Origin: an uncultured Gemmatimonadales bacterium | GTDB lineage: Bacteria > Gemmatimonadota > Gemmatimonadetes > Gemmatimonadales > JACORV01 | DNA length: 64,000 bases | Assembly (NCBI GenBank): GCA_963835535.1 | Contig: CAWIFL010000002.1 | Coordinates: 582,405 to 646,404 of the forward strand | Direction: 5' to 3' | Shown: positions 1 through 64,000 of the stretch, piece after piece | How positions within the stretch are numbered: position 1 is the first letter of the stretch | How the letters are laid out: every line of letters begins with the position of its first letter | Notes under the pieces: generated by a model | Told to the model about the DNA's origin: nothing | Database searches by the model: none | What the model saw: only the letters and a program-made list of their open reading frames with translations | Program-made: the position numbers and the translations under genes

Positions 1-556
1 CCCCCTGCACCCGCGCCCCGATCAGCACGAGCTCCACGTGCGGCCAGCGCCGGGCGACCACCGCGACGATGTCGTGCCAGACCGCGCCCTCCGGACTCGT
101 GATCACCCCGATCACCTGCGGGAAGGCGGGAAGACGCCGCTTCCGCGCCGGATCGAGGAGCCCGTCCTTCTCCAGTGCCGCCCGGGCGCGGGCCAGGGCG
201 ATGGCGAAGAAGCCGCCCTGGGTGGTGGCCAGCAGCTCGCGCACCACGAGCTGCAGCTGGCCGCGCTTGGGATCCACCGACAGCTCGCCGCGCGCGAAGA
301 CCTTGAGGCCGTCCTCCGGCGTCGCGGGCACGCGCCGCGCGTCGCTGCGCCACATGACGCAGCGCAGCTGCGCCGACGGGTCCTTCAGCGAGAAGTACCA
401 GTGGCCCGACGGATACGTCTTGAAGTTCGAGATCTCCCCTTCGACCCAGAGCGGCGGCAGGGCGTGCTCGACCACGCGCCGCGCGGCCTCCACCGCCTCG
501 AGGACCGTGTACGGCCGCTCACGCGGCGCCTCGTCCAGCGGGAGGGGGAGCGTCAC
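1..556 (-). CDS. xseA: exodeoxyribonuclease VII large subunit, N-terminal part (gene runs off the left edge)
   Basis: Not in the ORF track because it is truncated. My reverse-strand translation from GTG at 556 reads VTLPLPLDEAPRERPYTVLEAVEAARRVVEHALPPLWVEGEISNFKTYPSGHWYFSLKDPSAQLRCVMWRSDARR..., the OB-fold N-terminus typical of XseA. It overlaps the folD stop as GTGA. The plus-strand ORFs 38..694 and 69..638 are its antisense shadows. Confidence 0.8.
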   Translation of the reverse strand, partial: MTLPLPLDEAPRERPYTVLEAVEAARRVVEHALPPLWVEGEISNFKTYPSGHWYFSLKDPSAQLRCVMWRSDARRVPATPEDGLKVFARGELSVDPKRGQLQLVVRELLATTQGGFFAIALARARAALEKDGLLDPARKRRLPAFPQVIGVITSPEGAVWHDIVAVVARRWPHVELVLIGARVQG

Positions 557-1434
557 GCGGACTGGCGCGCCGCCTGGACCGTGTTGCGCATCAGCAGGGC
601 GATGGTCATCGGCCCGACCCCGCCGGGCACCGGCGTGATCTTGCTCGCGACCTCCTTCGCCTCGGAGAACTTCACGTCCCCGACCAGGCGGTAGCCCTTT
701 TCCGCCTTCGGGTCCTCGACGCGGTTCACGCCGACGTCGATCACCACCGCGCCGGGACGGATCATGTCGCCGGTGACGACCTCGGGCCGCCCCGCCGCGA
801 CGATCAGGATTTCCCCCTGCCGGGTGATGCCCGCCAGGTCCCGCGTCCCGGTGTGCGCGACGGTGACCGTGGCGTTGGCGCCCTTCTCCTTCTGCATCAG
901 GATGTTGGCCACCGGCCGGCCGACGATGAGCGAGCGGCCCACGACGACCACGTGCTTGCCGCCCGGGTCCGCGCCGCTCCGGATCAGCAGCTCCTGGACC
1001 CCGGCCGGGGTGCACGGGCGGAAGCCCGTGTGGTCGCCGATCACCAGCTTGCCCACGTTCACGGGGTGGAAGCCGTCCACGTCCTTCTCCGGCATCATCC
1101 GCAGCAGGACCTTCGACGAGTCCATGTGCCCGGGGAGCGGGAGCTGGACCAGGATGCCGTGCACGGCCCGGTCCGCGTTCAGCCGGTCGAGGAGGGCGAG
1201 GAGCTCGCGCTCCGGCGTGTCGGCGGGCAGACGGATGGTGTCCGACTTCATCCCCAGCTCGTCGGCGGCCTTGCCCTTCATCCGCACGTAGACGTGGCTG
1301 GCGGGATCCTCGCCGACCAGCACGACCGTGAGGCCGGGAACGACGCCGCGCTTCCGCAGTTCGGCCACTTCGGCCTTCAGCTCCTCGCGGATCTGCTTGC
1401 CGATGGCCGTGCCATCGATGATGCTGGCGCTCAT
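553..1434 (-). CDS. folD: bifunctional methylenetetrahydrofolate dehydrogenase/cyclohydrolase
   Basis: ORF 553..1473 shows the FolD pattern throughout (VGEDPASHVYVRMKGK, GILVQLPLP, PCTPAGV, VVVGRSLIVGRPVA, TPVPGGVGPMT). I chose ATG at 1434 (MSASIIDG) over the upstream TTG at 1473. Confidence 0.95.
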   Translation of the reverse strand: MSASIIDGTAIGKQIREELKAEVAELRKRGVVPGLTVVLVGEDPASHVYVRMKGKAADELGMKSDTIRLPADTPERELLALLDRLNADRAVHGILVQLPLPGHMDSSKVLLRMMPEKDVDGFHPVNVGKLVIGDHTGFRPCTPAGVQELLIRSGADPGGKHVVVVGRSLIVGRPVANILMQKEKGANATVTVAHTGTRDLAGITRQGEILIVAAGRPEVVTGDMIRPGAVVIDVGVNRVEDPKAEKGYRLVGDVKFSEAKEVASKITPVPGGVGPMTIALLMRNTVQAARQSA

Positions 1435-1451
1435 TGGTCCTCGTCCCAAAG

Positions 1452-1613
1452 GCGTGAGAAGTGAGAAGAACAAGTGAGACGTGAGAGGGTGAACGGCGTG
1501 AGAGGTGAGCCGGGAAAGGCGTGAGACGGGACGTTCCCTCTCACGCAGGTCGCCCTCTCACTTCTCACGCAGTAGCCCTCTCACCTCTCACCGGTTCGTC
1601 TCACCTCTCACGC
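1452..1613. repeat. 162-nt modular inverted repeat: four direct copies of GCGTGAGAnGTGAGA followed by four inverted copies (TCTCACnTCTCACGC)
   Basis: Read directly from the rny-folD spacer. Hand pairing of arm modules gives 14/15, 15/16 and 13/14 matches. The inner stem is 12 bp with one bulge (1519-1531 against 1535-1546). Confidence 0.85.
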
Positions 1614-1616
1614 ATT

Positions 1617-3203
1617 TCACTTGGCAAACTCCACCGCCCTCGTCTCCCGGATCACGACCACCCGGATCTGCCCGGGATACTGCAACTCGCCCTCGATCTT
1701 GCGCGCGATCTCCTCGGCCAGCGCGTTCGCGCGGTCATCGTCCACGACGTCCGGCGTCACCATGATGCGGATCTCGCGGCCGGCCTGGATCGCGAAGACC
1801 TTCTCGACGCCCTGGAAGCCCGACGCGATCTCCTCGAGCTTGGTGAGCCGCTTCACGTAGCTCTCGAACGCCTCGCGGCGCGCGCCGGGCCGGGAGCCCG
1901 AGACCGCGTCGGCGGCCTGCACGATCACCGAGATCGGCGTCTCGTGCGGCACGTCGTCGTGGTGCGCGGCGATGCAGTTGATCACCACCGGCGGCTCGCC
2001 GTACTTGGTCGCCACCTCGACGCCGAGCTGGACGTGCGTGCCCTCGCTCTCGTGCGTGAGCACCTTGCCGATGTCGTGGAGCAGCGCGCCGCGCTTCGCG
2101 AGCGCCACGTCGAGCTTCAGCTCGGCGGCCATGATCCCGGCCAGCCAGGCCACCTCCTTCGAGTGCTTCAGCATGTTCTGGCCGTACGAGGTCCGGAACC
2201 GCATCCGCCCGACCAGCTTGATCATCTCGGGGTGCAGGCCGTGGATGCCGACCTCGTACGCCGCCTGCTCGCCGGCCTCCTGGATCTGCTGGTCCACGTC
2301 GGCCTGGGCCTTCTTGACGACGTCCTCGATCCGCCCGGGATGGATGCGGCCGTCGCTGATCAGCCGTTCCAGGGCGAGGCGCGCCACCTCGCGGCGCACC
2401 GGATCGAAGCACGAGACGATCACGGTGTCGGGCGTGTCGTCGATGACCACGTCCACGCCGGTCGCGGTCTCGAACGCGCGGATGTTGCGGCCCTCGCGCC
2501 CGATGATCCGCCCCTTCATCTCGTCGTTGGGCAGGGTGACCGTCGCGACCGTGCTCTCGGCGGTGTGGTCGGCCGCGATGCGCTGGATGGCGAGGGCCAC
2601 GATCTTCTTCCCCTCGCGATCGGCGTCGCGCTTCGCCTGCTCCCGCAGGTTCCGCACGAGCGCGGCGGCCTCGGACCTGGCCTCCTCCTCGATCGAGCGG
2701 ACCAGCTCCTTCTTGGCGTCCGCCGCCGACAGCCCCGCGACCGCCTCGAGCCGGCGCTTCCGGTCGGCGATCAGCGTCTGCAGCTCCGCGTCCCGCGCCT
2801 GGACCCGCTGCTCGGACTTGCCCAGCTCTCCGATCCTCGTCTCGAGCTCCCTGTCCCGCCGGTCCAGGACCTGGAGCTTCTTCTCGAGCCCGTCCTCCCG
2901 CTCCTCGAGGCGCCGCTCGATGCGGTCGATCTCCTCGCGCCGGCGGCCGACTTCGACCTCCCACGCCTCGCGGGCCTTCGCCAGCTCTTCCTTGCCGGAG
3001 AGGAGCAACGTGTTGCGGAAGGCCTCGGCGTTGGTCCGGGCGTCCGCGAGTATGCGTTCGGCGAGCGCCTCGGCGGTCGCCTTTGCGCGCACCGCCCTGC
3101 GCCGCTCCACCCAAACGCCGATGAAGAAGAAAGCGAGCCCCGCCCCCGTCCCCGTCGCCCCGATGGCCACGAGGAGGGCCGCAAAGCTGAAAGCCGTCGT
3201 CAT
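1617..3203 (-). CDS. rny: ribonuclease Y
   Basis: 528-aa ORF with an N-terminal TM helix, a long coiled coil, a KH motif ([15 protein letters not shown]) and an HD domain (LLHDIGK ... AAHHDD). Confidence 0.95.
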
Positions 3204-3301
3204 ATGACCACTCCGGCGGTCGCCCGCCTCGAGTGATGCCGGATATCAGAGTTCGTGAACTGCGCCGCTAAGTTACGACCGGAGGGAGCCCGGGGACAAG
3301 T

Positions 3302-3601
3302 TCAGGCGCCGACGCTCTGCCGCTTCTGCGGCGGGAGGAGCCGGGCCAGCTCGCCGGAAAGCTGCTTCAGACGGTGGGCCAAATCCTGCTGCTGCCGGCG
3401 GGATTGGAACAGCTCGTCCGTGATCGCCAGGGCGGCGAGGATCGCCGCCTTGTGGGTTTCCACCAGCGGGCCGGAAGCGAGCACGCGGCGGATGGCGGTG
3501 TCCACGTGCGCGGCGACCTGGCGCGTGTAGTCGGGGTCCAGCTCCGACCTCACCGTGTACTCCTCGTCCACGATGACGACTTTCACGGCGTTCTTCTTCA
3601 C
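3302..3601 (-). CDS. zapA: cell division protein ZapA
   Basis: C-terminal 100 aa of ORF 3302..3823, starting at GTG 3601 (VKKNAVKVVIVDEEYTVRSELDPDY...LAALAITDELF). GTGA overlap with the upstream ORF stop. Usual position downstream of pheT. Confidence 0.85.
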   Translation of the reverse strand: MKKNAVKVVIVDEEYTVRSELDPDYTRQVAAHVDTAIRRVLASGPLVETHKAAILAALAITDELFQSRRQQQDLAHRLKQLSGELARLLPPQKRQSVGA

Positions 3602-3909
3602 TTCCCCGCCTCGCTTCCCTGGTCGGCGGTGATGGGCGCCTGCTGCTCGAGGAAGTCGAGCCGCCCGACGAGCTCCGTGACCCTGAGGCGCGCCGCCTCG
3701 AGCCGCTGCTCGAGCAGACGGTTGGTCTCTTCGAGCTCCCGCAGCCGACTCGGTCCTTCCCCGCCCGACGCGCGCGAGTGATCGGAAACGCGAGCCTCGG
3801 CCGTCAGCGCCCGGCGCCGCCACGCGGCGAGCTCCTCGGCGAGGTGCCGCAGCACCTCCTCGAGCTCGCGCAGCGCGTCGAGATCAGGCCTCTCGCCTGC
3901 GGACCCCAT
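3598..3909 (-). CDS. small coiled-coil protein (ZapB-like / cell-division associated, hypothetical)
   Basis: ATG at 3909 gives 103 aa (MGSAGERPDLDALRELEEVLRHLAEELAAWRRR...LEQRLEAARLRVTELVGRLDFLEQQ) with heptad-like, Leu/Glu/Arg-rich sequence. It sits between pheT and zapA and overlaps the pheT end by 26 nt. Confidence 0.55.
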   Translation of the reverse strand: MGSAGERPDLDALRELEEVLRHLAEELAAWRRRALTAEARVSDHSRASGGEGPSRLRELEETNRLLEQRLEAARLRVTELVGRLDFLEQQAPITADQGSEAGK

Positions 3910-6247
3910 GTCGCCTTTCCACCTCCGCCAGCGCCCGAGTGAGCGCGGCCTCCACTTCCTTGTCGCGCAGCGTGCGGTCGGCGGCCCGGAACACCAGGCG
4001 CCACGCCACGCTGCGCTGCCCCGCGGCCAGGGGCGCCCCCCGGTACTCGTCGAACGGCCGGAGGGACTCCAGCAGCGCGCCGGCCCCGGCCCTGAGCGAC
4101 GCCTCCACTTCGGCCGCCGCCAGAGCGTCCGGGAGCACCAGCGCCACGTCCTGCTCGACCGCCGGCCACGCCGGCAGCGGGCGGATCCTGAGCGGCTCCC
4201 GCGCCGAGGTGCCCAGCGCCAGCTCGAAGCCGAACACCCTCGCGCCCCAGGCGGGCCGGTCGGCGGACAACTCCCCCGCCCAGCCAACCTGCTGGCCGGC
4301 GGCGTCTTTCGCAACGAGGTGGTCCCCTTGGGCCGCGATCCGTGCGTCGGGCCGGCCCTGCGCCACCGCGGCGTCGAGCAGGGTCTTGGCGTCGAACAGG
4401 TCCGCGTCCGGCGGCTTCGGCTCACTCCAGTGCGAGGGCCGCTGCGCGCCCGAGACGACACCGGCGACGTGCGGCTCCTCGCGCGGAAGCTGCTCGGCGC
4501 TCCTGTGAAATACGTGCCCGATCTCGAAGAGGCGGACGTCGCGCTGCTGCATCCGCCAGTTGTGCTCCACGCGGCGCACCAGAGCCGGCAGGAGCGCGGG
4601 CCGGAGGAACGCCTCCTCCTGGCTCAGCGGGTTTTGAATCTCGACGCAGCTGTCGTCCGCGCACGGGCCCAGGGGCACCGTCAGCGCCTCGTGCAGCCCG
4701 AGGGCGGTCAGGCTCCGCCGCAGCCGCCCCGCCTGCTGCTCGGACGGCGCGTCGGGCACGATGCCGAGGCGCTGCGGCCGAAGCTCGTCGGGGAACCGGT
4801 CGTACCCGACGATGCGGGCCACCTCCTCGATCAGGTCCACTTCCCGGGTGAGGTCGGGCCGGCCGCCGGGCACCTGGACCGCGAGCCGGTCCCCCTTGGG
4901 GCTCACCACGCACCCGAGCGCGGTGAGCACGCGCTCGATCTCGGTGCGGGGGATCTCCACGCCGAGCAGGTGGCCGACGCGCGCGTCCCGGAGGAAGATC
5001 GTGGTCGGCGGCGCGGGCGAGGGATAGACGTCCACCGGCGTGCCGTCCACCGCCCCGCCGGCCACGGCGACGATCAGCTCGAGCGCCCGCGCCAGGTTGG
5101 CGGGCAGCGCGCCCAGGTCCATCCCGCGCTCGAAGCGGTAGCTCGCCTCGGTGGACATCCCGAGCGCGCGGCGCGTGGCGCGGATGCGCCTGGGATCGAA
5201 ATACGCCGCCTCGAGGACGATGTCGGTCGTGCCGGCGGACACTTCGCTGGCCGCGCCGCCCATGACCCCGCCGACGCCCTGCGCCTCCTTCGCGTCGGCG
5301 ATCACGGTCATCGCCGGCGTGAGCGTGCGCCGGATGCCATCCAGCGTGGTGAGCAGCTCGCCGGCTCGGGCCCTCCGCGCGACCAGCGCCGGCCCCGCGA
5401 GCTTCGCGAGGTCGTAGGCGTGCATCGGCTGGCCCACCTCGAGCAGGATGTAATTGGTCGCGTCCACGACGTTGTTGATCGACCTGGAGCCGGCGGCCTC
5501 GAGCCGCATCCTGAGCCACGGCGGCGAGGGCGCGATCCTGACGCCGCGCACCACGGCGGCGGTGAAGCGCGAGCAGCCCTCCGCATCCTCGATCGTCACG
5601 CGCACGCCCGCCGTCTCGCCGGAGGCGCCGCCGGCGCGTGCGGCGCGCGGCGCGCGGGGCGCGGCGGCCTCGAGGAACGCCGGCAGCCGGACGGGCTTGG
5701 CGAGCGAGGCGCCGAGGTCCCGCGCCAGCCCGGCGTGGGAGAGCAGGTCGGGCCGGTTGGGGGTGACGTCGATCTCGAAGCGGGTGTCGGCGATCGGCAG
5801 CACCTGGAGCAGCGGGGTGCCCGGGGCCGCATCCGTCTCCAGCTCGAGGATGCCCTCGTGGTCCTCGCCGAGGCGCAGCTCGCGCGCCGAGCAGAGCATG
5901 CCCTCGCTGTACTCGCCGCGGATCTTCCGCCGTTCGAGCACGACGCCGCCGGGCAGCGTGGTGCCGACCGCGGCGAAGGGGTAGCGCTTGCCCGCCACGA
6001 CGTTCGTCGCGCCGCAGACGACCGAGAGCACCGGCCCGCCCGCGTTCACCTTGCAGAGCGAGAGCCGGTCCGCGTTCGGGTGGCGCGCCACCTCGAGCAC
6101 CTCGGCGACGACCACCTGCGCCAGGTCCTGGTGCAGCGGCTCGGCGCCCTCGACCAGCGCGCCCAGCATCGTCAGGCGCGCGCGCGTCTCGCCCGGCTCG
6201 AGCGGGGTGCCGAGCAGGTCGGAGAGCCAGCGCAGCGACGCCTTCAC
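3884..6247 (-). CDS. pheT: phenylalanine--tRNA ligase beta subunit
   Basis: ORF 3884..6697 trimmed to GTG 6247 (VKASLRWLSDLLG), which overlaps the pheS stop as GTGA. The translation upstream of that point is low-complexity Arg/Gly/Pro. The remainder is typical PheT (tRNA-binding, B3_4, B5 and FDX-ACB regions). Confidence 0.95.
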   Translation of the reverse strand: MKASLRWLSDLLGTPLEPGETRARLTMLGALVEGAEPLHQDLAQVVVAEVLEVARHPNADRLSLCKVNAGGPVLSVVCGATNVVAGKRYPFAAVGTTLPGGVVLERRKIRGEYSEGMLCSARELRLGEDHEGILELETDAAPGTPLLQVLPIADTRFEIDVTPNRPDLLSHAGLARDLGASLAKPVRLPAFLEAAAPRAPRAARAGGASGETAGVRVTIEDAEGCSRFTAAVVRGVRIAPSPPWLRMRLEAAGSRSINNVVDATNYILLEVGQPMHAYDLAKLAGPALVARRARAGELLTTLDGIRRTLTPAMTVIADAKEAQGVGGVMGGAASEVSAGTTDIVLEAAYFDPRRIRATRRALGMSTEASYRFERGMDLGALPANLARALELIVAVAGGAVDGTPVDVYPSPAPPTTIFLRDARVGHLLGVEIPRTEIERVLTALGCVVSPKGDRLAVQVPGGRPDLTREVDLIEEVARIVGYDRFPDELRPQRLGIVPDAPSEQQAGRLRRSLTALGLHEALTVPLGPCADDSCVEIQNPLSQEEAFLRPALLPALVRRVEHNWRMQQRDVRLFEIGHVFHRSAEQLPREEPHVAGVVSGAQRPSHWSEPKPPDADLFDAKTLLDAAVAQGRPDARIAAQGDHLVAKDAAGQQVGWAGELSADRPAWGARVFGFELALGTSAREPLRIRPLPAWPAVEQDVALVLPDALAAAEVEASLRAGAGALLESLRPFDEYRGAPLAAGQRSVAWRLVFRAADRTLRDKEVEAALTRALAEVERRHGVRRREA

Positions 6248-7284
6248 GTGGCGTCCACGAACTGGGCGTGGAACCGCATGTCGGCCTCGAACAGCTGGCG
6301 GATGTCGTTGATGCCGTAGCGGTTCATCGCCGTCCGCTCGATCCCCATGCCGAACGCCCAGCCGGTGTAGCGCTCGCTGTCGATGCCGACCGCGTCGAAC
6401 ACCGCCGGGTCCACCATCCCGGCGCCGAGGATCTCCACCCAGCCGCTGCCCTTGCACACCGGACACCCGGAGCCGTGGCAGATCTGGCACTGCACGTCCA
6501 CCTCGGCCGACGGCTCGGTGAACGGGAAGAAGGACGGCCGGAAGCGCACCTTGACCGAGGGATCGAAGAAGCGGCGGATGAAGAAGGTGATCGCCGCCTT
6601 GAGGTCCACGAAGCTGATCCCCTCGTCCACCGCCAGCCCCTCGATCTGGGTGAAGACCGGGGCGTGCGAGGCGTCGAACGGGTCGCGGCGGTAGCACAGG
6701 CCGGGAATCACCACGCGGATCGGGGGCTGGTAGGCCTCCATCACGCGGATCTGCACCGGCGAGGTGTGGGTGCGCAGCAACGTCCCGCGCCCGAGGTAGA
6801 ACGTGTCGTGCTGGTCGAGCGCCGGATGCTCGGGCGGGAAGTTGAGAGCGGTGAAGTTGTTGCGCTCGGTCTCCGCCTCGGGGCCGACGGCGCGCGTGAA
6901 GCCGAGCTCGCGGAAGATCCCGCAGATCTCGTCGGTGACGGCGGTGACGGGATGGAGGGCGCCGCGCCAGATCGGCCGCGCGGGCATCGTGAGGTCGGCC
7001 GTCTGCGCCGGGGAAGCGGCGACGAGCGCGGCCTCGGCCGCGGCGAGGGCCGCCTCGATGGCCGCCTTCACCTCGTTGCCGGCCTGCCCCACGGGGCGGC
7101 GGGCCTCGTCCGGCAGCGACGGCAACTCCTTGAGGATGGCGGTCACACGCCCCGCCTTGCGGCCCAGGTAGTCGGTCTTGAGCCGTTGGAGCGCGTCGCC
7201 GTCGGATGCGGAGCGGATCTGCTCTTCCGCCTCCGCCTTCAGGCCGGCGAGCGCGGCGACGAGTTCCGCCGCCCGGTCGCTCAC
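6244..7284 (-). CDS. pheS: phenylalanine--tRNA ligase alpha subunit
   Basis: 346 aa with class II aaRS motifs (FRPSFFPFTEPSAEVDV, GAGMVDP, WAFGMGIER). Confidence 0.96.
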   Translation of the reverse strand: MSDRAAELVAALAGLKAEAEEQIRSASDGDALQRLKTDYLGRKAGRVTAILKELPSLPDEARRPVGQAGNEVKAAIEAALAAAEAALVAASPAQTADLTMPARPIWRGALHPVTAVTDEICGIFRELGFTRAVGPEAETERNNFTALNFPPEHPALDQHDTFYLGRGTLLRTHTSPVQIRVMEAYQPPIRVVIPGLCYRRDPFDASHAPVFTQIEGLAVDEGISFVDLKAAITFFIRRFFDPSVKVRFRPSFFPFTEPSAEVDVQCQICHGSGCPVCKGSGWVEILGAGMVDPAVFDAVGIDSERYTGWAFGMGIERTAMNRYGINDIRQLFEADMRFHAQFVDAT

Positions 7285-7287
7285 CGG

Positions 7288-7641
7288 TCAGGCCTTGGTC
7301 TTGGCCAGCTCCGTGAGCTTGGCGAACGCTTCGGGATCCCGGACCGCGATGTCCGCGAGCACCTTCCGGTTGATCTCGACGCCCGCCGCCTTCAGGCCGC
7401 TCATGAACCGGTTGTAGGACAGGTCATGCTCGCGGGCCGCCGCGTTGATGCGCAGGATCCAGAGCCGCCGGAACTGCCGCTTCTTCTGCTTGCGGTCCCG
7501 GTACGCATAGGCCCAGCCGCGCTCGACGGTCTCCTTGGCGGCCTTCCACAGCTTGCTGCGGCCGCCCCGGTTCCCGCGCGCCTCCTTCATGATCTTGTTC
7601 TTGCGCTTGAGGCGCACGACGTTGCTCTTGACGCGTGGCAT
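7288..7641 (-). CDS. rplT: 50S ribosomal protein L20
   Basis: 117 aa: [33 protein letters not shown]... Confidence 0.97.
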
Positions 7642-7650
7642 GGTCGCTCC

Positions 7651-7842
7651 CTACGAGGTCAGCAGAGTCTTGAGGCGCCGCTCGTCGGCGTGCGACGCGA
7701 TGGCCGCCTTGCGGAGGTGGCGCTTCCGCTTCGGGCTCTTCTTGGTCAGGATGTGGCTCTTGTAGGCTTTGCGCCGCCGCACCCGGCCCTTGCCGGTGAG
7801 CCGGAACCGCTTGGCGGCCGCCTTGTTCGTCTTCTTCTTCAC
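7651..7842 (-). CDS. rpmI: 50S ribosomal protein L35
   Basis: 63 aa: [35 protein letters not shown]... Confidence 0.95.
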
Positions 7843-7882
7843 GGAATCTCCTGGTCTCCCACGGCCCGACGCGGCCGGTGGC

Positions 7883-8413
7883 TCACTTCGGCGTGAGCAG
7901 CATGGTCATGTTGCGGCCCTCGAGCTTCGCTTCCTGCTCCATCTTGGACACGTCGGCCAGGACCACGGCCACGCGATCCAGCACGTCCCGGCCCAGCTCG
8001 GGGTGCGCCATCTGCCGCCCCCGGAACATCATCGTCACCTTCACCTTGTTGCCTTCCTCGAGAAACTGCTTCGCGTGCCGGCACTTGAAGTCGAAGTCGT
8101 GCTCGTCGATCCCGGGCCGGAACTTGATCTCCTTCAGCTGGATCGAGTGCTGCTTCTTCTTCGCGGCACGCGCCGCCTTCGCCTGCTCGAACTTGAACTT
8201 CCCGTAGTCCATGATGCGGCACACCGGAGGCCGCGCCGTCGGAGCTACTTCGACGAGGTCGAGCCCGCGGGCATCCGCCGCGGCCAGGGCCTCTTCCACC
8301 GTCAGGATCCCGAGCTGGGCACCGTCCGGTGCGATCACGCGGACGGGGCTGATCCGGATCATTCGGTTCACACGTGTACGGTTCTTGTTGTCCGGCGTGG
8401 GCTTTTCGAGAAT
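7883..8413 (-). CDS. infC: translation initiation factor IF-3 (ATT start codon)
   Basis: IF-3 sequence ([33 protein letters not shown]...). An in-frame ATT at 8413-8411 is preceded by AGGAGG (8427-8422) with an 8-nt spacer. The TTG at 8482 used by the ORF track has no SD and lies inside a terminator-like hairpin. Confidence 0.88.
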
Positions 8414-8446
8414 TGGGCGCGCCTCCTGTTCAGGGTTCACACCAGC

Positions 8447-8478
8447 AAAAGCGGACTCCAGAACCCTCCGGAGTCCGC
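8447..8478 (-). terminator. intrinsic-terminator-like hairpin plus U-tract in the infC leader (candidate attenuator)
   Basis: Minus strand reads GCGGACTCC-GGAGGGTTCT-GGAGTCCGC-TTTT: a 9-bp GC-rich stem and a 10-nt loop, then a T-tract. It ends 34 nt upstream of the infC ATT. Confidence 0.5.
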
Positions 8479-8597
8479 ACAAGCATCACGCCCGCCACAG
8501 TGCGGGGGCGACATCGTCGCGAGAACCCGAATCCGCCACCCCAAGGGGGTCGGAGGGTGAGGAGCCACCGGCTCCTGCTTGCACCTGCGCCCGGAAG

Positions 8598-9503
8598 CTA
8601 GGAACCACTCGCGACGGTGTCAACCGGTTCGGACGCGTAGCCGTGCCTGGCGTCGGGCGCCACGAAGGCCCGCGCGACCTCCGGATCGTGCTCGAAGATC
8701 AGCTGCCAGTGCTCCTGGGCCGCCCGCGTGAGCAGCTGCTTCTTGCTCTGCAGCGTCACCAGGGGCTCCAGGTCGTAGCCCATGATCCAGGGCGCCGGCA
8801 GATGCGCCGTCGTGGGCACGAGGTCGCCCAGGAAGCAGGCCGCCTCGCCGCCGTCCGTCACCAGGATGGACTGGTGGTACGGCACGTGGCCCGGCGTCGG
8901 CAGGAGGTGGATGCCGGGGAGGATCCCCACCTCCCCGTTCACCAGGCGGAAGCGGCTCGCCTCCGCCACGGGCACGAAGTTGGGCGGGAGGTAGCTCGCG
9001 GCGGTGCGCTCGTTGGTGTGGGACGCGAAGCCCAGCTCTCCCTTCTGCACCACGTACGTCGCGTTCGGGAACGCGAGGACGGTCTGGTCGCCGGAGCGGG
9101 CGGTGTTCCCACCCGCGTGGTCGAAGTGCAGATGGGTGTTGATCACCCAGCTGACGGAGGCCGCCGCGTGGCCGGTCTCGTGCAGCGCGTCCTCCAGCTG
9201 GGTCGGGCCGGCCTGGCCGTCGTTCGCCACGCCGTAAATGTCCCGGAACTTCGCGCTCTCCTTGTTGCCCAGCCCGGTGTCCACGAGGACCAGGCCGTCC
9301 GGGTGCTCGATCAGGAGGCAGCGCAGGCCCAGGGGGATGCGGTTGCGCTCGTCGGGACGGATCCGCCGCTCCCAGAGCGGGCGCGGGACGACGCCGAACA
9401 TCGCGCCCCCGTCGAGCCACTGGCGGCCGCCCTCCAGCGTCCAGCAGGTGAAGCGGCCGACACTGAAGCGCGTGGCGAGCGGGCGGCTTGAGGCGGGCGT
9501 CAT
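8598..9503 (-). CDS. MBL-fold metallo-hydrolase
   Basis: ATG 9503 (MTPASSRPLATRF...) gives 301 aa with the HxHxDH motif (NTHLHFDHAGG) and downstream His/Asp ligands. ATGA overlap with the upstream gene stop. Confidence 0.85.
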   Translation of the reverse strand: MTPASSRPLATRFSVGRFTCWTLEGGRQWLDGGAMFGVVPRPLWERRIRPDERNRIPLGLRCLLIEHPDGLVLVDTGLGNKESAKFRDIYGVANDGQAGPTQLEDALHETGHAAASVSWVINTHLHFDHAGGNTARSGDQTVLAFPNATYVVQKGELGFASHTNERTAASYLPPNFVPVAEASRFRLVNGEVGILPGIHLLPTPGHVPYHQSILVTDGGEAACFLGDLVPTTAHLPAPWIMGYDLEPLVTLQSKKQLLTRAAQEHWQLIFEHDPEVARAFVAPDARHGYASEPVDTVASGS

Positions 9504-10279
9504 GGGGCGAGGAGCTTGAGGGTGTGCCACGTCTGGATGCCCCTTTCCTCGGCGCGCTTGAGGAGCCGCCGGAGCACTTCCGCGGTCACCAGGGCGTCGC
9601 CGGAGGCGCGGTGCCGCCGGTCGGTCTCGATGCCGAAGAAGAAGCGGACGGTGTCGAGGTCCCGGCGCTCCAGCTCCGGCACCAGCGCGCGCGACAGGCG
9701 CACCGTGCAGAGGCGCTGGACGCGCGGCGCGACGCCGCAGGCCCGCTCCACCTCGGCGCGCACGAACGCCCAGTCGAAGCGCACGTTGTGCGCCACGAAG
9801 ATGCGCCCGCTGAGGGCCGCGAGCACGCTGTCCGCCACGTCCTCGAAGCGCGGCGCGTTCCGGACCAGCGCGTCGTCGATCCCGGTGAGCATCGTGATCC
9901 GCGGCGGGATCGGCACGCCGGGGTTGAGCAGCGTCTCGAACGCCACCTCGGCGCGCGCGCCGTCTCCGGCCACGTGCACCACCGCGACCTCCGTCATCCG
10001 GTCGCCGTGCCGGGCGCTCATGCCGGTCGTCTCGACGTCCACGACGGCGAAGCGGAGATCCGAGAGCGGAGCCGAGCCGAGTCCCGGCTCGGCGACCGCG
10101 CCCCACCGCCCGTCCACGTCGAACGCGAAGCGCGGGTCGGCCCCGAGCAGGGCGAGCACGAGCCGCTCGGCCACCGTGCGCGAGGCCTGCGGGAGCCCCA
10201 GCACGTCATGGCAGATCTCCAGCGGCGGCCGCGGCCCGTCCTTCAGAAACGCCGAGGCGCGCTCGGCCAAGGTGGTCAC
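9500..10279 (-). CDS. DEDDh 3'-5' exonuclease (DNA polymerase III epsilon-like) with N-terminal extension
   Basis: GTG 10279 (VTTLAERASAFL...). Exo motifs VVDVETTG, FVAHNVRFD and HRASGDA. GTGA overlap with the arcA stop. Confidence 0.8.
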   Translation of the reverse strand: MTTLAERASAFLKDGPRPPLEICHDVLGLPQASRTVAERLVLALLGADPRFAFDVDGRWGAVAEPGLGSAPLSDLRFAVVDVETTGMSARHGDRMTEVAVVHVAGDGARAEVAFETLLNPGVPIPPRITMLTGIDDALVRNAPRFEDVADSVLAALSGRIFVAHNVRFDWAFVRAEVERACGVAPRVQRLCTVRLSRALVPELERRDLDTVRFFFGIETDRRHRASGDALVTAEVLRRLLKRAEERGIQTWHTLKLLAP

Positions 10280-11508
10280 GGGTCGTCCCGCCGCAGCGGC
10301 ATCGTCATGCAGCGCGGCCCGCCGCCGCCGCGCACCAGCTCGCTCCCCCGGATGGCGATCACCGCCTTCTCCCCGTCGGCCACGTCCTGCTCCCCCTTGA
10401 GCAGCTTCGCGGCCGGCACGATCCGGTAGCCGGCCTTCGCCATCTCGGCCAACGTCGCCTCGTTGCGTTCGTACGCGACCAGGACGCCGGGGCGCACCGA
10501 CAACACGTTGCAGGCCGAGCCCCACTGTTCCCGCTCCTGGTCGGCGCGGCGCGCGCCGCCGCAGAAGACCGGCTCCAGCGGCAGGTCCACCGCGGCCAGT
10601 GCCGCGAACAGGTTCGGCGTCTCGCGCATCCCCGCCTCGCCCTTGCGCCGGTGCAGCACCGCGAGCCGCTCCGGCCCCACGCAGTGCGGCGGATAGACGA
10701 GGCACCGCTCGCGGTCCATCTGGTTGAAGATCATGTCGAGGTGGATCGCCGTCGGCTCCTTCGGCAGGACGACGACGATCACGTCCCGCACGCCGCACCG
10801 CTCGAACAGCAGCTCGGTGAGATGGTCCAGCGCCGCGGGCGAGGAGCGCTCCGAGAAGCCGAGGACGACGAGGTCGGCGCGCAGCGGATGCACGTCCCCG
10901 CCCTCCAGCGTGTAGTTGAGCCGCTTCTCCTCGGAGCCGTCGTACAGGATGCCGGCGTTCTCGAACGCCGGATGGTGCCGGAACAGCGCCGAGATGAGCA
11001 GCTCCTCCGTCCAGCGCGCCCCATACCGCATCGAGCCCACGATGGCGTGGTCGCCGATCACCATCCCCGCGTCGCGCGTGAAGAAGAGGTTGGGGAGCGG
11101 CGGCAGCATGTACGCGGTCTCGTTCAGGGCCGCGGCGATCGGGCCCGCCTCCTCGAGCGCGCCGGCCACGAGCACGTCCAGCAGCTCGCCGACCGGCAGG
11201 CGGGCCAGCCGCTGGGCGAGCGCATCCGACGGCACGACGTCGAGGGTGCGGCCGACCAGTGCCTCGCGCACCTCGGCGCGCTTCAGGATCTCTTCCAGGA
11301 CCGTGCGCGTCTCGAGCACGTCGGCGAAGCGCCGCAGCACGGCGACGAGCTGGCGGTGCTCCTTCCGCGCCAGCTCCAGGTCGATCACGTCGTCGTAGAG
11401 GTAGTCCTCGCGCGTTCCCGGCGTCACGGCGAGCAGCTCGGCGCCGGGCGTGTGCAGGAGCACCGCGCGCAGCGGGCCGATCTCCGAGGCGACGTGGACC
11501 CGGCTCAG
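10276..11508 (-). CDS. arcA: arginine deiminase (start codon uncertain, probably CTG 11508)
   Basis: ADI pattern: VHVASEIGPLRAVLLHTPG, FFTRDAG, C-terminal GGGGPRCMTMPLRR with the catalytic Cys. There is no ATG/GTG/TTG between the conserved SEIGPL motif and far upstream inside rex. CTG at 11508 forms a CTGA overlap with the rex stop and gives 410 aa. Confidence 0.85.
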   Translation of the reverse strand: MSRVHVASEIGPLRAVLLHTPGAELLAVTPGTREDYLYDDVIDLELARKEHRQLVAVLRRFADVLETRTVLEEILKRAEVREALVGRTLDVVPSDALAQRLARLPVGELLDVLVAGALEEAGPIAAALNETAYMLPPLPNLFFTRDAGMVIGDHAIVGSMRYGARWTEELLISALFRHHPAFENAGILYDGSEEKRLNYTLEGGDVHPLRADLVVLGFSERSSPAALDHLTELLFERCGVRDVIVVVLPKEPTAIHLDMIFNQMDRERCLVYPPHCVGPERLAVLHRRKGEAGMRETPNLFAALAAVDLPLEPVFCGGARRADQEREQWGSACNVLSVRPGVLVAYERNEATLAEMAKAGYRIVPAAKLLKGEQDVADGEKAVIAIRGSELVRGGGGPRCMTMPLRRDDP

Positions 11509-12173
11509 GGCGACCCCCGGGTCAGCGCGTAGCTGAGGCCTTCGAGCTCCATCGCCATGTTCACGTCGGTGACCGCCACGTGGGGCGGCACCGTCAGGGC
11601 CACCGGCGCGAAGTTGAGCAGGGCCCGCACGCCTCCGCGCACCAGCCGGTCGGCGAGCACCTGCGCCGCGTCCGCGGGCGTGCCGATCACGGCGATGTCG
11701 GCCGGCTCCGCCGCCAGGTCGGCCTCGAGCGTGTCCACGCTCTTCACCGCGAGCCCGTCCACTTTGGTGCCGATGCGGGCCGGATCCGCGTCGTACACCG
11801 CCACGACGTCGAACCCGCGGGCGCGGAATCCCGGATAGGCCGCCAGCGCGGAGCCGATCCGCCCCGCCCCCAGCAGGATCACCCGGTAGTGCCGGACGAG
11901 GCCGAGGATCTCGCGCAGCCGCGCCGCGAGGTGCGCCACGCCGTAGCCCACGCCGCGGCGTCCGAACGAGCCGAAGAAGGAGAGGTCCTTGCGCACCTGC
12001 GCCGACGAGGCGCCGCCGCGCCGCGCCAGATCGGCGGAGGAAACCGTGGTCTGGCCCCGGCGCTCGCATTCGTCGAGGAACTGGAGGTACAGCGACATCC
12101 TCCGGACGGTCGAATCCGCAACGGCGCGCAGCGGTGGCACTCGTGTCCTTCCCGGATCGAGCGGGCGGCGCAT
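11505..12173 (-). CDS. rex: redox-sensing transcriptional repressor Rex
   Basis: 222 aa with an N-terminal winged helix (RRMSLYLQFLDE...VSSADLA...QVRKDLSFFGSFGRRGVGY) and a Rossmann fold (ILLGAGRIGSAL). Confidence 0.9.
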   Translation of the reverse strand: MRRPLDPGRTRVPPLRAVADSTVRRMSLYLQFLDECERRGQTTVSSADLARRGGASSAQVRKDLSFFGSFGRRGVGYGVAHLAARLREILGLVRHYRVILLGAGRIGSALAAYPGFRARGFDVVAVYDADPARIGTKVDGLAVKSVDTLEADLAAEPADIAVIGTPADAAQVLADRLVRGGVRALLNFAPVALTVPPHVAVTDVNMAMELEGLSYALTRGSP

Positions 12174-12218
12174 CGGAGGCGTCGTGCGCGGGTCGGCCCG
12201 CGTCCGGCGCGCCCTGTC

Positions 12219-12236
12219 TCGTGAATGGATTCACGA
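12219..12236. promoter_or_regulatory. candidate Rex operator (ROP-like palindrome)
   Basis: TCGTGAATGGATTCACGA has the GTGAA-N4-TTCAC core of Rex operators. It lies 46 nt upstream of the rex ATG and overlaps the rsmA stop codon. Confidence 0.6.
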
Positions 12237-13004
12237 AGCTAGACGAGGCCCCAGAGCGCGGGCAAGGGCCACCAGCTGCTCCGGCGGGAGCACCTCGACG
12301 CGCGCGCCGGGCGCCACGCCCACCTGGACCAGGAGGCGCTCCGCCTCCGGGCGCTCGATGCCGAAGGCCTCGTGCAGCGTGCGCGCGAGCTGCTGGCGCC
12401 GGCGCTGGAACGCCGCCCGGATCAGCCGCCGCACCCGCCGCTCCTCCTCGAGCGAGGCGACCAGCGGCGCCGCCCGCGGCGTGAGCCGGACCAGGGCGGA
12501 GTCCACCCGCGGCTTCGGCCGGAAGGCGCCGGCCTTCACCGTGAACAGCCGCTCCACGGTCGCGACCAGCTGAACGCCGGCCGTGAGCGCGCCCCAGGTC
12601 CGCCCGCCGGGCTCGGCGGCGAGCCGGTCTGCGACCTCACGCTGCACGAGGAAGACGATCCGGGCCGGACGCGGCGGCTGGAGGGCCCGCTCGATCAGCG
12701 GCGACGTGATCTGGTAGGGGATGTTGCCGCAGACGACGTCGGCGGCGGGCCACGGCACCTCGAGCGCGTCGCCGGCGACGATCCGCACGTTGCTTCCGCT
12801 CGACTCCGCCAGCGCCGCCGCGAGACGCCGGTCGGCCTCGATCGCGACGACCTGCGCCGCGCGGACCGCGAGCGCGCGGGTCAGCGTGCCCTTCCCCGGC
12901 CCGATCTCCAGCACGGTCTCGTCCGGCCCGCCGACCGCGGCATCGGCGATCCGGTCGAGGATCGAGGGATCGAAGAGGAAGTGCTGGCCGAGGCGCGCGC
13001 CCAC
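12231..13004 (-). CDS. rsmA: 16S rRNA (adenine1518/1519-N6)-dimethyltransferase
   Basis: 257 aa: GQHFLFD, LEIGPGKGTLT, GNIPYQITSP. Confidence 0.93.
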   Translation of the reverse strand: MGARLGQHFLFDPSILDRIADAAVGGPDETVLEIGPGKGTLTRALAVRAAQVVAIEADRRLAAALAESSGSNVRIVAGDALEVPWPAADVVCGNIPYQITSPLIERALQPPRPARIVFLVQREVADRLAAEPGGRTWGALTAGVQLVATVERLFTVKAGAFRPKPRVDSALVRLTPRAAPLVASLEEERRVRRLIRAAFQRRRQQLARTLHEAFGIERPEAERLLVQVGVAPGARVEVLPPEQLVALARALGPRLAS

Positions 13005-13005
13005 G

Positions 13006-14604
13006 TCAGCGGCGCAGCAGGACCAGCGTCCGGTCGTCCGTCGCCACGTGACCGGAGAAATCCTCGACGTCGTGGAAGACGGCGTCCACGATCTCCGGCG
13101 CGGGCCGCGCGGCGTGGGCGCGCACCAGGTCGAGAAGCCGTTCCTCGCCGTAGGCTGCGCCGGCGGCGTTGCACGACTCGGTGAGCCCGTCGGTGAAGAG
13201 GCAGAGCAGGTCCGCGTCGCGGCGCCACGCGACCTCGGCCCCGCCGATCTCCCGGTCGCGCGCGAGGCCGAACGGGGGCGCCGTCGCCCGGAGCCGGCGC
13301 GGCACGCCGTCGCCGCCCGGGACCAGGAAAGCCTGCGGGTGGCCGGCGTTCGCGTAGCGCAGCACCCCGTGCTCGGCGTCCACGACGCCGTAGAAGAGCG
13401 ACACGAACATCTCGGTGCGCTCCAGCTCGTCGCCCAGGAGCTGGAGCAGGCGGTTGAGCGCCTCCTGCGGCGTCGCCGCCGACTGCGCGAGCACGTTCGC
13501 CGCCGAGATCGTGTTCGCCATCAGCAGCGCCGCGCCCAGGCCGTGGCTCGAGACGTCGCCGATCATCATCCCGACCGCGCCGCCCGCGAGCGGGATGACG
13601 TCGAAGAAGTCCCCGCCGATGGACTCCGCGCTCTGGCAGCGGGCGCCCACGTTGCCGACGCCCGCCAGCAGCGGCGCGCTCGGCAGGAGGGCGAGCTGGA
13701 GGTTCTGCGCCGCGGCCAGCTCGGTGGACATCCGCTCGCGGTGCTTCTCTTCCGCGGCCAGCCGCGAGTTCTCGATCGCCGCGCCCACCTGGTTGGCGAT
13801 GGCCATCACCAGCTTCTTGTTGCCGGCCGAGAACGCGTCCTCGCCGAGGCGGTCGGTGAGGTTGATCACGCCGACCGGCCGGGCCGCGCCGTTCTCGCTC
13901 GCGTACATGATGGGCACGGACAGGAACGACTGGCCGTGGTAGTCGCGCCCCGTGGGGCACCCGGGATTCGGCGCGGGATCGCTGGGGTCGTACGTGATCG
14001 CCTCGCGGGCGCGGAAGACCTGGGCGGCGATGCTGCACTCGTCGTCCACCCGCACCGCCTGGAGCTGCGCGACGTCGAAGCCGCGGCCGGCGACGATCCG
14101 GAGCACGCCGGCCTCCTCGTCGTACACCATGATCGAGGCGCGGCGCGCCCCCACCACGTCCGAGACCTCGCGCACGATCCGGTGGGCCGCCTCCTCGAGC
14201 GCCACCGTCCGCCCGAGGATCTCGCTGATGGTGTAGAGGAGGTCGATCTCCTCGTAGCGCGCCGCCAGCTCCGCCGCGACCTGCCCCGCCTCGCGCTCGG
14301 CGGCGAGCGCCTCCGCGACGATCTTCGCGGCCGCCTGCGCCCGCTGCGGGCGCGTCTTCTCCCTGGAGCCGTCGGGGCCGAGCTGGACCCAGGTGCCGGG
14401 GACGCCGGGCACGGGCTCGAGCCACGCCGATCCCTTCCGCGCCTGGATCGCGTGCCCCACGGTGCCTTCGAGCTGCGGCCACCACGCCCCGTGCTCGCCC
14501 GAGAGCGCGATCGCGCGCTGGCGACCCGCCTCCTGACGCCACAGGCGGACGTCTCCCCCGGTCAGCTCCTGGAGTGCGGCGAGAAGAGTGTCGAGACGGC
14601 TCAG
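13006..14604 (-). CDS. GAF-domain PP2C/SpoIIE-family serine phosphatase (RsbU-like); start uncertain
   Basis: C-terminal PPM domain (GGDFFDV, MMIGDVSSHG, LFTDGLTE, ATDDRTLVLL), preceded by a GAF-like region. The upstream part of ORF 13006..15024 overlaps rsbW in another frame. Candidate starts are CTG 14604 (CTGA overlap with the kinase stop) or GTG 14460. Confidence 0.8.
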   Translation of the reverse strand: MSRLDTLLAALQELTGGDVRLWRQEAGRQRAIALSGEHGAWWPQLEGTVGHAIQARKGSAWLEPVPGVPGTWVQLGPDGSREKTRPQRAQAAAKIVAEALAAEREAGQVAAELAARYEEIDLLYTISEILGRTVALEEAAHRIVREVSDVVGARRASIMVYDEEAGVLRIVAGRGFDVAQLQAVRVDDECSIAAQVFRAREAITYDPSDPAPNPGCPTGRDYHGQSFLSVPIMYASENGAARPVGVINLTDRLGEDAFSAGNKKLVMAIANQVGAAIENSRLAAEEKHRERMSTELAAAQNLQLALLPSAPLLAGVGNVGARCQSAESIGGDFFDVIPLAGGAVGMMIGDVSSHGLGAALLMANTISAANVLAQSAATPQEALNRLLQLLGDELERTEMFVSLFYGVVDAEHGVLRYANAGHPQAFLVPGGDGVPRRLRATAPPFGLARDREIGGAEVAWRRDADLLCLFTDGLTESCNAAGAAYGEERLLDLVRAHAARPAPEIVDAVFHDVEDFSGHVATDDRTLVLLRR

Positions 14605-15062
14605 GTGCGCCGGAGGATCATGCAGATGGAGTTCCCCGCCTCGTTGAAGCGCACTTCGTCGACGAGCTGGCGGATCAGGAAGAGCCCCCGGCCGTACGGC
14701 CGCATCAGGTTCCCACGGAGCGTCGGGTCGGGCACGTGCCGGAAGTCGAAGCCGCACCCCTCGTCGGTCACTTCCATCTCCACCGCGTTCCGGCCGAACA
14801 GGACGCGGATGCCCACTCCTTTGGCGCGGTCCTCGCAGTTGCCGTAGAGGATCGCGTTGGCCACGGCCTCGGCGAGGGCGACGCGCAGGTTGAAGCGGAT
14901 GGTGTGGCGGTCCACGAACGCGGCCTCGAGATGCCGCGTCACCACCTCGACGGCCTCGTCCACGAGGTTCACGTCGCTGGGCAGGCGGACCCGCAACTCG
15001 GCATCGAGGCCGCCCTCGGCGCACTCCCGGCGCGCGAACTCGGCGAACAGCGGAGCGCTCAT
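14601..15062 (-). CDS. anti-sigma-factor-type serine kinase (RsbW/SpoIIAB family, HATPase_c)
   Basis: 153 aa with an N-box-like EAVANAILYG and G-boxes DEGCGF and GRGLFLIRQL. Confidence 0.85.
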   Translation of the reverse strand: MSAPLFAEFARRECAEGGLDAELRVRLPSDVNLVDEAVEVVTRHLEAAFVDRHTIRFNLRVALAEAVANAILYGNCEDRAKGVGIRVLFGRNAVEMEVTDEGCGFDFRHVPDPTLRGNLMRPYGRGLFLIRQLVDEVRFNEAGNSICMILRRT

Positions 15063-15069
15063 CGGCAGC

Positions 15070-15405
15070 TCAGAACGCGGCGAGCGCCTCCGTCGCCGTA
15101 TCGGTGATCGCGAAGAGCGTGTCCAGCTTCGTCAGCTCGAACAGCGTCTTGAGGTCGTCGTTGAGGCCGGCCAGGCGCAGGTCGCCTCCCTCGTCCCGGA
15201 TCTTCTTCGAGAGCGAGACCAGGACGCCCAGGCCCGAGGAATCGATGTAGCCGGTCTTGCTGAAGTCGATGAGGAACTTCTTGTCCCCCGCCTCGAGGGC
15301 GTCGAGCACCTTCTGCTTCAGCTCCTGCCGGTTGCCGACGATCAGCTGGCCGTCCACTTCGACGACCACGACGCCGCCGGGGTGCTTCCGCGCATTGAAC
15401 GCCAT
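15070..15405 (-). CDS. STAS-domain anti-sigma-factor antagonist (RsbV/SpoIIAA family)
   Basis: ATG 15405 (MAFNARKHPGG...) gives 111 aa with the conserved GYIDSSGLGVLV phospho-serine region. GGAGGA lies upstream of the ATG. Confidence 0.85.
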   Translation of the reverse strand: MAFNARKHPGGVVVVEVDGQLIVGNRQELKQKVLDALEAGDKKFLIDFSKTGYIDSSGLGVLVSLSKKIRDEGGDLRLAGLNDDLKTLFELTKLDTLFAITDTATEALAAF

Positions 15406-15439
15406 CAATCCTCCGAAGGAATCGCTCTCAAGCGCCCGC

Positions 15440-16414
15440 TCAAGCCGCCTGCGATTGGAGCAGCGCGATGGCGGACACCAGCACGATGTCGTCCGCCGTG
15501 GCGCCGCGCGAGAGGTCCGAGCAGGGCCGCCGGAGACCCTGGACCACGGGCCCCAACGCCGGAACCTGCGCGATCCGCTGTACCAGTTTGTACGCAATGT
15601 TCCCGCTGTCAAGGTCCGGGAATATCAAGATGTTAGCCCGTCCCGCCGCCGGGCTGTCGGGGGCCTTCCGGCGGGCCACGGAGGCCAGCAGCGCGGCGTC
15701 CCCCTGGAGGTCGCCGTCGGCCGGAATGCCGGGCTCGAGCGTCCGGAATAGCTCGACCGCCCGCTTCACCTTGACCACGCTCTCGCCCTCGGCGCTCCCG
15801 AGCGTCGAATGCGAGAGGAACGCCACGACCGGCTCGTCGCCGACGACCAGCCGGCGGTCGCGCGCGGCCGCGACCGCGATGTCGGCAAGCTGCTCGGCGG
15901 TGGGATACTGGACCACGCCGCAGTCGGCGAAGGTCAGGACGCCCGACGTGCGGGTGACCATGTAGAAGCAGCTCGACACGGTCTTGATGCCGGGCGCCGG
16001 CCCCACCGCCCAGAGCGCCGCGCGCAGCACGTCGGCCGTCGCGTGGACCGCGCCGCCCACGGTCGCGTCCGCTTCGCCGAGCGCGACCAGGCCGGCCGCG
16101 AAGCGGAGCGGATCGGCGGCGAGCGCCAGCGCCGCCACCCGGTCGGGAACGGCCTGCGGCTTCCGGCTCGTCAGGAGATCGGCGACGGCCTTGAGACTGG
16201 GGTCGGATCCGGGGATGCGGACCGAGACGCCGGGCGCCTCGCGCGCCGCCCAGGACGCCGTCGAGCCGGTCCCGATCAGGGTGACCTCGGCCACGTGCCC
16301 CGCGACCAGGGAGATCGCGGCCTCGCGCACCCGCTCGTCGTCGCCTTCGGAGAGCAGCAGGCGGGCTCGCGCGCGGCGCGCGCGATCGAGGAGGGACTCG
16401 ACGAAGCCGCTCAA
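15440..16414 (-). CDS. pta: phosphate acetyltransferase (PTA_PTB family, short form)
   Basis: C-terminal 324 aa of ORF 15440..17872 (SHSTLGSAEG, IFPDLDSGNIAYKLVQ). TTG 16414 forms a TTGA overlap with the coaD stop. Confidence 0.85.
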   Translation of the reverse strand: MSGFVESLLDRARRARARLLLSEGDDERVREAAISLVAGHVAEVTLIGTGSTASWAAREAPGVSVRIPGSDPSLKAVADLLTSRKPQAVPDRVAALALAADPLRFAAGLVALGEADATVGGAVHATADVLRAALWAVGPAPGIKTVSSCFYMVTRTSGVLTFADCGVVQYPTAEQLADIAVAAARDRRLVVGDEPVVAFLSHSTLGSAEGESVVKVKRAVELFRTLEPGIPADGDLQGDAALLASVARRKAPDSPAAGRANILIFPDLDSGNIAYKLVQRIAQVPALGPVVQGLRRPCSDLSRGATADDIVLVSAIALLQSQAA

Positions 16415-16896
16415 CGCCGCTTCGTCTTGGCGGCCAGGGCCTTGGAGACCGCGGGGTGGACCAGGTCCTTCACGTCGCCCCCGAACCGCGCGACCTCGCG
16501 CACCAGGGAGCTGGAGAGATAGGTGAGGTCGAACGCGGGCACGAGGAAGAGCGTCTCGATCTCCGGGGCCAGCTTCCGGTTCATCAGCGCCATCTGGTAC
16601 TCGTACTCGAAGTCGCTGACGTAGCGCAGCCCGCGGACGATCACCTTCGCGCCGACGGTGCGGGCGAAGTCCACCAGCAGGCCGTCGAACGACCGCACCT
16701 CGAACCGGGCATCGCGACCCAGGACCTGGGCGACCAGGTCGCACCGCTCCTCGAGGGTGAACAGCGGCTGCTTGGACACCTGAGTGGCCACGGCCACCAC
16801 GACGCGGTCGGCGAAGACCAGGCTGCGGCGGATGAGGTCTTCGTGCCCATGGGTGATGGGATCGAACGAGCCGGGATAGACGGCGAGCCGCGTCAT
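16411..16896 (-). CDS. coaD: phosphopantetheine adenylyltransferase
   Basis: ATG 16896 (MTRLAVYPGSFDPITHGHEDLI...) gives 161 aa. ATGA overlap with the rsmD stop. Confidence 0.93.
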   Translation of the reverse strand: MTRLAVYPGSFDPITHGHEDLIRRSLVFADRVVVAVATQVSKQPLFTLEERCDLVAQVLGRDARFEVRSFDGLLVDFARTVGAKVIVRGLRYVSDFEYEYQMALMNRKLAPEIETLFLVPAFDLTYLSSSLVREVARFGGDVKDLVHPAVSKALAAKTKRR

Positions 16897-17405
16897 GGAG
16901 CCTCGAGAAAAGTGAGGACGGTCCTGCCGTAGTGGCGGTGATCGCCCGGGCCGACGTCTTCGTGCCGGTCGTGCTCGACGCCCAGAATGCGTGCGAACGG
17001 CCGCTCGCGGAAGAGGGCGGCGATCCGCGAGGCGTGATTCGTGGTGTACGGCGGGTCGGCGAAGGCGACGTCGAAGGCGAGCGGCTCCAGCTTGGCGGCG
17101 TAGCGCAGGGCGTCGGCGCGGTGGACCCGCGTCCCCGCGGCGCCCAGCGCGGCGATGTTGCGGTGCAGCGCGGCGAGGCTGGCGGGCGAGAGCTCGACGA
17201 AGTCGCACGCGCTGGCGCCGCGCGACAGCGCCTCGAGCCCCATCGCGCCGGAGCCGGCGAACAGGTCCAGGGCGCGTGCGCCCACGAGGTGGTCGGCGAC
17301 GATGGACATCCACGCCTCCCGCACCCGGTCGGTGGTGGGGCGCGCCCGCTCGTCGGGGGGCGGCTCGATCCGCCGGCTCCGCCACTGCCCTCCCACGATC
17401 CGCAC
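16893..17405 (-). CDS. rsmD: 16S rRNA (guanine966-N2)-methyltransferase
   Basis: 170 aa: RPTTDRVREA, DLFAGSGAMGLEALSRGA, FADPPY. Confidence 0.88.
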   Translation of the reverse strand: MRIVGGQWRSRRIEPPPDERARPTTDRVREAWMSIVADHLVGARALDLFAGSGAMGLEALSRGASACDFVELSPASLAALHRNIAALGAAGTRVHRADALRYAAKLEPLAFDVAFADPPYTTNHASRIAALFRERPFARILGVEHDRHEDVGPGDHRHYGRTVLTFLEAP

Positions 17406-17406
17406 C

Positions 17407-19131
17407 TCAGGCCGCCTCGAAGGCCACGAGCCGGCCCTCGACTTCGTCCCGACCCTGCCAGGTGTCGCGCTCCAGCCGCAGCGCGGCCCGGAACGGCCCC
17501 GAGGAGCCGCGGACCGCGCTCTCGATCTCCTCGCGCATCCCGAAGCCGACGAGCCGGAACGTCCCGGTGTCGTCGCGCACGCTGAAGCGGACGTGCTGAT
17601 CGCCCATCCGGCGCAGCGGGCCGGCCAGTGAGAGGCCGGTGAGCCCGAAGACCGCGCCCGGATTGCCGAGCCCCGTCGGCTCGAGGGCGCGGAGCGCCTG
17701 TTCCAGCTCGCGAGTCAGGTCGGCGATGGTGAGCACGGCGTCCACCCGGCGGCTCGGCGTCAGCTCCGCGGGCGCCACCTGCTCCGCGCAGGCGGCGTTG
17801 AACGCCTCGCGGAACGCGTCGAACCGGTCGCGGCGCACCGTGAGACCGGCGGCCATCCTGTGCCCGCCCCACCGCTCGAGGTGGCCGGCGCAGCGCTCCA
17901 GGGCGAGGTGGAGATCACAGCGCGCCACCGACCGGCCCGACCCCTTCCCCACGTCGCCGTCGAACGCCACGAGGAAGGTCGGCCGCGCGATCCGCTCGAC
18001 GACGCGCGAGGCGACGATCCCGATCACGCCGGGGTGCCAGGTGTCGCGCGCGAGCACGACGCCCACGTCGCGCGCCGGGTCGAAGGTCTTGTCCAGCTCC
18101 TCCAGCGCCTCATCCAGCGTGCGCTGGTCCAGCGCCTGCCGCTCCGTGTTCTGCCGCTCCAGCTGGGCCGCGAGCGCGTATGCCTCGGCGGTGTCGTCGG
18201 TGAGGAGGAGTCGCAGGCCGTCGCCCGCGTCGCCGACGCGCCCGGCGGCGTTGAGCCGCGGCCCCAGGGCGAAGCCCAGGTTGACCGCGCGGATCGGCTT
18301 CGTGCCGAGGCCGGCCGTGGTCACGAGGGCGGCGAGGCCCGCCGAGCGGCTCGCCCCGATCAGTTTGAGGCCGAGCCGCACCAGGATCCGGTTCTCGCCC
18401 ACCAGCGGCACCAGGTCGGCGACCGTCGCGAGCGCGACCAGGTCCACGAAGTGCCAGGGAGCGCCGGCCGGGACGCCGAGCGCGGGGGCCAGCGCCTGCG
18501 CGAGCTTGAAGGCGAGCCCCGTCGCGCACAGATCGGGGAATGGGTACGTGCTCTCCGGCCGGCGCGGATTGACCAGCGCGGCGGCCTCGGGCCGCACCGG
18601 GCCCGGGAGGTGATGGTCCACGACGATCACGTCGATGCCGGCCGCACGCGCCGCAGCGACCGCTTCGACGGCCGTGGTGCCGCAGTCCAGCGCGAGGATC
18701 ACCTGCGCGCCCGCCTCGCGCGCGGCGGCGACGCCCGCGGCCGAGAGGTCGTAACCGTCGCGCAGGCGATGCGGGATGAACGGCACGACGCGCGCGCCGC
18801 CCAGGCGCAGGACCCGCGTGGCGAGCGCCGCCGCGCACTGGCCGTCGGCGTCGTAGTCGCCGTGCACGAGGATGGTCTCCTGGCTCTTCACCGCGGCCGC
18901 GAGTCGCGCCACCGCGACCGCCATGTCGGGAAGGAGACCGGGATCGTGGAGATCGTCCCGGGAAGGCCGGAGGAAATGCCGGGCGGCGTCCGCCTCGGCG
19001 ACGCCGCGCTGGACCAGCAGTCCGGCGAACGGGAGCGGCGCGCCGAGCTCGCGCGCCAGCGCCGCTACGCGCGCCGGATCGGGCGTCGGCTCACACTGCC
19101 ACCGGCGGGGGAGCCGCTCATTCCTCCGCAT
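17407..19131 (-). CDS. recJ: single-stranded-DNA-specific exonuclease RecJ
   Basis: DHH family motifs (VHGDYDADG, VVDHH) and a DHHA1 region. I chose ATG 19131 (MRRNERLPRRW...); the upstream 32 aa of the ORF overlap the preceding gene. Confidence 0.9.
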   Translation of the reverse strand: MRRNERLPRRWQCEPTPDPARVAALARELGAPLPFAGLLVQRGVAEADAARHFLRPSRDDLHDPGLLPDMAVAVARLAAAVKSQETILVHGDYDADGQCAAALATRVLRLGGARVVPFIPHRLRDGYDLSAAGVAAAREAGAQVILALDCGTTAVEAVAAARAAGIDVIVVDHHLPGPVRPEAAALVNPRRPESTYPFPDLCATGLAFKLAQALAPALGVPAGAPWHFVDLVALATVADLVPLVGENRILVRLGLKLIGASRSAGLAALVTTAGLGTKPIRAVNLGFALGPRLNAAGRVGDAGDGLRLLLTDDTAEAYALAAQLERQNTERQALDQRTLDEALEELDKTFDPARDVGVVLARDTWHPGVIGIVASRVVERIARPTFLVAFDGDVGKGSGRSVARCDLHLALERCAGHLERWGGHRMAAGLTVRRDRFDAFREAFNAACAEQVAPAELTPSRRVDAVLTIADLTRELEQALRALEPTGLGNPGAVFGLTGLSLAGPLRRMGDQHVRFSVRDDTGTFRLVGFGMREEIESAVRGSSGPFRAALRLERDTWQGRDEVEGRLVAFEAA

Positions 19132-19822
19132 ACAGGAGTACGCCGCACACCTCGCAGCCCTCGATGGACTGCCCCTGCTGGATGAGGACGCGCCGCTGCA
19201 TCGGGACCGCCGTGTGGCAGTGCCCACAGGCGTCGTGCTGGAGCGGATAGAGCGCCGCCGGGGCGCGGCCCCGCCGGATCCGCTCGTACTTGACCAGCAG
19301 CGGCTGCTTCACGGCCTTCGTCGCCGCCTTCCGCTCGGCTTCCGCCGCCTCGAGCTGCGTGGCCAGCTCGGCCCGCTTCACGGCCAGCGCCTCGCGCGCC
19401 TCGGTCTGCTTCGCCACCACCGCCTGATGGTTCTTCTGCGCGTCCTTGACCCTCTTCTGCGCTTCGACGATGAGGTCGCCGCTGCGCATGTACTCGGTCT
19501 CCTCCTTCACGAGCACCCCGCGCGCCAGGTCCAGCTCGGCCATCAGCGCCGAGGCCTCCTTGGCGCCGCGCACGTAATCGAGCTGCTGCCGCCGCTGCTC
19601 CTGCATCCGCTTGTAGCCGGCGATGCGCTGCTCCAGCTCCACCTTGCGCGCCTCGGCCCCGGACGCCGCGCGCTCCGCGTCCTCCAGCGCCTTCGTGTGT
19701 GCGCCCAATTCCGCGTCGAGCGCCTCTTCTTCGGGGCGCAACGCGTCCATGGCCTTCTTCGCGGCGCTGACGGCCTTGTCGCGCTCCTGGAGCGCCAGGA
19801 GGGGTTCGAGATCGGGATGCAA
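19118..19822 (-). CDS. zinc-ribbon/coiled-coil protein (COG1579 / DUF164-like)
   Basis: 234 aa with a long coiled coil and a C-terminal CxxC...CxxC pair (CGHCH ... CEVCG). Confidence 0.75.
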   Translation of the reverse strand: MHPDLEPLLALQERDKAVSAAKKAMDALRPEEEALDAELGAHTKALEDAERAASGAEARKVELEQRIAGYKRMQEQRRQQLDYVRGAKEASALMAELDLARGVLVKEETEYMRSGDLIVEAQKRVKDAQKNHQAVVAKQTEAREALAVKRAELATQLEAAEAERKAATKAVKQPLLVKYERIRRGRAPAALYPLQHDACGHCHTAVPMQRRVLIQQGQSIEGCEVCGVLLYAEE

Positions 19823-19862
19823 CTCAGACTCCTTTGATTGACGTGGAACGTTGATGCGACCA

Positions 19863-21632
19863 TCAATGTCGTGGTTCCTGCTCCGCCTTCAGCGCCTTGC
19901 GCCGGAAGCGCATCGCGCCCCCGGAGATGAGCGCACGCTTCTCGTTCATCAGCTCGTCCTTCTCCGCCGCACCCGCCAGGCCGATCAGGCGGTCGATCTC
20001 CTCCAGGCGCTCGCGCTTCGGGCGATCCAGCACCCAGGCGATCGCCTGCACCAGGTCCACCTCGGGTTCGGGCCGTTCGTACGGCGCGGAGGCGAGCCGC
20101 TCCCACGTGTCGCGCTCGGCGCCCGCGTCCGGCGGGCCCGCGCCCGCGTAGAGCAGCTCCGCCAGGCGGCGGTAGACCGGATGCCGGAACTCGGTGGCCG
20201 GCAGCTCCGCCTTGACCCGGGCGACGTTCTCGGGCACCGCGAGCATCAGGTGGACCAGCGTGCGCTCGGTGGGGATCTCGGTGACCGGCCGCCCCGCGGG
20301 TTGCCGCTCGGGCTCGGGGCCGGCTCGCCCCCGTGCCCCCGTGCCCCCGTGCCCCCGTGCCTCCTGTCTTCCCACCTCCTGCTCCAGCACTTCCTTCCCC
20401 ACCCCGCTCCACTCGGCCGCGCGCGACATGTACAGCTCCCGCGTAATCGGGTCCTGCGCCGCGCGGATCGTGGGCAGCAGGCGGTCGAGCGCCTCGCGCC
20501 GGCCCTCGAGCGTGCCCGCCAGCCCCTTGCGGTCGAGCAGCTGGATCTTGCGCTCGAAGACGTCCACGGCCGCGTCGAGCAGGGCCTTGAACGCCTCCGC
20601 GCCGCCGCGCCGCACCAGGGTGTCGGGATCCTCTCCGGAGGGGAGCGTCACCAGGCTCACGCTCGCGCCCTGCCGGAGCAGCTCGTCGGCGTTGCGGAAC
20701 GAGGACTTCTGCCCCGGCGCGTCGGCGTCGTAGGCCAGCGCCACCTGCTTGGTGTAGCGCCGGAGGAGCCGCGCCTGCTCCGGCGTCAGCGAGGTGCCGA
20801 GCGGCGCGACCGCGTTCAGGATCCCCGCGGTCTGGAGCCGGATGGCGTCCACGTACCCTTCGACGAGGACGGCGAGCGACTCGGTGCGGATGGCGGTGCG
20901 GGCCCGGTCCAGGGCGTAGAGCAGCGTGCCCTTGTGGAAGACCGGCGTCTCGGGCGAGTTGAGGTACTTCGGCTCGCCCTCGCCGAGGAGGCGCCCGCCG
21001 AACCCGACCACGCGCCCGCGCACGTCGGCGATCGGGAAGATGAGGCGGCCGCGGAACCGCGGGACGACCGACTTGTCGTCCCGCTCCGTCACCAGGCCGG
21101 CCTTCCGCACCACGTCGTCCTCGACGCCGAGCCCCTTCAGCGCCTCGAGCAGCTCCTCGCCGCGCGCGGGCGCGAAGCCGAGCTGGTACTGGTCGCGCAC
21201 CGCCTCGTCCAGCTCGCGGCCGTCGAGGTAGTCGCGCGCCCCCTTCGCGTCGGGGGCCTCGCGGAGCCGCCGCGCGAACCAGTCGGCGGCCGTGCTCAGC
21301 GCGGAGTACAGCGGCTCGTTCGGGTCGGGCCCCGCGGTGCGCACGTCCGGCACGGCGATCCCCACCTTCGCCGCGATCTCGCGCACCGCCGTCGGATAGT
21401 CCAGCCCGAACCGCTTCATCAGGTAGGTGAAGACGTCGCCCGACTCGTGGCAGACGAAGCAGTGGTACATCTGCTTCCGCGGCACGACCGAGAAGTTGCG
21501 ATGCGTCCCGCCGTGGAACGGGCACGGCGCGCGCCAGTCGCTCCCCGTGCGCTTGAGCTCCACCGACTCGCCGATGATGGCGACGATGTCGGCCGCGTCG
21601 CGGATCTGCTCGATCAGCTCGGGAGCGATCAC
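19863..21632 (-). CDS. dnaG: DNA primase
   Basis: 589 aa with a zinc finger (CPFHGGTHRNFSVVPRKQMYHCFVCHESGD), a TOPRIM domain (LVEGYVDAI, AYDADAPG) and a C-terminal helicase-binding region. Confidence 0.94.
   Translation of the reverse strand: MIAPELIEQIRDAADIVAIIGESVELKRTGSDWRAPCPFHGGTHRNFSVVPRKQMYHCFVCHESGDVFTYLMKRFGLDYPTAVREIAAKVGIAVPDVRTAGPDPNEPLYSALSTAADWFARRLREAPDAKGARDYLDGRELDEAVRDQYQLGFAPARGEELLEALKGLGVEDDVVRKAGLVTERDDKSVVPRFRGRLIFPIADVRGRVVGFGGRLLGEGEPKYLNSPETPVFHKGTLLYALDRARTAIRTESLAVLVEGYVDAIRLQTAGILNAVAPLGTSLTPEQARLLRRYTKQVALAYDADAPGQKSSFRNADELLRQGASVSLVTLPSGEDPDTLVRRGGAEAFKALLDAAVDVFERKIQLLDRKGLAGTLEGRREALDRLLPTIRAAQDPITRELYMSRAAEWSGVGKEVLEQEVGRQEARGHGGTGARGRAGPEPERQPAGRPVTEIPTERTLVHLMLAVPENVARVKAELPATEFRHPVYRRLAELLYAGAGPPDAGAERDTWERLASAPYERPEPEVDLVQAIAWVLDRPKRERLEEIDRLIGLAGAAEKDELMNEKRALISGGAMRFRRKALKAEQEPRH
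20328..20359 (-). repeat. octamer microsatellite (CCCCCGTG)x4 inside dnaG; sense strand (CACGGGGG)x4
   Basis: Four perfect 8-nt units read directly. Translated as ARGHGGTGARG in the primase linker. Confidence 0.9.
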
Positions 21633-21644
21633 CTCGGGCGCGCC

Positions 21645-23708
21645 TCAGTGCACCGGGGAAAGCGTCGCCGCGGGCACGCGCACGCGCCGCCCGCGCACCA
21701 GGACCGTGGCCTCGTTGCCCTGCACCGTCTCGAGCTGCCCCTCGATGCCGAGCGTGGCGATGCGCACCCGGTCGCCGGGCGAGACCGGCCCGGCCGGGAG
21801 CTCGGGGAGCGGCAGCGGCGCTTCGTCGCGCGCTGCGGTGGCCGCGATCGCCTCCTCCACCAGCCGGCGCGCCTCCCGTTCCCGCTGCGCATCCCGTGCC
21901 AGCGCGATCGCCTTCTCGACCTCGGCGCGCGCCTCCAGCAGATAGGCGCGCTGCGCCTTCTTCCCGGCGCGCTCCAGCTCCTTTTCCCGGCGCCGCACGT
22001 CCTCCTCGCGCGCCGCCACCTCGGCGCGGGCGCGGGCGAGCCCGCCGTCCTCGACGTCCAGCTCCGCCTCCCGCGCGGCCAGCTCCGCGTCGCGGCGGTC
22101 CGCCTCCTGGATCCGCTGCTCGAGCTGGGCCAGCGTCGTCTCGAGCGCGCGCACGTCGGCCGGCAGGGCGCGCTCCGCCTCCTCCAGCACCCCCGCGTCC
22201 ACGCCCAGTCGGCGCGCGATCGCCAGGCCGTACGAGCGGCCGGGGATCCCCTTCGTGAACCGGAAGGTCGGCGTGAGCGTCGCGGCGTCGAACTGCAGCG
22301 AGCCGTTCACGATCCCCGGCTCGCGCTCGGCCAGCTCCTTGAGGGAGCCCAGGTGCGTGGTCGCGATCGTCGTCGCGCCGCGCGCCGTCAGGGCCCGCAG
22401 CACCGCGCCGGCGAGCGCCGCGCCCTCCGCCGGATCGGTCCCGGTCCCCAGCTCGTCGAGCAGGACCAGCGCGCGCTCGTCCGCGCCCTCCAGCACGTCC
22501 TTGATCGCCGCCACGTGGGCGCTGAAGGTCGAGAGGCTCTCCTGGATGCTCTGCCGGTCCCCGATGTCGGCGAACAGGGCGGCGAAGACCGGGAGCCGCG
22601 TCGCCGGCCCGACGGGCGGGATCACGCCGCTCTGGGCGAGGGCCACCACCAGACCGACCGCCTTGAGGAGCACCGTCTTCCCGCCCGTGTTCGGGCCGGA
22701 GACGAGGACGGTGCGCTCTTCCGGCTCGAGCGCGAGATGGAACGGCACCGCGGGCGCCTCGCCGCGGAGCAGGAGCGGGTGCCTCCCGTGCACGATGGCC
22801 AGCGCGCCGCCCTCGCCGACCTCGGGGCGGGTCGCCTTGGCGTCGAGCGCGAACCGGGCGCGGGCCGAACAGCAGTCGGCGGCGATGAGCATCTCGAAGA
22901 CGCCGTCGAGCGCGTCGGCGTGGGGCCGGAGCCGCTCGGTCAGGGTGCGGAGCACGCGCATCGCCTCGCGCGCCTCCGCGGCCTCGGCCTCGCGGAGCTG
23001 GTTGCCCAGCTCGATGGCCTCCGCCGGCTCGACGAAGAGCGTGGCGTGCGTCGCCGACTCGTCGTGGACGATCCCGCCCAGGCGCGAGCGCGCCTCGCGC
23101 CGGACCGGGATGACGTACCGGCCGCCGCGCAGCGTGGGCGTGGCGTCGGACGGGACGAGCCGCGCATCGAGCGACGCCGCCAGGGCGCCGAGCTTCCGGA
23201 TCAGCGTCTCGCGCACCTCGCGGACGTCGCGGCGCGCGCGGGCGAGGTCCCGCGAGGCCGCGTCCCGGACGAGGCCGTCGGGCTCGAGCGACGTCGCCAG
23301 CGCGTCCTCCAGCTCGCGCGGGGGGAGCGCCGCGGCGAGCGCCGCGACCAGCGGGGCCGTCTGCGCCGCCCGGGTCAGGCGGCCGTGCACGGCGCGGGCG
23401 GCGGCGAGCACGCGGCCGATCGCCGCCAGCTCCGCGCCCTCGAGCACCGAGCCCTCGAGGCGGAGCCGGGCCACAGCGGACGTGACGTCGTCGAACGGCT
23501 CGGGGGCGAGGTCGTCGCCGGCGCCGAGGCGCACGGCATACTGCTCGACGCGATCGAGCTCGTGCGAGACCAGCCAGGCGTCGGTTCGGGGGCGGAGGGC
23601 CCGGACGCGGGCGGCGCCCAGGGCGGAAACTGCGTGGTCTGCTACAAGATCGAGCGCGGCGTGGAACTCGATGGCGACGAGGGCGGGCTCGGCAAACCCC
23701 TCTCTCAT
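21645..23708 (-). CDS. mutS2: MutS2-family protein without a recognisable Smr domain
   Basis: 687 aa with Walker A GPNTGGKT, DELGTGTDP and a long coiled-coil C-terminal region. It ends at ...VRGRRVRVPAATLSPVH, 12 nt before dnaG. ATGA overlap with the yqeY stop. Confidence 0.88.
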   Translation of the reverse strand: MREGFAEPALVAIEFHAALDLVADHAVSALGAARVRALRPRTDAWLVSHELDRVEQYAVRLGAGDDLAPEPFDDVTSAVARLRLEGSVLEGAELAAIGRVLAAARAVHGRLTRAAQTAPLVAALAAALPPRELEDALATSLEPDGLVRDAASRDLARARRDVREVRETLIRKLGALAASLDARLVPSDATPTLRGGRYVIPVRREARSRLGGIVHDESATHATLFVEPAEAIELGNQLREAEAAEAREAMRVLRTLTERLRPHADALDGVFEMLIAADCCSARARFALDAKATRPEVGEGGALAIVHGRHPLLLRGEAPAVPFHLALEPEERTVLVSGPNTGGKTVLLKAVGLVVALAQSGVIPPVGPATRLPVFAALFADIGDRQSIQESLSTFSAHVAAIKDVLEGADERALVLLDELGTGTDPAEGAALAGAVLRALTARGATTIATTHLGSLKELAEREPGIVNGSLQFDAATLTPTFRFTKGIPGRSYGLAIARRLGVDAGVLEEAERALPADVRALETTLAQLEQRIQEADRRDAELAAREAELDVEDGGLARARAEVAAREEDVRRREKELERAGKKAQRAYLLEARAEVEKAIALARDAQREREARRLVEEAIAATAARDEAPLPLPELPAGPVSPGDRVRIATLGIEGQLETVQGNEATVLVRGRRVRVPAATLSPVH

Positions 23709-24151
23709 GATGTCGCGGCGAGTTCCTCGCGGGCGACGCGGTTGACGTCCTTCCCCTCCGCGCGCCCCTTGAACTGCGGCATCACGGTCTTCATCAGGGC
23801 GCCGAGGTCCCTGGCGCCGGCCGCGATGGCGGCGCGCACGGCCGCCCGGATCTCCTCCTCGCTCACCGCCGGCGGGAGGTACTTCTCCAGCTCGGTGATC
23901 TCGAACTGCTCCTTGTCGGCCGCGTCGCCGCGGCCGCCCGCCCGGAAGGCGTCGACGGACTCCCGGCGCCGCTTGATGCCGCGGCGCAGGACCTCGACGA
24001 CCTCGGGGTCCTCGAGGGCGTGCCCGAGCTCGATGTCGCGGTTACCGATGTCGGAGAGGATCGTGGAGTAGAGGAGGGTGCGGTGCTGGTCCCGACCCTT
24101 GCGCGCCGCATTCAGCGCGGCGCGGAGCTGCTCGGCGAGACTACCGTTCAC
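23705..24151 (-). CDS. GatB/YqeY domain protein
   Basis: 148 aa of typical YqeY sequence ([12 protein letters not shown]...[10 protein letters not shown]...ELEKYLP...[23 protein letters not shown]). Confidence 0.85.
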
Positions 24152-24332
24152 TACGGCTGCGGCGATTCTTGCGGCGCGCAGCGTTCATCTTGCGCTTCCG
24201 GCGCTCACTGGGCTTCTCGTAGTGCCGATGCTTGCGGAGGTCGGAGAGGATCCCCGCCTTCTCGCACTTCTTCTTGAAGCGCTTCAGCGCGCGCTCGAAG
24301 TTCTCGTCTTCGTGGATGATCACTTCAGGCAT
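24141..24332 (-). CDS. rpsU: 30S ribosomal protein S21
   Basis: [48 protein letters not shown]... I preferred ATG 24332 over TTG 24344. Confidence 0.9.
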
Positions 24333-24377
24333 GTAGCCCGCCAACCTCCAAGAGGGTGTATCCAGCGCAACCTTGAA

Positions 24378-24406
24378 AATTTACGCGGGTCAGTGTGGCC
24401 GGACAA
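24378..24406 (-). promoter_or_regulatory. candidate sigma70-type promoter of rpsU
   Basis: Minus strand reads TTGTCC, a 17-nt spacer, then TAAATT. This AT-rich patch lies about 45 nt upstream of the rpsU ATG, directly after the hinT hairpin. Confidence 0.45.
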
Positions 24407-24410
24407 GTAC

Positions 24411-24437
24411 GAGGGGTTAGGGGTCCCCTGACCCCTC
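24411..24437 (-). terminator. GGGG-heptamer hairpin after hinT (short member of the NTAGGGG repeat family)
   Basis: GAGGGGTTAGGGG-T-CCCCTGACCCCTC has 13-nt arms that are complementary except for one G.U position. It starts 7 nt after the hinT stop and has no U-tract. Confidence 0.5.
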
Positions 24438-24443
24438 TCCTTC

Positions 24444-24782
24444 TCATCCCGGAGGCCAGTGCATCGCCCGGCCGCCGAGCACGTGGACGTGGATGTGCGG
24501 CACGGTCTGCCCCGCCTCGGCCTTGGTGTTGAGGACCACCCGGTAGCCGCGGGCGGCCACCTTCTGCTGGCGGGCCACTTCCCGCGCCGCCACGAGCAGC
24601 TCGCCGAGGAGCGCCACGTCCTCGGCCTCGTTCAGGGACTCCACGTGCAGCGTCGGGATCACGAGCACGTGCACCGGCGCCTGCGGATTGATGTCCTTGA
24701 TGGCGATCACCGTGGGGGTCCTGTAGACGACGTCGGCCTTGACCTCGCCCTTGATGATCTTGCAGAACAGGCAGTCGTTCAC
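24444..24782 (-). CDS. hinT: HIT-family (histidine triad) nucleotide hydrolase
   Basis: 112 aa: CLFCKII, HIHVHVLGG. Confidence 0.9.
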   Translation of the reverse strand: MNDCLFCKIIKGEVKADVVYRTPTVIAIKDINPQAPVHVLVIPTLHVESLNEAEDVALLGELLVAAREVARQQKVAARGYRVVLNTKAEAGQTVPHIHVHVLGGRAMHWPPG

Positions 24783-24792
24783 CGCACCCTCC

Positions 24793-25545
24793 TCACTGGT
24801 CTTTCCGCCCCCTCATCGCCGCCGTCATCGCCAACGCCGCCACCGCCGCCGTGTCGAAACGCAGGGTGGACCGGCCCAGCGTCACCGGCTTGAAGCCCGC
24901 CCCCTTGAGCGCGGCCAGCTCCGCCTCGCTGAAGCCGCCCTCGGGCCCGATGGCCCACTGCACCGCCGCGCCCTCCCTGAGCGGCGGCATCGGGCCGCCC
25001 TCGGGATCGGCCAGAAACCGCATCGGGGCGTGCGCCGGGCCCACGCCGGGCGGCTGCCGGATCGCCTCGCCCAGCGAGACTGGCGTGCCGATGGCCGGCG
25101 TCCAGGTCGCCCCGCACTGCTTCACGGCCTCGCGGGCGCGCGCCGCCGCCTTCTCGACGTGCATCGCCTGGAAGCGCGAGGCCACGCCGGCCACCCGCTC
25201 CGCCAGCACCGGGACGATCCGGGTCGCCCCCAGCTCCGTCGCCTTCTCCACCGCGCTCAGGAACCGGTCGCGGTCCCCCGCGCCCAGGATCAGCTCGGTG
25301 GGCGGCGGCGCGCCGATCATCGTGGTGGCCATCACGCGCGCCGACACGATCCGCTCCTCGATCGAGATCCGCGCCGTCGCCACCGCGCCGCGCCCGTCCA
25401 CCAGCCGGATGACCGAGCCCTCGCCGACCCGCCGCACCTTGAGGTGATGCGCTTCGTCCTCGTCCAGGATGACGACACCGCCGGCCAGGAACGGCCCGCG
25501 CGCGACCACGGTCGCCGACGGGGGAGCGCCGCCCCTGAGGCTCAT
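24793..25545 (-). CDS. rsmE: 16S rRNA (uracil1498-N3)-methyltransferase
   Basis: 250 aa of RsmE pattern (EAHHLKVRRV, VEKATELGATRIVP, IGPEGGFSEAE). ATGA overlap with the dnaJ stop. Confidence 0.88.
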   Translation of the reverse strand: MSLRGGAPPSATVVARGPFLAGGVVILDEDEAHHLKVRRVGEGSVIRLVDGRGAVATARISIEERIVSARVMATTMIGAPPPTELILGAGDRDRFLSAVEKATELGATRIVPVLAERVAGVASRFQAMHVEKAAARAREAVKQCGATWTPAIGTPVSLGEAIRQPPGVGPAHAPMRFLADPEGGPMPPLREGAAVQWAIGPEGGFSEAELAALKGAGFKPVTLGRSTLRFDTAAVAALAMTAAMRGRKDQ

Positions 25546-26690
25546 GCGCCGAGCGCGTCCCGCATCCGGTTCCAGAACGACCGGCCGGCGCGGCCCGCGG
25601 GCGGCTCGCCCTCGTGCTGCGACAGCTCGCGGAACAGCTTCTCCATCTCGGGCGAGAGCCGCTCGGGCGTCCAGACGCCGATGCGCACGTGCAGGTCGCC
25701 CTTGCTCCCGGCGCCGAGGTGCGGCAGCCCCCGGTGCTTGAGGCGCAGCACCGTCCCCGCCTGCGTCCCCGGCGGGACCTTCAGCTTCTCGTCGCCGTAC
25801 GGCGTCGGCACGACCACCTCGGCGCCGAGCGCCGCCTGGCTGAAGGAGAGCGGGAGATCGTACACGAGGTCGTCCTCGTGCCGCTCGAACCGCTCGTCGT
25901 CCTCGACCTCCAGCATCACGACCAGGTCGCCGGCCGGGCCGCCGCGCGGCCCCGCGTGTCCCTGCCCCCTGAGCGTGATGTAGTTGGACGACGACACGCC
26001 GGGCGGCACGTCCACCGCGACCGTGCGGTCGGTCCGGGTGCGCCCGTCGCCCCGGCAGATCGGACAGGGCTCGGCGATCACGCGCCCCTCGCCCGCGCAG
26101 GTCGGGCAGGGCGAAACGGAGACGAACTGGCCGAAGATGGAGCGCTGCGCGCGCCGCACTTCCCCGCTTCCGCCGCAGGTCTGGCAGGTCTTCGCCGACG
26201 TCCCGGGCTTGGCGCCCGAGCCGCCGCAGGTCTCGCAGGGGACGAGCACCTTGTACTTCAGCGTCTTCTTGGCGCCCGTCGCCACCTCGGTCAGCGTGAG
26301 CGTCACCGCCGCCCGCAGGTCGTTGCCCTGGCGATCGGCGTGGTGCGAGTGGCGCCCGCCGAACAGGTCCTCGAATCCGCCGAAGCCCCCGCCCCCGAAG
26401 TCGCGCATGAAGATGTTGAGCGCCTCGGAGAGGTCGAACGCATGGAAGCCGTACGCCTGCCCCGCCCCGCCCTTGAGCCCGGCTTCGCCGTAGCGGTCAT
26501 ACACGGTGCGCTTCTGCGGGTCGCGGAGCACCTCGTACGCCTCGGTCACTTCCTTGAAGCGCGCCTCGGCCTCGCGGTCGCCGTCGTTGCGGTCGGGGTG
26601 GAATTCCATCGCGAGCCGGCGATACGCCTTCTTCAGCGTGGCCTCGTCGGCATCCCGGCTCACGCCCAGGACTTCGTAGAAGTCGCTCAT
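25542..26690 (-). CDS. dnaJ: molecular chaperone DnaJ
   Basis: 382 aa with a J domain (EFHPDRN), a G/F-rich region and four CxxCxGxG zinc motifs. Confidence 0.96.
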   Translation of the reverse strand: MSDFYEVLGVSRDADEATLKKAYRRLAMEFHPDRNDGDREAEARFKEVTEAYEVLRDPQKRTVYDRYGEAGLKGGAGQAYGFHAFDLSEALNIFMRDFGGGGFGGFEDLFGGRHSHHADRQGNDLRAAVTLTLTEVATGAKKTLKYKVLVPCETCGGSGAKPGTSAKTCQTCGGSGEVRRAQRSIFGQFVSVSPCPTCAGEGRVIAEPCPICRGDGRTRTDRTVAVDVPPGVSSSNYITLRGQGHAGPRGGPAGDLVVMLEVEDDERFERHEDDLVYDLPLSFSQAALGAEVVVPTPYGDEKLKVPPGTQAGTVLRLKHRGLPHLGAGSKGDLHVRIGVWTPERLSPEMEKLFRELSQHEGEPPAGRAGRSFWNRMRDALGA

Positions 26691-27724
26691 TTGAGGAGGT
26701 CGCCGACCAGCTTCGAGGTGTGCGCCACGAGCGAGGCGACCTTGTCGTAGGGCATCCGCGTGGGACCCAGGACCCCGATCACGCCCGAGAGCGGACCGGA
26801 CCGGTACGGCGCGGTGACGAGCGTGAGCTTGGAGAGATGGCGGCTCTGGTTCTCGCCGCCGATCGTCACGGTGAGTCCGACCGCGTTGCTCCGCGTCTCG
26901 AGTGCCTTCCGCAGGACGTCGCGCTGCTCGGTCAACTCGATCAGCTCGCGCATCCGCTCGCCCGACGAGAACTCCGGCTGTTCCGCCAGCACGGACGTGC
27001 GGCCGAGGACGACGTCCTGCGCGTCCGCCGCGGGCACGTCGAACAGCTGGTCGCCGGTCGCGATGAAGATGTCGAGCAGATCCCCCTCGGCCGGCGTGCT
27101 CGCGCTGTCGCGCACCCGTTCCGGCAGCGTCTGGCGGATCTCGCGCAGCGTCAGGCCGCCGAGCCGCTCGTTCAGGACGACGTTGAGGCTCGTGACCGCC
27201 TCCGGGTGCAGCGTGCCGGGCACCTCGACGAAGATGGTGCGCACCACGCCGCTCTTCAGCGTGAGGACCAGCAGCAGCCGATCGTTCGAGACCGCGATCA
27301 GCTCGATCCGTTCGAGGGTGGCCGCGTCGAGCGACGGCGCCACCGCCACGCCCAGCTCCTGCGTGAGCACGCTCAGCACCTGCGCGGCCCGCCGCACGAC
27401 CGCGGAGACCGCCGAGCCCTCGGCCATGAGGTCCTCGCGCAGCCTCTCTTCCTGCCGCGGCGTGAAGGACGGGAAGCGCATCAGCGAATCCACGTAGAGG
27501 CGGTAGGCGCGGTCGGTCGGCACGCGCCCGGCCGACGTGTGCGGATGGAAGAGGAACCCCTTCTCCTCCAGGTCGCTCATCGCGTTGCGGATGGTCGCGG
27601 CGGACACGCCGAGGCCGAACCGCCGGGCCACGGTGCGGCTGCCCACCGGCTCGGCGGTCTCGACGTAGCTCAGCACGACGGCCTCGAGGACCCGCCGCTC
27701 GCGCTCGGTCAGGGATTCTTGCAT
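26687..27724 (-). CDS. hrcA: heat-inducible transcription repressor HrcA
   Basis: 345 aa: LTERERRVLEAVVLSYVETAEPVGSRTVAR...IRNAMSDLEEKGFL. ATGA overlap with the dnaJ start. Confidence 0.93.
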   Translation of the reverse strand: MQESLTERERRVLEAVVLSYVETAEPVGSRTVARRFGLGVSAATIRNAMSDLEEKGFLFHPHTSAGRVPTDRAYRLYVDSLMRFPSFTPRQEERLREDLMAEGSAVSAVVRRAAQVLSVLTQELGVAVAPSLDAATLERIELIAVSNDRLLLVLTLKSGVVRTIFVEVPGTLHPEAVTSLNVVLNERLGGLTLREIRQTLPERVRDSASTPAEGDLLDIFIATGDQLFDVPAADAQDVVLGRTSVLAEQPEFSSGERMRELIELTEQRDVLRKALETRSNAVGLTVTIGGENQSRHLSKLTLVTAPYRSGPLSGVIGVLGPTRMPYDKVASLVAHTSKLVGDLLK

Positions 27725-27751
27725 GGTCTCAAATTCAAGTCCCGCAGCAAT

Positions 27752-28924
27752 TTAGATACTGGCGACCAACTCGTCTAGGCGCAGCCAGCCCTGGGGGGTA
27801 AGACGCGCACGGGGGCACGGAGGCACGGAGGCCCGGGCGCCGCCGGAATCGGACGCACCGACGCACCGACGCACGGACGCACGGGCAGGTATTGGCTCCA
27901 CTTCCAGAACGGCCCAGCCGGCAGCTACCCAGCGCTCCAGCGTCTCGAGGAGCTTGGCCGGACAGGGATCCGGCAGCGCGATCCCGCGCCGCGTCCTCAG
28001 GCCGAGGTACAGCTGCTCCAGCCGGCGCTGGTGGTGGTTCAGGATCTCGTGCCCGGCCATCGGCGTCCTCCCCTGCTCCAGCTTCTCCTGCCACCGCACG
28101 TACGTCGGCTCGTTCCACCACCGGCTCACGCCGTCGAAGCTGTGGGCCGCGGGGCCCAGGCCGAGGTACGGCTCCAGCTGCCAGTAAGCGCGGTTGTGCA
28201 CCGCCTCCCGGCCCGCGCGCGCCGCATTCGACACTTCGTAGAACACGTACCCGGCGGCGCCGAGACATTCGTGCGCCAGCAGGTACTCCTCCTCGTAGCG
28301 CTCGTCCTCCGCGGGCGCGACGTCGCCGCGGTCCACCTGGCGGAACAGCGGCGTCCCGTGCTCGACCGTGAGCCCGTAGAGCGAGACGTGATCCGGCTCC
28401 AGCGCGATCGCCGCCTCGAGGTCGCGCCGCCAGTCGCGCCGCAGATCGGGAGGGAGCGCGAAGATCAGGTCGAGCGAGAGGTTGCCGATCCCGGCGGCGC
28501 GCGCCGTGCGCACCGCCGCGCCGATCCGGGCCGCGTCGTGGGTCCGGTGCATCCAGGCCAGCACGCGGTCGTCGAACGACTGCGCGCCGAGCGAGATGCG
28601 GTTCACGCCGGCCGTGGCCCAGGCCCGCACGCTCTCCGGGGTGACGTCCTCGGGGTTCGCCTCGAGCGTGAACTCGGCGAGGGCGGGCTCGAAGGTGAGC
28701 AGTCGCGCCAGCGCCGCGATCCCGTCGCCGCCCAGCCGCGAGGGCGTCCCGCCGCCCAGGTACAGGGTCTCGACCGCCCGCGCGCCCGTCAGCGCGACCT
28801 CGCGCCCGAGCGCGGCCAGGTACGCGGCGACCGGCACGGTGCGCCGCACCGCGATGCTGAAGTCACAGTAGGTGCAGCGCCGCCCGCAGAACGGCACGTG
28901 CACGTACAGATGGCGCGTCGTCAC
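27752..28924 (-). CDS. hemW: radical SAM heme chaperone HemW (HemN-like, oxygen-independent coproporphyrinogen oxidase family)
   Basis: GTG 28924 (VTTRHLYVHVPFCGRRCTYCDF...) carries the CxxxCxxC radical SAM motif. GTGA overlap with the dprA stop. The C-terminus carries a repeat-encoded insertion. Confidence 0.9.
   Translation of the reverse strand: MTTRHLYVHVPFCGRRCTYCDFSIAVRRTVPVAAYLAALGREVALTGARAVETLYLGGGTPSRLGGDGIAALARLLTFEPALAEFTLEANPEDVTPESVRAWATAGVNRISLGAQSFDDRVLAWMHRTHDAARIGAAVRTARAAGIGNLSLDLIFALPPDLRRDWRRDLEAAIALEPDHVSLYGLTVEHGTPLFRQVDRGDVAPAEDERYEEEYLLAHECLGAAGYVFYEVSNAARAGREAVHNRAYWQLEPYLGLGPAAHSFDGVSRWWNEPTYVRWQEKLEQGRTPMAGHEILNHHQRRLEQLYLGLRTRRGIALPDPCPAKLLETLERWVAAGWAVLEVEPIPARASVRRCVGASDSGGARASVPPCPRARLTPQGWLRLDELVASI
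27803..27887. repeat. 8-nt periodic GCACGG-type repeat array inside the 3' end of hemW
   Basis: Plus strand reads GCGCACGG GGGCACGG AGGCACGG AGGCCCGG ... ACGCACCG ACGCACCG ACGCACGG ACGCACGG. It shares GCACGGAGGCAC with 33617-33628 and GGCACGGGGGCAC with the dnaG array. Confidence 0.8.
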
Positions 28925-29904
28925 GACGCGGTGGTACTCGTCGCGCGGCGGGACCCAGCGGGCGGCGCATCGGAAGTGTCGTTCGCAGGTCGGTCCCCGT
29001 CCGGCGCCAAGACGAACTGCTTGCCCGGGAGCTGGACCGCGAGTCCCTTGAGCTCCAGCGACGAGAGCGCCGCCAGCAGGGTGCCGGCATCGAGCGCCGT
29101 GCGCTCCGCGATCTCGTCCACGTGCACCGGCTGGGCCGCCAGCAGGTCGAACACCTTCGCTTCCGCGTCGAGCAGGTCCGGCTCGGCGGCGAAGGCCAGC
29201 TCCACCTGTGCCGCCAGCTCGCGCCGCTCCCGCGCCTCGATCGCGTCGCCTTGGATCCCGTACGCGTCGAACAGGTCCTCGGGGCCGCGGTACACCGTCG
29301 CCCCTTCGCTGATGAGCTTGTTGGGGCTCTCCGCCGTCGCCTCGTCGATCCGGCCGGGCACGGCCAGAACGTGTTTGCCCAGGTTCAGCATCCAGCGCGC
29401 GGTGTTGCTCGTGCCCCCCGCGACCTTCCCTTCCACGACCAGCAGGTACTCCACCAGCCCCGCGATGATCCGGTTGCGGCGGGGGAAATGCTCCGGCCAC
29501 GGGCGGGTGCCCGGCTCCATCTCGCTCAACAGGAGCCCCTTCCCGCGCACTTCGTCGTAGAGATCGCGGTTGCTCAGCGGGTAGCAGACGTCCACGCCGC
29601 CGCCCAGGACGGCGATGGTCCTCCCGCCGGCGTCGAGCGCGCCGCGGTGCGCGCGGGCGTCGAGGCCGCGGGCGAGTCCGCTCACGACCACGAGCGCGGC
29701 CCGCGCCGCCGCCTTCGCGGCGTCGTAGGTGACACGGATGCCGTACGATGAAGGGTGGCGGCTCCCGACGATGCCGACGCGCCGTCCCTCGAGCATCCCG
29801 AGGTCGCCGAGGGCGTAGAGGCGCTCCGGTGGCTTCTCGACCAGCAGGACCGACTTGGGGAAGCACGGGTGGTCCCGCTCGAGGACCTGGATCTCCCCGT
29901 TCAC
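28921..29904 (-). CDS. dprA: DNA-processing protein DprA
   Basis: GTG 29904 (VNGEIQVLERDHPCFP...). Rossmann-like DprA core (GIVGSRHPSSYG, VVSGLARGLDARAH, FPRRNRIIAGL) and a C-terminal winged-helix-like region. GTGA overlap with the obg stop. Confidence 0.88.
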   Translation of the reverse strand: MNGEIQVLERDHPCFPKSVLLVEKPPERLYALGDLGMLEGRRVGIVGSRHPSSYGIRVTYDAAKAAARAALVVVSGLARGLDARAHRGALDAGGRTIAVLGGGVDVCYPLSNRDLYDEVRGKGLLLSEMEPGTRPWPEHFPRRNRIIAGLVEYLLVVEGKVAGGTSNTARWMLNLGKHVLAVPGRIDEATAESPNKLISEGATVYRGPEDLFDAYGIQGDAIEARERRELAAQVELAFAAEPDLLDAEAKVFDLLAAQPVHVDEIAERTALDAGTLLAALSSLELKGLAVQLPGKQFVLAPDGDRPANDTSDAPPAGSRRATSTTAS

Positions 29905-30905
29905 GAAGGCGCCTCGGCCTCCCGCCGCACCTCGGCCAGCCGCTGCCAGAGCGAGCCGAGGAAGTGCTCGAGCCCCTGGCGCGACAAGGACGAGATGACG
30001 AACAGAGGCACGTCGCCGGGCAGCGCGAGCGTGTCCGCCGGGGAGACCGCCCGCACCAGGTCGGCCTTCGTGATGGCGATGACGTGCGGCTTCGCGGCCA
30101 GGGCCGGAGAGAACGCTTCCACCTCGCGCCGCAACACCGCGTAGGCTTCGGCGAAGGGCTGAGCGTCCACAGGAAGCATGTACACCAGCAGACGCGTGCG
30201 CTCGATGTGGCGGAGGAACTTGAGGCCCAGCCCCTTGCCGTGGTGCGCTCCCTCGATGATCCCCGGGATGTCGGCGATCACGAAGCTGCGGTGGTCGCTC
30301 AGCTGTACGACGCCGAGGTTGGGCTCGAGCGTCGTGAACGGATAATCCGCGATCTTCGGCCGCGCGGCGGTCACGGCCGCCAGGAGCGTGCTCTTGCCGG
30401 CGTTCGGCTGGCCGAGCAGGCCGACGTCGGCGATGAGCTTCAGCGTCAGCTCGATCTTCCTCCGCTCGCCGTCCTCGCCCGGCTGGTACTCGTGCGGCGT
30501 CTGATGGGTCGGCGTCGCGAAGTGCTGGTTGCCGTAGCCACCCCTGCCCCCCTGCGCGACGAGCATGCGCTCGCCCGGGCGCACGACCTCGCCCAGCATC
30601 TCGCCGGTCGCCGCGTCGCGCACCTCCGTCCCGCACGGCACCGGCAGCACGAGGTCCTCGGCCGAGCGCCCCGACTGCTGCGAGGGACCGCCCGGCTGGC
30701 CCGAGTCGGCCTCCCATTTCGGTCTGTAGGTGTAGTCGAGCAGGGTCCAGAGCTGCGGATCGGCGCGCAGGTACACGCTCCCACCGCGCCCGCCGTCCCC
30801 GCCGGAGGGACCGCCCTTGGGGACGCGACTCTCCCGCCGGAACGCGGTCATTCCGGAGCCGCCGTTCCCGGCGGTCACGTCGACGAGGACCTGGTCGATG
30901 AACAT
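29901..30905 (-). CDS. obgE: GTPase Obg
   Basis: 334 aa with a glycine-rich Obg fold (GGDGGRGG), G1 GQPNAGKST and DIPGIIEGA. Confidence 0.95.
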   Translation of the reverse strand: MFIDQVLVDVTAGNGGSGMTAFRRESRVPKGGPSGGDGGRGGSVYLRADPQLWTLLDYTYRPKWEADSGQPGGPSQQSGRSAEDLVLPVPCGTEVRDAATGEMLGEVVRPGERMLVAQGGRGGYGNQHFATPTHQTPHEYQPGEDGERRKIELTLKLIADVGLLGQPNAGKSTLLAAVTAARPKIADYPFTTLEPNLGVVQLSDHRSFVIADIPGIIEGAHHGKGLGLKFLRHIERTRLLVYMLPVDAQPFAEAYAVLRREVEAFSPALAAKPHVIAITKADLVRAVSPADTLALPGDVPLFVISSLSRQGLEHFLGSLWQRLAEVRREAEAPS

Positions 30906-30907
30906 CG

Positions 30908-31540
30908 TCAGTCGTGGACGAGAGTGTCCTTGAGCTCCTGCCAGAGGCTGCGGGCGACCTCGAGGTTGCGCGAGCGCACCGGCAGCGCGGTGGCGACGTT
31001 CAGGACTTCATCCACCTGCTCGGCGGTCGCCCCGGCGTTGAGCGCGCCGCTCAGATGCGAAAGGAGCTGGCGCTGGACGCCCTGCGGCACCAGCATCGCG
31101 ACCGAGCACAGCTCGCGGTGCAGGAGGTCGAGACCGCCGCGGCTCAGCGTCTTCCCGTATCCGTCCACGACCATCCACTGGTCGAGCGCGGGGTGTAGCG
31201 CGTGGATGTTGTGCCGCAGCTGCTCGTAGTGCTTCCCGTAGACCTTGCGGCAGGTCGCCTCGCCCCGCGCCAGCCATTCCTGCCACCCCGCGTAGTCGGA
31301 CGGCTCGCTCCCCGGCGCTGCTTCGGGTTCGAGCCGCCGATAGACCGACCACGCGACGATGGCGCGCGGGAAGCCGATGTAGAGCACGCTCGCGAGGAGC
31401 AGCTCCTCCAGCCAGAGCGCCGGCGTGCCTTCCTCACGCGCCCGGCGCATCCAGTCGCCCAGCTCGTTCTCGGCGGCGTGCGGCAGCAGCAGCGCCACGC
31501 GCAGCAGTCCCTGCGTCGGAGAGTCGAGCACGGCGGTCAC
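30908..31540 (-). CDS. carboxymuconolactone decarboxylase (AhpD-like) family protein
   Basis: GTG 31540 (VTAVLDSPTQGLL...). CMD-like helical pattern (HRELCSVAMLVPQGVQRQLLSHLSGALNAGATAEQVDEVL). Confidence 0.65.
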   Translation of the reverse strand: MTAVLDSPTQGLLRVALLLPHAAENELGDWMRRAREEGTPALWLEELLLASVLYIGFPRAIVAWSVYRRLEPEAAPGSEPSDYAGWQEWLARGEATCRKVYGKHYEQLRHNIHALHPALDQWMVVDGYGKTLSRGGLDLLHRELCSVAMLVPQGVQRQLLSHLSGALNAGATAEQVDEVLNVATALPVRSRNLEVARSLWQELKDTLVHD

Positions 31541-31589
31541 GGTACGCGCTCCGGGACGGCAGCCGTCACCGTTCGGTTGCAGCTGTGCT

Positions 31590-32636
31590 TCATCGGGCGC
31601 GCTCCAGGGAAACGCGGGCCTCCAGGTGGCCCACTTCCTCGCCCAAGGTGTTCTTGATCCGCGGCGAACGGAAGGAGTCCGCCACGCGCACGGCGCCGGG
31701 CGCCAGGATCTCCAGGAAGGCGAGCAGGGCCGGCCGCGCGGCATCCATGTCGCCGTCCTCCACCTTCATCGCCAGGCCGAGGCGCGCGCCCGGAAGCGCC
31801 GCGCAGTAGACGCCGTCGGCGCCGACCTTGGTGATGACCGCGCCGCGGGAGGAAGCGATGACTTCGGTGCAGAGGCGGCCGGTGCCGGCGATCAGGAATG
31901 GCTCTGCAGTCACGGCGCGGATGACACGGAGGGCCGCGCGGGAGGGGTTAGGGGCTAGGGAGTAAGGATTAGGGCCCGCCGCGCCGACTTCCCTAACCCC
32001 TAACCCCTCACCCCTAGCCCCTAGTCGTGCATACGCCAGCGCCATGTTGCGCAGAGGCAGCGCGTAGGAGACCACGCCGCACCCATCCGTGCCCTGCCCG
32101 ATCTTGTCTTCGGCCACGCCCGTCCACGCCGCCACTTCCTCGAGCAGGCGCCGCTGGACCGGATGCTCCGCCTTCCGGTAGTTCGCCGTCGGCCAGCCGT
32201 GATGGCGCGCGAGCGCGAGCATCGCGGCGTGCTTCCCCGAGCAGTTGCTGTGGAGCTTGCGCGGCTTCTCACCGCGGCCGGCCATCTCGCGCGCGATGGT
32301 GGGCGAGAGCGACGGATGGGGGCCGCATTCCAGGTCCTGCTCCGCGCAGCCGGCTTTCTCGAGCAGGCTCTGGGCGACGGCGAGGTGGCGCGGCTCCCCG
32401 TTGTGCGAGGCGCAGGCGAGCGCGATCTCGGCGTCCGTAATGCCGAGCGCGTCGGCGCCGCCCTCCTCGATCAGTGGCAGGACCTGGATCAGCTTGGCGC
32501 ACGAGCGCCAGTACGTCACCAGATCGCTGTCGCCCGTCGCGCTCACGAGCCTTCCGTCCGCATCCACGACGGCGGCGGAAACCCGATGGCGCGACTCGAC
32601 AATGTGGCCGCGGATGGCGTCTACGGTGGATGTCAC
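31590..32636 (-). CDS. asparaginase II family protein (PF06089-like) carrying an in-frame repeat insertion
   Basis: 348 aa: RSCAKLIQVLP, ASHNGEPRH, SNCSGKHAAML, GTDGCGV, TKVGADGVY, LAMKVEDG. Confidence 0.85.
   Translation of the reverse strand: MTSTVDAIRGHIVESRHRVSAAVVDADGRLVSATGDSDLVTYWRSCAKLIQVLPLIEEGGADALGITDAEIALACASHNGEPRHLAVAQSLLEKAGCAEQDLECGPHPSLSPTIAREMAGRGEKPRKLHSNCSGKHAAMLALARHHGWPTANYRKAEHPVQRRLLEEVAAWTGVAEDKIGQGTDGCGVVSYALPLRNMALAYARLGARGEGLGVREVGAAGPNPYSLAPNPSRAALRVIRAVTAEPFLIAGTGRLCTEVIASSRGAVITKVGADGVYCAALPGARLGLAMKVEDGDMDAARPALLAFLEILAPGAVRVADSFRSPRIKNTLGEEVGHLEARVSLERAR
31941..32024. repeat. 84-nt heptamer dyad element (NTAGGGG-type units, 16-nt spacer, inverted units) inside the asparaginase CDS
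   Basis: Left arm 31941-31974 is GGAGGGGTTAGGGGCTAGGGAGTAAGGATTAGGG. Right arm 31991-32024 is CCCTAACCCCTAACCCCTCACCCCTAGCCCCTAG. By hand, 24 of 34 positions are complementary. Confidence 0.9.
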
Positions 32637-32685
32637 GGGGGCGAAAGCTAACCGGTCGGCTGGGCTGAGCGAGCCCGGACTCGCC

Positions 32686-33600
32686 TCACGCCGACGGCGA
32701 ACTGTGGGCCGGCGCGGAGTCTCCGCCGGCGCCTGCCAGGGCCAGGGCGATGCCTCCCAGGGCCAGGACGCCCCCCGTGACAGCCCCGAGGCCGGGCGGT
32801 TCGGCGATGGCCGGCAGGAGCCAGGCGAGAAGCGTGGCGCCCACCGGCTCGCCCAGGGCGGCCACGTTGACCGTGTAGGCCGGGAGGTAGCGCAGGGCGT
32901 AGTTGAGGCCGCCGTGGCCCACGAGCATCGGGCCCGCGGCCAGGGCGGCGAAGATGAGCCAGTCCTTCGCCGGGTAGGCCACGAACGCCTGGTGGAGGCC
33001 CGCTGCCCAGACGAGCAGAACGGCCGCCGCGACGCCGTAGACTGGGGTGATGTAGGCGACGAGTCCGAGGTCGGCGCGGAGCCGGCGGCCGATGACGAAG
33101 TACGCGCCTCCGAAGGCTGCTCCGGCCAGGGCGAGCAGGTCCCCGATCAGAGCGCCGCGGCCCGCGCGGCTGGCGTCGCCCAGGGCGATGACGGCGGCGC
33201 CGACGATGGCGAGGACGATCCCGAACGCCTGGCGGCGGGCGGGGCGCTCGCCGAGGAAGATGCGGGAGAAGACCCAGGCGAAGACGGGTGAGAGCGAGAC
33301 CAGGACGGCGGAGGCTGCGACACTGGTGAGGCGCAGCGACGTGATCCAGGAAGCGAAGTGGAGTGCGAGTGCCACGCCCGCGACGGCGGCGATGCGTCGC
33401 TCGGGGCCGCCGAGCCTCGCCCACTCACGGCGCGCCGGGGAAACCGCGAGCGCGGGAGCGAGGAGGAGGGTCGCGAAGGTGAGCCGCCAGGCGGCGATGG
33501 CCAGGGGCGGCGCGGCGCTGAGCCGGATGAGGGGCGCGGCCCACGACATCGCCACGACCGCGATGGCCATCACGAGGAGCGGATGTGGCCGCTTCGGCAC
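32686..33600 (-). CDS. EamA/DMT-family transporter
   Basis: C-terminal about 304 aa of ORF 32686..35202, with about 10 predicted TM helices and duplicated EamA-like halves. The start is GTG 33600 (VPKRPHPLLVMAIAVV) or the ATG 10 codons downstream. Confidence 0.8.
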   Translation of the reverse strand: MPKRPHPLLVMAIAVVAMSWAAPLIRLSAAPPLAIAAWRLTFATLLLAPALAVSPARREWARLGGPERRIAAVAGVALALHFASWITSLRLTSVAASAVLVSLSPVFAWVFSRIFLGERPARRQAFGIVLAIVGAAVIALGDASRAGRGALIGDLLALAGAAFGGAYFVIGRRLRADLGLVAYITPVYGVAAAVLLVWAAGLHQAFVAYPAKDWLIFAALAAGPMLVGHGGLNYALRYLPAYTVNVAALGEPVGATLLAWLLPAIAEPPGLGAVTGGVLALGGIALALAGAGGDSAPAHSSPSA

Positions 33601-33612
33601 GGGGCCAATATA

Positions 33613-33659
33613 GGACGCACGGAGGCACAGGCGCACGGGCGGACGGGCCGGACGCCCGG
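33613..33659. repeat. GCACGG-type octamer array in the divergent eamA/wzi intergenic region
   Basis: GGACGCACGGAGGCACAGGCGCACGGGCGGACGGGCCGGACGCCCGG, bracketed by AATATA (33607-33612) and TATATT (33660-33665). Confidence 0.75.
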
Positions 33660-33672
33660 TATATTCGGCGAC

Positions 33673-35214
33673 ATGCGACGATGCCTCCTGGCGGCGCTCC
33701 TGTCTCTTACGGCTGCCGCCCCGCTTGCGGCGCAGGCGCCGGAGAGCAACCTCTACCTTCCGATCACCTCCTGGGCGACGCCCTATGTGGAGCAGCTGAT
33801 CCGCGCCGGCGTGCTCCGGGGGCTCGACCCGCTCACGCGGCCCCTGAGACGCGCGGACGTGGCGCGGGCCGTGGCCAGGGCGGACACGACGCGCCTGGCG
33901 GAGTCGGTGAAAAGCAGCCTGCGGCTGCTGGCCTGGGAGCTGTCTGAGCGTCCGGACACGGTGCGATGGAAGATCGACGGCGGCGTGGGACTCACGGCCG
34001 CATCCGATGCCAGCCGGTGGCCCGACCGGCCATCGCGCGACTCCACGGGCCTCTACCCGCGCGGTGACCTGGAGATGTCGCTGGAGGTACCGCACGCGGC
34101 CTTCGTGACGCATCCGTACTTCGACAACCGGCTCAAGTACGACCCCGAGTACATCGGGCGAAAGGACCAGCCCATCGCGGGGCGAACGGACGAGGCGTAC
34201 GGCATCGCTTCGTGGAAGTACTTTGCGGTGTTCTTCGGCATGGTCGACCGGAACTGGGGGCCGCCCGAGACGCAGGGGCTGATCCTCTCCAACGCTCCAT
34301 ACTCCTACGACCACTTGTTTCTGCGACTCGGCCCCCAGCGCTTCAGACTGGAGATGGTCGCAACCCAGCTCAACAGCCTTCCCGGCTGGGGGCAGACTGT
34401 TCCACAGCACCGTTTCCTCTCGGCGCACCGCCTGGTGGTGATTCCGTCCGACCGGTTCGCGTTCTCGCTTTCGGAGGCCGAGCTGTACGCCGACACCGCC
34501 AGCCTCGGGCGGTCGTTCGAGCCGTGGTACCTCAATCCGCTCGGTCTGTGGACGTTGGTCCAATACCAGAACAGGCCGGTCGGGAACGCGCTGATCGGCG
34601 CGGACGCGTCGTATCAGATCTCGCGCGCGGTCCGCCTGGCTGCGCAGATCTACGCCGACGACATCCAGACGAGTCGAAACAACCAGCACGACAAGAAGCC
34701 GGAGGAGCTCGGCTACACCTTCTCCGCCACCGGCGGCGCCCTGCGGGGCCGATGGAGCTGGTCGGCGCTGTACACGCGGGTCGACGCACTCGACTACCGG
34801 ACCGAGGTCAACCAGGAGCAGTACTCGAGCGACAGCGTGGGCCTGGCCCGGAACCACAGCGACTACGACCAGTGGACTTTCCGCGCCACCACGGCACCCG
34901 CTCCGCGGGCACTCGTAGCCGGCGAGATCACCTACATCAGGCAGGGGCAGGGCGACTTCCGAAAGCCGTATCCTCCCGACTCGGCGTTTTCCGATTCGCT
35001 CGTTTTCCTCACGGGGGTGGTGGAACGGACGCTGCGTCTCGCCGTGCAGGCGAATTGGACGCCGGTGCCAGGGATCAACCTGAGCACCGACATCGGCCGC
35101 CACTTCATCTGGAACGCGAACCACGTGCAGGGCGTGCGTGGCGACCGCTGGGTGTGGCGAATCAAGGCCGAGATCCGGCACCGGATCAGCGGCGGGATCC
35201 ACTGGGGGGACTGA
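33673..35214 (+). CDS. wzi: capsule assembly Wzi-family outer-membrane protein
   Basis: ATG 33673 begins a signal peptide (MRRCLLAALLSLTAAAPLAAQA). N-terminal helical motif (PYVEQLIRAGVLRGLDPLTRPLRRADVARAV), then an aromatic-rich beta-barrel-like sequence. Confidence 0.68.
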   Translation: MRRCLLAALLSLTAAAPLAAQAPESNLYLPITSWATPYVEQLIRAGVLRGLDPLTRPLRRADVARAVARADTTRLAESVKSSLRLLAWELSERPDTVRWKIDGGVGLTAASDASRWPDRPSRDSTGLYPRGDLEMSLEVPHAAFVTHPYFDNRLKYDPEYIGRKDQPIAGRTDEAYGIASWKYFAVFFGMVDRNWGPPETQGLILSNAPYSYDHLFLRLGPQRFRLEMVATQLNSLPGWGQTVPQHRFLSAHRLVVIPSDRFAFSLSEAELYADTASLGRSFEPWYLNPLGLWTLVQYQNRPVGNALIGADASYQISRAVRLAAQIYADDIQTSRNNQHDKKPEELGYTFSATGGALRGRWSWSALYTRVDALDYRTEVNQEQYSSDSVGLARNHSDYDQWTFRATTAPAPRALVAGEITYIRQGQGDFRKPYPPDSAFSDSLVFLTGVVERTLRLAVQANWTPVPGINLSTDIGRHFIWNANHVQGVRGDRWVWRIKAEIRHRISGGIHWGD

Positions 35215-35282
35215 CGGCGGACGCGAGCACGGAGCTTCGCGCCCGGCTGAGTGGGGGCACGAGCGACGCCGCGATCTACGCC

Positions 35283-35900
35283 ATGGTGAGGCGCGCCCTC
35301 GAGGCGCGCGGGGCGCGCGGCACCGTGGTGGACCTCGGCTGCGGGAGCGGCCGGCTGGGTGCTTGTCTGGGCGACCTGGCCTCGCGGTACGTCGGCGTGG
35401 ACGCGGTGCGCTACGAGGGTTTCCCGGACGCAGGCACGTTCCTCGCCTGCGATCTCGACTCGGGAGCCGTGCCGCTGCCGTCCGCCACGGCCGACGTCGC
35501 GGTCGCAGTCGAGGTCATCGAGCACCTGGAGAACCCGAGGGCATTCGTGCGGGAGCTGACGCGACTCGCCAAGCCCGGAGGCTGGATCGTGGTCACGACG
35601 CCGAACCAGCTCAGCGCGCTCTCCCTCGCCACTCTCGCGATCAAACACCGCTTTTCGGCCTTCCAGGACGTGAGTTATCCCGCCCATCGCACGGCGCTCC
35701 TCGAAGTGGACCTGCGGCGGATCGCCCTGGAGTGCGCGCTGACGGACGCGAGCTGCGCGTTCAGCCTGCAGGGACGCATCCCGCTCACGCCGTGGCGGTG
35801 GCCCCGGTGGGTGTCGCGCGCGTTTCCCTGCGCCCTGTCGGACAACATCCTGTTGATCGCGCGGAAGCCGGAAACCTCCGGAGGCGATCGCGGACGCTGA
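35283..35900 (+). CDS. class I SAM-dependent methyltransferase (possible upstream CTG start at 35211)
   Basis: VVDLGCGSGRLG motif I, AVEVIEHLENP, LAKPGGWIVVTTPN. ATG 35283 leaves only 17 aa before motif I. CTG 35211 overlaps the wzi stop as CTGA. Confidence 0.75.
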   Translation: MVRRALEARGARGTVVDLGCGSGRLGACLGDLASRYVGVDAVRYEGFPDAGTFLACDLDSGAVPLPSATADVAVAVEVIEHLENPRAFVRELTRLAKPGGWIVVTTPNQLSALSLATLAIKHRFSAFQDVSYPAHRTALLEVDLRRIALECALTDASCAFSLQGRIPLTPWRWPRWVSRAFPCALSDNILLIARKPETSGGDRGR

Positions 35901-37011
35901 CGTCGTCGTCATCGGCGCCGGGGTCGTGGGCCTGGCGTGCGCCCGCGAGCTGGCGGTGCGTGGACGCGACGTCATCCTGATCGAGCGGCACGAGCGCTTC
36001 GGCGTCGAGACGAGCAGCCGCAACAGCGAAGTCATCCACGCCGGCATCTACTATCCGGTCGGCAGCCTCAAGGCGCGGCTCTGTGCGCGCGGCAATCGGA
36101 GTCTCTACGCCTGGTGCGCGGCGCACGGAGTCCCGCACGCGCGGCTCGGGAAGCTGATCGTCGCGACCGCGGAGGACGAGGAGCCGAAGCTCGATCAGAT
36201 CCTCCGGCAGGCGGTCGAGAACGGCGTCACCTCACTTCAGCGGTTCGCCCCGGCTCAGGTCCGCAGGATCGAGCCCCACGTCCGTGCGACGCACGCCCTC
36301 TGGTCCCCCGACACGGGGATCGTGGACTCGCACCAGCTGATGGCGAGCCTCGAAGCGGACGCACGGGCGCACGGCTGCACGGAAGCACTGCGCCACGAGG
36401 TGGTTGCGGCCGAGCCCGTCGCCGGGGGTTATCGCCTCGCCGTCCGGAGCGGCGACGAGACCACGTCGCTGGAAACAAGCTCCGTCGTAAATTCGGCGGG
36501 ACTCGACGCGGACCGGGTCGCCGCGCTGCCCGGTCTCGACGTGGCGGCCGCCGGCTATCGCCTGCACTATGCGCGTGGGCACTACTTCCGCGTGCATCCG
36601 CGGAAGCGCCAGCTCGCGAGCCATCTCATCTACCCCGCCCCGCACGCGACGCACCTGGGCATCCACGTCACGCTCGACCTGGCTGGCGGCGTGCGGCTGG
36701 GGCCGGACCTCCAGTACCTGAAGGACCGCACGCAGGACTACGCGGTGGCCGAGAGCCTGCGGCCCGCCTTTCACGCTGCGGTCTCGCGCTACCTGGAGGG
36801 GCTGGACGAGGCCGACCTGTCGCCCGACCTGGCCGGCATTCGCCCCAAGTTGCAGGGCCCCGGTGAGCCGGTCCGCGATTTCGTGATCCAGGAGGAGTCG
36901 GCGCGGGGCCTGCCGGGGTGGGTCAACCTTGTGGGTATCGAGTCGCCGGGGCTAACCTGTTGCCTCGAGATCGGCCGTCTGGTCGCCGACACCCTGGGGG
37001 CCGTCAGGTGA
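35887..37011 (+). CDS. FAD-dependent oxidoreductase (DAO family, LhgO-like); start codon non-canonical or unresolved
   Basis: Translation DVVVIGAGVVGLACARELAVRGRDVILIER (the FAD-binding beta-alpha-beta motif) begins at 35899, upstream of the first canonical start (GTG 35926). C-terminal GIESPGLT. Confidence 0.82.
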   Translation: MADADVVVIGAGVVGLACARELAVRGRDVILIERHERFGVETSSRNSEVIHAGIYYPVGSLKARLCARGNRSLYAWCAAHGVPHARLGKLIVATAEDEEPKLDQILRQAVENGVTSLQRFAPAQVRRIEPHVRATHALWSPDTGIVDSHQLMASLEADARAHGCTEALRHEVVAAEPVAGGYRLAVRSGDETTSLETSSVVNSAGLDADRVAALPGLDVAAAGYRLHYARGHYFRVHPRKRQLASHLIYPAPHATHLGIHVTLDLAGGVRLGPDLQYLKDRTQDYAVAESLRPAFHAAVSRYLEGLDEADLSPDLAGIRPKLQGPGEPVRDFVIQEESARGLPGWVNLVGIESPGLTCCLEIGRLVADTLGAVR

Positions 37012-38024
37012 TCACCCGCGAGCGCGTCAACCTGCTTTTGGAGGAGATGCCCAAGCGGCGCGTCGTCGTCGTGGGCGACGCGATGCTCGACATCTACATG
37101 CTCGGGGACGTCGAGCGCATCTCTCCGGAGGCGCCGGTGCCGGTGGTCCGCGTGCAGGATCGCCGCTACGCCCTCGGCGGCGCGGCCAACGTCGCGGCCA
37201 ACGTGGCTGCCATCGGCGCCGAGGTCACGCTCGTGGCCACGGTCGGCGACGACCGGCGCGGCGAGCAGCTGCGCACCGAGCTGGTGGCCGCCGGTATCCG
37301 CGACGAAGGGATCGTGGTGACGCCCGAGCGGCCCACCACATCGAAGACGCGCGTGGTGGCCCGCGGCCAGCAGATGCTGCGGTTCGACGAAGAGGAGGAC
37401 GCGCTCCTCGAGGGCTCGACCCTCGAGATCCTGCAGAAGCGGATGGCCAAGTCGCTCAAGGGCGTCGACGCGGTGCTGCTCGAGGACTACAACAAGGGAA
37501 CGCTGACGCCGGCGGTGATCGCGAGCGCGCTGTCGACCGCCCGGTCGCGGGGCATTCCGTCGGTGGTGGACCCCAAGTTCAAGCACTTCTTCAACTACAA
37601 GGGCGCCACCGTCTTCAAGCCGAACCGCCGGGAGCTGGAGGCGGCGCTGGGCGCGGCCGTGGACGTCGAGCACGCCGACACGCTACCTGCCGTAATGGAG
37701 CGGCTCGAAGTGGACAACCTGCTCTTGACCCTGGGGCCGAACGGCATGGCCCTGCTCACGAAGAACGGAACGATCGATCGCTTTCCCACGCACGCGCGCG
37801 AGGTGTACGACGTCTCGGGCGCGGGCGACACGGTCACGGCGTGGGTGGGCACCGCCCTGGCCTCCGGGGCGACGATGCGGGAGGCGGCTGAGCTGGCGAA
37901 CTACGCCGCGGGCATCGAGGTGGGCAAGGCCGGCGTCGCCGTCGTCTCGCGCGCGGAAGTGCGCGACCTCTTCGAGCGGAAGTACGACGAAGTCGGGATG
38001 TTCCGGCGCGGAGGCGTACTGTAG
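37008..38024 (+). CDS. hldE: D-glycero-beta-D-manno-heptose-7-phosphate kinase (HldE/RfaE domain I, PfkB family)
   Basis: GTG 37008 (GTGA overlap with the previous stop) gives 338 aa: VVVGDAMLDIY, GGAANVA, DVSGAGDTV. Confidence 0.82.
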   Translation: MITRERVNLLLEEMPKRRVVVVGDAMLDIYMLGDVERISPEAPVPVVRVQDRRYALGGAANVAANVAAIGAEVTLVATVGDDRRGEQLRTELVAAGIRDEGIVVTPERPTTSKTRVVARGQQMLRFDEEEDALLEGSTLEILQKRMAKSLKGVDAVLLEDYNKGTLTPAVIASALSTARSRGIPSVVDPKFKHFFNYKGATVFKPNRRELEAALGAAVDVEHADTLPAVMERLEVDNLLLTLGPNGMALLTKNGTIDRFPTHAREVYDVSGAGDTVTAWVGTALASGATMREAAELANYAAGIEVGKAGVAVVSRAEVRDLFERKYDEVGMFRRGGVL

Positions 38025-38116
38025 GACTCTCGGCGTGGTGGGACGCCGCGGCCGCCTTCGCCCGCCGCCGCGGAACGCGCGATGTCGGATGGTCGCTGGG
38101 CGGCAGCACCGCGCAG

Positions 38117-39343
38117 ATGCTCGTGGGGATCGCGACCACGACGCTGCTCGCCCGCGCCCTCGGCCCGTCGGGCTTCGGCATATTCAGCATCGTCCTCGCC
38201 CTCATCTTCATCGTCAGCGGCCTGTCGGACCTCGGCTGGTCGGCGGCCTTCGTGCGCCTGGGCAGCCCCGAGGTCATGCGCGGCGGCGATCTGCGCCGCC
38301 TCAACGAGACCTTCCTGGGGCTGCGCGTGGCGCTGGCCCTGCTCATCGGGGCCGTCCTGCTCGCGGCCGGGCGCTGGCTGCTGCCGTCGCTGCAGCTCCC
38401 CGCCGACCTGGCCTGGCTCGCAGGCGCCGCGGCCGCTGCCGGGGTGACGCTGGCGGTCGGCACGCACTTCGCCACCGCGATGCAGGTGGCGCGGAACCAG
38501 CGCGGCATCGCGACCCTGCGCGCCTCCGCAGGCATGCTGCGGCTCGCCGCCTATGCCACGTTGGCATTCGGGCCGGGCCTCTCGCTCCACTCCGCGCTCG
38601 CGGTCGCCCTGGCCGCGATCCCGGTCGAGGCCGGCCTCATGGTCTGGGGCGCGCACCGCTCCCTGCGCCTGTGGCCGCCCCTCTTGCAGGCTCCACCGGT
38701 CGCGTGGCTGGTGCTCTCAGCCTGGACCGCCGTCCCGGCGCTGGCATTCGCCCTCATCGGGCAGACCGACACGTTGCTTCTCGCATCGCTCTCGAGCAGC
38801 ACCGAAACCGGGCTGTGGAACGCTGCGAGCCGCGTGGCGGGTATGGTGACGCTGGTGAGCGGCTCGCTCTGGTCCGTCGCCTTCCCCTACGCGACCGGGA
38901 CCATCGAGATCGCCCAGCTCGAGCGCTACCTGCGCCTGGCACGCCTGGCCTCGCTGGGCGTGGGGCTCATGTGCGCCCTCGGCATCGCGCTGGCGCCGTG
39001 GGTGAGCCTGCTCTTCTTCGGGCACGCCTATGACGGCGCCGTGCCGGCGCTGCGGTGGCTGCTGGCCGCCTACGGCCTCGCGGCCGCGGGCCTGCTGCTC
39101 ATCCCCGTCGCCTACCGATTGGGACGCGAGCGCCTGGTCGCGACCATCGCACTCCTGCAGTTCGCCGTGAACCTGGGCGGCGACGTGCTGCTGATCCCGC
39201 GGTTCGGCGCCTCCGGGTGCGCCGCCGCCACCTTCGTCATGCACGTGCTCAGCCTCGCGATTCTGTTGCCCGCCGTGGGGCGCAGCGCCACGTGGCGGCG
39301 TCAGCCGTCCGGCGCGCCGGCTGCGGGGTCCTCCGGCTCGTGA
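38117..39343 (+). CDS. wzx: polysaccharide flippase (Wzx, MOP superfamily); N-terminus probably longer
   Basis: 408 aa with multiple TM helices, LLARALGPSGFG near the N-terminus and a PRFGASG motif late in the protein. Confidence 0.78.
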   Translation: MLVGIATTTLLARALGPSGFGIFSIVLALIFIVSGLSDLGWSAAFVRLGSPEVMRGGDLRRLNETFLGLRVALALLIGAVLLAAGRWLLPSLQLPADLAWLAGAAAAAGVTLAVGTHFATAMQVARNQRGIATLRASAGMLRLAAYATLAFGPGLSLHSALAVALAAIPVEAGLMVWGAHRSLRLWPPLLQAPPVAWLVLSAWTAVPALAFALIGQTDTLLLASLSSSTETGLWNAASRVAGMVTLVSGSLWSVAFPYATGTIEIAQLERYLRLARLASLGVGLMCALGIALAPWVSLLFFGHAYDGAVPALRWLLAAYGLAAAGLLLIPVAYRLGRERLVATIALLQFAVNLGGDVLLIPRFGASGCAAATFVMHVLSLAILLPAVGRSATWRRQPSGAPAAGSSGS

Positions 39344-40533
39344 GAATCCTCGTGGCCAACTGGGCCCGCCGCGTCGGGGGCGGCGCCGAGCGATACCTGC
39401 AGGCCCTGCTCCCGGCGCTGGCCGCGCGCGGCCACGCCGTGGGACTGCTCGTGGAGCACGACGAAGCGGACCCTCGGCTCCGCATCGACGATCCGGCGGG
39501 GGGCGTCGCGCTCATCTCGGCCGAGAGCCTGGGCCCGGAGCGCGGCTCGGCGGCCGTCCGCGCCTGGAGGCCCGACCTGGTGTTCGTCCAGGGCCTGGAG
39601 AACCCGGCCCTCGAGCGGAACCTGGTGAGCGACTGCCCCGCGGCGCTCTTCACGCACGGGTATTACGGCACCTGTGTCTCCGGCACCAAGCGGTTCGCTC
39701 TTCCGGCGCCTCGCGCCTGCGCACGGGCGCTCGGCCCGGCTTGCCTGGGGTTGTACTACCCGCGCCGTTGCGGCGGCCTCGATCCCCGGACGATGGTACG
39801 TGAGTACCGCCGGCAGACGGCGCGGCGCTCGCTCCTGCCCCGGTACCGCGCAGTGGTGGCGGGGAGCGACCACATGGCGCGGGAATACGCGGCCCACGGA
39901 GTCGCGGCGAGCCGGCTGTTCACGGTGCCGATGCCGCCGACGGGAATGACGCCCGATTCCGAGGCCCCGGGCGTCCGGCCCGCGACCGGGCGCGTGCTCT
40001 TCCTGGGGAGGCTCACGTCTCTCAAGGGCGCGCACTACCTGCTGGAGGCGGCGCCGCTCGCCGAGCGCGCACTGGGCCGGCATCTCGCGCTCGATGTGGC
40101 CGGCGACGGCCCCGACGAGCGTATGCTGCGCTCTCGCGCACGGCGCCTGGGGGTGGATGCGACCTTCCACGGGTGGGTCGAGCCCGAAGCACGTGCGCGG
40201 CTCATGCGTGGGGCGGACGTGCTCGCCATGCCGAGCCTGTGGCCGGAACCTTTCGGCCTCGTGGGCGTGGAGGCCGCGTGCCTCGGCCTGCCGACCGTGG
40301 GGTATGCGATGGGCGCCATACCGGAGTGGCTGGTGGCCGGAGAGACCGGCGAGGTCGCGCCCGCGACTCCGCCGACGGCCGAAGGGCTGGCGGCCGCCCT
40401 CGTGCGGGCCCTGGCGAGCGCCGACCACCTCCAGCACCTCCGGCTCGGAGCCTGGGAGGGGTCGCGCCGCAGAACGATGCACCACCACGTCGAAGCACTC
40501 GAAGACATCTTTCGGACCGCGGCCACGGGCTGA
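39340..40533 (+). CDS. GT4-family glycosyltransferase
   Basis: GTG 39340 (GTGA overlap with the wzx stop). PSLWPEPFGLVGVEAACLGLPTV (EX7E region). Confidence 0.85.
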   Translation: MRILVANWARRVGGGAERYLQALLPALAARGHAVGLLVEHDEADPRLRIDDPAGGVALISAESLGPERGSAAVRAWRPDLVFVQGLENPALERNLVSDCPAALFTHGYYGTCVSGTKRFALPAPRACARALGPACLGLYYPRRCGGLDPRTMVREYRRQTARRSLLPRYRAVVAGSDHMAREYAAHGVAASRLFTVPMPPTGMTPDSEAPGVRPATGRVLFLGRLTSLKGAHYLLEAAPLAERALGRHLALDVAGDGPDERMLRSRARRLGVDATFHGWVEPEARARLMRGADVLAMPSLWPEPFGLVGVEAACLGLPTVGYAMGAIPEWLVAGETGEVAPATPPTAEGLAAALVRALASADHLQHLRLGAWEGSRRRTMHHHVEALEDIFRTAATG

Positions 40534-40575
40534 GGCACACTCACGCCGGGCGGGTGCGCGGTCAGGAGAGGCGCT

Positions 40576-41334
40576 GTGCTGCAGGAGAACGTCGAGGCGT
40601 TGCTCGCGCGGCTGACGCCCAGCGATCTGGTCCTGGACGTCGGCGGGTGGGCGTGCCCCTTCAACCGCGCCCAATGGGTGCTGGACGCGGAGCCCTATGA
40701 AACCCGCGGCTTCTACCACACTTTCGGCGCGCCGGCGTCGCAGGGGCCGGCCGAGGAGTGGTTCACGCGCGAGACCTGGGTGCAGCGGGACATCTGCGAT
40801 CGCTCACCCTGGCCCTTCGCCGACAAGCAGTTCGACTTCGCGGTGTGCTCGCACACGCTGGAGGACCTCCGGGATCCCGTGGGCGTGTGCGTCGAGCTCC
40901 AGCGCGTGGCCAGGCGCGGCTACATCGAGGTACCGTCCCGCGAGTGGGAGTCGTGCCGTGGGATCGAGCGCCCGCGGCAGGCCGGGCTGTCCCACCACCG
41001 GTGGCTCGTGGAGATCCGCGGCTCCACGGTGTCGTTCCTCCCGAAGTACCACATGATCAACGCCGACTGGCGCTTCTCCCTCCCCGCGAGCCATGCGCGC
41101 ACGCTGGACGCACGCGCGTCGATCGCCTGGCTGTGGTGGAACGACCGGTTCGACTGTCGCGAGGTCACGATTCACGGGCTCGCCGCGCAGGAGGCGGCGC
41201 TGCAGGAGTTCGCGCGCAGCATCGTTCCGCAGCCCGGCTGGCTGCTCGCCCTGGATCGCGCCTATCGCGCGGTCACCGCACTTTCAGCTCGCGCGATGCG
41301 GTCGCTCCGCCGCTCGGCCGCGCCACCGCGGTGA
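40576..41334 (+). CDS. methyltransferase-domain protein (class I SAM-dependent, divergent)
   Basis: 252 aa: VLDVGGWACPFNRAQWVLD, FAVCSHTLEDLRDP, RRGYIEVP. Confidence 0.55.
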   Translation: MLQENVEALLARLTPSDLVLDVGGWACPFNRAQWVLDAEPYETRGFYHTFGAPASQGPAEEWFTRETWVQRDICDRSPWPFADKQFDFAVCSHTLEDLRDPVGVCVELQRVARRGYIEVPSREWESCRGIERPRQAGLSHHRWLVEIRGSTVSFLPKYHMINADWRFSLPASHARTLDARASIAWLWWNDRFDCREVTIHGLAAQEAALQEFARSIVPQPGWLLALDRAYRAVTALSARAMRSLRRSAAPPR

Positions 41335-42053
41335 CGCGGGCCTCGGGCTCGGGCGACCCGGCGGGCGCGCGTGCCGGCTACGACGCCTGGCACGCGACGC
41401 TCGACGTGGACGGCGAAGCCGCCGCCCCGTGGCATTTGCTGGTGCAGAAACACCTGGCTCCGGTGGCGGGTCGGCGGGTCATCGAGATCGGCTGCGGCCG
41501 GGGCGGCTTCTCGGCGTGGCTGGCGCGCCAGGGCGCGGACGTCGTGGCGATCGACTTCTCGCGCGTCGCCATCGCGAAGGCCGCCGCGTTCGGAAAACGG
41601 CTCGCCCCCCTGTGCTTCGCAGTGGGCGACATTCAGGCCATCCCGCACCGCTCCGAGGCCTTCGACGTCGCCGTCTCGTGCGAGACCGTCGAGCACGTGA
41701 GCGACCCCGCACGCGCGGTCCGTGAGCTGGCGCGGGTGCTGCGCCCCGGCGGTCGCCTCTATCTCACGACGCCCAACTACCTCGGGATGATGGGGCTCTT
41801 CCGGCTGTATCGGCGCCTGACCGGCCGACCGTACACGGAGGTCGGGCAGCCGATCAACAACCTCACGCTGCTCCCGCGGACCTGCGGCTGGGTGCGGCGC
41901 GCCGGCCTCCGCATCGTGGCGGTGGCCGGCGTGGGCCACTATCTGCCGGTTCCGGGACGCCCTCCGGTCGCGCTCCCGGCGCTCGACCGCGGGCCTCGCG
42001 TCCTGCGGTGGCTGGCGCTGCACTCGCTCGTCGTCGCGGAGAAGCCGCGCTAG
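41331..42053 (+). CDS. class I SAM-dependent methyltransferase
   Basis: GTG 41331 (GTGA overlap). VIEIGCGRGGFS, SCETVEHVSDP, LRPGGRLYLTTPN. Confidence 0.85.
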   Translation: MTRASGSGDPAGARAGYDAWHATLDVDGEAAAPWHLLVQKHLAPVAGRRVIEIGCGRGGFSAWLARQGADVVAIDFSRVAIAKAAAFGKRLAPLCFAVGDIQAIPHRSEAFDVAVSCETVEHVSDPARAVRELARVLRPGGRLYLTTPNYLGMMGLFRLYRRLTGRPYTEVGQPINNLTLLPRTCGWVRRAGLRIVAVAGVGHYLPVPGRPPVALPALDRGPRVLRWLALHSLVVAEKPR

Positions 42054-42070
42054 ATTTGTCAGCGCACTGC

Positions 42071-42144
42071 GGGCCCTTAGCTCAGGTGGTTAGAGCGGCG
42101 GACTCATAATCCGTTGGTCGGAGGTTCGAACCCTCCAGGGCCCA
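42071..42144 (+). tRNA. tRNA with CAT anticodon (Met by anticodon; overall resembles lysidine-modified tRNA-Ile2)
   Basis: Hand-folded 74-nt cloverleaf: acceptor GGGCCCT/AGGGCCC, D arm GCTC-AGGTGGTTA-GAGC, anticodon loop CTCATAA, T arm GGAGG-TTCGAAC-CCTCC, discriminator A. CCA is not encoded. It lacks initiator features. I recall it as similar to E. coli ileX. Confidence 0.9.
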
Positions 42145-42273
42145 TTCCAAGCAAGCGACGGCGGCTCAACGTGGACGGTGGCTGGCGGGCGAGTCGCCCG
42201 CTACTGCGGCGCATCTAGTCGGGCACATGCGCCATGGGCAATGGCGCCGCGGTGGCGAGCCGGGAGGAGAGCC

Positions 42274-43023
42274 GTGTTCGTCCTTGGGAAAACCATCGAG
42301 TGGCTTCTGAAGCCGTCTACGGTGGCCATGCTATTACTCACAGCTGGGTGCATCGTTCAGTGGTTTGAGCGCAACCGGCGAACCGGGCGTATTCTCACAT
42401 CGACCGGTGCGGTGATTCTTCTTCTTCTTGGGTTCGGGATTCCCTGTAATGAGATCGCGCGCGTTCTCGAAAGCCGCTACCAGGCCGTTCTGAACCCCTC
42501 CAGGATCACCGGGACACCGTGGATTGTCGTCCTTGGCGGTGGGCATCGCTCGGTCTCTGCTCTCCCGCTTTCAAGTCGGCCGAGTACAGCCGCGTTGTAT
42601 CGACAAGTCGAGGGCCTCCGACTCCTCCACGCCATTGCAGGAAGCCGGCTGCTACTCTCTGGGGGTGCGGTGTTTGACTCGGTCTCCGAAGCGCGGATAG
42701 CGCACGATCTCGCGAGTTCGCTCGGGGTCAGTGACGACGCAATGAAGATTGAGGAACGAGGTCGCACCACCGCAGAGGAAGCCGATGCCATACGCGGGAC
42801 GGTTGCTGACGAGCCATTTCTGCTCGTCACGTCGGCGCTGCACATGCCACGCGCGATGCTCTTGTTTCAGAGCCGAGGGATGCATCCGATTCCGGCGCCG
42901 ACCGACTATCGCACGCCTCTCTCGTCAGCCCCTTCGGCCTACAATGTCGACGTTGCCGACGCCACAATGCACGAACTCCTCGGACTCGCGTGGGCGTGGC
43001 TTCGGCGCAATTCGGGATCGTGA
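42274..43023 (+). CDS. DUF218 / YdcF-ElyC-family envelope protein
   Basis: GTG 42274 is preceded by GGAGG with a 6-nt spacer. TM segments followed by the DUF218 pattern (WIVVLGGG ... TTAEEA ... LLVTSALHMPRA). GC content is visibly lower than in the flanks. Confidence 0.75.
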   Translation: MFVLGKTIEWLLKPSTVAMLLLTAGCIVQWFERNRRTGRILTSTGAVILLLLGFGIPCNEIARVLESRYQAVLNPSRITGTPWIVVLGGGHRSVSALPLSSRPSTAALYRQVEGLRLLHAIAGSRLLLSGGAVFDSVSEARIAHDLASSLGVSDDAMKIEERGRTTAEEADAIRGTVADEPFLLVTSALHMPRAMLLFQSRGMHPIPAPTDYRTPLSSAPSAYNVDVADATMHELLGLAWAWLRRNSGS

Positions 43024-43135
43024 CATGGTCTGTGGCACAATCTCCAGTGACGGCCTTGGCCGGACGCCCCACGGGAAGACGGCTTGGCACGGCTCGATAG
43101 GACTCCTAACCGTGCGGCCCCTCACGCGCGCAGCT

Positions 43136-44020
43136 TCAGGGGACGAGCAGATTCCAGGCGTCGAGCTGGGCCCGCGCGCGCGCATCACGGAAATCCGTCG
43201 CTCCCTCGAGCACGGCCCCCAACACGGCCCTTGGATCCTGAGCCGACGCCGCATAGCGCCGCAGGGCACCGGGCGAGACGTTCGCCGCGTTGTCTCCGCG
43301 CAGGCCGGAGTGCACGAACCGATAGCGCCGTCGAGCAACCGCCAGCGCGGTCTGGCTGATGCTGGCGAGGTCCCCGTACGTCCAGGCGAAGTGCTCGATC
43401 GGCACACCCAAGCGCCGCTCCAGTGCGTCGCCGCTTGCGACGATCTCCTTCTCGAGCCCCTCTATCGACTCGAGCCGCGACAGACGAGGGTGCGTGCACG
43501 TGTGCGCGCCTACGGTGTGGCCCTGCTCCAGCAGAGCTTCGAGGTCCGCCCAACCCATGTTGGACCAGTGCTCCGGCAGCGCTCCGGTGCGGGCGGCCGG
43601 ATAGAGTTCCGCCATGAAGCGCCGCGCCTCCATCCGATCCTCAATGGCAACGAGATCGGACATTGCGAAGAACAGGGCGCGAATCCGCATCGGGTTCAGC
43701 ACCTGCTCCGCTACCGCGCGCTGAGAAGCGAAGCCGTCGTCAAACGTCAGCAGAAGATGCGATCCGCGGATGGGCTCCTGTCCCGCGACCATCGCGGCGA
43801 AACGCTCGGGGGTGACGAAGTTCCAGGTGCGCCCCAGCCAGCGCAGCTGCGACGCGAATCGTTCCCGGTCCTCCGGCGCCACGTCGTGGTAGTACAGCAC
43901 GCGCAGACGACGCGAGGAGGACAAGCCGAGCGGTCGCGTGACTGCTCTGGCCAACCGCAGCGGCGCGCAGGACCAGGCAAGAGCGTTACGCCGCACCCAG
44001 GCACGCATCTGCCCCCTCAC
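43136..44020 (-). CDS. polysaccharide deacetylase (NodB homology domain)
   Basis: 294 aa: LLLTFDDGFASQ, VGAHTCTHPRL. Confidence 0.82.
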   Translation of the reverse strand: MRGQMRAWVRRNALAWSCAPLRLARAVTRPLGLSSSRRLRVLYYHDVAPEDRERFASQLRWLGRTWNFVTPERFAAMVAGQEPIRGSHLLLTFDDGFASQRAVAEQVLNPMRIRALFFAMSDLVAIEDRMEARRFMAELYPAARTGALPEHWSNMGWADLEALLEQGHTVGAHTCTHPRLSRLESIEGLEKEIVASGDALERRLGVPIEHFAWTYGDLASISQTALAVARRRYRFVHSGLRGDNAANVSPGALRRYAASAQDPRAVLGAVLEGATDFRDARARAQLDAWNLLVP

Positions 44021-44040
44021 ATCTCATGAGCCCTGTGGAT

Positions 44041-44065
44041 CAGGCGGGATTCGAACTCGCGGCTG
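44041..44065 (-). pseudogene. tRNA 3'-fragment (T-arm only)
   Basis: Minus strand reads GCGAG-TTCGAAT-CCCGC-CTGATCC, a canonical T-loop with one A.C mismatch in the stem. No matching 5' acceptor strand lies upstream. Confidence 0.35.
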
Positions 44066-44130
44066 CAACGCACCGCCCCGCAACTGAACGAAGAACATAG
44101 TTGGCGCCGATTCGGACCGCGAGCGCCACC

Positions 44131-44150
44131 TTCGAACCCTCCAAGGCCCA
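44131..44150 (+). repeat. direct repeat of the 3' end of the tRNA at 42071-42144 (att-like)
   Basis: TTCGAACCCTCCAAGGCCCA against TTCGAACCCTCCAGGGCCCA at 42125-42144: 19/20 identical, same orientation. Confidence 0.75.
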
Positions 44151-44154
44151 CTGA

Positions 44155-46449
44155 TTACGGCTTCGCGTAGGCCTCGGCGCTCTGCGTGAACACCGCCCCG
44201 TCGAATCCCCCGGCCGCCACGATCCGGCCGTCGGCGACGGTGGCGCAGCCCTGGCCCTCGCGCGCCGTCCCCAGACTCGCCACCTGGCTCCACGTGTTGG
44301 ACGCCGCATTGTAGGCGAAGACCGTCGTCACCGTAGCCGACCCGTTGTCGCCGCCGATGAGGTACACGGTGCCCTTAGCGTCCACCGCCCCGCACGCGCT
44401 GTAACGCGGCGCCGGCAGATTGGCGAGCGTGCGCCACGTCCCGCTCGCAGCATTGAACGCCCAGACGGTGGCCTGCGGCGCGCTGTCGGTCAGCGCGGCC
44501 AGGCCACCCATGACGTAGATCTCTCCGCTCGGCGCGAGCACCACCGCCGCGTCCTGCCGCGGCGCCGGCAACGGCACGCCCGCGGACCACGTGTGGAGGG
44601 TGAGGTCGTACGCCTCCACCGTGGCGATCGTTACGGTGTCGCCCCAGCTGACCCCGCCGAACACGTAGAACTTCCCGTTCGCGATCGCCCCGACGGCCTC
44701 GGCGTGCGGGACCGCCATCGGCGGCAGCGCCGTCCACGTGTCGGTGGACGGGTCGTAGACCTGTGCGTCGGCCACCGCTGAATCGGTGTCGTACCCGCCG
44801 GCGGCGTAGATCCTGCCGTCGGGCCCGAGCGCTGCGGACTGGCCCGTTCGCGGGGCGACCAGCGGACTGACGGCCGTCCACTGGCCGGACGCCGGATCGA
44901 AGCGCTCGACGGCCGCGGTGAGGTTCTGCGTGGCGTCCCACCCGCCGATCGCGTAGGCCCGTCCCTGGTTGTCGGCCACCAGCGGGTTCAGGAAGTGCGG
45001 GCCCAGCATCGACGCGATCGGCGACCAGGCGCGCGGCGTTCCGCCGGTCCTGACGGCGCCGCAGCCCTCGAACTCGCCCCGGTCCCTGCCCTCATCCACC
45101 GGGCCGGACAGGCACGCCCCGGTCGCGCCGGGAGTGAGGGTCAGCGCGTTGATCGGGAAGCGGAAGATCCGTTCTCTCGCATGGTCGCCCCTATGGTCGC
45201 CCCCGCGGCCGCCATCACGCCGGGTCGGAAGGTGCTCGTCACAGGCCCGCTCGCCGCCGTTGCTGCCGCCACGCAGCTGGAGCGCCGACGCACCCGCAAA
45301 CTGCAGGGCGCATCCCTCGGCGTGCTGGACGTCCACATCCCCACCACTCAGCAGTCCGACGCGGACGTAACCGGTGTCCACGCTCAGGTCCACGTGGTGC
45401 GTCGAATCACCGGGCTGGATGTCGATCCGCGCGCGCATCGGAAGCGCGGGGCGGAATGCCTCGACCGAGCCCAACGGAACGTTCGTCGAGCTGAGCCCAC
45501 CGATGGCGTACAGCGTGCCGTCCGGGCCGGCGACGGTGGCACCGAGGCGCCGGGGAACCGACAGGAGCGGCAGGCCGGTCCATGCGTTGGTCGCCGCGCT
45601 GTATTGCTGGGCCAGCGTGCCGTTGGTGACGCCGGCGTTCTCCCCGCCCGCTATGAAGAGGCGCCCCGCGAGAGCTGCCGCGCCCAACGCGTCACGCCCG
45701 ACGTCGAGGGGCGTGGACACACTCCAGGCGTCTCCACCCGGCGTGTACACCAGGACCTGCGTCAGTGGCCCGGACCCGTCGTTGCCGCCGATCAGGTAGA
45801 CTCGACCGTCGCCCGCCGTGGCCGCCGCCGCCATGAAGCGCGCCGCGGGCAGGCCGCTGGCCGCAGTCCAGGTGTTGGTGGCGGGACTGTAAGCCTCGAC
45901 GGCAGGGCTCAAGCCGCCGGCGTCACCGCCGATCGCGTAGATCGTCCCGTCCACTCCCAGCGCCACCGCCAGGTAGCTGCGCGGCGTGGGTAACGGAGCC
46001 ACAGGAGTCCAGGTGCCAGCGGCGGGATCGAGCCGGAGCACCGTCGGGTTGGGGCTGCCGAATGGCGGGCTTCGGCCGCCGATGACGTACACCATGCCGT
46101 CGGCGCCCGTCACGGCTGCCAGGCCAGCGCGCGGCTCGGGCAGTGGGGGGCCCGCGGTCCAGCGGTGGCTGAGCGGGTTATAGATCTCTGTGCTTGCGAG
46201 CGTGGAGGCTCCGACCCCGATACCGCCGATGACGTAGATCTTCCCGGCGGCGGTCGCGGCGCCGAACGCGTAGCGCGGCGTGGCGAGGGGCGCCATGGCC
46301 GTCCAGGATGACGGCGACCTGTCGAGGGACGGGGTGAGGGCGAGGGCGGCGACCTGCGACGCCGGAGCCGTAGCGTCGCGACAGGACGCGAGGGCCAGGG
46401 CGGCGGACACACCAACCACGCCCCTGGGGAAAGCCGCTCTCCAGCGCAT
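44155..46449 (-). CDS. lipoprotein with two Kelch-repeat beta-propellers
   Basis: ATG 46449 begins MRWRAAFPRGVVGVSAALALASC (lipobox LASC). Many Kelch-type units (YxxGG, W..v..lp.pR) fall in two blocks, separated by a roughly 130-aa middle region. Confidence 0.8.
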   Translation of the reverse strand: MRWRAAFPRGVVGVSAALALASCRDATAPASQVAALALTPSLDRSPSSWTAMAPLATPRYAFGAATAAGKIYVIGGIGVGASTLASTEIYNPLSHRWTAGPPLPEPRAGLAAVTGADGMVYVIGGRSPPFGSPNPTVLRLDPAAGTWTPVAPLPTPRSYLAVALGVDGTIYAIGGDAGGLSPAVEAYSPATNTWTAASGLPAARFMAAAATAGDGRVYLIGGNDGSGPLTQVLVYTPGGDAWSVSTPLDVGRDALGAAALAGRLFIAGGENAGVTNGTLAQQYSAATNAWTGLPLLSVPRRLGATVAGPDGTLYAIGGLSSTNVPLGSVEAFRPALPMRARIDIQPGDSTHHVDLSVDTGYVRVGLLSGGDVDVQHAEGCALQFAGASALQLRGGSNGGERACDEHLPTRRDGGRGGDHRGDHARERIFRFPINALTLTPGATGACLSGPVDEGRDRGEFEGCGAVRTGGTPRAWSPIASMLGPHFLNPLVADNQGRAYAIGGWDATQNLTAAVERFDPASGQWTAVSPLVAPRTGQSAALGPDGRIYAAGGYDTDSAVADAQVYDPSTDTWTALPPMAVPHAEAVGAIANGKFYVFGGVSWGDTVTIATVEAYDLTLHTWSAGVPLPAPRQDAAVVLAPSGEIYVMGGLAALTDSAPQATVWAFNAASGTWRTLANLPAPRYSACGAVDAKGTVYLIGGDNGSATVTTVFAYNAASNTWSQVASLGTAREGQGCATVADGRIVAAGGFDGAVFTQSAEAYAKP

Positions 46450-46562
46450 CGCCAGCACCACAGTCACCCACTCTGTTGGGGAACTTCAGCGAGGCACCAA
46501 GTTAGAGGCGCCCCGACTAAATTACCAGGATGATTCTCACGTTCTAGCGGGCGCGGCTTCGC

Positions 46563-47339
46563 ATGGACGATCGGAACGGCGTCACCCAGGGGCACTACTA
46601 CCGCAAGCAGCTCGGCTGCGCGAGCGGCATCATCGCGTGGAGCCACCGATCGCGCTTCCGGCTCGCCGTGCGGCTCGCGGGGCGCGCGCCCGGACGGATG
46701 CTGGACTACGGCTGCGGCGACGGGACGTTCCTGGCCATGGTCGCGGACCGCATCCGCGAGGGCTGCGGCGCCGACATCGCCCCGGACCAGATCGCGGATT
46801 GCCGGGAGCGCCTCGCCGCCTTCACGAACCTCCGCTTTTGCACTGTCGCCGAGCTGGCCGACGCGTCCCGGGACGGGGCATACGACGTCGTGATGTGCAT
46901 GGAGACGCTGGAGCACTGCACGGATGCGGCGGCCGAGGCCGTTCTCCGGGACCTCGCCCGCCTGGTGTCGCCGGGCGGCCGGGTGATCATCAGCGTCCCG
47001 ATCGAAACCGGGCCGACGTTCCTGCTGAAGACGGTGATCCGCAAGCTCGCCGCGTGGCGCGGCCTGAGCGACTATCGGTTTTACGAGTCGTACACGCTGC
47101 GCGACGCGTTCCGCATGCTGCTGGCGAAGCGCAGCACCGCTCTCGACCGGCCCGTCTACGGCGAGCCGGACTCTCCGTTTCACTCGCACTACGGCTTCAA
47201 CTGGCGAGCGACGCGGGAGCGTGTGGCCACCCACCTCAGGATCGAGCGGACGGTGTTCTCCCCGCTCGGGCTGCTCGGCGGCGTCGTGAGCAGCCAGGCA
47301 TGGTTCCTGTGCCGGCCGCTGGCGCGGGGCCCCTCCTGA
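46563..47339 (+). CDS. class I SAM-dependent methyltransferase
   Basis: 258 aa: MLDYGCGDGTF, CMETLEHCTD, VSPGGRVIISVP. Confidence 0.82.
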   Translation: MDDRNGVTQGHYYRKQLGCASGIIAWSHRSRFRLAVRLAGRAPGRMLDYGCGDGTFLAMVADRIREGCGADIAPDQIADCRERLAAFTNLRFCTVAELADASRDGAYDVVMCMETLEHCTDAAAEAVLRDLARLVSPGGRVIISVPIETGPTFLLKTVIRKLAAWRGLSDYRFYESYTLRDAFRMLLAKRSTALDRPVYGEPDSPFHSHYGFNWRATRERVATHLRIERTVFSPLGLLGGVVSSQAWFLCRPLARGPS

Positions 47340-47440
47340 ACGGCCCGCCGCCGGACGGCCCGGCCGGGCCCATTCCCGAATGCCCGCCGCCGTGGCACGA
47401 TGCGCCGGCCCCGTCTATCTTGTTCGCGGTCCGCAGGCCC

Positions 47441-47514
47441 GGGTGGTTAGCTCAGCTGGTTAGAGCGCCGGTCTCACATACCGGAGGTCGAGGGTTCGAG
47501 TCCCCCACCGCCCA
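47441..47514 (+). tRNA. tRNA-Val (CAC)
   Basis: Hand-folded 74-nt cloverleaf: acceptor GGGTGGT/ACCGCCC (one G.U), D arm GCTC-AGCTGGTTA-GAGC, anticodon stem CCGGT/ACCGG with loop CTCACAT, T loop TTCGAGT (one A.C in the T stem), discriminator A. Confidence 0.88.
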
Positions 47515-47537
47515 CTGACGCCACGCGTCCCCCGCTC

Positions 47538-48761
47538 GTGCTGAACCCCATGCAGATCCGCCGCCTTCTGGCGCGCACCCTCCGCGTCGCGCTCGACGGT
47601 GGCCCCGCCCACGCGCAGCTCATCCAGCGGTGGGCGCAGGCCCAGGCGGCCGAGGCGTCGTGGCTCGCGGCCCTCACGTGGGACGGTGTCGGCGCCGCCG
47701 CCGGCTGGGCGCTGCGGGCGCTGGATCTCGGGGGGGTCGCCCCGCCCGAGGTGGACGCCGCAGCGTCCGAGGCGTACGAAGAGGCCCGCCAGATCAGCCT
47801 GGTGCAGGTCGCCGACCTCACGCGCCTCGGCGTCGAGCTGGCCTCCGTCCAGATTCCGTGCATCGCGCTCAAGGGCTCCGCGCTCCTGGTCGGGAGTCTC
47901 TGCCCCGCCCTCGGCATCCGGTGGATGGCCGACGTCGACGTCCTGGTGCGCGAGCAGCAGGTCGAAGACGCGGCCTGGGTGCTCGAGTCGCTCGGTTTCG
48001 CGCGCGGTGTGACGCGCGACCTCTCGGTGCCCGAATTCTCCCGTCCGTATCACGACACCTTCACCAGCGTCGACGGCCGCTCGATCGAGCTGCACTGGCG
48101 CGTCGGCCCCGCCCGCTGGGGAAAGACCGCCGCGGCCGACCGGTGGTTCGAGCGCGCCACGCCGTCGTCCGCCGACGGCATCCTCCTGCCCTCGGCGCTC
48201 GACCTGTTCTGGCATTTCCTGGTGCACGACGCGCGCAATCACGCCTGGAGCAGCGGCTCCCTGCGGGCCGCTCTCGACCTGGCGCTCGTGGCGCGGGCGC
48301 CGGGCTTCACGCTCGTGGACGTGATGCGGCGACTGGACGAGGACCCGCGGCCGGGGCCGCTCCTGGAGGCGATCGCCGACGCCGCGACGCTCTCGCCGAT
48401 CCTCGCGGCGGAGATCGAGCCGTCTCCGGACCCGCGGTATCTCAGGCTGGCGCGGTGGCGCGACGGCATCGGCCGGCGGTCCTGGAAGCTCCAGCGGCGG
48501 TCCGAGGCCATCGCGTGGGGGGTGACGCTGGACCGCGCCCGGCGGTTCGGCGGCTGGGGCACGGTGGCCGATCACGCGCTGCGCGCCGTCCCCGAACCCA
48601 CGCCGCGCCGCTCGCCCGGTGCGCTCCTCCGCCGCTGGTTCCTCACGCTCCGTCACGTCGCGTTCGTCGGCGCGCTCGCGGCCTCGCACCTGATCTCGGT
48701 GAGTGGCGGTGTCACGGGCCGGCGCGCGCTCCCTAGCCCAGCGCCTCCCGGTACACGGTGA
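47538..48761 (+). CDS. uncharacterised nucleotidyltransferase-family protein (NTP_transf_5-like)
   Basis: 407 aa: IPCIALKGSALL ... RWMADVDVLV ... IELHWRV, typical of that family as I recall it. The 3' end overlaps the convergent GT4 gene by 29 nt. Confidence 0.6.
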   Translation: MLNPMQIRRLLARTLRVALDGGPAHAQLIQRWAQAQAAEASWLAALTWDGVGAAAGWALRALDLGGVAPPEVDAAASEAYEEARQISLVQVADLTRLGVELASVQIPCIALKGSALLVGSLCPALGIRWMADVDVLVREQQVEDAAWVLESLGFARGVTRDLSVPEFSRPYHDTFTSVDGRSIELHWRVGPARWGKTAAADRWFERATPSSADGILLPSALDLFWHFLVHDARNHAWSSGSLRAALDLALVARAPGFTLVDVMRRLDEDPRPGPLLEAIADAATLSPILAAEIEPSPDPRYLRLARWRDGIGRRSWKLQRRSEAIAWGVTLDRARRFGGWGTVADHALRAVPEPTPRRSPGALLRRWFLTLRHVAFVGALAASHLISVSGGVTGRRALPSPAPPGTR

Positions 48762-49836
48762 GATAGCGCTCCCCCATCAGGGCGCTGGAGTACTCGCGCT
48801 CGAAGATCTCCCGTGCGCGGCGGCCCATGGCGGAGCGCTGCGGCGCGTCCCCCAGCAGGGAGCGCAGGGCCTCCCGCAACGCGGCCGCGTCGCCCGGCGG
48901 CACGACCAGTCCCGTCAGGCCTTGGCGGTTCACCGCCGAGACGCCGGTGGGCAGCGCGGTGGTGACCAACGGCTTTCCGCTCGCCATCGCCTCGAGCAGC
49001 ACCACGCCGAAGGCCTCCGCGATCGTCACCGACGGGAGGCAGAAGACGTCGCACGCGTGGTAGAAGGCGGGCAGGAGCGCGTCGTCCACTCGCCCGGCGA
49101 ACACGACGTTCTGCGCGGCGAGGCTCCGCAACGCGCGCTCGAGTGGCCCGGACCCCACCAGGACGGCCACGGCGTCGAGCCCCCGGACCGCCTCGAGCAG
49201 CACGTCGAGGCCCTTGTAGCCGACCAGCCGGCCCACCGCGAGCACGACCGGCCGGTTGCCGGCGCCCCAGGCCTCGCGCAGCTCGCGCGCGCGCGCCGCC
49301 GTCTCCGGCCGCGCCCCGAAGCGCGAGCCGTCAATCCCGTATGGGATGACACGCACCTTCTGCTCGAACCCCGCCAGCTCGCGCGACGCCGTGACGTACT
49401 GCTCGGAGGCGACGACGATGCGCTGCGCCCGCGCGAACGCCCGCCGCACCAGCGGTCCATACAGCGGCCAGAAGGCCCGCTGCCGCACCACGTCGCTGTG
49501 CTGCGTGACGACCAGCGGCCGGACGCGATCGCTCAGAACCGCCAGGTCGCCCAGCGGGTTGGGATGGTGGAGGTGGACGACGTCGCCCGCTTCCCGGCGC
49601 ACCAGGCCGGGCAGACCCGGTGCGATCGGCTGCGACAGGAAGGTCCCGAGCGTGCGCGCGCGCACCACGCGCACCCCGTCAACCTCGGATACGCCGCCCG
49701 CGCCGCGCACGGCCGACACGACGCAGGTGACCGCCACGCCGCGCCGCACCAGCTCGGCGTGGAGCGCGACCACAGCCGACTCCAGGCCGCCGTAGTATTC
49801 GGGCGGATAGAACTTCCCGACGCCGAGAACGCGCAA
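48733..49836 (-). CDS. GT4-family glycosyltransferase
   Basis: 367 aa with a TTG start: PSVTIAEAFGVVLLEAMASGKPLV. Confidence 0.85.
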   Translation of the reverse strand: MRVLGVGKFYPPEYYGGLESAVVALHAELVRRGVAVTCVVSAVRGAGGVSEVDGVRVVRARTLGTFLSQPIAPGLPGLVRREAGDVVHLHHPNPLGDLAVLSDRVRPLVVTQHSDVVRQRAFWPLYGPLVRRAFARAQRIVVASEQYVTASRELAGFEQKVRVIPYGIDGSRFGARPETAARARELREAWGAGNRPVVLAVGRLVGYKGLDVLLEAVRGLDAVAVLVGSGPLERALRSLAAQNVVFAGRVDDALLPAFYHACDVFCLPSVTIAEAFGVVLLEAMASGKPLVTTALPTGVSAVNRQGLTGLVVPPGDAAALREALRSLLGDAPQRSAMGRRAREIFEREYSSALMGERYLTVYREALG

Positions 49837-49846
49837 GCGTCCCGGG

Positions 49847-51313
49847 CTACGCGCGCGCCGGCGCCGCGACGCGGGTGGTGGCCGTCGCCAGCGAGGGCCG
49901 GAGCACGTCCACGAGCAGGTTCACGTCCGTGAGGAGATCGCCCCGGCCGTAGCGCCGGAACACAGCCAGCTCGCCGTACACCGTGCCGCCGGGCCCGAGC
50001 TGGAATGGCATGTGCACGCCCCACTCGTCCGCCTTCACCGGGACCGGCTGCTCGATGACGACGCCCCCCTCCAGCAGGAACTCGCGCCGCTTCGTGCCGG
50101 GCCCGCCCTCGTAGAGCGAGAGGCGCACGGCGTCGAATTCGCTGCCGGTGAACAGCTTCGCCAGCGCCGTCACGACGTCCTCCCACGAGGATGCCAGCTC
50201 CAGCGCCCGGGCCGCCTTGCGCACCTCGACGTTGAACGCGATGACCCGCCGGTGGAGCAGCCCGCGCTGGGCCATGCGCGCCAGCTCCGTGAACTCGAAC
50301 AGGCGCAGGTGGCGGACCGACAGCCAGACCAGGATGCCCACCATCGTGAGCAGCACGGCCAGGCCGCGGACGTTGGGGTTCAGGAACAGCATGCTCGCCA
50401 GGGCGAACGCCGCCGACACCGCATAGAGCACCGCGACGGCCTGTCGCGGCGTGAGCCCGACGTCCAGCAGCCGGTGGTGCAGGTGCTCGCGGTCGCCCCG
50501 GAAGATCGGCGCCCCTCGGGCCGCGCGGCGCGCCATCGCGATCAGCGTGTCCATCACCGGCAGTCCGAAGGCCACGATCGGGATCGCGATCGCCACCAGG
50601 GTCGGTGACTTGGTCGCGCCGCGGATCGAGAGCGTGGCGAGGAGGAAGCCAAGGGTCAGGCTCCCGGCGTCGCCGAGGTAGATGCGCGCCGGGGCGAAGT
50701 TGTAGCGCAGGAAGCCCAGCGTGGCGCCGGCGAGCGCGACGGTGAGCAGGGCCACGAGGGGCTGGCCCAGCGCCACGGACGTGACGAACACGGCGAGCAG
50801 GGCGAAGACCGCCGCGCCGGCCGCAGCTCCGTCGATCCCGTCCAGCAGGTTGAACGCGTTCGTTATCCCGACGATCCAGAGCACCGTAAACGCCAGGCCC
50901 CAGACGTTTCCCAGCTCCACGATGCCGAACGGGAGCCACATTGTGGCCGCCCGGACGCCGGCCACGTACAGGGCGACGGCGACGGCGATCTCGATCAGGA
51001 ACTTGGGGGTGGCCTTGAGGCTCCAGATGTCGTCCGCGACGCCGAGCGCCAGAATCACGAGCGCCCCGAGGTACACGGCCTGCAACTCCAGACGCGAATA
51101 GGCGAGGAGCGCGCGGACCGGCGCGAAGACCGCCGCCAGCAGCGCCAGCGCGAGCACCCAGGCCGCCGCGATGCCCAGCCCGCCCGAGCGAGGGATCGGC
51201 GGGTCCCTCGTGAGGTCCACCGCGCCGATCCGGCGGCCCAGACGCCCGGCCGCCGGGACCAGGACGAGCCCCAGCAGCAACGCAAGGACGAACACGGAGA
51301 GGTATGAGCGCAT
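49847..51313 (-). CDS. wecA: polyprenyl-phosphate sugar-1-phosphate transferase (MraY/WecA family) with C-terminal extension
   Basis: 488 aa with about 10-11 TM helices: VADDIWSL, NAFNLLDGIDG, GDAGSLTLGF. A soluble tail of about 140 aa follows. Confidence 0.85.
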   Translation of the reverse strand: MRSYLSVFVLALLLGLVLVPAAGRLGRRIGAVDLTRDPPIPRSGGLGIAAAWVLALALLAAVFAPVRALLAYSRLELQAVYLGALVILALGVADDIWSLKATPKFLIEIAVAVALYVAGVRAATMWLPFGIVELGNVWGLAFTVLWIVGITNAFNLLDGIDGAAAGAAVFALLAVFVTSVALGQPLVALLTVALAGATLGFLRYNFAPARIYLGDAGSLTLGFLLATLSIRGATKSPTLVAIAIPIVAFGLPVMDTLIAMARRAARGAPIFRGDREHLHHRLLDVGLTPRQAVAVLYAVSAAFALASMLFLNPNVRGLAVLLTMVGILVWLSVRHLRLFEFTELARMAQRGLLHRRVIAFNVEVRKAARALELASSWEDVVTALAKLFTGSEFDAVRLSLYEGGPGTKRREFLLEGGVVIEQPVPVKADEWGVHMPFQLGPGGTVYGELAVFRRYGRGDLLTDVNLLVDVLRPSLATATTRVAAPARA

Positions 51314-51408
51314 GCCTTTGAATAACGTGGCGCGGCGACCTCTGCAACCCCATATTCCGGCGTGACCTACGCCGCGTTCGCCGCCGGCGCCCGGACCGGA
51401 GCGCCCGA

Positions 51409-52494
51409 GTGACGAAGCGCGTCGTTCTTTATTGCCCGGACCTGCCTCCGATCGCCGGCGGCGTATCCGACCACACGGGCGCCCTGGCGCGTGCGCTCGC
51501 GGCGCGCGGCGTGGACCTCGAGGTACTCGGCCGGCGCGGCGACCCCGCCCTGCTCGCCCCCATCGCCTGCCGGACTGGAATCACCCCGCACGCCGTCGCC
51601 TCCGCAGCGTCCGGCGCGAGCGGCGTGATCGTCCAGTACGTGCCGTTCCTGTACGCGCGGCTCGGCGTCGCCCCGTCGCTGGTGCGCGCCGTCGCGGCGC
51701 TCCGGCGCGCGCGGCTGGCGGTCGGCGTGCTGCTGCACGAGCCGTTCGTCCCATTCACACGGCTGCCCTGGCTGGTGACCGGGTGGCCGATGCGGTGGCA
51801 GTTCCGCGCGATCATGCGCCGCGCCGACGTCATCTGGTCGCCGGTCCCCGCCTTCCTGGAGCTGGCGCGCGCGGCGGCGCGAGCGGGGACGCGTCTCGCC
51901 GTGACGCCGGTGGGCTCCACCGTCGCCGTGGCCCCCGTCGCCCGGGCGCAGGCGCGCGACGCCCTCGCCCTCGGCCCGGCCGACGTCGCCCTCGGACTCT
52001 TCAGCCCCGATGCGTCCGGCGCGTTGCCCGGCTGGATTGCCGCGGCCGCGGCCGCCGTGCGGGACCTGCCCCAGGTCGTATGGGTGGCGTTCGGCAAAGG
52101 GAGCGAGCGCGCCGTGGACTCGCCCGTCGGCGGCGCGCGCGTCCTGCGGCTGGGATGGCTCTCCCCGGAGCGGATCAGCCACGTCTTCCAGGCGCTCGAC
52201 GTATCGCTCGCGCCGTTCATGGACGGGCTGACGCTGCGGCGCACCAGCGCCATGACGGCGCTCGCCCACGGAATCCCGCTGGTCTCCTCGCGCGGACATC
52301 TCTTCGATCCGGCCCTCGCCGGCGCGGCCGCGTGCGAGCGCACGCCCGAGGAGTTCGGCGCCACCGTCCGGGCGCTGGTCACGGATCCGGTCCGTCGGCG
52401 TGCACTGGGGGCGGCGGGGCTGGCGTTCTATCGAGACCACGCGTCGGTGGACGTGCTCGCCGCGCGCGTGGCCGCGGACGTGGCGGCATGGTGA
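51409..52494 (+). CDS. glycosyltransferase (GT-B fold, GT1/GT4-like, divergent)
   Basis: 361 aa with a GTG start. N-terminal VVLYCPDLPPIAGGVSDHT and C-terminal TSAMTALAHGIPLV. Confidence 0.6.
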   Translation: MTKRVVLYCPDLPPIAGGVSDHTGALARALAARGVDLEVLGRRGDPALLAPIACRTGITPHAVASAASGASGVIVQYVPFLYARLGVAPSLVRAVAALRRARLAVGVLLHEPFVPFTRLPWLVTGWPMRWQFRAIMRRADVIWSPVPAFLELARAAARAGTRLAVTPVGSTVAVAPVARAQARDALALGPADVALGLFSPDASGALPGWIAAAAAAVRDLPQVVWVAFGKGSERAVDSPVGGARVLRLGWLSPERISHVFQALDVSLAPFMDGLTLRRTSAMTALAHGIPLVSSRGHLFDPALAGAAACERTPEEFGATVRALVTDPVRRRALGAAGLAFYRDHASVDVLAARVAADVAAW

Positions 52495-53585
52495 CGAACG
52501 GCGTCCTGTTCGTTCCCGACCTCGCGCTGGAGCGGTGGGCCAGCATGGAGCGGTATGCCGAGGAGATCGCTCGCCGCCTGAGCGTCGTGGTCCCGAGCGA
52601 GGCGGCCACCATGAGGGGGCCCCGCTATGTGGCGCGCTACCTCCTCTACCCCCGCCGCCTCGCGCGCTACCATCCCCGGGCGGTCCACGTCGCGGATCAC
52701 GCGTACGCCCACTGCCTTCGCGGCTTCCCGGGCATCCCGTCCGTCGTGACCATCCACGACCTCTACCCGGTCCATGCGCTCGCGGCGCGCGGGCGGTCGC
52801 CGCGCGCCGGCCTGCGCAACGCGCTGCTCGCGCATACGCTCCGCTGGCTGCGGCAGGCATCGCGCTGGATCGCGGTCAGCGACTTCACCGCGGGCGAGGC
52901 CATGCGGCTGCTGGCGCTCCCGGCGGAGCGCGTGACCGTCATCCACTCGGGAGTGGACGCCGCGTTTGCCGCCGTTCCGGAGAGCGCCGCGGTGGCGGCG
53001 CTGAGGCGCGCGTGGCTGGGCCGGATGCACGGCGTCGTCGAGGGGGGCACTCGGGTGGTCCTGCACGTCGGCTCCTGCGTGCCGCGCAAGCGGGTGGAAG
53101 TGGCGATCGGCGCCGTGGGCGAGCTGTGCCGCGCCGGGGTGGACGCCGCACTGGTCCAGATCGGCGGGCGGTTCGGCGCGGAGCACCGCCGCGCGGCCGC
53201 CGCCGCCGGCGTCGGGGACCGCGTGCTGGAGTGCGGCGCCGTGGACGAGGCGACGCTGCGACTCGCCTACCACGCCGCCGACGCGCTCGCCCTCCCGTCC
53301 AGCTACGAAGGATTCGGTTTCCCCGCGCTCGAGGCGCTGGCGGCCGGCCTGCCGGTGGCCACCAGCGGAGCCGGTGGGCTCGCGGAGGCCGTCGGCGAGG
53401 CCGGTCTGCTGGTCGAGCCCTGCACGCCGCGCGCTCTGGCGGACGCGCTGGCCCGCCTCCTGACCGATGCCGCCCTCCGCGATGGGCTCGTCGCCGCAGG
53501 CCGCGCACGGGCGAAGCTGCGCACGTGGGACCGCACGGCCGCCGCGGTGCGCGAGGTCTACGCGGCCCTTGGAGCGGCCGCGTGA
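52488..53585 (+). CDS. GT4-family glycosyltransferase
   Basis: ATG 52488 (7-nt overlap with the previous gene): PSSYEGFGFPALEALAAGLPV. Confidence 0.85.
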   Translation: MVTNGVLFVPDLALERWASMERYAEEIARRLSVVVPSEAATMRGPRYVARYLLYPRRLARYHPRAVHVADHAYAHCLRGFPGIPSVVTIHDLYPVHALAARGRSPRAGLRNALLAHTLRWLRQASRWIAVSDFTAGEAMRLLALPAERVTVIHSGVDAAFAAVPESAAVAALRRAWLGRMHGVVEGGTRVVLHVGSCVPRKRVEVAIGAVGELCRAGVDAALVQIGGRFGAEHRRAAAAAGVGDRVLECGAVDEATLRLAYHAADALALPSSYEGFGFPALEALAAGLPVATSGAGGLAEAVGEAGLLVEPCTPRALADALARLLTDAALRDGLVAAGRARAKLRTWDRTAAAVREVYAALGAAA

Positions 53586-54118
53586 CGGCCCCGCTCACGG
53601 ACCCGACCTCCCTCAACCTGGGGGCCGGCGCCGCCGGGCACCTGCCGGGGGCGGTGCGGCTCGATCGCGCCCGCGGGACCCGTCCTCACGTGGTCGCCGA
53701 TCTCGACCACCCACTGCCCTTCCGGGACGCCAGCTTCGCGACGGTCGGGGCCTTCGACGTCGTGGAGCACGTGGCTGACCTCGTGGCCTTGTTCGAGGAG
53801 GTGCACCGCGTGCTGCGGCCCGGCGGCCGGTTCGTCCTCACCACGCCCCACTACTCGAGTGCCAACGCGCACACCGACCCCACGCACCGCCGGTCGCTCG
53901 GCCTGCGGTCGTTCGACTACTTCACCGTCGGCCACCCGCTCGCGTTCTATTCTCGCGCGCGGTTCCGGAAGGCCGCGGTCACGCTCCACTTCAAGGGCGC
54001 GCTCCTCGGCCGGCTCCTGTTCCACCTGGCGCGCCGGTGGCCGGCGTGGTACGAAGAGCGTCTCGCCTGGATCTTCCCGGCGTGGTTCCTCTATGCCGAG
54101 CTGGAGGCGGAGAAGTGA
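53582..54118 (+). CDS. SAM-dependent methyltransferase (type 11-like)
   Basis: GTG 53582 (GTGA overlap) gives 178 aa: FDVVEHVADL, LRPGGRFVLTTPH. Confidence 0.75.
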   Translation: MTAPLTDPTSLNLGAGAAGHLPGAVRLDRARGTRPHVVADLDHPLPFRDASFATVGAFDVVEHVADLVALFEEVHRVLRPGGRFVLTTPHYSSANAHTDPTHRRSLGLRSFDYFTVGHPLAFYSRARFRKAAVTLHFKGALLGRLLFHLARRWPAWYEERLAWIFPAWFLYAELEAEK

Positions 54119-55317
54119 GCGAGGTCGCGGCACCCGTGCGGGTCGCGTGCGTCTCGGTGAGCGCCGCTCTGGGCGGATCGGAGCGGGTGCTGCTCGAGTT
54201 CGCCGCGCGGGCCGCGCGCTACGGCATCGAGCCGACGGTCGTGCTGCCCAAGGACGGCCCGCTCGCCGAGGCGCTGGGGACGGCGGGCGTCGCGGTCGCC
54301 GTCGCACCCGCATCGGAGGGGTTCCTCGCGCTGTCGCAGCGCACGCGCGGCGCGCCCGACGTCTGGGAGCTGGTCCGCGGACTGCGGGACTGGGCGCGCG
54401 CCATCCGCGCGCAGCTTCCCGCCGGCACCCGGGTGCTCTACTCCAACGGCTTCAAGGCCCACCTCGCGTGCGCCGGCATTCCGGGGTATCGCCGCATCTG
54501 GCACCTGCACGAGTTTCCGCCGGAGCGAACCGGCCCGATCTGGCCGCTGCTCGCGGCCGCGCTGTCCCACCGCACCATCGCGGTCTCCGAGGCCGTCGCC
54601 CACGCCTGGCGCGTGCCGCGCCTCCTGACGCCCACGGTGGTGCTGAACGGCGTGGACCTCGAGTTGTTCCGCCCCGCCGAGCGCACCTTCTGGGTTCACG
54701 ACGCGCTCGCCGTGCCGCGCGCCGCCAGGCTCATCGGGATGCCGGCGGTCTTCGCGAAGTGGAAAGGCCAGCTTCTCGTGGTCGAGGCGTTCGAGCGCGC
54801 CGCATCCCAGCTCCCCGACGTCCACCTCGTCATCGTGGGCGGGGCGATCTACGACACGGCGGCCGAGCGGGGCTACGCGGAGCAGCTGGTGCGCCGCGTG
54901 TCGCGCGCCTCCCAGGGCGGCGCCGCCGCGCCGCGCCCGCTCAACGACCGGATCCACTTTCTCAAGTTCCAGCCCGATCCGTGGCGGCTCTACCCCGAGT
55001 TCGATCTGGTGGTGCACTACTCCACCAGGCCCGAGCCGTTCGGCCGCGTCGTGCTCGAGGCGCTCGCGTGCGGGATACCGGTGCTCGCGGCGCAGGCGGG
55101 TGGCCCCCTGGAGATCGTGGAGGCGGGACGGTCGGGCTGGCTGGTGCCGCCGAACGACCCCGCCGCGCTGGCCGGCGCGATGATCCGGGCCGCCGGCGCG
55201 GATCTCGCGCCGCTCAGGGAGGCCGCCCGGCGCCGGGCGGAGAGCCGCTTCTCGGCGGACCGCCACGCCGAGGAGGTGGCACGACTCCTCCGCACCGTGG
55301 CGTCCGGCAATGGCTGA
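54115..55317 (+). CDS. GT4-family glycosyltransferase
   Basis: GTG 54115 (GTGA overlap): STRPEPFGRVVLEALACGIPVL. Confidence 0.85.
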   Translation: MSEVAAPVRVACVSVSAALGGSERVLLEFAARAARYGIEPTVVLPKDGPLAEALGTAGVAVAVAPASEGFLALSQRTRGAPDVWELVRGLRDWARAIRAQLPAGTRVLYSNGFKAHLACAGIPGYRRIWHLHEFPPERTGPIWPLLAAALSHRTIAVSEAVAHAWRVPRLLTPTVVLNGVDLELFRPAERTFWVHDALAVPRAARLIGMPAVFAKWKGQLLVVEAFERAASQLPDVHLVIVGGAIYDTAAERGYAEQLVRRVSRASQGGAAAPRPLNDRIHFLKFQPDPWRLYPEFDLVVHYSTRPEPFGRVVLEALACGIPVLAAQAGGPLEIVEAGRSGWLVPPNDPAALAGAMIRAAGADLAPLREAARRRAESRFSADRHAEEVARLLRTVASGNG

Positions 55318-56419
55318 CCGTCACGCGGCGCCGCGCGTCACGCACGTCGTGCCGGCGCTGTTCGACCGCGCGGCCGGCGTGATCGGCGGCGCTGAGCGCT
55401 ACGCGTTCGAGCTGGCCCGCTACATGGCTTCCCGCGTTCCGACCACCCTGCTCGCTTTCGGCGACGCCGCCCGGGAGGAAACGGACGGCCCCCTCCGCGT
55501 GCGCGTGCTCGGCCCGGCGCGCTACGTCCGCGGGCAGCGCGCCAATCCGTTCACGCTCTCCCTGTTCGGCGAGCTGCGGCGCGCCGACGTCGTTCACTGC
55601 CACCAGCAGCACATTGTGGCCAGCTCGGCCGCGGCGCTGTTCGGCCGGTGCACCGGCCGCCGCGTCTTCGTGAGCAATCTCGGCGGCGGCGGCTGGGACG
55701 TCTCCGGCTACGTCTCCACTGACCGCTGGTACGCAGGCCACCTGCACATCAGCGAGTACAGCCGGCGCCTCGCCGGCCACGAGGGCAAGCCGTGGGCCCG
55801 CGTGATCCTGGGCGGCGTGGACCTGGAGAAGTTCTCTCCCGAAGCTGCCGCGGCGCGCTCCCGCGCCGTCGCCTTCGTCGGGCGCCTTCTGCCCCATAAG
55901 GGCGTGGACGTGCTCGTACGGGCCCTGCCGCCGGGCGTCGCCGCCGAAGTCGTGGGCCCGGCACCCGACGCGCGCTATCGGGCCGATCTGGGCCGCCTGG
56001 CGGCGGGCAAGCCGGTGCGATTCCGCGGGGCCTGCGACGACGAGGAGCTGGTGGAGGTGTATCGCTCGGCGCTGTGCGTCGCCCTGCCGAGCGTCTACCG
56101 CTCGATGTACGGGCAGGAAACACGGGCGCCGGAACTGCTCGGCCAGACCCTTCTGGAGGCGATGGCGTGCGGGACGCCGGTCCTCGGCACCACGGTGGCG
56201 AGCATCCCCGAGGTCATCGAGGACGGTGTCACGGGGTTCCTCGTCCCGCCCGGCGACGCGGAGGCGCTTGGCGCCAGGATCGCCTGGCTGGCCGCGCATC
56301 CGGCGGACGCGGCGCGGATGGGCGAGGCGGCGCGCCGGCGCGCCGTCGAGCGCTTCGACTGGATGCGGGTCGTGGACCGCTGCCTCGAGGCGTACGCGGC
56401 GCCCCACGGAGCCGGCTGA
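55310..56419 (+). CDS. GT4-family glycosyltransferase
   Basis: 369 aa: APELLGQTLLEAMACGTPVL, GFLVPPGD. Confidence 0.85.
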   Translation: MADRHAAPRVTHVVPALFDRAAGVIGGAERYAFELARYMASRVPTTLLAFGDAAREETDGPLRVRVLGPARYVRGQRANPFTLSLFGELRRADVVHCHQQHIVASSAAALFGRCTGRRVFVSNLGGGGWDVSGYVSTDRWYAGHLHISEYSRRLAGHEGKPWARVILGGVDLEKFSPEAAAARSRAVAFVGRLLPHKGVDVLVRALPPGVAAEVVGPAPDARYRADLGRLAAGKPVRFRGACDDEELVEVYRSALCVALPSVYRSMYGQETRAPELLGQTLLEAMACGTPVLGTTVASIPEVIEDGVTGFLVPPGDAEALGARIAWLAAHPADAARMGEAARRRAVERFDWMRVVDRCLEAYAAPHGAG

Positions 56420-56425
56420 ACCGCC

Positions 56426-57541
56426 ATGCGCATCGTGCTGGCCTCGTTCGTCGCCGACGATCCCGACACCGGAATGGGAAGGTGGCAGCACCGGATCGCC
56501 GCCGCGCTGCGAGCCATGGGGCACGACACCACGATCTGGTTCGCGGAGGACTTTCCCGCCGTCGGTCGAACGGGCCGCTTTGCGTTCCTCACGTATCCGC
56601 CCGCGGTCGCGCTGCGGCTGGTCCGCCGCCGCGGGGATTTCGACGCGGTGGTGCTGCACGAGCCGGCGGGTCTCTGGTACGGCCTGGCGCGGCGCGTCCG
56701 GCCCGCGCTGCCGCCGCTGGTCGCGATGTGTCACAACGTGGAAGCCAAGGTTCACGACGTGATGCGGGCGGCTGAGCGGCGCGGCCTCGCCGCGCGACGA
56801 CCGTGGACGGCGATCAGCACCCGCCTGCTGCGCCTGCCGCAGTCGCGCGCCGCGATCCGGCGCGCCGACCACGTGGTGTGCCTCTCCAGTGAGGATGAGC
56901 GCTACATCGCCGAGGCGCTTCGGGTCGCGCCGGCGCGCATCACCCGGCTCACGAACGGCCTCGCGGCCGGCGAGGCGGGTGGCGGCCGCGAGCCGCCGTC
57001 CGGCCGCCGCGTGCTGTTCGTCGGCGGCTGGCTGGACGTGAAGGGGCGCAGACTCCTCCCGCCGCTGTGGCGCGCGGTGCGCTGCGCGCTGCCCGACGCG
57101 TCGCTCACCCTGGTGGGCGTCCACGACGCGGGGGCGGCGGTGGCGTCGGAGTTCGCCCCGGAGGATCGGGCCGATCTCGTGTGCATTCCGGTCGTCCGGG
57201 ACGGCGCGGAAATGCGCCGGCTCTTCGCGGAGCACGACGCGCTGATCGTGCCGTCGCTCTCCGAGGGGAGCCCGCTCACCGTGCTCGAGGCGATGGGCGC
57301 CGGCCTTCCCGTCGTGGCCGCGGCCGTCGGCGGCATTCCGGACATCGCCGCCGACGGGAGCGAGGCGTTGCTGTTCCGGCCGATGGACGCGGCCGACGGC
57401 GCCGCGAAGCTGATCCGACTCCTCGGCGACCCGGCCCTGGCGGGGCGTCTGAGCGCCGCCGCCGCCGCGCGCGTCCGAGGCTTCACCTGGGAGGCCGCGG
57501 CCCGCGCCCTGGTCCGCGCCATCGAACGGACGCGCGCGTGA
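56426..57541 (+). CDS. GT4-family glycosyltransferase
   Basis: 371 aa: PSLSEGSPLTVLEAMGAGLPVV. Confidence 0.85.
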   Translation: MRIVLASFVADDPDTGMGRWQHRIAAALRAMGHDTTIWFAEDFPAVGRTGRFAFLTYPPAVALRLVRRRGDFDAVVLHEPAGLWYGLARRVRPALPPLVAMCHNVEAKVHDVMRAAERRGLAARRPWTAISTRLLRLPQSRAAIRRADHVVCLSSEDERYIAEALRVAPARITRLTNGLAAGEAGGGREPPSGRRVLFVGGWLDVKGRRLLPPLWRAVRCALPDASLTLVGVHDAGAAVASEFAPEDRADLVCIPVVRDGAEMRRLFAEHDALIVPSLSEGSPLTVLEAMGAGLPVVAAAVGGIPDIAADGSEALLFRPMDAADGAAKLIRLLGDPALAGRLSAAAAARVRGFTWEAAARALVRAIERTRA

Positions 57542-58674
57542 GGCTGTGCTTCGTCGTGGAGAGCGGCACGGACGTGCGCATGGTCGAGGGGCTCGCGGAG
57601 CGCTGCGATCTGACCGTCGTCGCCCGCCGGATCCGGGGCGGAGTGGAAATCAGCCGGGAGCCGACGCGCCCGGTGCGCCTGACCGTCGGCTCCGCGTCCC
57701 GGTCCCGCTTCGCCGCCGGCGTGTTCAGCACCATCTGCTTCGGCCGCATGCGATTCGACCAGGTGCTCGTGCAGGGGTACGGGCCCGCGGCGCTCGCCGC
57801 GAACCTCGCGGGCCGCCTGACGCGCACGCCGGTGACGATGCTGGTGTGCAGTCCGGTCGAGAGCTACTACCGCTGCCGCCGGGCGCACGCCGAGCCGGGC
57901 AAGCCATTCCGGGCCTGGGAGCTGCGCACGCTGACCGGGCTCGCCCGGCTCAACGCCCTCGTGGGCGGGCGCTATGTGGTGGTGAGCGAGTATCTGGCCG
58001 GCGTCGTGCGCTCGCACGGGGGTCGGCGGCCGGTCCACGTGGTGCCGGTCTACGGGGTCGACATGGACGTGTTCAGGCCGGCATCAGCGCCGAAGGAGGA
58101 GCTGCGTCGCCGCCTGGGCATCGGCACGGGCGGCTCCCTGATCTTCTTCAGCAGCCGCGTGAGCCCCGAGAAGGACAGCGACACGCTGCTCGATGCGCTG
58201 GCGCTGCTGCGCCAGGAGGGGCGCGACGTGCGGCTGCTGCACCGCAGCGGCGGCCACCGCGCCCTGCAGGCGCTCGCCGCCGCGCACGGACTCGCGGACG
58301 CGGTCCTCGCGACCGACGCAGTGCATCCCGAACGGGAGCTGCCGTTGTCCTATCAGGCGTCGGATCTGTGCGTGCAGGCGAGTCGCGACGAGGGGCTGGG
58401 GTTTTCCCCGCTCGAGGCGCTCGCGTGCGAGGTGCCCGTGGTCGCGACCGCGGTGGGGGGCCTGCGGGAGACGATCGTCGAGGGCGAAACCGGGTGGAGC
58501 GTTCCCGCGGGCGACGCGGCTGCACTGGCCCGCGCCATCGCCGACGCCCTCGACCATCCGGAGCAAGCGCGCCGGCGCGCCGCGGCCGGTCGCGCGATGG
58601 TGGCGCGACGCTTCGAGCGGCGCGCCGTGTTCGACCGCCTCTTCGAGGTGTGGGCCGCCGCGCGGCCCGGCTAG
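57538..58674 (+). CDS. GT4-family glycosyltransferase
   Basis: GTG 57538 (GTGA overlap): ASRDEGLGFSPLEALACEVPVV. Its TAG stop shares the palindrome CTAG (58671-58674) with the convergent gene's stop. Confidence 0.85.
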   Translation: MRLCFVVESGTDVRMVEGLAERCDLTVVARRIRGGVEISREPTRPVRLTVGSASRSRFAAGVFSTICFGRMRFDQVLVQGYGPAALAANLAGRLTRTPVTMLVCSPVESYYRCRRAHAEPGKPFRAWELRTLTGLARLNALVGGRYVVVSEYLAGVVRSHGGRRPVHVVPVYGVDMDVFRPASAPKEELRRRLGIGTGGSLIFFSSRVSPEKDSDTLLDALALLRQEGRDVRLLHRSGGHRALQALAAAHGLADAVLATDAVHPERELPLSYQASDLCVQASRDEGLGFSPLEALACEVPVVATAVGGLRETIVEGETGWSVPAGDAAALARAIADALDHPEQARRRAAAGRAMVARRFERRAVFDRLFEVWAAARPG

Positions 58675-59759
58675 GGCGTTCCCTCGCCCGCGACGCGCCG
58701 GTAGACCTCCAGCGTCCGGGCGGCGATGCGATCCCACCCCAGCTCCGCGACCGCCTGCCTCGCAGCCCTGCCCATCGCCATTCGGCCGGTCTCGTCCGCG
58801 AGGACGGAGTCCGCGGCCGCGGCGAAGGCGGGGGCGTCGCGCGGATCCGCGATGACGCGTCCGGAGACGCCCTCCCGGATCAACTCGGCGGCCCCGGCGG
58901 CCGCGCTGGTCACGACCGGAACTCCGCAGGCCATCGCTTCGGCGATGACCATCCCGAACGGCTCGTAGCGCGTGGGAAAGAGAAACAGGTCCGCATCCGC
59001 CATCACCGCGGCGATTCCGCCGCGGGGCGGCTCCAGCCGCACGCGGTCCCCGACGCCGGCCCGCGCCGCCTGGCGGCGGAACGCCGCCCGGTCGCCATCG
59101 CCGACCGCCACCAGCTCCGCATCGCACCTCATCGCGGCGAGCGCCGCGATGGCGGTTTCGAGCCCCTTCCGCCCGTAGGCGCCTACGAACAGGATCCGCC
59201 GCCGCCGGCCGGCCTCCCGGGCTCCTCCGCTTCGGGGAGCGAAGGTCTCGAGGTCCACCCCGTTCGGAATGACCGTGAGCGGCGCGGCCAGGGGGCCGTA
59301 GTGGCGCTCCAGCTCGGCAGCGGTGCGCGCCGACACGGCGATGACCGCCGCCAGACGCGGGTGGCGGTAGGCCCGACGCTCGTCGCGCACCGCCTGCAGG
59401 CTCACCAGCCGCTGATAGGCCGACCGCGGCCCGCCCTGGGCACGCCACGCCGCGTGGCAGAACGGCGCGGTGATGACCGAGGCGCCGGGGAGCGCGCCGC
59501 CGATGCCGTGGACGACGTCGCAGCCGAGGGGCGCGACGGCGCGCGCCGCCGCGCGGCGGAACAGGGGCGCGGCCAGCAGCAGCGGGCGACGCGGCACGGC
59601 GAGCCGATGCACCCGCACCGCCGCGGGAAGCGGACCCTCGACGCGCGCCGCGATGATGTGCACCTCACAGGTGCCGGCGAGGTGGCGCGCCAACTCCAGC
59701 ACGTAGCGATCCTGGCCCCCGGTCGCTCGCACCTGGTGTACCGCGAGCGCGACCCTCAC
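58671..59759 (-). CDS. GT4-family glycosyltransferase
   Basis: 362 aa with a GTG start (GTGA overlap with the upstream stop): PTRYEPFGMVIAEAMACGVPVV. Confidence 0.85.
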   Translation of the reverse strand: MRVALAVHQVRATGGQDRYVLELARHLAGTCEVHIIAARVEGPLPAAVRVHRLAVPRRPLLLAAPLFRRAAARAVAPLGCDVVHGIGGALPGASVITAPFCHAAWRAQGGPRSAYQRLVSLQAVRDERRAYRHPRLAAVIAVSARTAAELERHYGPLAAPLTVIPNGVDLETFAPRSGGAREAGRRRRILFVGAYGRKGLETAIAALAAMRCDAELVAVGDGDRAAFRRQAARAGVGDRVRLEPPRGGIAAVMADADLFLFPTRYEPFGMVIAEAMACGVPVVTSAAAGAAELIREGVSGRVIADPRDAPAFAAAADSVLADETGRMAMGRAARQAVAELGWDRIAARTLEVYRRVAGEGTP

Positions 59760-60889
59760 CGCCGCACGACCGCCCGGTACAGCGCCTCCACGCTGCGCGT
59801 CATGCGCGTCACGTCGAACCGCTCGCGCACCGTCCGCTCCCCCGCCGCGGCCAGCACGGCGCGGCGCGGCGGATCGTCACACAGGTCGAGCAGGGCCACC
59901 GCCAGCGCTTCGTGGTCCCCCGGCGGCACCAGCAGGCCGTCGGAGCCGTGTCGCACGATCTCCCGGGCGCCCCCGCCGTCGGCCGCCACCAATGCCGTGC
60001 CCGCGGCCATGGCCTCGATCAGCACCAGGCCGAACGGCTCCGGGTGCACCGAGGCGTGCACGGCCACGTCGAGCCCCGCGAGGCAGTCCGGGACGTCGTC
60101 GCGGTGGCCCGTAAAGACGGTCTGCCCGGCGATGCCGAGCTGCTGGGCCAGGCGGCGCAGCTCGGCCTCGAAGTCCTTTTCGAGCCCGAACAGCGACCCG
60201 CCGATCACGAAGAGGCGCGAGTGCGGCCGCGCGCGGATCAGGGATGCCGCCGCGCGCAGCACCACGTCCTGCCCCTTCCAGCGCTGCAGGCGACCCACGA
60301 TCCCGACGGCGAACTCTCCCTCCCCGACGCCGAGCGCGGCGCGGCCCCGCTGCCGCCGCAGCGCGCGGGGCTCCGTCGGCAGACGAGTGCCCAGATGGAT
60401 CACGGCAATCGGTCGCCGCAACGGATTCAACCGCCGCTGGGCCGCGGCGGTGAAATGCGAGTTGGCGATGATCGTGTTGGTCTTCACGAGGGCGGCCCAG
60501 AGATCGAGCGGACGGAGAGCCGGAATGACCTGCTGGAACCACACGCTCGGTCGTCGCGCACGACGGGCCGCACGCCCGCCGTAGACGTGCCCCCACGCCA
60601 TCGAGCTGTTCACGAGGTCCACCTGCTGGGCGACGATCAGATTGGCCAGGGCGCCGACCACACGGCGCGCCTTGAGGGGCCGCCTGAGGCGCGGCGCCAC
60701 GAGCAGCGACGTCTGTATGCCCAGCTCGTCCCGGCACCGCGCCACGAGCGGACCGTCGCGCAGGAAGCAGATCGACGGCTCGACGGCCGCCCGGTCGTGC
60801 AGCGCCAGCAGATCCAGGATCGTCCGCTCCGCCCCGCCGAGTTCGGCGAAGGGGGACACGTAGAGCACGCGCAGCGCGCCGCTACGCAC
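59756..60889 (-). CDS. GT4-family glycosyltransferase
   Basis: 377 aa: ASVHPEPFGLVLIEAMAAGTALV. Confidence 0.85.
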   Translation of the reverse strand: MRSGALRVLYVSPFAELGGAERTILDLLALHDRAAVEPSICFLRDGPLVARCRDELGIQTSLLVAPRLRRPLKARRVVGALANLIVAQQVDLVNSSMAWGHVYGGRAARRARRPSVWFQQVIPALRPLDLWAALVKTNTIIANSHFTAAAQRRLNPLRRPIAVIHLGTRLPTEPRALRRQRGRAALGVGEGEFAVGIVGRLQRWKGQDVVLRAAASLIRARPHSRLFVIGGSLFGLEKDFEAELRRLAQQLGIAGQTVFTGHRDDVPDCLAGLDVAVHASVHPEPFGLVLIEAMAAGTALVAADGGGAREIVRHGSDGLLVPPGDHEALAVALLDLCDDPPRRAVLAAAGERTVRERFDVTRMTRSVEALYRAVVRR

Positions 60890-62354
60890 GCTGCGGCACG
60901 AGCTGCTGAGGCGCCGTGGCAGCCGCCGCTTCCCGGTCCATGCGCAGCACGGCCGCGTACAGCCCCGCGAACATCCAGAAGTACGCCGTGATCGGGTTGC
61001 TCATGAGCGGTTGCGACCCCCACGACATGACCAGGAAGGCGAAGAACAGTCCGGCGATGGACGCGCACACGTCCACGTAGAGCGGATCGGAGACGCGCGC
61101 GGCGAGCCGCATCGCCCCCACCATCAGCCCGATCAGCACCGTCACCATCATGATCACTCCCGGCAACCCCGTCTCCGTGATCATGTCGGCGAAGTAGTTG
61201 TCGGACCACCCGACCTCCTCCTCGATGCGGGCGCTCGCCGGATCCGCCGTCAGCTGCGCGGTCATGTTCCCCCCCACGGGCCCGGTCCGCCCCAGACCCG
61301 CCCCGAACGGGTAGTGCTCGATGCGGAACATGACCCGTCCCAATGCCCCCGAGCGAGCGGTGGACAGCGTGCCGAGCTGGGTCAGCGACTTGAGGCGGTC
61401 CGTGACGTCCTGCTGGCGCCAGATGGTCAGCGACCGGGGATCGCTGATCACCGCCTCGCGGGAGATCGGCTCCAGGACTTCCGTGACCGCCACGAAGCCG
61501 CCGACGCCCAGCACCGCCACCGCCAGCAGCGTGACCACCCCTCGCCCCCCGCGCCGGCCCATCGCGATCGCGGCCATCGCCAGGACGGCGAGCAGCGCGC
61601 CGACGTCCAGCGACCGGATCCCTGATGCGATGAACGTCCCGACCGCACCCAGGATGGAGACCACCGCCAGGAGCCGCGCGCGCCCCGACACGCCGGGGGC
61701 ACGCAACAGGGCGATGGCCGCGGGCGTGGCCAGCAGGGCGAACACCGCCGCACCGCCGGGGACGTTGCTCGTGCCGAAGGGCCGCCACTCGTGATACGCG
61801 CTGATGCGGGCCCAGTAACGCTCCGAGAGGTCGAGCACGCTGGACGGGCCGAGGGCGTATTGCAGCAGCGCGGCGGCGAACGGCACCAGCGAGATCGCGG
61901 TGAGCGCCACCAGCAGGCGGACCACGTCCTTCCGCGTGCGCACCAGCATCGCCGTCATGAGGTACAGGGGGATCATCGTCAGGTGCATCTTGAACGAGGC
62001 GACGCTGACGTAGAGGCCGGCGCTCAGCGGATGGAACACGAGCAGCAGCACCCACGCCACGAACAACGCCACCACCCGGATCCACGGCAGGTCGGGGAGC
62101 CGCGCCCGGTGCTGGGCGATCGCGCCGGCCAGCCAGTAGGCGGCCACCGTGAGGACGATGAGGTCGATGCCGACGTGGACGATGGGATTGTTGTTGGAGA
62201 TGAGCTTCAGCGTGCCTTCGATGGCCAGGTAGGCGAAGATCACCACCAGGACGAGCAGCCGCCGGCCCAGCCACAGGCACAACGCCGACAGCAGGATCGG
62301 GATGAGCGCGTACTCCACGCCAACAATATCAGCGCCGCCACGGCGCGACGCCAC
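60882..62354 (-). CDS. wzy: O-antigen ligase/polymerase-family membrane protein (Wzy-like)
   Basis: 490 aa with about 11-12 TM helices and a large loop between late helices, as in the Wzy_C/O-antigen ligase family. The start could be the internal GTG at 62318. Confidence 0.72.
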   Translation of the reverse strand: MASRRGGADIVGVEYALIPILLSALCLWLGRRLLVLVVIFAYLAIEGTLKLISNNNPIVHVGIDLIVLTVAAYWLAGAIAQHRARLPDLPWIRVVALFVAWVLLLVFHPLSAGLYVSVASFKMHLTMIPLYLMTAMLVRTRKDVVRLLVALTAISLVPFAAALLQYALGPSSVLDLSERYWARISAYHEWRPFGTSNVPGGAAVFALLATPAAIALLRAPGVSGRARLLAVVSILGAVGTFIASGIRSLDVGALLAVLAMAAIAMGRRGGRGVVTLLAVAVLGVGGFVAVTEVLEPISREAVISDPRSLTIWRQQDVTDRLKSLTQLGTLSTARSGALGRVMFRIEHYPFGAGLGRTGPVGGNMTAQLTADPASARIEEEVGWSDNYFADMITETGLPGVIMMVTVLIGLMVGAMRLAARVSDPLYVDVCASIAGLFFAFLVMSWGSQPLMSNPITAYFWMFAGLYAAVLRMDREAAAATAPQQLVPQRA

Positions 62355-62360
62355 AGCGGA

Positions 62361-64000
62361 TCATGGCCCTGGAGTCCCCCGCAGGAAGCGGAACCACGCG
62401 GCCGACGAGTCCCGCGCCACCCAGGCCGTGCGGCCGTCGAGCGCCGCCGCGACCGCGCCCGCGCGGCGGACCTGCGAGCGCCCGAGCGCCAGAGCGAAGC
62501 CCGGCAGGACCGTGCAGCTCCCTCGCAGCGCGGGAGCTTCGCGCGCCAGCCGGGCCACCGCTGCCGCCTCCCGCCGGGCGAGCACCGGCATCAGCGCGAA
62601 GTACGACCGCACGCCGGCGAGCGAGACGTCCGCGGGCCGCCCGTCGGGCCAGACCGTCGCGAAGCGCTCGCGGGGCGTCGCGCGGCGGAGCGTTTCGGCG
62701 CTGTCCTCGCCGGTCAGAAGGGCCGCGCACACCGTGCGGGTGAACAGCGCCGTGTCGCTCACGCCCCACGCCTCGAGAAACGGATACCAGTACGGAGTGT
62801 TGGGCAGCGCGAGGGTGAGAGCGAAGCGCGCCGGGCGCGGCACCGCGATCTGGACACCCCCTTCCGGCGGCACGCCGCCCAGCGCCGCCAGCCGCCGCGC
62901 GTTCTCCCACGCGATCGCCGGCTGGTCGCCCGCCGCCGCGAGCCCCCGCAGTGCCAGCCAGGGTCCCAGCAGCGCCGCTCCCGCCACCAGCACGCAGCCG
63001 GCCGCACACAACCACCGGGACCGGCGCGCCCAATGCCTCCATCCGTACCACGCCGCCGCAGAGTATGTCAGCGCCGAGAGCGGACCGAGGGCCATGTCGT
63101 AGTGGTGGCTCTGGACGTCCCAGCCGGTGATCGGGGTGTGCACCAGCACCAGCGCCCACGCACCGACGGCGGCGATGCCCAGCGCGCGCGCGGCCGGCGC
63201 GACGCGCCAGGGCGCCAGAGCGAGCAGAGCCGCCACTGCGGCGGCGAACCAGAAGCCGGCGTGCGTCAGGAAGACGGGCCGGCTGGTGCGGATGAAGCCG
63301 ATGCGCAGGGCATGCTCCACCAGGTCGTCGCGGCTCCCGACGCCGTTCAGCGCGACCAGGAGCAGCATCGCCAATCCCGCCGGGACCAGCCAGCGGAGCA
63401 CCGCCCGCCTCCGCGGGTGCACGAGGACCACCGCGACGGCGCTCGCCAGCGCGGTCGTCCAGTAGAAGAAGTACCCCGCGAGACCGAGCGCGGCGAACGC
63501 GCCCACTGCGACCGCGGCGGATGGGCGGCGGCCTCGTGGACCGGCCGAACGCACCAGCACCAGGAGCACACCGGCGAAGAACGGGAGGAGGAAGCTGGGC
63601 GTGTAGAGACGTGCCATCGGCAGCGACTCGGCATCGAACGCTGCCCACCGGCCCGTGAACAGGAGCACCAGCGGCTTGCCGTTGTAGGTCCCGGGATCGA
63701 GCAGCGCCAATGTCGCCGCCGCCGCGCCTACGGCCGGCGACGCGACCGCGGCGCCCACTCGAATCAGCAGGTAGGCGCCGGTCGCGCTCGCCGCCCACCG
63801 CGACAGGTCGGACCAGAGGCCCGGGGGAACGCCCAGCCGCAGCGGCAAGCCCACGAGCTGCGGCAGCATCCAGCCGTAGGGGCTCGAGGCCTGCCGCCAC
63901 TCGCGATCGAAGGGATCGGTGGTGGTCGGCGGCGTGGCCGCGGCGCGGCGCACCAGCGACGCGTAGAACATCTCGTCCACGGTGCCGTAGTAGCCTCCGG
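62361..64000 (-). CDS. polytopic membrane protein, probable GT-C-fold glycosyltransferase (N-terminus beyond the right edge)
   Basis: The frame stays open to the window edge (…GGYYGTVDEMFYASLVRR). The DE..Y motif sits in what would be the first extracytoplasmic loop, as in ArnT/PMT-type GT-C enzymes. Many TM helices are followed by a soluble C-terminal domain of about 170 aa. Confidence 0.55.
   Translation of the reverse strand, partial: GGYYGTVDEMFYASLVRRAAATPPTTTDPFDREWRQASSPYGWMLPQLVGLPLRLGVPPGLWSDLSRWAASATGAYLLIRVGAAVASPAVGAAAATLALLDPGTYNGKPLVLLFTGRWAAFDAESLPMARLYTPSFLLPFFAGVLLVLVRSAGPRGRRPSAAVAVGAFAALGLAGYFFYWTTALASAVAVVLVHPRRRAVLRWLVPAGLAMLLLVALNGVGSRDDLVEHALRIGFIRTSRPVFLTHAGFWFAAAVAALLALAPWRVAPAARALGIAAVGAWALVLVHTPITGWDVQSHHYDMALGPLSALTYSAAAWYGWRHWARRSRWLCAAGCVLVAGAALLGPWLALRGLAAAGDQPAIAWENARRLAALGGVPPEGGVQIAVPRPARFALTLALPNTPYWYPFLEAWGVSDTALFTRTVCAALLTGEDSAETLRRATPRERFATVWPDGRPADVSLAGVRSYFALMPVLARREAAAVARLAREAPALRGSCTVLPGFALALGRSQVRRAGAVAAALDGRTAWVARDSSAAWFRFLRGTPGP

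Follow-up and report, generated by a model that had tools for sequence, protein, structure and literature searches.

Two decayed heptanucleotide repeat arrays in inverted orientation fill the rny-folD spacer of a Gemmatimonadales bacterium

Introduction

Tandem arrays of seven-nucleotide units are the most over-represented class among the simple-sequence repeats (SSRs) of bacteria (PMC4692102). In Xanthomonas, each genome contains 70-75 pairs of GGGAATC repeats in convergent, inverted orientation; the repeats keep their positions from species to species, vary in length and lie closer to the ORF that neighbours them on the 5' side (PMC4692102). Another heptamer, TAACTGA, is known from Beggiatoaceae, Cyanobacteria and Bacteroidetes, and horizontal spread has been proposed for it (MacGregor 2015, PMC4679880). 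Here we describe a locus at which two heptamer arrays face each other inside an operon of housekeeping genes, in the spacer between rny and folD of an uncultured Gemmatimonadales bacterium.

Heptameric repeats have, to our knowledge, no accepted function as yet. A model of what palindromic spacer DNA can do is offered by the REP elements of enterobacteria: these are imperfect palindromes of 20-40 nt that have a GTAG-type conserved end, occur as hundreds of near-identical copies and are mobilised by RAYT transposase. In the operons of E. coli, REP elements act through RNA processing, exonuclease blockage or ribosome stalling. Newbury et al. reportedly found, in 1987, that upstream mRNA is stabilised by REP hairpins, and Liang, Rudd and Deutscher are said to have shown, in 2015, that REPs located at most about 15 nt from a stop codon reduce expression via ribosome stalling.

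Results

The window, by which we mean the whole 64-kb stretch of DNA analysed, carries the genes zapA-rny-folD-xseA-xseB in an order that is identical in all relatives compared. The rny ORF matches the Pfam families RNase_Y_N (1.5e-46), HD (2.3e-18) and KH (3.5e-08), and its homologues in Gemmatimonadales are annotated as ribonuclease Y; the folD ORF matches THF_DHG_CYH (1.9e-42) and THF_DHG_CYH_C (2.2e-63). Between them lies a spacer of 182 nt (1435-1616), filled by a single repeat element inside a co-directional gene string, just as a preliminary description of this DNA had reported. Since rny and folD are both encoded on the minus strand, the mRNA runs from 1616 to 1435, which was implicit in that description. 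The features of the locus are the following:

1617-3203, minus strand: rny (RNase Y, 528 aa), upstream gene, stop codon TGA at 1619-1617
1452-1613, no strand assigned: the element, made of two decayed GTGAGAR heptamer arrays in inverted orientation and predicted to form a rod of about 70 bp from either strand
1533-1613, minus strand: mRNA-5' arm, 73% purine in sense, with four GCGTGAGAnGTGAGAGG-type modules (base composition and fold)
1530-1536, no strand assigned: hairpin apex, with the loop at 1532-1534 (minimum-free-energy folds and the inverted pair)
1452-1532, minus strand: mRNA-3' arm, 78% pyrimidine in sense, with four YTCTCAC-type modules
1438-1447, minus strand: folD ribosome-binding region GGGACGAGGA, with GAGGA 3 nt 5' of the ATG (sequence reading)
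553-1434, minus strand: folD (293 aa), downstream gene, ATG at 1434-1432

Read on the plus strand, the left half of the element carries four direct modules (1448-1465, 1468-1485, 1492-1509 and 1515-1532), spaced 20, 24 and 23 nt from start to start, and the right half carries inverted modules at about 1537-1547, 1553-1571, 1576-1594 and 1596-1614. Sequence reading and a repeat finder thus both recover what was originally noted at 1452-1613, four direct GCGTGAGAnGTGAGAGG modules and as many inverted ones. Within the 64-kb window, GTGAGANGTGAGA occurs six times when at most one mismatch is allowed, and all six occurrences fall within the element (0.21 expected by chance). The nested pairings proposed earlier could be followed by direct reading from the centre outward: 1519-1531 with 1535-1546 (12 bp), 1496-1509 with 1555-1570 (13/14), 1474-1489 with 1576-1591 (15/16) and 1452-1466 with 1599-1613 (14/15). 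So could an alternative register with the repeat finder, in which 1452-1466 is 100% complementary to 1556-1570. On both strands, the very long segmented hairpin that these pairings imply is recovered as a predicted rod of about 70 bp: the segment 1437-1630 folds at -116.6 kcal/mol on the minus strand (z = -11.3) and at -115.4 kcal/mol on the plus strand (z = -11.1), a stability that none of 200 shuffles matched. The same window contains a second heptamer palindrome, which lies in frame inside a gene and is translated.

The predicted hairpin is closely fitted between the two genes. Its stem begins 3 nt past the rny stop codon and ends at 1452, so that the folD ribosome-binding region lies outside it; the element stops about 18 nt short of the folD ATG, and the folD Shine-Dalgarno (SD) sequence and ATG lie 10-18 nt from the stem. 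By joining its own two ends, the rod would leave about 20 unpaired nt, a length close to that of the spacers (22-57 nt) in relatives that are free of the element. The mRNA-5' arm holds seven TGA codons distributed over all three frames (first bases 1610, 1603, 1590, 1583, 1567, 1560 and 1543). The mRNA-3' arm has no stop codon and almost no G, and neither ATG nor GTG occurs from 1543 to the folD ATG at 1434.

The repeat itself is shorter than its modules. TRF detects a period of 7 at 1454-1486 (4.9 copies) and at 1577-1611 (5.1 copies), as well as a period of 23; the 15-nt module by which the element was initially described is therefore a genuine repeat module, not the basic unit, being a doublet of the 7-nt GTGAGAR. 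With period 7 in both arms, the whole element is a decayed inverted pair of heptanucleotide SSR arrays, that is, two degenerate GTGAGAR tandem arrays in convergent orientation. Its higher-order period of 20-24 nt arises from GTGAGAN doublets separated by fillers of 6-10 nt. Across 120 fetched loci, the gaps from one GTGAG to the next are 7, 14, 21, 28 and 35 nt; Gemmatimonadota show an additional class of 13-nt gaps, which corresponds to a 20-nt higher-order unit (7 + 13), and one of their loci (L092) consists of four direct 20-nt units.

These properties place the element among the bacterial intergenic heptameric long SSRs, a class that has already been described: its 7-nt units run head to tail, it is intergenic and near ORF ends (as are the arrays across the fetched loci), and in close relatives its position is fixed and its length and sequence vary. 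The convergent inverted pairing of its two arrays is that of the Xanthomonas subclass. It shares with the Xanthomonas GGGAATC and Nostoc GGGGAYT repeats (Rehm et al. 2015, PMC4692102) the purine- or G-rich tandem unit, the intergenic location 0-50 nt from ORF ends, the frequent convergent pairs capable of forming stem-loops, the kept position with variable length and sequence, and the occurrence between co-directional genes, operon interiors included. It differs from them in its unit (GTGAGAR) and host (Gemmatimonadales), in its decay into 20-24-nt modules and in the rod of about 70 bp that takes up the whole spacer. The G-quadruplex idea (at least three Gs per unit in at least four units) is not transferable either, because GTGAGAR has no regular G3 tracts and GGG appears only in some of the fillers. 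The TAACTGA repeats (PMC4679880) and the cyanobacterial STRR heptamers are similar in that they too are intergenic heptanucleotide tandem arrays beside start or stop codons, with stop codons in the unit, scattered over phyla and with no known mechanism or partner protein; however, most of them consist of one direct array that precedes a start, whereas the element is a balanced inverted pair of a different unit. A literature search using the repeat sequence itself returned nothing relevant.

Comparison of relatives reveals rapid turnover at a constant site. In nine in-group lineages the rny-folD spacer measures 182, 176, 172, 169, 197, 130, 141, 68 and 22 nt, and seven of the nine retain a balanced long palindrome (130-197 nt) made of GTGAGAR-type or variant units. 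The sequence of the palindrome changes much faster than synonymous sites while its position is conserved: the window and its relative L121 are 98.6% identical at the nucleotide level in rny and 97.8% in folD (96-97% at third codon positions), yet only 69-80% identical, with many indels, in the spacer between them. On a protein tree, L122 (68 nt, a mini-hairpin) and L303 (22 nt) fall at separate places among relatives with long elements, each representing a contraction of its own; because these two lineages have reduced or lost it, the element is dispensable. Absence from close relatives, which the preliminary description had named as an observation that would count against the element, is thus seen in part: L303 and L122 have spacers of 22 and 68 nt and the rest keep the element. 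Out-group spacers between rny and folD measure 42-57 nt and lack the GTGAG palindrome. The out-group genomes carry other repeat palindromes in the zapA-rny spacer, with the zapA stop on one side and a conserved rny leader on the other, so that some long hairpin flanks rny in most lineages.

Covariation analysis on a multiple alignment of the orthologous spacers was rejected, the columns not being orthologous and the alignment being driven by the repeat motif; the folding of chimeric arms was used instead. Chimeric hairpins, in which the left and right arms come from two different relatives, are nearly as good at folding as native ones. In L129 and L304, both arms bear matching variant units (GTGATG/GTGACG with CATCAC/GTCAC), and in L129 the native arms pair more strongly than the chimeras. 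Taken together, the matched variants and the native advantage of L129 indicate that the arms co-evolve, via selection or via arm-to-arm conversion.

Beyond this operon, (GTGAGAR)n arrays turned up at more than 120 loci in a pattern scan of genome contigs, the hosts being Gemmatimonadota, Bacteroidota, Verrucomicrobiota, Acidobacteriota, Planctomycetota and some Proteobacteria. Other heptamer arrays are also found at these loci, and period 7 predominates, with 174 runs as compared with 18 of period 8 in what is an ascertainment-biased sample. When the whole window was compared by BLAST with 120 pattern-derived loci, matches were confined to the element and there was zero synteny; other Gemmatimonadales loci are 69-77% identical to the element, at the level of the repeat motif only. 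Clustering of the ORFs within 2.5 kb of the arrays brought out no recurrent partner gene (even the best cluster reached 7 loci out of the 120). In viral contigs, GTGAGAN arrays occur at 21 loci, compared with 27, 107 and 19 for three composition-matched control heptamers. Because the controls are about as common or commoner, the GTGAGAR unit is not special, and we discarded the idea of a specially conserved cross-phylum motif (an SD/anti-SD mimic or a protein site). The abundance of the controls also argues for an independent origin of GTGAGAR arrays, as opposed to the horizontal spread proposed for TAACTGA. Two loci that are otherwise unrelated (L050 and L076) have in common a near-identical core of about 52 nt, non-repeat apex included, which implies that at least some such palindromes have been copied between sites. 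Exact scans of metagenome contigs gave zero matches to the apex of the window and zero to the L050/L076 core.

The arrays are not oriented at random with respect to genes. Using gene calls from our own ORF heuristics, we found 29 pairs among 140 groups of GTGAGA arrays, 28 of them purine-first and 1 the reverse; for all heptamer units, viral loci included, 103 of 112 pairs are purine-first and 9 pyrimidine-first. Of the two genes that flank a single array, the one 5' of it tends to be the closer (Fisher p = 0.0017). Among arrays at most 30 nt from a gene end, 36 obey and 8 violate the rule that the sense strand is purine-rich past a stop and pyrimidine-rich ahead of a start, and in 38 listed junctions the array starts 1-10 nt past the stop codon. 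At the locus studied here, the purine-first order means that the stop-rich arm adjoins the rny stop and that the G-poor arm, free of ATG and GTG, adjoins the folD ribosome-binding site.

Discussion

On balance, we favour the view that the element is a tolerated mRNA hairpin of paired heptamer arrays, made by slippage, with an effect that is at most modulatory. Replication slippage or unequal exchange would grow, shrink and swap the units of each array. Since every GTGAGAR array can pair with every YTCTCAC array, the hairpin would outlast this turnover without precise compensatory change. The placement statistics suggest that hypermutable arrays may be tolerated beside genes in one polarity only: the purine-rich arm, with TGA in three frames, would have to face a stop codon, and the pyrimidine-rich arm, which is free of ATG and GTG and in which G is too scarce for Shine-Dalgarno-like runs, would have to face a start codon. 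A purine-first palindrome would satisfy the two conditions together. The weakest step is function: a hairpin of about 70 bp carried by the polycistronic mRNA immediately past the rny stop could be a barrier to 3'->5' decay, a double-stranded substrate of the RNase III type or an obstacle for the terminating ribosome, and it probably modulates expression without being required. Set against mere tolerance, seven of nine in-group lineages retain the long palindrome despite hypermutability and bacterial deletion bias, and selection for the hairpin could be at work.

The polarity rule might extend well beyond this operon. It is conceivable, and we put it forward tentatively, that purine-first order is a general law governing the hypermutable heptamer arrays of bacteria and phages alike, and that the GTGAGAR palindromes of Gemmatimonadota, Bacteroidota and Verrucomicrobiota are an undescribed, widespread family of self-insulating spacers looped out of the mRNA. 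Members of such a family would provide backup stops and tunable hairpins, and could double as bidirectional terminators that lack a U-tract.

The hairpin may instead be a selected cis-regulatory RNA that sets the expression of rny relative to folD-xseAB-ispA-dxs, by being processed by RNase III or RNase Y, by blocking 3' exonucleases or by stalling the ribosomes that terminate on rny. This is the alternative that we take most seriously, although we think it rather unlikely. It is consistent with a hairpin that is kept in the rny-folD spacer across a clade of about 15% protein divergence despite fast turnover, with the co-varying arms of L129 and L304, and with a stem that extends from 3 nt past the rny stop to just short of the folD SD; the out-group zapA-rny palindromes, which put a long hairpin beside rny in most lineages, point the same way. 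However, the contracted spacers of L303 and L122 are nested among relatives with long elements, and there are zero matches to Rfam families. A G-U test for RNA-level selection, moreover, gave inconsistent differences in stability between sense and antisense (+1.8, +9, +23, -5 and -6 kcal/mol). The pairing is also generic to the repeat motif, so that persistence of the hairpin needs no selection.

Polarity is an attraction of a bidirectional terminator or attenuator without a U-tract, in which the pyrimidine-rich 3' arm would form a weak RNA:DNA hybrid behind a strong hairpin. The purine-first order (103 versus 9) equals that of bidirectional intrinsic terminators, A-rich first and U-rich last; A is modestly enriched upstream of the pairs (+8.6 points) and T downstream of them (+9.7 points); and the out-group palindromes, between the zapA stop and the rny leader, occupy a position typical of terminators. 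Yet hairpin-free single arrays follow the same polarity rule at gene ends, the flanking excess of A and T is weak and may merely reflect decayed repeat units, and five or more Ts in the 8 nt past the stem are seen in just 8 of 90 pairs. At the rny-folD locus itself, the tails GCCUUUGGG and GCAUUUCAC do not provide the GC-rich hairpin plus U-tract of an intrinsic terminator, and a scan of 1200-1900 for sigma-70 promoters and terminators found no consensus on either strand. The element ends about 18 nt from the folD ATG, which leaves no room for a promoter, and full termination would silence folD, xseAB, ispA and dxs. We therefore regard a terminator as improbable here.

Insertion of a non-autonomous mobile element of the MITE/REPIN/BIME type is less probable still. 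The element is palindromic and intergenic, and its presence varies among relatives; L050 and L076 share their near-identical core at unrelated loci; and the second, in-frame palindrome of the window is translated in the manner of Rickettsia palindromic elements. Several observations nevertheless conflict with mobility: the 64-kb window holds a single GTGAGA element, matches at other loci stay at the repeat-motif level (69-77%), and the flanks CCCAAAGGC and GCATTTCAC have no direct repeat and thus no target-site duplication. In addition, no recurrent transposase-like family accompanies the arrays, orthologous copies differ through turnover of units without a clean empty site, and the exact apex sequence is absent from the metagenome contigs scanned. 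Unlike MITEs and Rickettsia palindromic elements, whose palindromic architecture it resembles, the element has no near-identical family among the loci compared, and its arms are simple-sequence DNA and not unique terminal inverted repeats. Enterobacterial REP/BIME sequences resemble it as intercistronic or 3'-UTR palindromes with the potential to form mRNA hairpins; its unit, however, is a 7-nt direct repeat, palindromy exists only in the pair of arrays, and the hallmarks of REPs were not seen in the 64-kb window or at the loci compared. The REP/BIME-like nature suggested in the preliminary description therefore survives as a loose model of how the element could work, plausible for effects on mRNA stability or translation termination, and probably not as family membership, given the one copy in 64 kb, the motif-level matches and the lack of a target-site duplication.

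A double-stranded-DNA protein-binding array, of the iteron or operator kind and with some two helical turns per period, is very improbable: the module spacing of 20-24 nt and the specific 20-nt higher-order unit shown by Gemmatimonadota (7 + 13 nt, as in L092) would suit it, but the spacing is irregular within the element (20/24/23) and different in every relative, units drift to GTGATG and GTGACG, composition-matched heptamers behave alike, and the neighbours are housekeeping genes with no regulator or replication gene associated, so that the iteron-like array once considered for this spacer finds no support. A structured small RNA gene has hardly any credibility, for its very stable fold is offset by the lack of promoter and terminator consensus, by a sequence that is unconserved even at 98.5% protein identity and lost in close relatives, and by Rfam, the check originally suggested, which gave no family at threshold (the whole window yields two tRNAs only at the gathering threshold, and the best models for 1350-1720 at E <= 10 are plant and animal miRNA hairpins, at 60 bits against a gathering threshold of 168).

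The element is thus a further case of poorly understood, fast-changing heptamer spacer DNA, and it is in all probability neither a dedicated RNA gene nor a mobile element nor a protein-binding array. At the rny-folD locus, this identification disposes of an attractive candidate for a new structured RNA, an iteron array or a mobile element, and it illustrates how a rod hairpin of 160 nt in a high-GC operon spacer can be simply a pair of simple-sequence arrays. The regularities found here are testable, namely purine-first polarity (103 versus 9), abutment on stop codons and faster-than-synonymous turnover at a conserved position, and they could explain at which sites arrays are permitted and how arrays affect operon expression. 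Genome annotation is concerned as well: arrays lengthen or shorten ORF calls and can provide the stop codon of a gene. At L076, the array would contribute the final codons of the gene together with its stop.

A paired heptanucleotide repeat between rny and folD

By its RNase Y homologues, the window belongs to Gemmatimonadales. Both genes bordering the element are encoded on the minus strand, so that the mRNA order is rny, the 182-nt spacer and then folD.

1617-3203, minus strand: RNase Y ORF (rny)
553-1434, minus strand: FolD ORF (folD)

The element (1452-1613) agrees with the preliminary description. On the plus strand it consists of four direct GCGTGAGAnGTGAGAGG-type modules, starting 20, 24 and 23 nt apart, followed by four inverted copies. 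Its nested helices of 12, 13/14, 15/16 and 14/15 bp are borne out by direct reading, as is the alternative register in which 1452-1466 is perfectly complementary to 1556-1570. A search of the 64-kb window (G+C about 72%) for the motif GTGAGANGTGAGA (at most one mismatch) returned six sites against 0.21 expected, all six within the element. The region is predicted to fold as RNA at -116.6 kcal/mol (minus strand) and -115.4 kcal/mol (plus strand), with z-scores of about -11 on both strands and no shuffle equally stable. The predicted stem begins 3 nt 3' of the rny stop codon and ends just 5' of the folD Shine-Dalgarno (SD) sequence; the ~20 nt left unpaired outside the rod are similar to what separates the two genes in relatives without the element (22-57 nt). 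Seven TGA codons, which between them fall in all three frames, lie in the mRNA-5' arm, and the mRNA-3' arm lacks ATG or GTG over the ~110 nt preceding the folD ATG.

The feature is real. The preliminary description had its anatomy right and its nature wrong: the element is a pair of heptanucleotide simple-sequence repeat (SSR) arrays, belonging to a known, poorly understood class. Tandem Repeats Finder detects period 7 in both arms, plus period 23; each proposed 15-nt module is a doublet of the heptamer GTGAGAR (complement type YTCTCAC), and the sequence that separates one doublet from the next resembles decayed units. Heptameric SSRs are the over-represented SSR class in many bacteria (earlier work reviewed by Rehm et al., PMC4692102). 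In particular, the GGGAATC repeats of Xanthomonas include 70-75 convergent, stem-loop-capable two-array cases per genome; from species to species the repeats keep their positions and differ widely in length and sequence, and they lie nearer the 5'-neighbouring ORF, whichever way that gene points (Rehm et al., PMC4692102). TAACTGA arrays adjoin start codons in Beggiatoaceae, Cyanobacteria and Bacteroidetes (MacGregor, PMC4679880, also citing the cyanobacterial STRR heptamers). A literature search by repeat sequence found no relevant report of GTGAGA-type repeats.

Scanning one genome per species for two GTGAGAR doublets 4-16 nt apart yielded at least 120 loci. Among the matches listed, most are pure tandem (GTGAGAR)n arrays, the shortest with 4 units and the longest with more than 20, hosted by Gemmatimonadota, Bacteroidota, Verrucomicrobiota, Acidobacteriota, Planctomycetota and scattered Proteobacteria, Clostridia and others, cultured isolates included. 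Successive GTGAG motifs in these listed matches show gaps of 7, 14, 21, 28 and 35 nt, with an extra 13-nt class in Gemmatimonadota (24 cases versus 2 in all other phyla); this class implies a 20-nt higher-order unit, which explains the 20-24-nt period of the window element. This higher-order repeat can be amplified in direct orientation alone, with no inverted array beside it, as in the Gemmatimonadota locus L092:1601-1707, which carries four copies of GTGAGAGGTGAGAGGCGGAC. Composite palindromes occur in Bacteroidota (L024:5930-6196 and L049:633-877): GTGAGAR arrays make up their outer arms and enclose a core of different, likewise repeated hairpin sequence (for example, GTCATCCTGAGCGAAGCGAAGGATC in Hymenobacter and GCGTAGAGTACGCCGCTTCGCC in L049). 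The source window holds one GTGAGA array group per 64 kb and five scanned loci (L078, L049, L075, L016 and L060) hold three or four separate array groups per 8 kb, so that density differs greatly among lineages.

Other heptamer arrays (GTAAGCA, TTGTCAC, GGTATTG and GCCATCG among them) occur at these loci, and period 7 is much commoner than other periods in this ascertainment-biased sample of pattern-derived loci. When viral contigs were scanned for four tandem copies of GTGAGAN and of composition-matched heptamers, GTGAGAN gave 21 loci, GAGAGTN 27, GGATGAN 107 and GTAGGAN 19. Since the controls are about as frequent or more so, the GTGAGA unit is not special; heptamer arrays generally are far above chance frequency.

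Rapid turnover at a fixed position

The rny-folD region was compared in eleven relatives, comprising an in-group (85-99% RNase Y identity) and three out-group genomes; the gene order pheST-zapA-rny-folD-xseAB-ispA-dxs is constant throughout. Each long in-group spacer (176, 172, 169, 197, 130 and 141 nt) is a purine-first palindrome, with the purine-rich arm 5' of the pyrimidine-rich arm, folding at -70 to -112 kcal/mol. Unit-for-unit alignment of the in-group copies is impossible, and in two relatives (L129 and L304) the units have drifted to GTGATG and GTGACG in both arms. Between the window and its relative L121, the flanking genes are 98-99% identical (third codon positions 96-97%) and the spacer just 69-80%, with many indels. 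In close relatives, whose spacer the preliminary description had proposed to compare, the element is nearly lost once (L303, 22 nt: three GTGAG remnants without a pyrimidine arm) and shrunk once (L122, a 68-nt mini-hairpin); the protein tree resolves these as separate contractions nested among long-element relatives. Out-group spacers measure 42-57 nt without a GTGAG palindrome. The element thus originated close to the root of a single clade; it keeps its position and architecture, its sequence changes far more quickly than synonymous sites do, and it is dispensable.

Chimeric hairpins, in which the left arm of one relative was joined to the right arm of another and folded, are nearly as stable as native ones (for example, -98 versus -89 kcal/mol for L121). 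Many registers are open to any GTGAGAR array for pairing with any YTCTCAC array, so that no precise compensatory change is needed. The exception is L129, where pairing is strongest among its own variant units; to that extent the arms do co-evolve, through selection or arm-to-arm copying. Sense RNA showed no consistent stability advantage over antisense, so there is no G-U trace of selection at the RNA level.

Polarity of heptamer arrays

The locus itself is of modest interest; more interesting are three general regularities: purine-first polarity, the closeness of arrays to stop codons, and fast turnover at fixed positions. The polarity statistics use ORF heuristics for the genes, loci chosen by purine-rich patterns and a strand-symmetric classification. 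In the listed loci, 140 array groups comprise 64 GTGAGA-only, 47 TCTCAC-only, 28 GTGAGA-first pairs and 1 reverse pair. For any heptamer unit, viral loci included, 103 inverted pairs among the matches listed are purine-first and 9 are not, most of the nine having units near 50% purine. Single arrays in the listed matches are closer to their 5' neighbouring gene than to the other (Fisher p = 0.0017). Where a listed array comes within 30 nt of a gene end, the sense strand is purine-rich directly after a stop in 24 cases and pyrimidine-rich directly before a start in 12; 8 cases go against this rule. At 38 listed junctions the array starts 1-10 nt past the stop codon, often with an in-frame second TGA next. 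In one scanned locus, two convergent genes run into the GTGAGA arrays and take their last 3-12 codons and stop codons from them (...VMRER* and ...GETRGVRGETAA*):

L076:4847-6031, plus strand: class-V aminotransferase-like gene
L076:6115-7356, minus strand: TyrS-like gene

The only reverse-order pair among the matches listed flanks a ~600-nt membrane-protein gene on the minus strand:

L006:3338-4047: (CTCACTT)10 and (GTGAGAA)6

In the mRNA of this gene, the pyrimidine array would precede the start and the purine array would follow the stop, as the polarity rule has it; pairing between its two UTRs would also be possible.

Every stop codon is a T with two purines after it, so that three tandem copies of a purine-rich heptamer that includes one give stops in all three frames. 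Its complement is free of stops, ATG, GTG and SD-like runs. We infer that hypermutable arrays are tolerated beside genes only as purine after stop and pyrimidine before start. A purine-first pair would meet this rule on both sides, whichever way the neighbouring genes point, and the rod would bring its two ends, at the rny stop and the folD SD, together.

Possible roles and origin

We consider the element to be, probably, a hairpin made by slippage, filtered by polarity and tolerated, with at most a modulatory effect. A selected regulatory hairpin is the nearest alternative, though a rather unlikely one. The geometry, a very stable hairpin straight after a stop inside an operon, would allow REP-like effects: the hairpin could block 3' exonucleases, serve RNase III as a double-stranded substrate or obstruct the terminating ribosome, mechanisms known for E. 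coli REP elements. Seven of the nine in-group lineages have kept the long palindrome, which speaks for some benefit or for a bias towards expansion; that it contracted twice independently speaks for no more than a modulatory role.

No recurring gene family was found among ORFs around the listed loci, no Rfam family matches the element and no promoter or terminator consensus was found at it; nothing thus points to dedicated machinery. A terminator or attenuator lacking a U-tract is improbable, the terminator consensus being absent. A mobile element seems still less probable, even though two palindromes from different Gemmatimonadales species (L050:6317-6403 and L076:6013-6098) are 86% identical over 87 nt and share, between unrelated flanking genes, a nearly identical 52-nt core including a non-repeat apex (AGCCGCGCCGCAGCC). 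This likeness fits pure in-situ evolution poorly and hints that whole palindromes were copied between loci; two metagenome scans for palindrome dispersal, one with this core, returned no matches. A protein-binding array and an sRNA gene are the least plausible readings of all.

Other palindromes and the rny leader

The window contains a second purine-first heptamer palindrome:

31931-32023: (nnTAGGG)x5, 17-nt loop, (CCCTAAC)x5

It lies in frame inside an L-asparaginase II-family gene (31590-32636, minus strand; Pfam PF06089, E = 7e-110). GC3 periodicity has the same phase on either side and collapses within it, and the protein has a ~15-residue insertion at this site relative to PDB 8cly. In this it is like the palindromic elements of Rickettsia, whose translation is likewise in frame with the host gene.

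A leader upstream of rny is conserved in all relatives:

window ~3204-3300, minus strand; L121:3903-4000; L123:3910-4000; L126:700-750

It reads GTAACTTAGC, then TCACTCrGGGCGGnnCGCCGCCGGAGTGnnCATG, with a small GGCGG/CCGCC hairpin immediately 5' of the SD and start codon. It has no Rfam match, and may comprise the rny promoter and a 5'-UTR regulatory hairpin. In the out-group genomes, where the rny-folD element is missing, the next spacer upstream (zapA-rny) contains repeat palindromes of other kinds, all purine- or G-first:

L128:2791-2900: (GGGGGATC)4 then (GATCCCCC)5
L126:288-620: units GCAGACGC/GCGTCTGC
L127:2682-2900: units GGCGCAGT/ACTGCGCC

Follow-up and report, generated by a model that had tools for sequence, protein, structure and literature searches.

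The window (the whole stretch of 64,000 nucleotides analysed, from the Gemmatimonadales genome of a soil bacterium) encodes a DNA primase on its minus strand. The ORF at 19863..21632 is a bona fide dnaG gene. Its neighbourhood (rpsU-yqeY-mutS2-dnaG-...-recJ) was conserved in relatives. Its product showed an N-terminal CHC2 zinc ribbon (Zn_ribbon_DnaG PF01807, 2.9e-27, residues 4-96; 1d0q match at 7.1e-26) and a catalytic core (DNAG_N PF08275, 1.9e-36; Toprim_2 PF13155, 2e-18). A profile search against solved primases retrieved 2au3 (4.8e-77) and 1dd9 (3.1e-63). PF10410 DnaB_bind was found at residues 374-414 (3.1e-08, 34.2 bits), that is, before the inter-domain linker. The part after the linker scored 22.5 bits against PF08278, under the cut-off of 29.1, and AlphaFold2 modelled it (residues ~451-570) as a confident helical bundle with block pLDDT values of 82-92. 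The features of the gene are as follows.

19863..21632, minus strand: dnaG (DNA primase), 589 aa, assigned from Pfam, solved primase structures and synteny in relatives
20327..20361, minus strand: perfect octamer microsatellite, sense strand (CACGGGGG)x4, with G5-CAC-G5-CAC-G5-CAC-G5
20325..20364, minus strand: extended five-unit array in the NNNNGCAC register (GGAGGCAC, GGGGGCAC three times, GGGGGCGA), encoding approximately E424-R436 (EARGHGGTGARGR)
20274..20354, minus strand: predicted disordered inter-domain linker of DnaG, residues 427-453 (AlphaFold2)
about 20285-20365, minus strand: hypervariable patch of ~90 nt covering array and linker, delimited by comparison with the sister genome L169 and by haplotype incongruence

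The array at 20327-20361 has a period of 8 with 4.4 copies, 100% matches and no indels according to Tandem Repeats Finder. The raw sequence of the minus strand from 20359 to 20328 likewise reads CACGGGGG four times, as the original prediction had stated. The imperfect units that it described on both sides are GGAGGCAC at 20364-20357 and GGGGGCGA at 20332-20325, and the peptide that it derived, ARGHGGTGARG, corresponds to A425-G435 of DnaG. Within the gene, the array begins at nucleotide 1274, which is the middle base of codon 425, and spans codons 425-435. The longest perfect self-match at period 8 was 27 bases, compared with a mean of 9.1 and a maximum of 15 in 200 dinucleotide-preserving shuffles, and was the longest perfect run among periods 4 to 12. 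The array is real, and chance is not its explanation.

In bacterial DnaG, a flexible linker joins the RNA-polymerase domain and the helicase-binding C-terminal domain, as known from domain studies in E. coli and Bacillus. The array of the window was correctly predicted to lie in the corresponding place, after the catalytic/helical part and before the C-terminal domain. In the AlphaFold2 model, it falls in a predicted disordered segment flanked by well-modelled domains, with pLDDT below 50 at residues 427-449 and coil at 428-453. The segment thus resembles the E. coli and Bacillus linkers in its place in the domain order, its predicted disorder and its variable length (26-48 aa across the family). 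What sets it apart in this lineage is that a DNA microsatellite makes it up and that strains would exchange it as a short cassette.

Nine relatives, whose DnaG proteins are 72-97% identical to that of the window, carry arrays of the NNNNGCAC type at the matching position, with the codon register unchanged. Their units differ (GGAC, GGAG or AGAG), giving (GGACGCAC)x3-4 in L164, (GGAGGCAC GGACGCAC)x2 in L082 and L167, and AGAGGCAC x2 in L081 and L169. L165, at 72% identity, has nine units, mostly GGGGGCAC. The GCAC-period-8 pattern was absent from dnaG of relatives at 71% identity or less. The octamer array is therefore old within one Gemmatimonadales lineage, as far as the sequences of these relatives indicate. 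An alternative put forward with the original prediction was an ordinary linker, invariant and alike in distant relatives. Invariance was not found, the linker being the least conserved part of the protein and the most variable segment of the gene, whereas shared age was, with a degenerate octamer array down to ~72% identity.

Three 8-nt units make 24 nt, and the array is consequently translated as an 8-residue super-repeat, A-R/Q-x-H-G/R-x-T-x. The clade of the window has two such super-units and the P0029 clade has three (ARGHGGTG AQTQGGTG ARGHGGEE, or AQTHGRTE AQAHRRTD AQVHGSDE), a difference of three octamers. The 8-aa period was also seen in the linkers of other relatives, such as ARTHGGTD ARAHGGRE and AQTHGRTD ARTHGGAE. 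The arrays of relatives comprise ~5-6 or 9 units, which fits one step of 24 nt (three units, 8 aa), and octamer-type relatives with 88-97% identity did not differ in unit number. The frame was intact in all nine relatives examined at the DNA level, and the linker peptides from other hits read through. Length differences among the relatives, located in this disordered region, keep the frame. One identical linker is common to 11 protein variants of the neighbouring species cluster (P0002). The window DnaG itself had no other contig in an exact-sequence look-up, its protein cluster (P0001) having one member. The sole out-of-frame relative, L170/P0107, has a 2-nt deletion in its linker and belongs to a lineage without the octamer array; it is represented by a single metagenome contig.

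Comparison with the sister L169 revealed that divergence is concentrated in the linker. Outside it, the two genomes differ at 3 of 559 aa and at 1.5-1.6% of nucleotides; within it, they differ at 11 of 30 aa and at 34% of nucleotides, and over the ~90-nt patch at 35-38%. Along the gene, there were 27 differences per 100 at the linker against a median of 2 per 100. Three haplotypes of the linker tail were distinguished, namely A (window, L161, L162 and L163), B (L169, L164 and L166) and C (L167). The array types group the same genomes differently, as window with L161 and L162, L167 with L164 and L163, and L169 with L166. Neither grouping follows the flank distances, which range from 1.5 to 16%. 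This discordance between linker haplotypes and flank relationships suggests that short patches recombined and that units were homogenised. The window allele could be derived from an L163-like allele of tail haplotype A by six changes spread over four units, each leading to GGGG, a direction inferred from few alleles. All six are changes of A or C to G, for which selection for G-runs or GC-biased conversion could equally account.

The unit family is not restricted to dnaG. The pattern GCACN4GCACN4GCAC showed eight matches at four loci in the 64 kb (dnaG, 27807-27882, 33617-33636 and 36361-36388), against 0.08 expected. This bore out the two further arrays of the original prediction (27803-27887 and 33613-33659) and added a locus that it had not mentioned. 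Of these four, two or three lie in coding sequence. The three outside dnaG are listed below.

27803..27887, plus strand: bipartite octamer-family array, G-rich on the plus strand, within a hemW-like radical SAM gene of the minus strand (stop at 27752), in its C-terminal part
33613..33659, plus strand: octamer-family array in the spacer of divergent genes, an EamA transporter (minus) and a Wzi-like signal-peptide protein (plus)
36356..36388, plus strand: weaker four-unit GCAC-period-8 stretch inside a FAD-dependent oxidoreductase gene (35926..37011), encoding ADARAHGCTEA

As the first of these arrays lies on the plus strand inside a minus-strand gene, it is read antisense and encodes ...ASVRRCVGASDSGGARASVPPCPRA... 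Orthologues of the hemW array were found in L167, L168 and L169, the L168 version being 13 aa longer. When unit flavours at dnaG and hemW were compared by eye in four genomes, no clear pattern of concerted evolution appeared. The stretch at 36356 may be a member of the family or a chance resemblance. Compared with the sister-species locus L171, the arrays at 33613 and 36356 each carry one substitution, and for this reason a general hypermutability of octamer arrays was rejected. A Chi-like or dispersed single-site function was also rejected, since lone units (GGGGGCAC, GGACGCAC, GGAGGCAC and others) outside arrays were not clearly enriched under a third-order Markov model and showed no strand bias.

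The dnaG feature is probably an in-frame coding microsatellite in a tolerant disordered linker, evolving by substitution, homogenisation and short-patch recombination, with a G-quadruplex (G4) potential that arose as a by-product. The octanucleotide array (NNNNGCAC, here GGGGGCAC) would constitute the initial portion of the disordered spacer by which the C-terminal domain is attached to the catalytic body, and would be tolerated because the linker sequence is almost unconstrained. Point substitutions may change the four variable bases of each unit, while slippage or conversion may have homogenised the units of the array and so produced the perfect x4 state seen here. Diverged alleles may exchange ~90 nt of the linker by short-patch homologous recombination, with the conserved EVGR and EIPTER flanks, and probably the repeats themselves, as anchors. 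Purifying selection on the essential C-terminal domain would remove unit changes that break the frame, and only those that restore it, such as a change of three units, would persist. On this reading, an essential gene can carry a perfect non-triplet repeat that is neither a switch nor a paradox. The array would be what an old microsatellite looks like at present, in a linker whose sequence matters little and where selection guards the frame alone, and would illustrate how a unit of 8 nt can evolve as a super-repeat of 24 nt and 8 residues. Recombination patches of ~90 nt would likewise set the history of one protein segment at odds with the rest of its gene.

Several other explanations have to be weighed against this one. 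It is scarcely credible that the assembler made or trimmed the perfect array during assembly or polishing. The source is indeed a metagenome-assembled contig, but the array of 35 nt is below typical read length and assembly k-mers, the dnaG ORF is full length and intact, and homologous arrays occur at the same site in independent assemblies of relatives, with near-identical alleles in L161 and L162. The original prediction also pointed to phase variation, in which octamer slippage would toggle the dnaG frame or yield a truncated primase without its C-terminal domain. Because the 8-nt unit is not a multiple of three and lies inside the ORF, a single-unit change does shift the frame, as had been claimed. 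In simulations, gain or loss of one or two units gave products of 464 or 456 aa, or of 693 or 701 aa with an out-of-frame tail, and destroyed the C-terminal domain, which three-unit changes kept. The unit length and the perfect tract speak for a switch, and one relative, L170/P0107, does carry a frameshift in its linker. However, that frameshift is the 2-nt deletion described above, from a lineage without the octamer array. No copy-number polymorphism that switches the frame was found among the relatives (nine as DNA, others as linker peptides). A switch of this kind would combine a long tract with a dispensable, environment-facing gene. Here, 4.4 units, compared with 8 to 19 or more in the cited slippage switches (PMC2651432), lie in a single housekeeping primase gene within a conserved replication and repair neighbourhood. 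The constant unit number and the invariant linker of the 11 protein variants also speak against contingency use, which is very improbable. As for programmed frameshifting, a canonical slippery heptamer was absent from the ~20 nt upstream of the G-tract on reading the sequence, and the alternative frames give mere out-of-frame read-through.

A functional G4 would be a structure of the G5 array, in mRNA or in the non-template strand, that pauses or throttles DnaG synthesis at the boundary of two domains or affects transcription or replication through the gene. The string G5-CAC-G5-CAC-G5-CAC-G5 is present on the sense strand at 20356-20328, as claimed, giving at least four G-tracts of at least three G with short loops from a tandem unit of the 6-9 nt class. 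With its five-layer G-runs and 3-nt loops, the site is among the three strongest in the window (G4Hunter 2.25-2.32). ViennaRNA gave its 51-nt core -54.7 kcal/mol with G4s allowed and -8.6 kcal/mol without, a G4 fold better by 46 kcal/mol. Further points in favour are that four units are the G4 minimum, as preferred in the heptamer simple sequence repeats (SSRs) of Xanthomonas and Nostoc (PMC4692102), that the changes inferred for the window allele are all towards G, and that a second clade (L165) likewise has units rich in G4 or G5 runs. The predicted fold stands, but its standing as a meaningful, selected feature is weakened, since strong G4 potential was confined to the window allele and G4 capacity was not retained at the orthologous sites. 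G4Hunter fell to 0.64 in the sister L169, at 1.5% flank divergence, where the minimum-energy fold contains no G4. It was 0.92 in L166 and 1.00 in L163, and 0.9-2.0 over the close relatives other than the sister, most of which have GG runs only; L165 (72% identity, 2.12) alone is comparably G-rich. Canonical G4 motifs were not enriched in the window, which has 72% GC (8 against 9.4 +/- 3.1 in shuffles), and sibling arrays of the octamer family occur in either orientation relative to transcription. The G-run is the variable part of the unit, which explains why G4 capacity is not conserved. Judged from these sequences, a conserved G4 function at the linker is unlikely, and the G4 potential would be a neutral by-product of homogenisation to the G5 unit. 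Its coming and going between sister genomes calls for caution in inferring function from a G4 motif at such a GC content. A search with Rfam at gathering thresholds found two tRNAs in the window and no structured RNA at dnaG.

Selection might instead act on the peptide, an RGG-like repeat A-R-x-H-G-G-T-x rich in Gly, Arg and His, for nucleic-acid contact or for tuning of the primase-helicase tether, and the DNA periodicity would then be secondary. The 8-aa period recognisable in many relatives, with three units in the P0029 clade, is in line with this. However, the unit family is read in sense in dnaG and antisense in hemW (SVPPCPRA-type peptides) and is untranslated at 33613, which speaks for an origin of the unit at the DNA level. 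Unrelated linkers (ARGPGSGVRGPGTAAS and ARGLGVGGSGVG) occur within the same 88-95% identity group, and the segment is predicted to be disordered and is poorly conserved. Such a protein-level repeat is quite improbable. Neutrality alone nevertheless does not account for the persistence of the GCAC-period-8 pattern over ~28% protein divergence or for the recurrence of the unit at unlinked loci, behind which there could be a function of the DNA or RNA or some sequence-specific process. The NNNNGCAC arrays might be a lineage-specific family of DNA-level elements with an activity of their own, for instance as favoured sites of crossover or conversion, or as a motif that is structured or bound by a protein. 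Such elements would colonise the loops and linkers of housekeeping genes (dnaG and hemW) as well as intergenic DNA and drive cassette-like diversification of these protein segments, and the G5 allele would provide dnaG with a real G4 in RNA or DNA. We consider this improbable; if true, the arrays would be a novel type of repeat element in coding regions, from a phylum that has received little study.

As an in-frame coding microsatellite, the dnaG array can be compared with known systems. No literature specific to Gemmatimonadetes octamer repeats or dnaG G-quadruplexes was found. Among in-frame intragenic tandem repeats and SSRs, indels are tolerated mainly in loops and disordered regions (Lin & Kussell 2012, PMC3315296). 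The dnaG array is similar in being slippage-prone DNA in an indel-tolerant segment, with only frame-preserving length changes among relatives. It differs in lying mid-gene in a housekeeping gene and not near a terminus, and in persisting over ~28% protein divergence. Because its unit of 8 nt is not a multiple of three, its frame is retained in steps of three units (24 nt). In Haemophilus influenzae, the hepta- and octanucleotide SSRs of slippage-driven, phase-variable loci are located in surface (adhesin) or uptake genes or upstream of them, comprise 8 to 19 or more units and vary in copy number between strains (Power et al. 2009, PMC2651432). A non-triplet unit within an ORF is common to both, but the dnaG array has ~4 units, shows a constant copy number in close relatives and resides in a primase gene.

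G4-forming heptamer SSRs (GGGNATC and GGGGA(C/T)T) have been described in Xanthomonas and Nostoc, where four units, the G4 minimum, are preferred; this class is present in many copies per genome, preferentially in non-coding regions (Rehm et al. 2015, PMC4692102). The octamer family resembles it as short G-rich tandem units (6-9 nt) scattered over several loci of one genome. In contrast to those heptamers, the unit is an octamer, two or three of its four loci are coding, and its G4 is predicted only. GC skew on the plus strand is mostly negative from 1 to 32 kb, a weak signal that is confounded by gene orientation and that only suggests that dnaG is co-oriented with replication, with its G-rich strand as the lagging-strand template. 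The window also contains heptamer arrays at 1450-1615 and 31931-32027, which resemble the SSRs of Rehm et al. with inverted tandem arrangements.

The original prediction placed (CACGGGGG)x4 in the sense strand of dnaG. These copies were found on the minus strand at 20359-20328, inside a longer array that also contains the proposed string G5-CAC-G5-CAC-G5-CAC-G5:

19863..21632, minus strand, dnaG ORF of 589 aa that holds the array
20327-20361, perfect period-8 tandem repeat, 4.4 copies, 0 mismatches, 0 indels
20364-20325, minus strand, array reading GGAGGCAC GGGGGCAC GGGGGCAC GGGGGCAC GGGGGCGA

The array is the longest perfect self-match at periods 4-12 in the whole window (27 bases at period 8); in 200 dinucleotide-preserving shuffles, the period-8 match averaged 9.1 bases and reached at most 15. 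The octamer observation is correct and chance is ruled out. The array starts at base 2 of codon 425 and yields the product ARGHGGTGARG.

The ORF shows every DnaG hallmark (zinc ribbon, DNAG_N, Toprim, and DnaB_bind domains) and profile-matches solved primases (2au3 at 4.8e-77). Its closest genomes are Gemmatimonadales metagenome-assembled genomes, and the gene order rpsU-yqeY-mutS2-dnaG-...-recJ is kept in relatives. A first protein search detected many close DnaG homologues, and an alignment of 37 of them revealed the linker as by far the least conserved stretch. An AlphaFold2 model with 37 homologues as input gave pLDDT values below 50 for residues 427-449, coil over 428-453, confident helices on both sides (413-427 and 454 onward), and a helical bundle after the linker. 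Since linker, flanks and bundle were modeled in this way, the predicted location of the array in a linker ahead of the C-terminal domain is well supported. The likely identity of this domain is based on position and fold, its score against the DnaG_DnaB_bind family being 22.5 bits, under the 29.1 threshold.

Nine relatives with 72-97% DnaG identity were read as DNA. All nine carry the NNNNGCAC octamer array at a shared site, with the codon register (...GAG GCA CGG...) also unchanged, while the four variable bases of the unit vary from genome to genome. Examples are listed by locus:

L081/L169 (sister genome), DnaG identity 97%, units GGACGCAC GGAGGCAC AGAGGCAC AGAGGCAC GGACGCAA
L161 and L162, 95%, L161 units GGAGGCGC GGGGGCAC GGGGGCGC GGAAGCAC GGGGGCGC, L162 two bases different
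L082/L167, 92%, units (GGAGGCAC GGACGCAC)x2 GGGCGCAC
L164, 90%, units AGACGCAC (GGACGCAC)x3
L165/L168, 72%, nine units, GGGGGCAC in most

The GCAC-period-8 pattern was not found in relatives at 71% DnaG identity or less, whose linkers are similar in length. Given this distribution, the array is an old feature of one lineage, with the perfect x4 state as a local variant.

Three octamers make 24 nucleotides, so at the protein level the array is a super-repeat of 8 residues. There are two super-units in the window clade (e.g. ARGHGGTG ARGRAGPE or ARTHGGTD ARAHGGRE) and three in the clade of the related protein P0029 (ARGHGGTG AQTQGGTG ARGHGGEE or AQTHGRTE AQAHRRTD AQVHGSDE), a difference of three octamers. 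The expectation that gain or loss of one unit would shift the frame held in simulation, where +1 unit gave a truncated product of 464 aa and -1 unit a 693-aa product with an out-of-frame tail. Likewise, -2 units truncated the protein at 456 aa and +2 units gave 701 aa with an out-of-frame tail; changes of -3 and +3 units stayed in frame (581 and 597 aa). The frame was intact in nine of nine relatives read as DNA. Linker peptides were recovered from about 75 of 120 listed proteins, and all read through except P0107. Octamer-type linkers in the 88-97% identity group are all 33-34 aa long, and one identical linker is common to all 11 distinct variants of P0002, a neighbouring species cluster from many samples. 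P0107 (L170 801-2546), a relative's dnaG at 81% identity, is the only out-of-frame sequence across both sets, with a 2-nt deletion in the linker relative to the related protein P0053 (GGGGGTG[TG]GAGG). Its C-terminal domain is intact and continues in another frame. It comes from a single 3.3-kb contig, and its lineage lacks the octamer array; it could be a genuine pseudogene or variant, but an assembly error would also explain it. The proposal of phase variation in a contingency gene was thus not borne out: the relatives are in frame, the P0002 linker is invariant, and the sole frameshift lies in an array-less lineage. The dnaG array fails the tests that define contingency loci (Power et al., PMC2651432), namely variable copy number, long tracts and target genes that are dispensable.

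As a prediction, the G-quadruplex (G4) motif stood. ViennaRNA gave -54.7 kcal/mol with G4 allowed and -8.6 kcal/mol without for the 51-nt core (-72.2 and -34.1 kcal/mol for the 101-nt context), and G4Hunter scores were 2.25-2.32; the array is among the three strongest predicted G4 sites of the window. Canonical G4 motifs, however, are no more frequent in this window (72% GC) than in shuffles (8 observed vs 9.4 +/- 3.1). G4Hunter scores at the orthologous site are 0.64 in the sister genome and 0.9-2.0 in other close relatives; only L165 is comparable (2.12). At this site the minimum-energy fold had no G4 in the sister and no multi-layer G4 in the other close relatives. Of the two halves of the octamer, GCAC is conserved and the G-run is variable. 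For these reasons a conserved G4 function seems unlikely, while the predicted G4 may have a lineage-specific effect on DnaG expression. The locus is of modest interest; it is a good teaching case and advises caution on G4 motifs in GC-rich genomes.

Another strong predicted G4 motif, GGGGCGACGGGGACGGGGGCGGGG (3138-3161, minus strand; G4Hunter -2.56 on the plus strand), overlaps a CCCCGT x3.2 hexamer repeat, apparently inside an ORF near its start.

The window and L169 differ outside the linker at 3/559 residues, 1.5-1.6% of nucleotides and 3.9% of third codon positions, and inside it at 11/30 residues and 34% of nucleotides. For the 21-kb aligned neighbourhood the median divergence is 2 per 100 nt; the linker has 27. 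The linker tails fall into three haplotypes, A (window, L161, L162, L163), B (L169, L164, L166) and C (L167), with 36-51% pairwise divergence, and the arrays into a different set of types: window, L161 and L162; L167, L164 and L163; L169 and L166. Flank distances are at odds with both groupings (window-L169 1.5%; L163 12% from everything), and the types are re-assorted, L163 having an array like that of L167 but a tail like the window's. Linker change is mosaic, not clock-like. The simplest reading of these alignments would be that diverged alleles exchanged short patches of about 90 nt by homologous recombination, the breakpoints lying in the repeats or adjoining them.

Within tail haplotype A, the variable quartets are GGAC, GGAG, GGAC, GGCG in L163, GGGG, GGGG, GGAA, GGGG in L161, and GGGG in all four units of the window. 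From an L163-like state to the window there are six changes across four units, all toward GGGG. Homogenisation of units within the array through slippage or conversion would account for the perfect x4 state, although selection or biased conversion toward G may instead have caused the GGGG quartets. The evidence is best fitted by an old, recombining, self-homogenising microsatellite that would form the disordered DnaG linker and be held in frame by purifying selection. Among known systems, the best fit is with tandem repeats that sit in frame in indel-tolerant coding regions (Lin & Kussell, PMC3315296), although the dnaG unit is peculiar in being non-triplet, with a neutral step of three units. 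The G4-forming heptamer simple sequence repeats of Xanthomonas and Nostoc (Rehm et al., PMC4692102) are alike in unit size, dispersal and four-unit state; the dnaG array differs from them in that it lies in coding sequence and its G-runs are not conserved.

The octamer unit family recurs at unlinked loci. GCACN4GCACN4GCAC has 8 matches at 4 loci in the window (0.08 expected), and this search recovered the two further sites named in the original prediction (27803-27887 and 33613-33659):

27803-27887, bipartite octamer array in a hemW-like radical SAM gene of the minus strand, within its C-terminal part, read antisense (…ASVRRCVGASDSGGARASVPPCPRA…)
33613-33659, octamer array between divergent genes
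36356-36388, octamer array inside an FAD oxidoreductase gene, which may be a chance resemblance

The hemW-like array (27752-27900 region) is an in-frame insert directly ahead of the conserved RLTPQGWLRLDELV end. Its orthologues (L167 2820-2976, L168 3500-3626, L169 3690-3828) vary in length and sequence; that of L168 is 13 aa longer, and about half of that of L167 is inverted, leaving the gene with a G-rich and a C-rich arm. One database gene model takes the 33613-33659 array as an N-terminal extension, GRTEAQAHGRTGRT. Among gene models of the Wzi-like protein (33585-33675; P0137 and cluster members P0268-P0270), some start 30 codons early, probably in error, and translate the array as MWPLRHGANIGRTEAQAHGRTGRTPGIFGD; others start at the signal peptide MRRCLL. 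Because the family is sense, antisense and untranslated at different loci, the unit is to be seen as a phenomenon of the DNA and not as a peptide under selection. Single octamers outside arrays showed no clear enrichment and no strand bias within the window. That the octamer family has some activity of its own is a low-probability reading. Fast change as a general property of octamer arrays was rejected: those at 33613-33659 and 36356-36388 are each one base off the sister species, and divergence of the hemW array is intermediate (12-18 differences per 100).

Other repeats were observed in the window. The intergenic gap at 1450-1615 contains two facing heptamer arrays, GTGAGAN then NTCTCAC, which form a single long hairpin (-113.6 kcal/mol vs shuffle mean -60.3; z = -12.1) and look like a terminator-like or REP-like element made of short tandem repeats. 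Between genes at 31931-32027, G-rich GGGGTTA/GGGGCTA arrays face C-rich CCCTAAC/CCCCTAG arrays, with canonical G4 motifs on both strands and a hairpin z-score of only -2.9; the sister-species locus L171 has a different unit there, GTAGGGT/CACCCTA, and differs from the window by 24-43 per 100 nt where the background is 3. In the intergenic spacer at 24333-24480, L169 has about 56 extra bases of TAGGGTG/CACCCTA heptamer arrays, and all that is left in the window is a short GGGGTCAGGGG...ACCCCTAACCC remnant. GAGAGTT repeats downstream of dnaG (19855) are present in L169 and absent from the window. The window has a 78-nt insertion relative to L169 at the dprA/hemW junction (28913-28990), and strong divergence with indels was seen at 29967-30251, toward the 3' end of a gene that lies upstream of dprA and is an Obg-like GTPase by synteny.

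Follow-up and report, generated by a model that had tools for sequence, protein, structure and literature searches.

An in-frame heptamer-repeat dyad within an asparaginase gene of an uncultured Gemmatimonadales bacterium

Introduction

How does a block of inverted tandem repeats come to be translated in the middle of a conserved metabolic enzyme, and what kind of sequence is it? The question is raised by an L-asparaginase gene in a 64,000-nt stretch of DNA from an uncultured Gemmatimonadales bacterium (hereafter "the window", meaning this whole stretch), in which 84 nt built from heptamer units form an inverted repeat, or dyad, within the coding sequence. A preliminary description of this DNA likened the block to the Rickettsia palindromic elements (RPEs) and knew of nothing comparable in high-GC genomes.

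RPEs, as cited in PMC10969869 from Ogata et al. (2000, 2002), are families of about 100–150 bp that have a conserved consensus and peptide and occur in many genes. Tandem heptamers are known from several other bacteria. Xanthomonas carries about 185 GGGAATC heptamer repeats per genome, 89–93% of which are intergenic, at a mean of 28 nt from the upstream ORF, and 7–11% of which overlap ORFs; the preferred number of units is four, and 70–75 cases are pairs of arrays that converge (Rehm et al., 2015; PMC4692102). The length and sequence of these repeats vary extensively among close species, they form G-quadruplexes (G4) in vitro, and no function was found for them; in Nostoc the unit is GGGGA(C/T)T (Rehm et al., 2015; PMC4692102). 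According to Mrazek (2007), as cited by the same authors, heptamers are over-represented and polymerase slippage favours that size, and the discussion of Rehm et al. (2015; PMC4692102) leaves open the period of seven, the pairing in one orientation and the function of bacterial heptamers. The TAACTGA heptamers of Beggiatoaceae, Cyanobacteria and Bacteroidetes are genome-wide, mostly intergenic and of unknown origin; in BOGUAY there are 169 direct sets versus 1 indirect, and the repeats lie upstream of start codons (MacGregor, 2015; PMC4679880). A translated dyad offers a different view of such sequences, because the constraint of the reading frame, together with hundreds of sequenced orthologs, makes the processes of change readable from natural alleles. 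At this locus these processes comprise slippage, homogenisation of the arms, purging of stop codons, deletion and allelic recombination.

Results and Discussion

The block and its reading frame

The asparaginase ORF (Table 1) is intact and retains the invariant residues of its family. With its start at CDS offset 612, the dyad lies in frame 0, so that an in-frame block of 84 nt in a PF06089 asparaginase is borne out, although the residues concerned are 205–232 and not 204–231 as first given. The block had been placed between the conserved LAYARL and AALRVIRAV segments; its in-frame start stands, but its first codon, CTA, encodes the conserved Leu205, which is the last Leu of LAYARL, and the block is therefore not wholly inserted sequence. 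CTA is absent from the 2,681 reference codons of the window and at Leu205 forms one extra heptamer unit. That a conserved residue is written as a unit of the array points to spread of the repeat at the DNA level.

Table 1. Positions of the dyad, its host gene and related features in the 64,000-nt window.
Feature	Position	Strand	Remarks
Host gene, class-3 (R. etli-type) L-asparaginase II, 348 aa	31590..32636	-	PF06089 Asparaginase_II, E = 7e-110
Heptamer dyad, 84 nt	31941..32024	-	asparaginase codons 205-232; encodes LGARGEGLGVREVGAAGPNPYSLAPNPS
G-rich sense arm, 34 nt	31991..32024	-	first in the mRNA; CTAGGGG CTAGGGG TGAGGGG TTAGGGG TTAGGG; plus strand CCCTAACCCCTAACCCCTCACCCCTAGCCCCTAG
Spacer/loop, 16 nt, GC-rich	31975..31990	-	CGGCGCGGCGG common to the L086 allele; plus strand CCCGCCGCGCCGACTT
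C-rich sense arm, 34 nt	31941..31974	-	CCCTAAT CCTTACT CCCTAGC CCCTAAC CCCTCC; plus strand GGAGGGGTTAGGGGCTAGGGAGTAAGGATTAGGG
Small second copy, GAGGGGTCAGGGG A CCCCTAACCCCTC, GGGGTCA/GGGGTTA hairpin	24409..24439	-	intergenic, 5 nt past the stop of the HIT-family gene
HIT-family gene	24444..24782	-	adjoins the small GGGGTCA/GGGGTTA hairpin
Large dyad, unit GTGAGAN / NTCTCAC, 170 nt	1448..1617		occupies the whole spacer from the rny stop to the folD start

The foreign composition reported earlier is also evident from the counts. Nine of the 28 codons in the dyad belong to classes used fewer than 3 times per 1000 among the 2,681 reference codons (background, 3.7%), and GC3 is 0.61 in the dyad versus 0.95 in the reference. 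Only one of the six frames is open across the dyad, the one in use, as had been claimed from the sense strand, and the other five all contain stops.

The architecture of two 34-nt arms of heptamer units around a 16-nt spacer was recovered from the sequence itself, by TRF (CCCTAAC x4.7 with 88% matches at 31991–32023) and by a repeat search, which found arms of 32 nt (31943–31974 and 31991–32022) that are 16 nt apart and 78% complementary, in agreement with the 24 of 34 complementary positions counted previously. The C-rich arm is more degenerate than the G-rich arm, which has at least two tandem heptamers, each with a G tract of at least 3. By inspection, the G-rich arm contains the G3+N1-7 x4 motif that had been pointed out, in the pattern G4 N3 x5; the hairpin would compete with a G4 in this dyad. 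The sense RNA of the block (96 nt) folds into one long stem of -58.2 kcal/mol (z = -4.3), a stability reached by 0 of 200 shuffled sequences; folded as DNA, the block gives a weaker signal (-24.9 kcal/mol, z = -2.0). The 14-mer CCCTAACCCCTAAC occurs 8 times with up to 3 mismatches versus 1.1 expected, and GGGGNNAGGGG was found 8 times versus 1.3 expected. An Rfam gathering scan of the whole window returned two tRNAs only, with no match at the dyad.

The R. etli enzyme ReAIV (PDB 8CLY) is shorter by about 15 residues exactly at the dyad loop. In an AF2 model of the window protein (mean pLDDT 91.5), residues 207–232 are coil between helices 195–206 and 233–244, and pLDDT is below 50 for residues 210–226; the dyad is predicted to form a disordered loop between these two asparaginase helices. 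Among 120 homologs (Gemmatimonadota wherever named), distant members have a constant 18–21 residues at the loop position, and genomes more distant still have a short loop of fixed length. The segment is missing from distant homologs as well as from 8CLY, in keeping with the proposed insertion. Members of the window clade (at least 63% identity) have loops of 6 to 44 residues, almost all of them Gly-rich and then Pro-rich. Such a range of lengths would also suit an ordinary hypervariable protein loop in which the dyad and the heptamer periodicity are coincidental. This reading is effectively refuted by the fold, the 14-mer excess and the extreme codon use described above, together with the recurrence of the architecture in 11 genes and the near-specificity of inverted partners for period 7, both of which are described below.

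Alleles at the orthologous site

We fetched the DNA of twelve relatives. A heptamer hairpin directly follows LAYARL(G) in eleven related genes, and five different units are used at this one site: a GGGGTTA type (the window, L086 and L089), GGTGTCA (L081 and L087), GGGTGTA (L083, L088, L090 and L001), GGGGATT (L211 and L212) and CGGATTG (L006). The occupied alleles have minimum free energies of -44 to -72 kcal/mol, and within each of them the left-arm and right-arm consensus units differ at 0–2 positions. The G-rich arm lies 5' in the window dyad and in all of the alleles, which corresponds to convergent orientation. The encoded peptides are unrelated among alleles of the site (for example, PNPYSLAPNP, PDTRHLTPDT and YTLPPTPYTP).

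The CGGATTG allele is a 77-nt perfect hairpin that starts at the same codon as the window dyad, in a gene with only 50% aa identity from a genome of 71% GC. This coincidence of position could reflect filtering by tolerance, given that one gene was examined, or targeting. Most members of the window clade keep an element at the site, and several lineages are without it and have an intact gene. For instance, the site is empty in L084, and this and similar genes have 6–10 aa there versus 18–21 aa in the outgroup. L085 has been left with the outermost parts of a GGGTGTA dyad, GGTGTA...CACACCCCC, a sign of internal deletion.

How the dyad changes

The two GGGGATT-type genes, L211 and L212, share 99.4% identity over 1,055 nt, with exactly one GGGGTTG unit of the G-rich arm setting them apart. 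The unit is missing in L211, where the resulting frameshift leaves two ORFs, of 251 and 111 aa, in place of the gene; both assemblies are short-read, and the 7-nt difference could be an assembly error.

Unit composition is also shaped by the reading frame. Three perfect GGGGTTA units place a TAG in all three frames, and the deviant units sit where frame 0 would meet a stop. The third unit of the window array reads GGGGTGA instead of GGGGTTA, so that no TAG falls in frame 0; L081 has CGA in place of a frame-hitting TGA, and L083 has GGA in place of TAG. Purging of stops therefore accounts for the degeneracy of one arm.

We compared sense and antisense folds of 10 alleles and found no RNA-strand-specific G-U signature: in 8 of the 10, the antisense RNA folds at least as well as the sense RNA. 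The complementarity of the arms is thus Watson-Crick pairing at the DNA level and is not upheld by G-U pairs in the mRNA.

Overall, the window gene is nearest to L083 (92–94% nt), even though L083 has a different unit (GGGTGTA). Across about positions 564–720 of the CDS, however, it matches L086, with informative sites at 11:3 versus 19:58 elsewhere (Fisher p = 2e-4), in a region that consists of 50 nt of 5' flank plus the dyad, that was picked post hoc and part of which is the hard-to-align dyad itself. Because the region was chosen after seeing the data, we treat this evidence of recombination as suggestive. The mosaic suggests that alleles are exchanged between strains by homologous recombination, and it favours allelic recombination over transposition as the source of the mosaic gene.

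These alleles also bear on whether the dyad is a functional structure selected within the coding sequence, in which the hairpin or a G4 would serve as a translational pause between the enzyme's two halves, as an RNase site or as a phase-variable asparaginase switch worked by 7-nt slippage. Hairpin potential is present in every occupied allele despite full turnover of the unit, and the element is retained by most clade members, but the equal folding of sense and antisense leaves no G-U signature of selection at the RNA level, and several lineages have lost the element while keeping the gene intact. Neither is the capacity to form a G4 universal, since the GGTGTCA and CGGATTG alleles lack G3 tracts. 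The 7-nt variant of L211 turns the gene off naturally, and an intragenic 7-nt SSR with a unit polymorphism that shifts the frame (L211/L212) resembles a phase-variable contingency locus. Unlike typical contingency loci, the repeat is located mid-gene in a housekeeping metabolic enzyme and has a dyad architecture. The intergenic relatives described below are found at gene 3' ends, where hairpins plausibly act, although Rehm et al. (2015; PMC4692102) detected no regulatory role of related repeats. Taken together, we consider selection for such a function unlikely.

Heptamer dyads elsewhere

Further copies of the heptamer array were found both in the window and well beyond it. In addition to the dyad, the window contains a small hairpin of related units next to a HIT-family gene (Table 1); a promoter and terminator scan around 24409 found no U-tailed terminator. 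It also contains a large dyad of a different unit, GTGAGAN, the RNA fold of which reaches -116 kcal/mol (z = -11.4). In 1.34 Mb, made up of the window and related loci, we counted 21 tandem arrays that have an inverted partner at period 7, as opposed to 1, 0, 2, 0, 1 and 0 at periods 5, 6, 8, 9, 10 and 11, respectively. The period-7 units outside the asparaginase gene include CAGCCAT, CGTGAAT, AGTTTTT and CCGGGGA, and the hosts of these dyads are Gemmatimonadaceae, Pyrinomonadaceae and Blastocatellia.

An exact-pattern scan for GGGGYTAGGGGYTAGGG matched at least 120 metagenome contigs and at least 120 IMG/VR viral contigs; telomere-like eukaryotic arrays, which made up about one third of the metagenome matches, were left out of the counts. 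An ORF of at least 100 aa ends no more than 30 nt upstream of the array in 30 of the 75 bacterial-like metagenome contigs listed, and in these contigs the array's first unit frequently includes the stop codon. The complementary partner lies 3' rather than 5' of the G-rich arm in a ratio of 20:0 among the listed metagenome contigs and 16:1 among the listed viral contigs. The normal place of heptamer dyads, both in the present Gemmatimonadales lineage and among other soil bacteria and the viruses of these, is just behind a stop codon.

The further copies are relevant to the proposed RPE-like behaviour of the block. Under this reading, a pre-formed palindrome of the RPE or MITE kind was transposed in frame and persists as selfish DNA. 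Part of the likeness is real: the block is structured as a hairpin, repetitive and compositionally foreign in its codon use, and its length is a multiple of three that is translated in frame within a loop where it is tolerated. However, dispersed full-length copies, a target-site duplication and a conserved peptide were all not found. In a blastn search against 332 loci, in which the source genome is represented by 64 kb, every match was confined to the 34-nt heptamer arm, and none extended across the loop or both arms. The small copy at 24409–24439, which could be taken as a second insertion, has the unit in common with the dyad and nothing more. The flanks (GCACGA/CTAGGGG...CCCCTC/CCGCGC) have no direct repeat, and no target-site duplication is visible. 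The dyad of the distant lineage L006 at the matching codon would fit insertion of a mobile element, but there are five unit types at the one site, without a conserved peptide, and the changes that were seen are a 7-nt unit indel, an internal deletion (L085) and a recombination mosaic. In viral contig L221, two dyads 1.1 kb apart have homologous loops and unrelated flanks, and some dyads may accordingly spread as units. A family with a conserved core may also exist elsewhere in the source genome, 64 kb of which was covered. For the window dyad itself, we regard transposition of a mobile element as unlikely.

Relation to known repeats

Among known sequences, the dyad comes closest to the G-rich heptamer repeats of Xanthomonas and Nostoc, which include inverted pairs in convergent orientation. 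Common features are tandem heptamers with a G tract, typically in about four units, a G4 motif and convergent arrays capable of forming a stem-loop, as well as a dispersed and mostly intergenic distribution near the end of an upstream ORF, with a minority overlapping ORFs. Unit number and sequence vary in close relatives in both cases (here, between L211 and L212 and between the window and L086). The claim that such a sequence had not been described for high-GC genomes needs to be qualified, as convergent pairs of G-rich heptamers are known in Xanthomonas (PMC4692102). A literature search found no account of heptamer repeats in Gemmatimonadetes. The L211/L212 allele has the Nostoc-type unit GGGGATT, whereas the window unit GGGGYTA falls outside the GGGNATC / GGGGA(C/T)T consensus and is best described as a new unit family with a shared architecture. 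The present repeats further differ from those of Xanthomonas and Nostoc in their phylum (Gemmatimonadota), in having mostly other units (GGGGYTA, GGTGTCA, GGGTGTA) and in that the window dyad is translated over its full length, in frame, within a conserved enzyme. New at this locus are also alleles of a single orthologous site that use different units, the loss or gain of one unit with a shift of the reading frame, and a mosaic suggestive of recombination.

Other comparisons are more distant. The dyad is like an RPE in being palindromic, in frame, of triplet length and translated at a position that the fold tolerates, but, in contrast to RPEs, the copies have just the 7-nt unit in common, the peptides are not alike, and the changes arise through slippage, deletion and recombination. 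Unlike a MITE, the block is one inverted repeat and not a core with TIRs, and it has no target-site duplication. Tandem, mostly intergenic heptanucleotide repeats are also a feature of cyanobacterial STRR and of TAACTGA arrays; those are almost all direct, however, whereas the inverted pair defines the class considered here. REP and BIME sequences are imperfect palindromes of 20–40 bp that have conserved GTAG/CGTC ends and occur in genomes with a RAYT gene, and they differ from the dyad in lacking its tandem heptamer architecture. Quasipalindrome template switching is a mutational mechanism and not a family of elements. It is established as a means of homogenising the arms of inverted repeats (PMC7202029), also in coding sequence (PMC8604942), and we infer its action at the dyad.

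Origin and significance of the dyad

We conclude that the block is probably an intragenic, in-frame heptamer-SSR dyad that changes by slippage, deletion, homogenisation of its arms and allelic recombination. The dyad would be read through as a Gly/Arg-rich and then Pro-rich linker that is probably harmless to the enzyme. Slippage would add and remove units in 7-nt steps, one such step separating L211 from L212, and the interior of the hairpin would be prone to loss, as in the remnant of L085. The two arms retain like units, possibly through template switching from one arm to the other (quasipalindrome correction). About every third unit is altered in a way that removes an in-frame stop, and whole alleles may be exchanged among strains by homologous recombination, as the mosaic suggests.

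Further points arise from this locus. Dyads of this kind can add disordered linkers of 20–35 residues to a conserved enzyme, and a slip of one unit can knock the enzyme out. The class reaches Gemmatimonadota, Acidobacteriota and viral contigs. For genome annotation, the lesson is that blocks of heptamer dyads are neither transposons nor assembly errors.

Slippage and template switching nevertheless account neither for the period of seven nor for the nearly invariable 5' position of the G-rich arm. In addition, most lineages keep a hairpin that is prone to deletion and L006 has its dyad at the same codon, which could reflect selection or targeting and not neutral tolerance. It is conceivable, but in our view quite improbable, that the dyads do not result from slippage but are the footprint of an unrecognised process that proceeds in 7-nt steps with a fixed polarity and leaves the G-rich arm 5' on both strands. 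Such a process might extend the two 3' ends of a break reiteratively and then join them, or it might rely on a templated enzyme that synthesises repeats. If such a process exists, the position after LAYARL would be a recurrent target that was hit independently in at least two Gemmatimonadota lineages, and the translated alleles would document its action in nature under coding constraint.

Finally, we considered whether each genome has a unit of its own. GGGGTTA is found at two sites in the window, and TACACCC at two sites in L001. L090, however, has GGGTGTA in the asparaginase gene yet a GGGGCTA array upstream of EamA, and these mixed units, together with the GTGAGAN dyad in the window, speak against the idea of genome-specific units and leave it weak.

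Heptamer Hairpins in Related Asparaginase Genes

In a Gemmatimonadota asparaginase that shares just 50% identity with that of the window, CGGATTG units form an independent, nearly perfect 77-nt hairpin (L006:8467-8544), which, despite the 71% GC content of this genome, begins at the same codon as the window element, directly after the conserved LAYARL segment. We also compared two genes from sibling samples (L211:773-1827 and L212:286-1347) that are 99.4% identical and differ by one 7-nt unit (GGGGTTG), with a frameshift that breaks the L211 gene into two ORFs, one of 251 aa and one of 111 aa. Either natural slippage or an assembly error may account for this difference of a single unit.

Arrays are also found outside the asparaginase gene in relatives. 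Upstream of the EamA gene, G-rich heptamer arrays occupy an orthologous intergenic site in two loci (L001:1465-1530 and L090:8024-8080), and their units differ by genome (CCGGGGA in L001 vs. GGGGCTA/GGGGTTT in L090); the window has no such array at this site. Between the EamA and asparaginase genes, some relatives encode a PIN and antitoxin-like gene pair (L081:9214-9953, L085:1352-2040, L086:302-1038) that is missing from L087, from L090 and from the window; in the window the gap is approximately 50 nt. A further L001 array (TACACCC x4.5, 13466-13503) repeats the unit that this genome also has in its asparaginase element, and it begins right at the stop codon of a 695-aa ORF (11381..13468); the locus stops before any partner arm could appear.

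Other Repeats in the Window

The window contains further heptamer dyads (inverted pairs of tandem heptamer arrays) and direct 8-nt repeats, listed in the table below. The predicted RNA fold of the rny-folD dyad (-116 kcal/mol, z = -11.4) is much stronger than that of the asparaginase element. The small hairpin following the HIT-family gene shares its unit with the asparaginase element and has no U tract, and neither of the 8-nt arrays has an inverted partner.

Repeat features of the window outside the asparaginase gene
Position	Feature	Setting
1448-1617	GTGAGAN / NTCTCAC heptamer dyad, 170 nt	Entire spacer from rny stop to folD start
24409-24439	Small hairpin, GAGGGGTCAGGGG A CCCCTAACCCCTC	5 nt past HIT-family gene stop
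27805-27885	Direct repeats of 8 nt, first GCACGGAG and then GACGCACC	Likely intergenic
20327-20361	Direct 8-nt repeat, perfect GCCCCCGT x4.4 array	

Viral and Metagenomic Arrays

The viral contig IMGVR_UViG_3300025932_000023 (L221) carries two GGGGCTA dyads (3698-3790 and 4792-4885) located 1.1 kb apart. Their loops (CAGCGCCYGTCCC..GCTCCGCGCC) are homologous and they also share both ends, but their flanks are unrelated. The pair resembles copies of a dispersed element whose core is conserved.

Four marine metagenome contigs (L114, L125, L147, L153; GC 0.63-0.67) contain TTAGGG/GGGGTTA arrays followed by CCCTAA arrays (G-first dyads) and look eukaryotic. Among the metagenome matches listed, about one third are telomere-like. 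Two high-GC contigs hold candidate GGGGYTA arrays, one at aa 299-305 of a putative 327-aa ORF (L100) and one within a putative 247-aa ORF (L101:182-205); these are possibly additional in-frame arrays within long putative ORFs.
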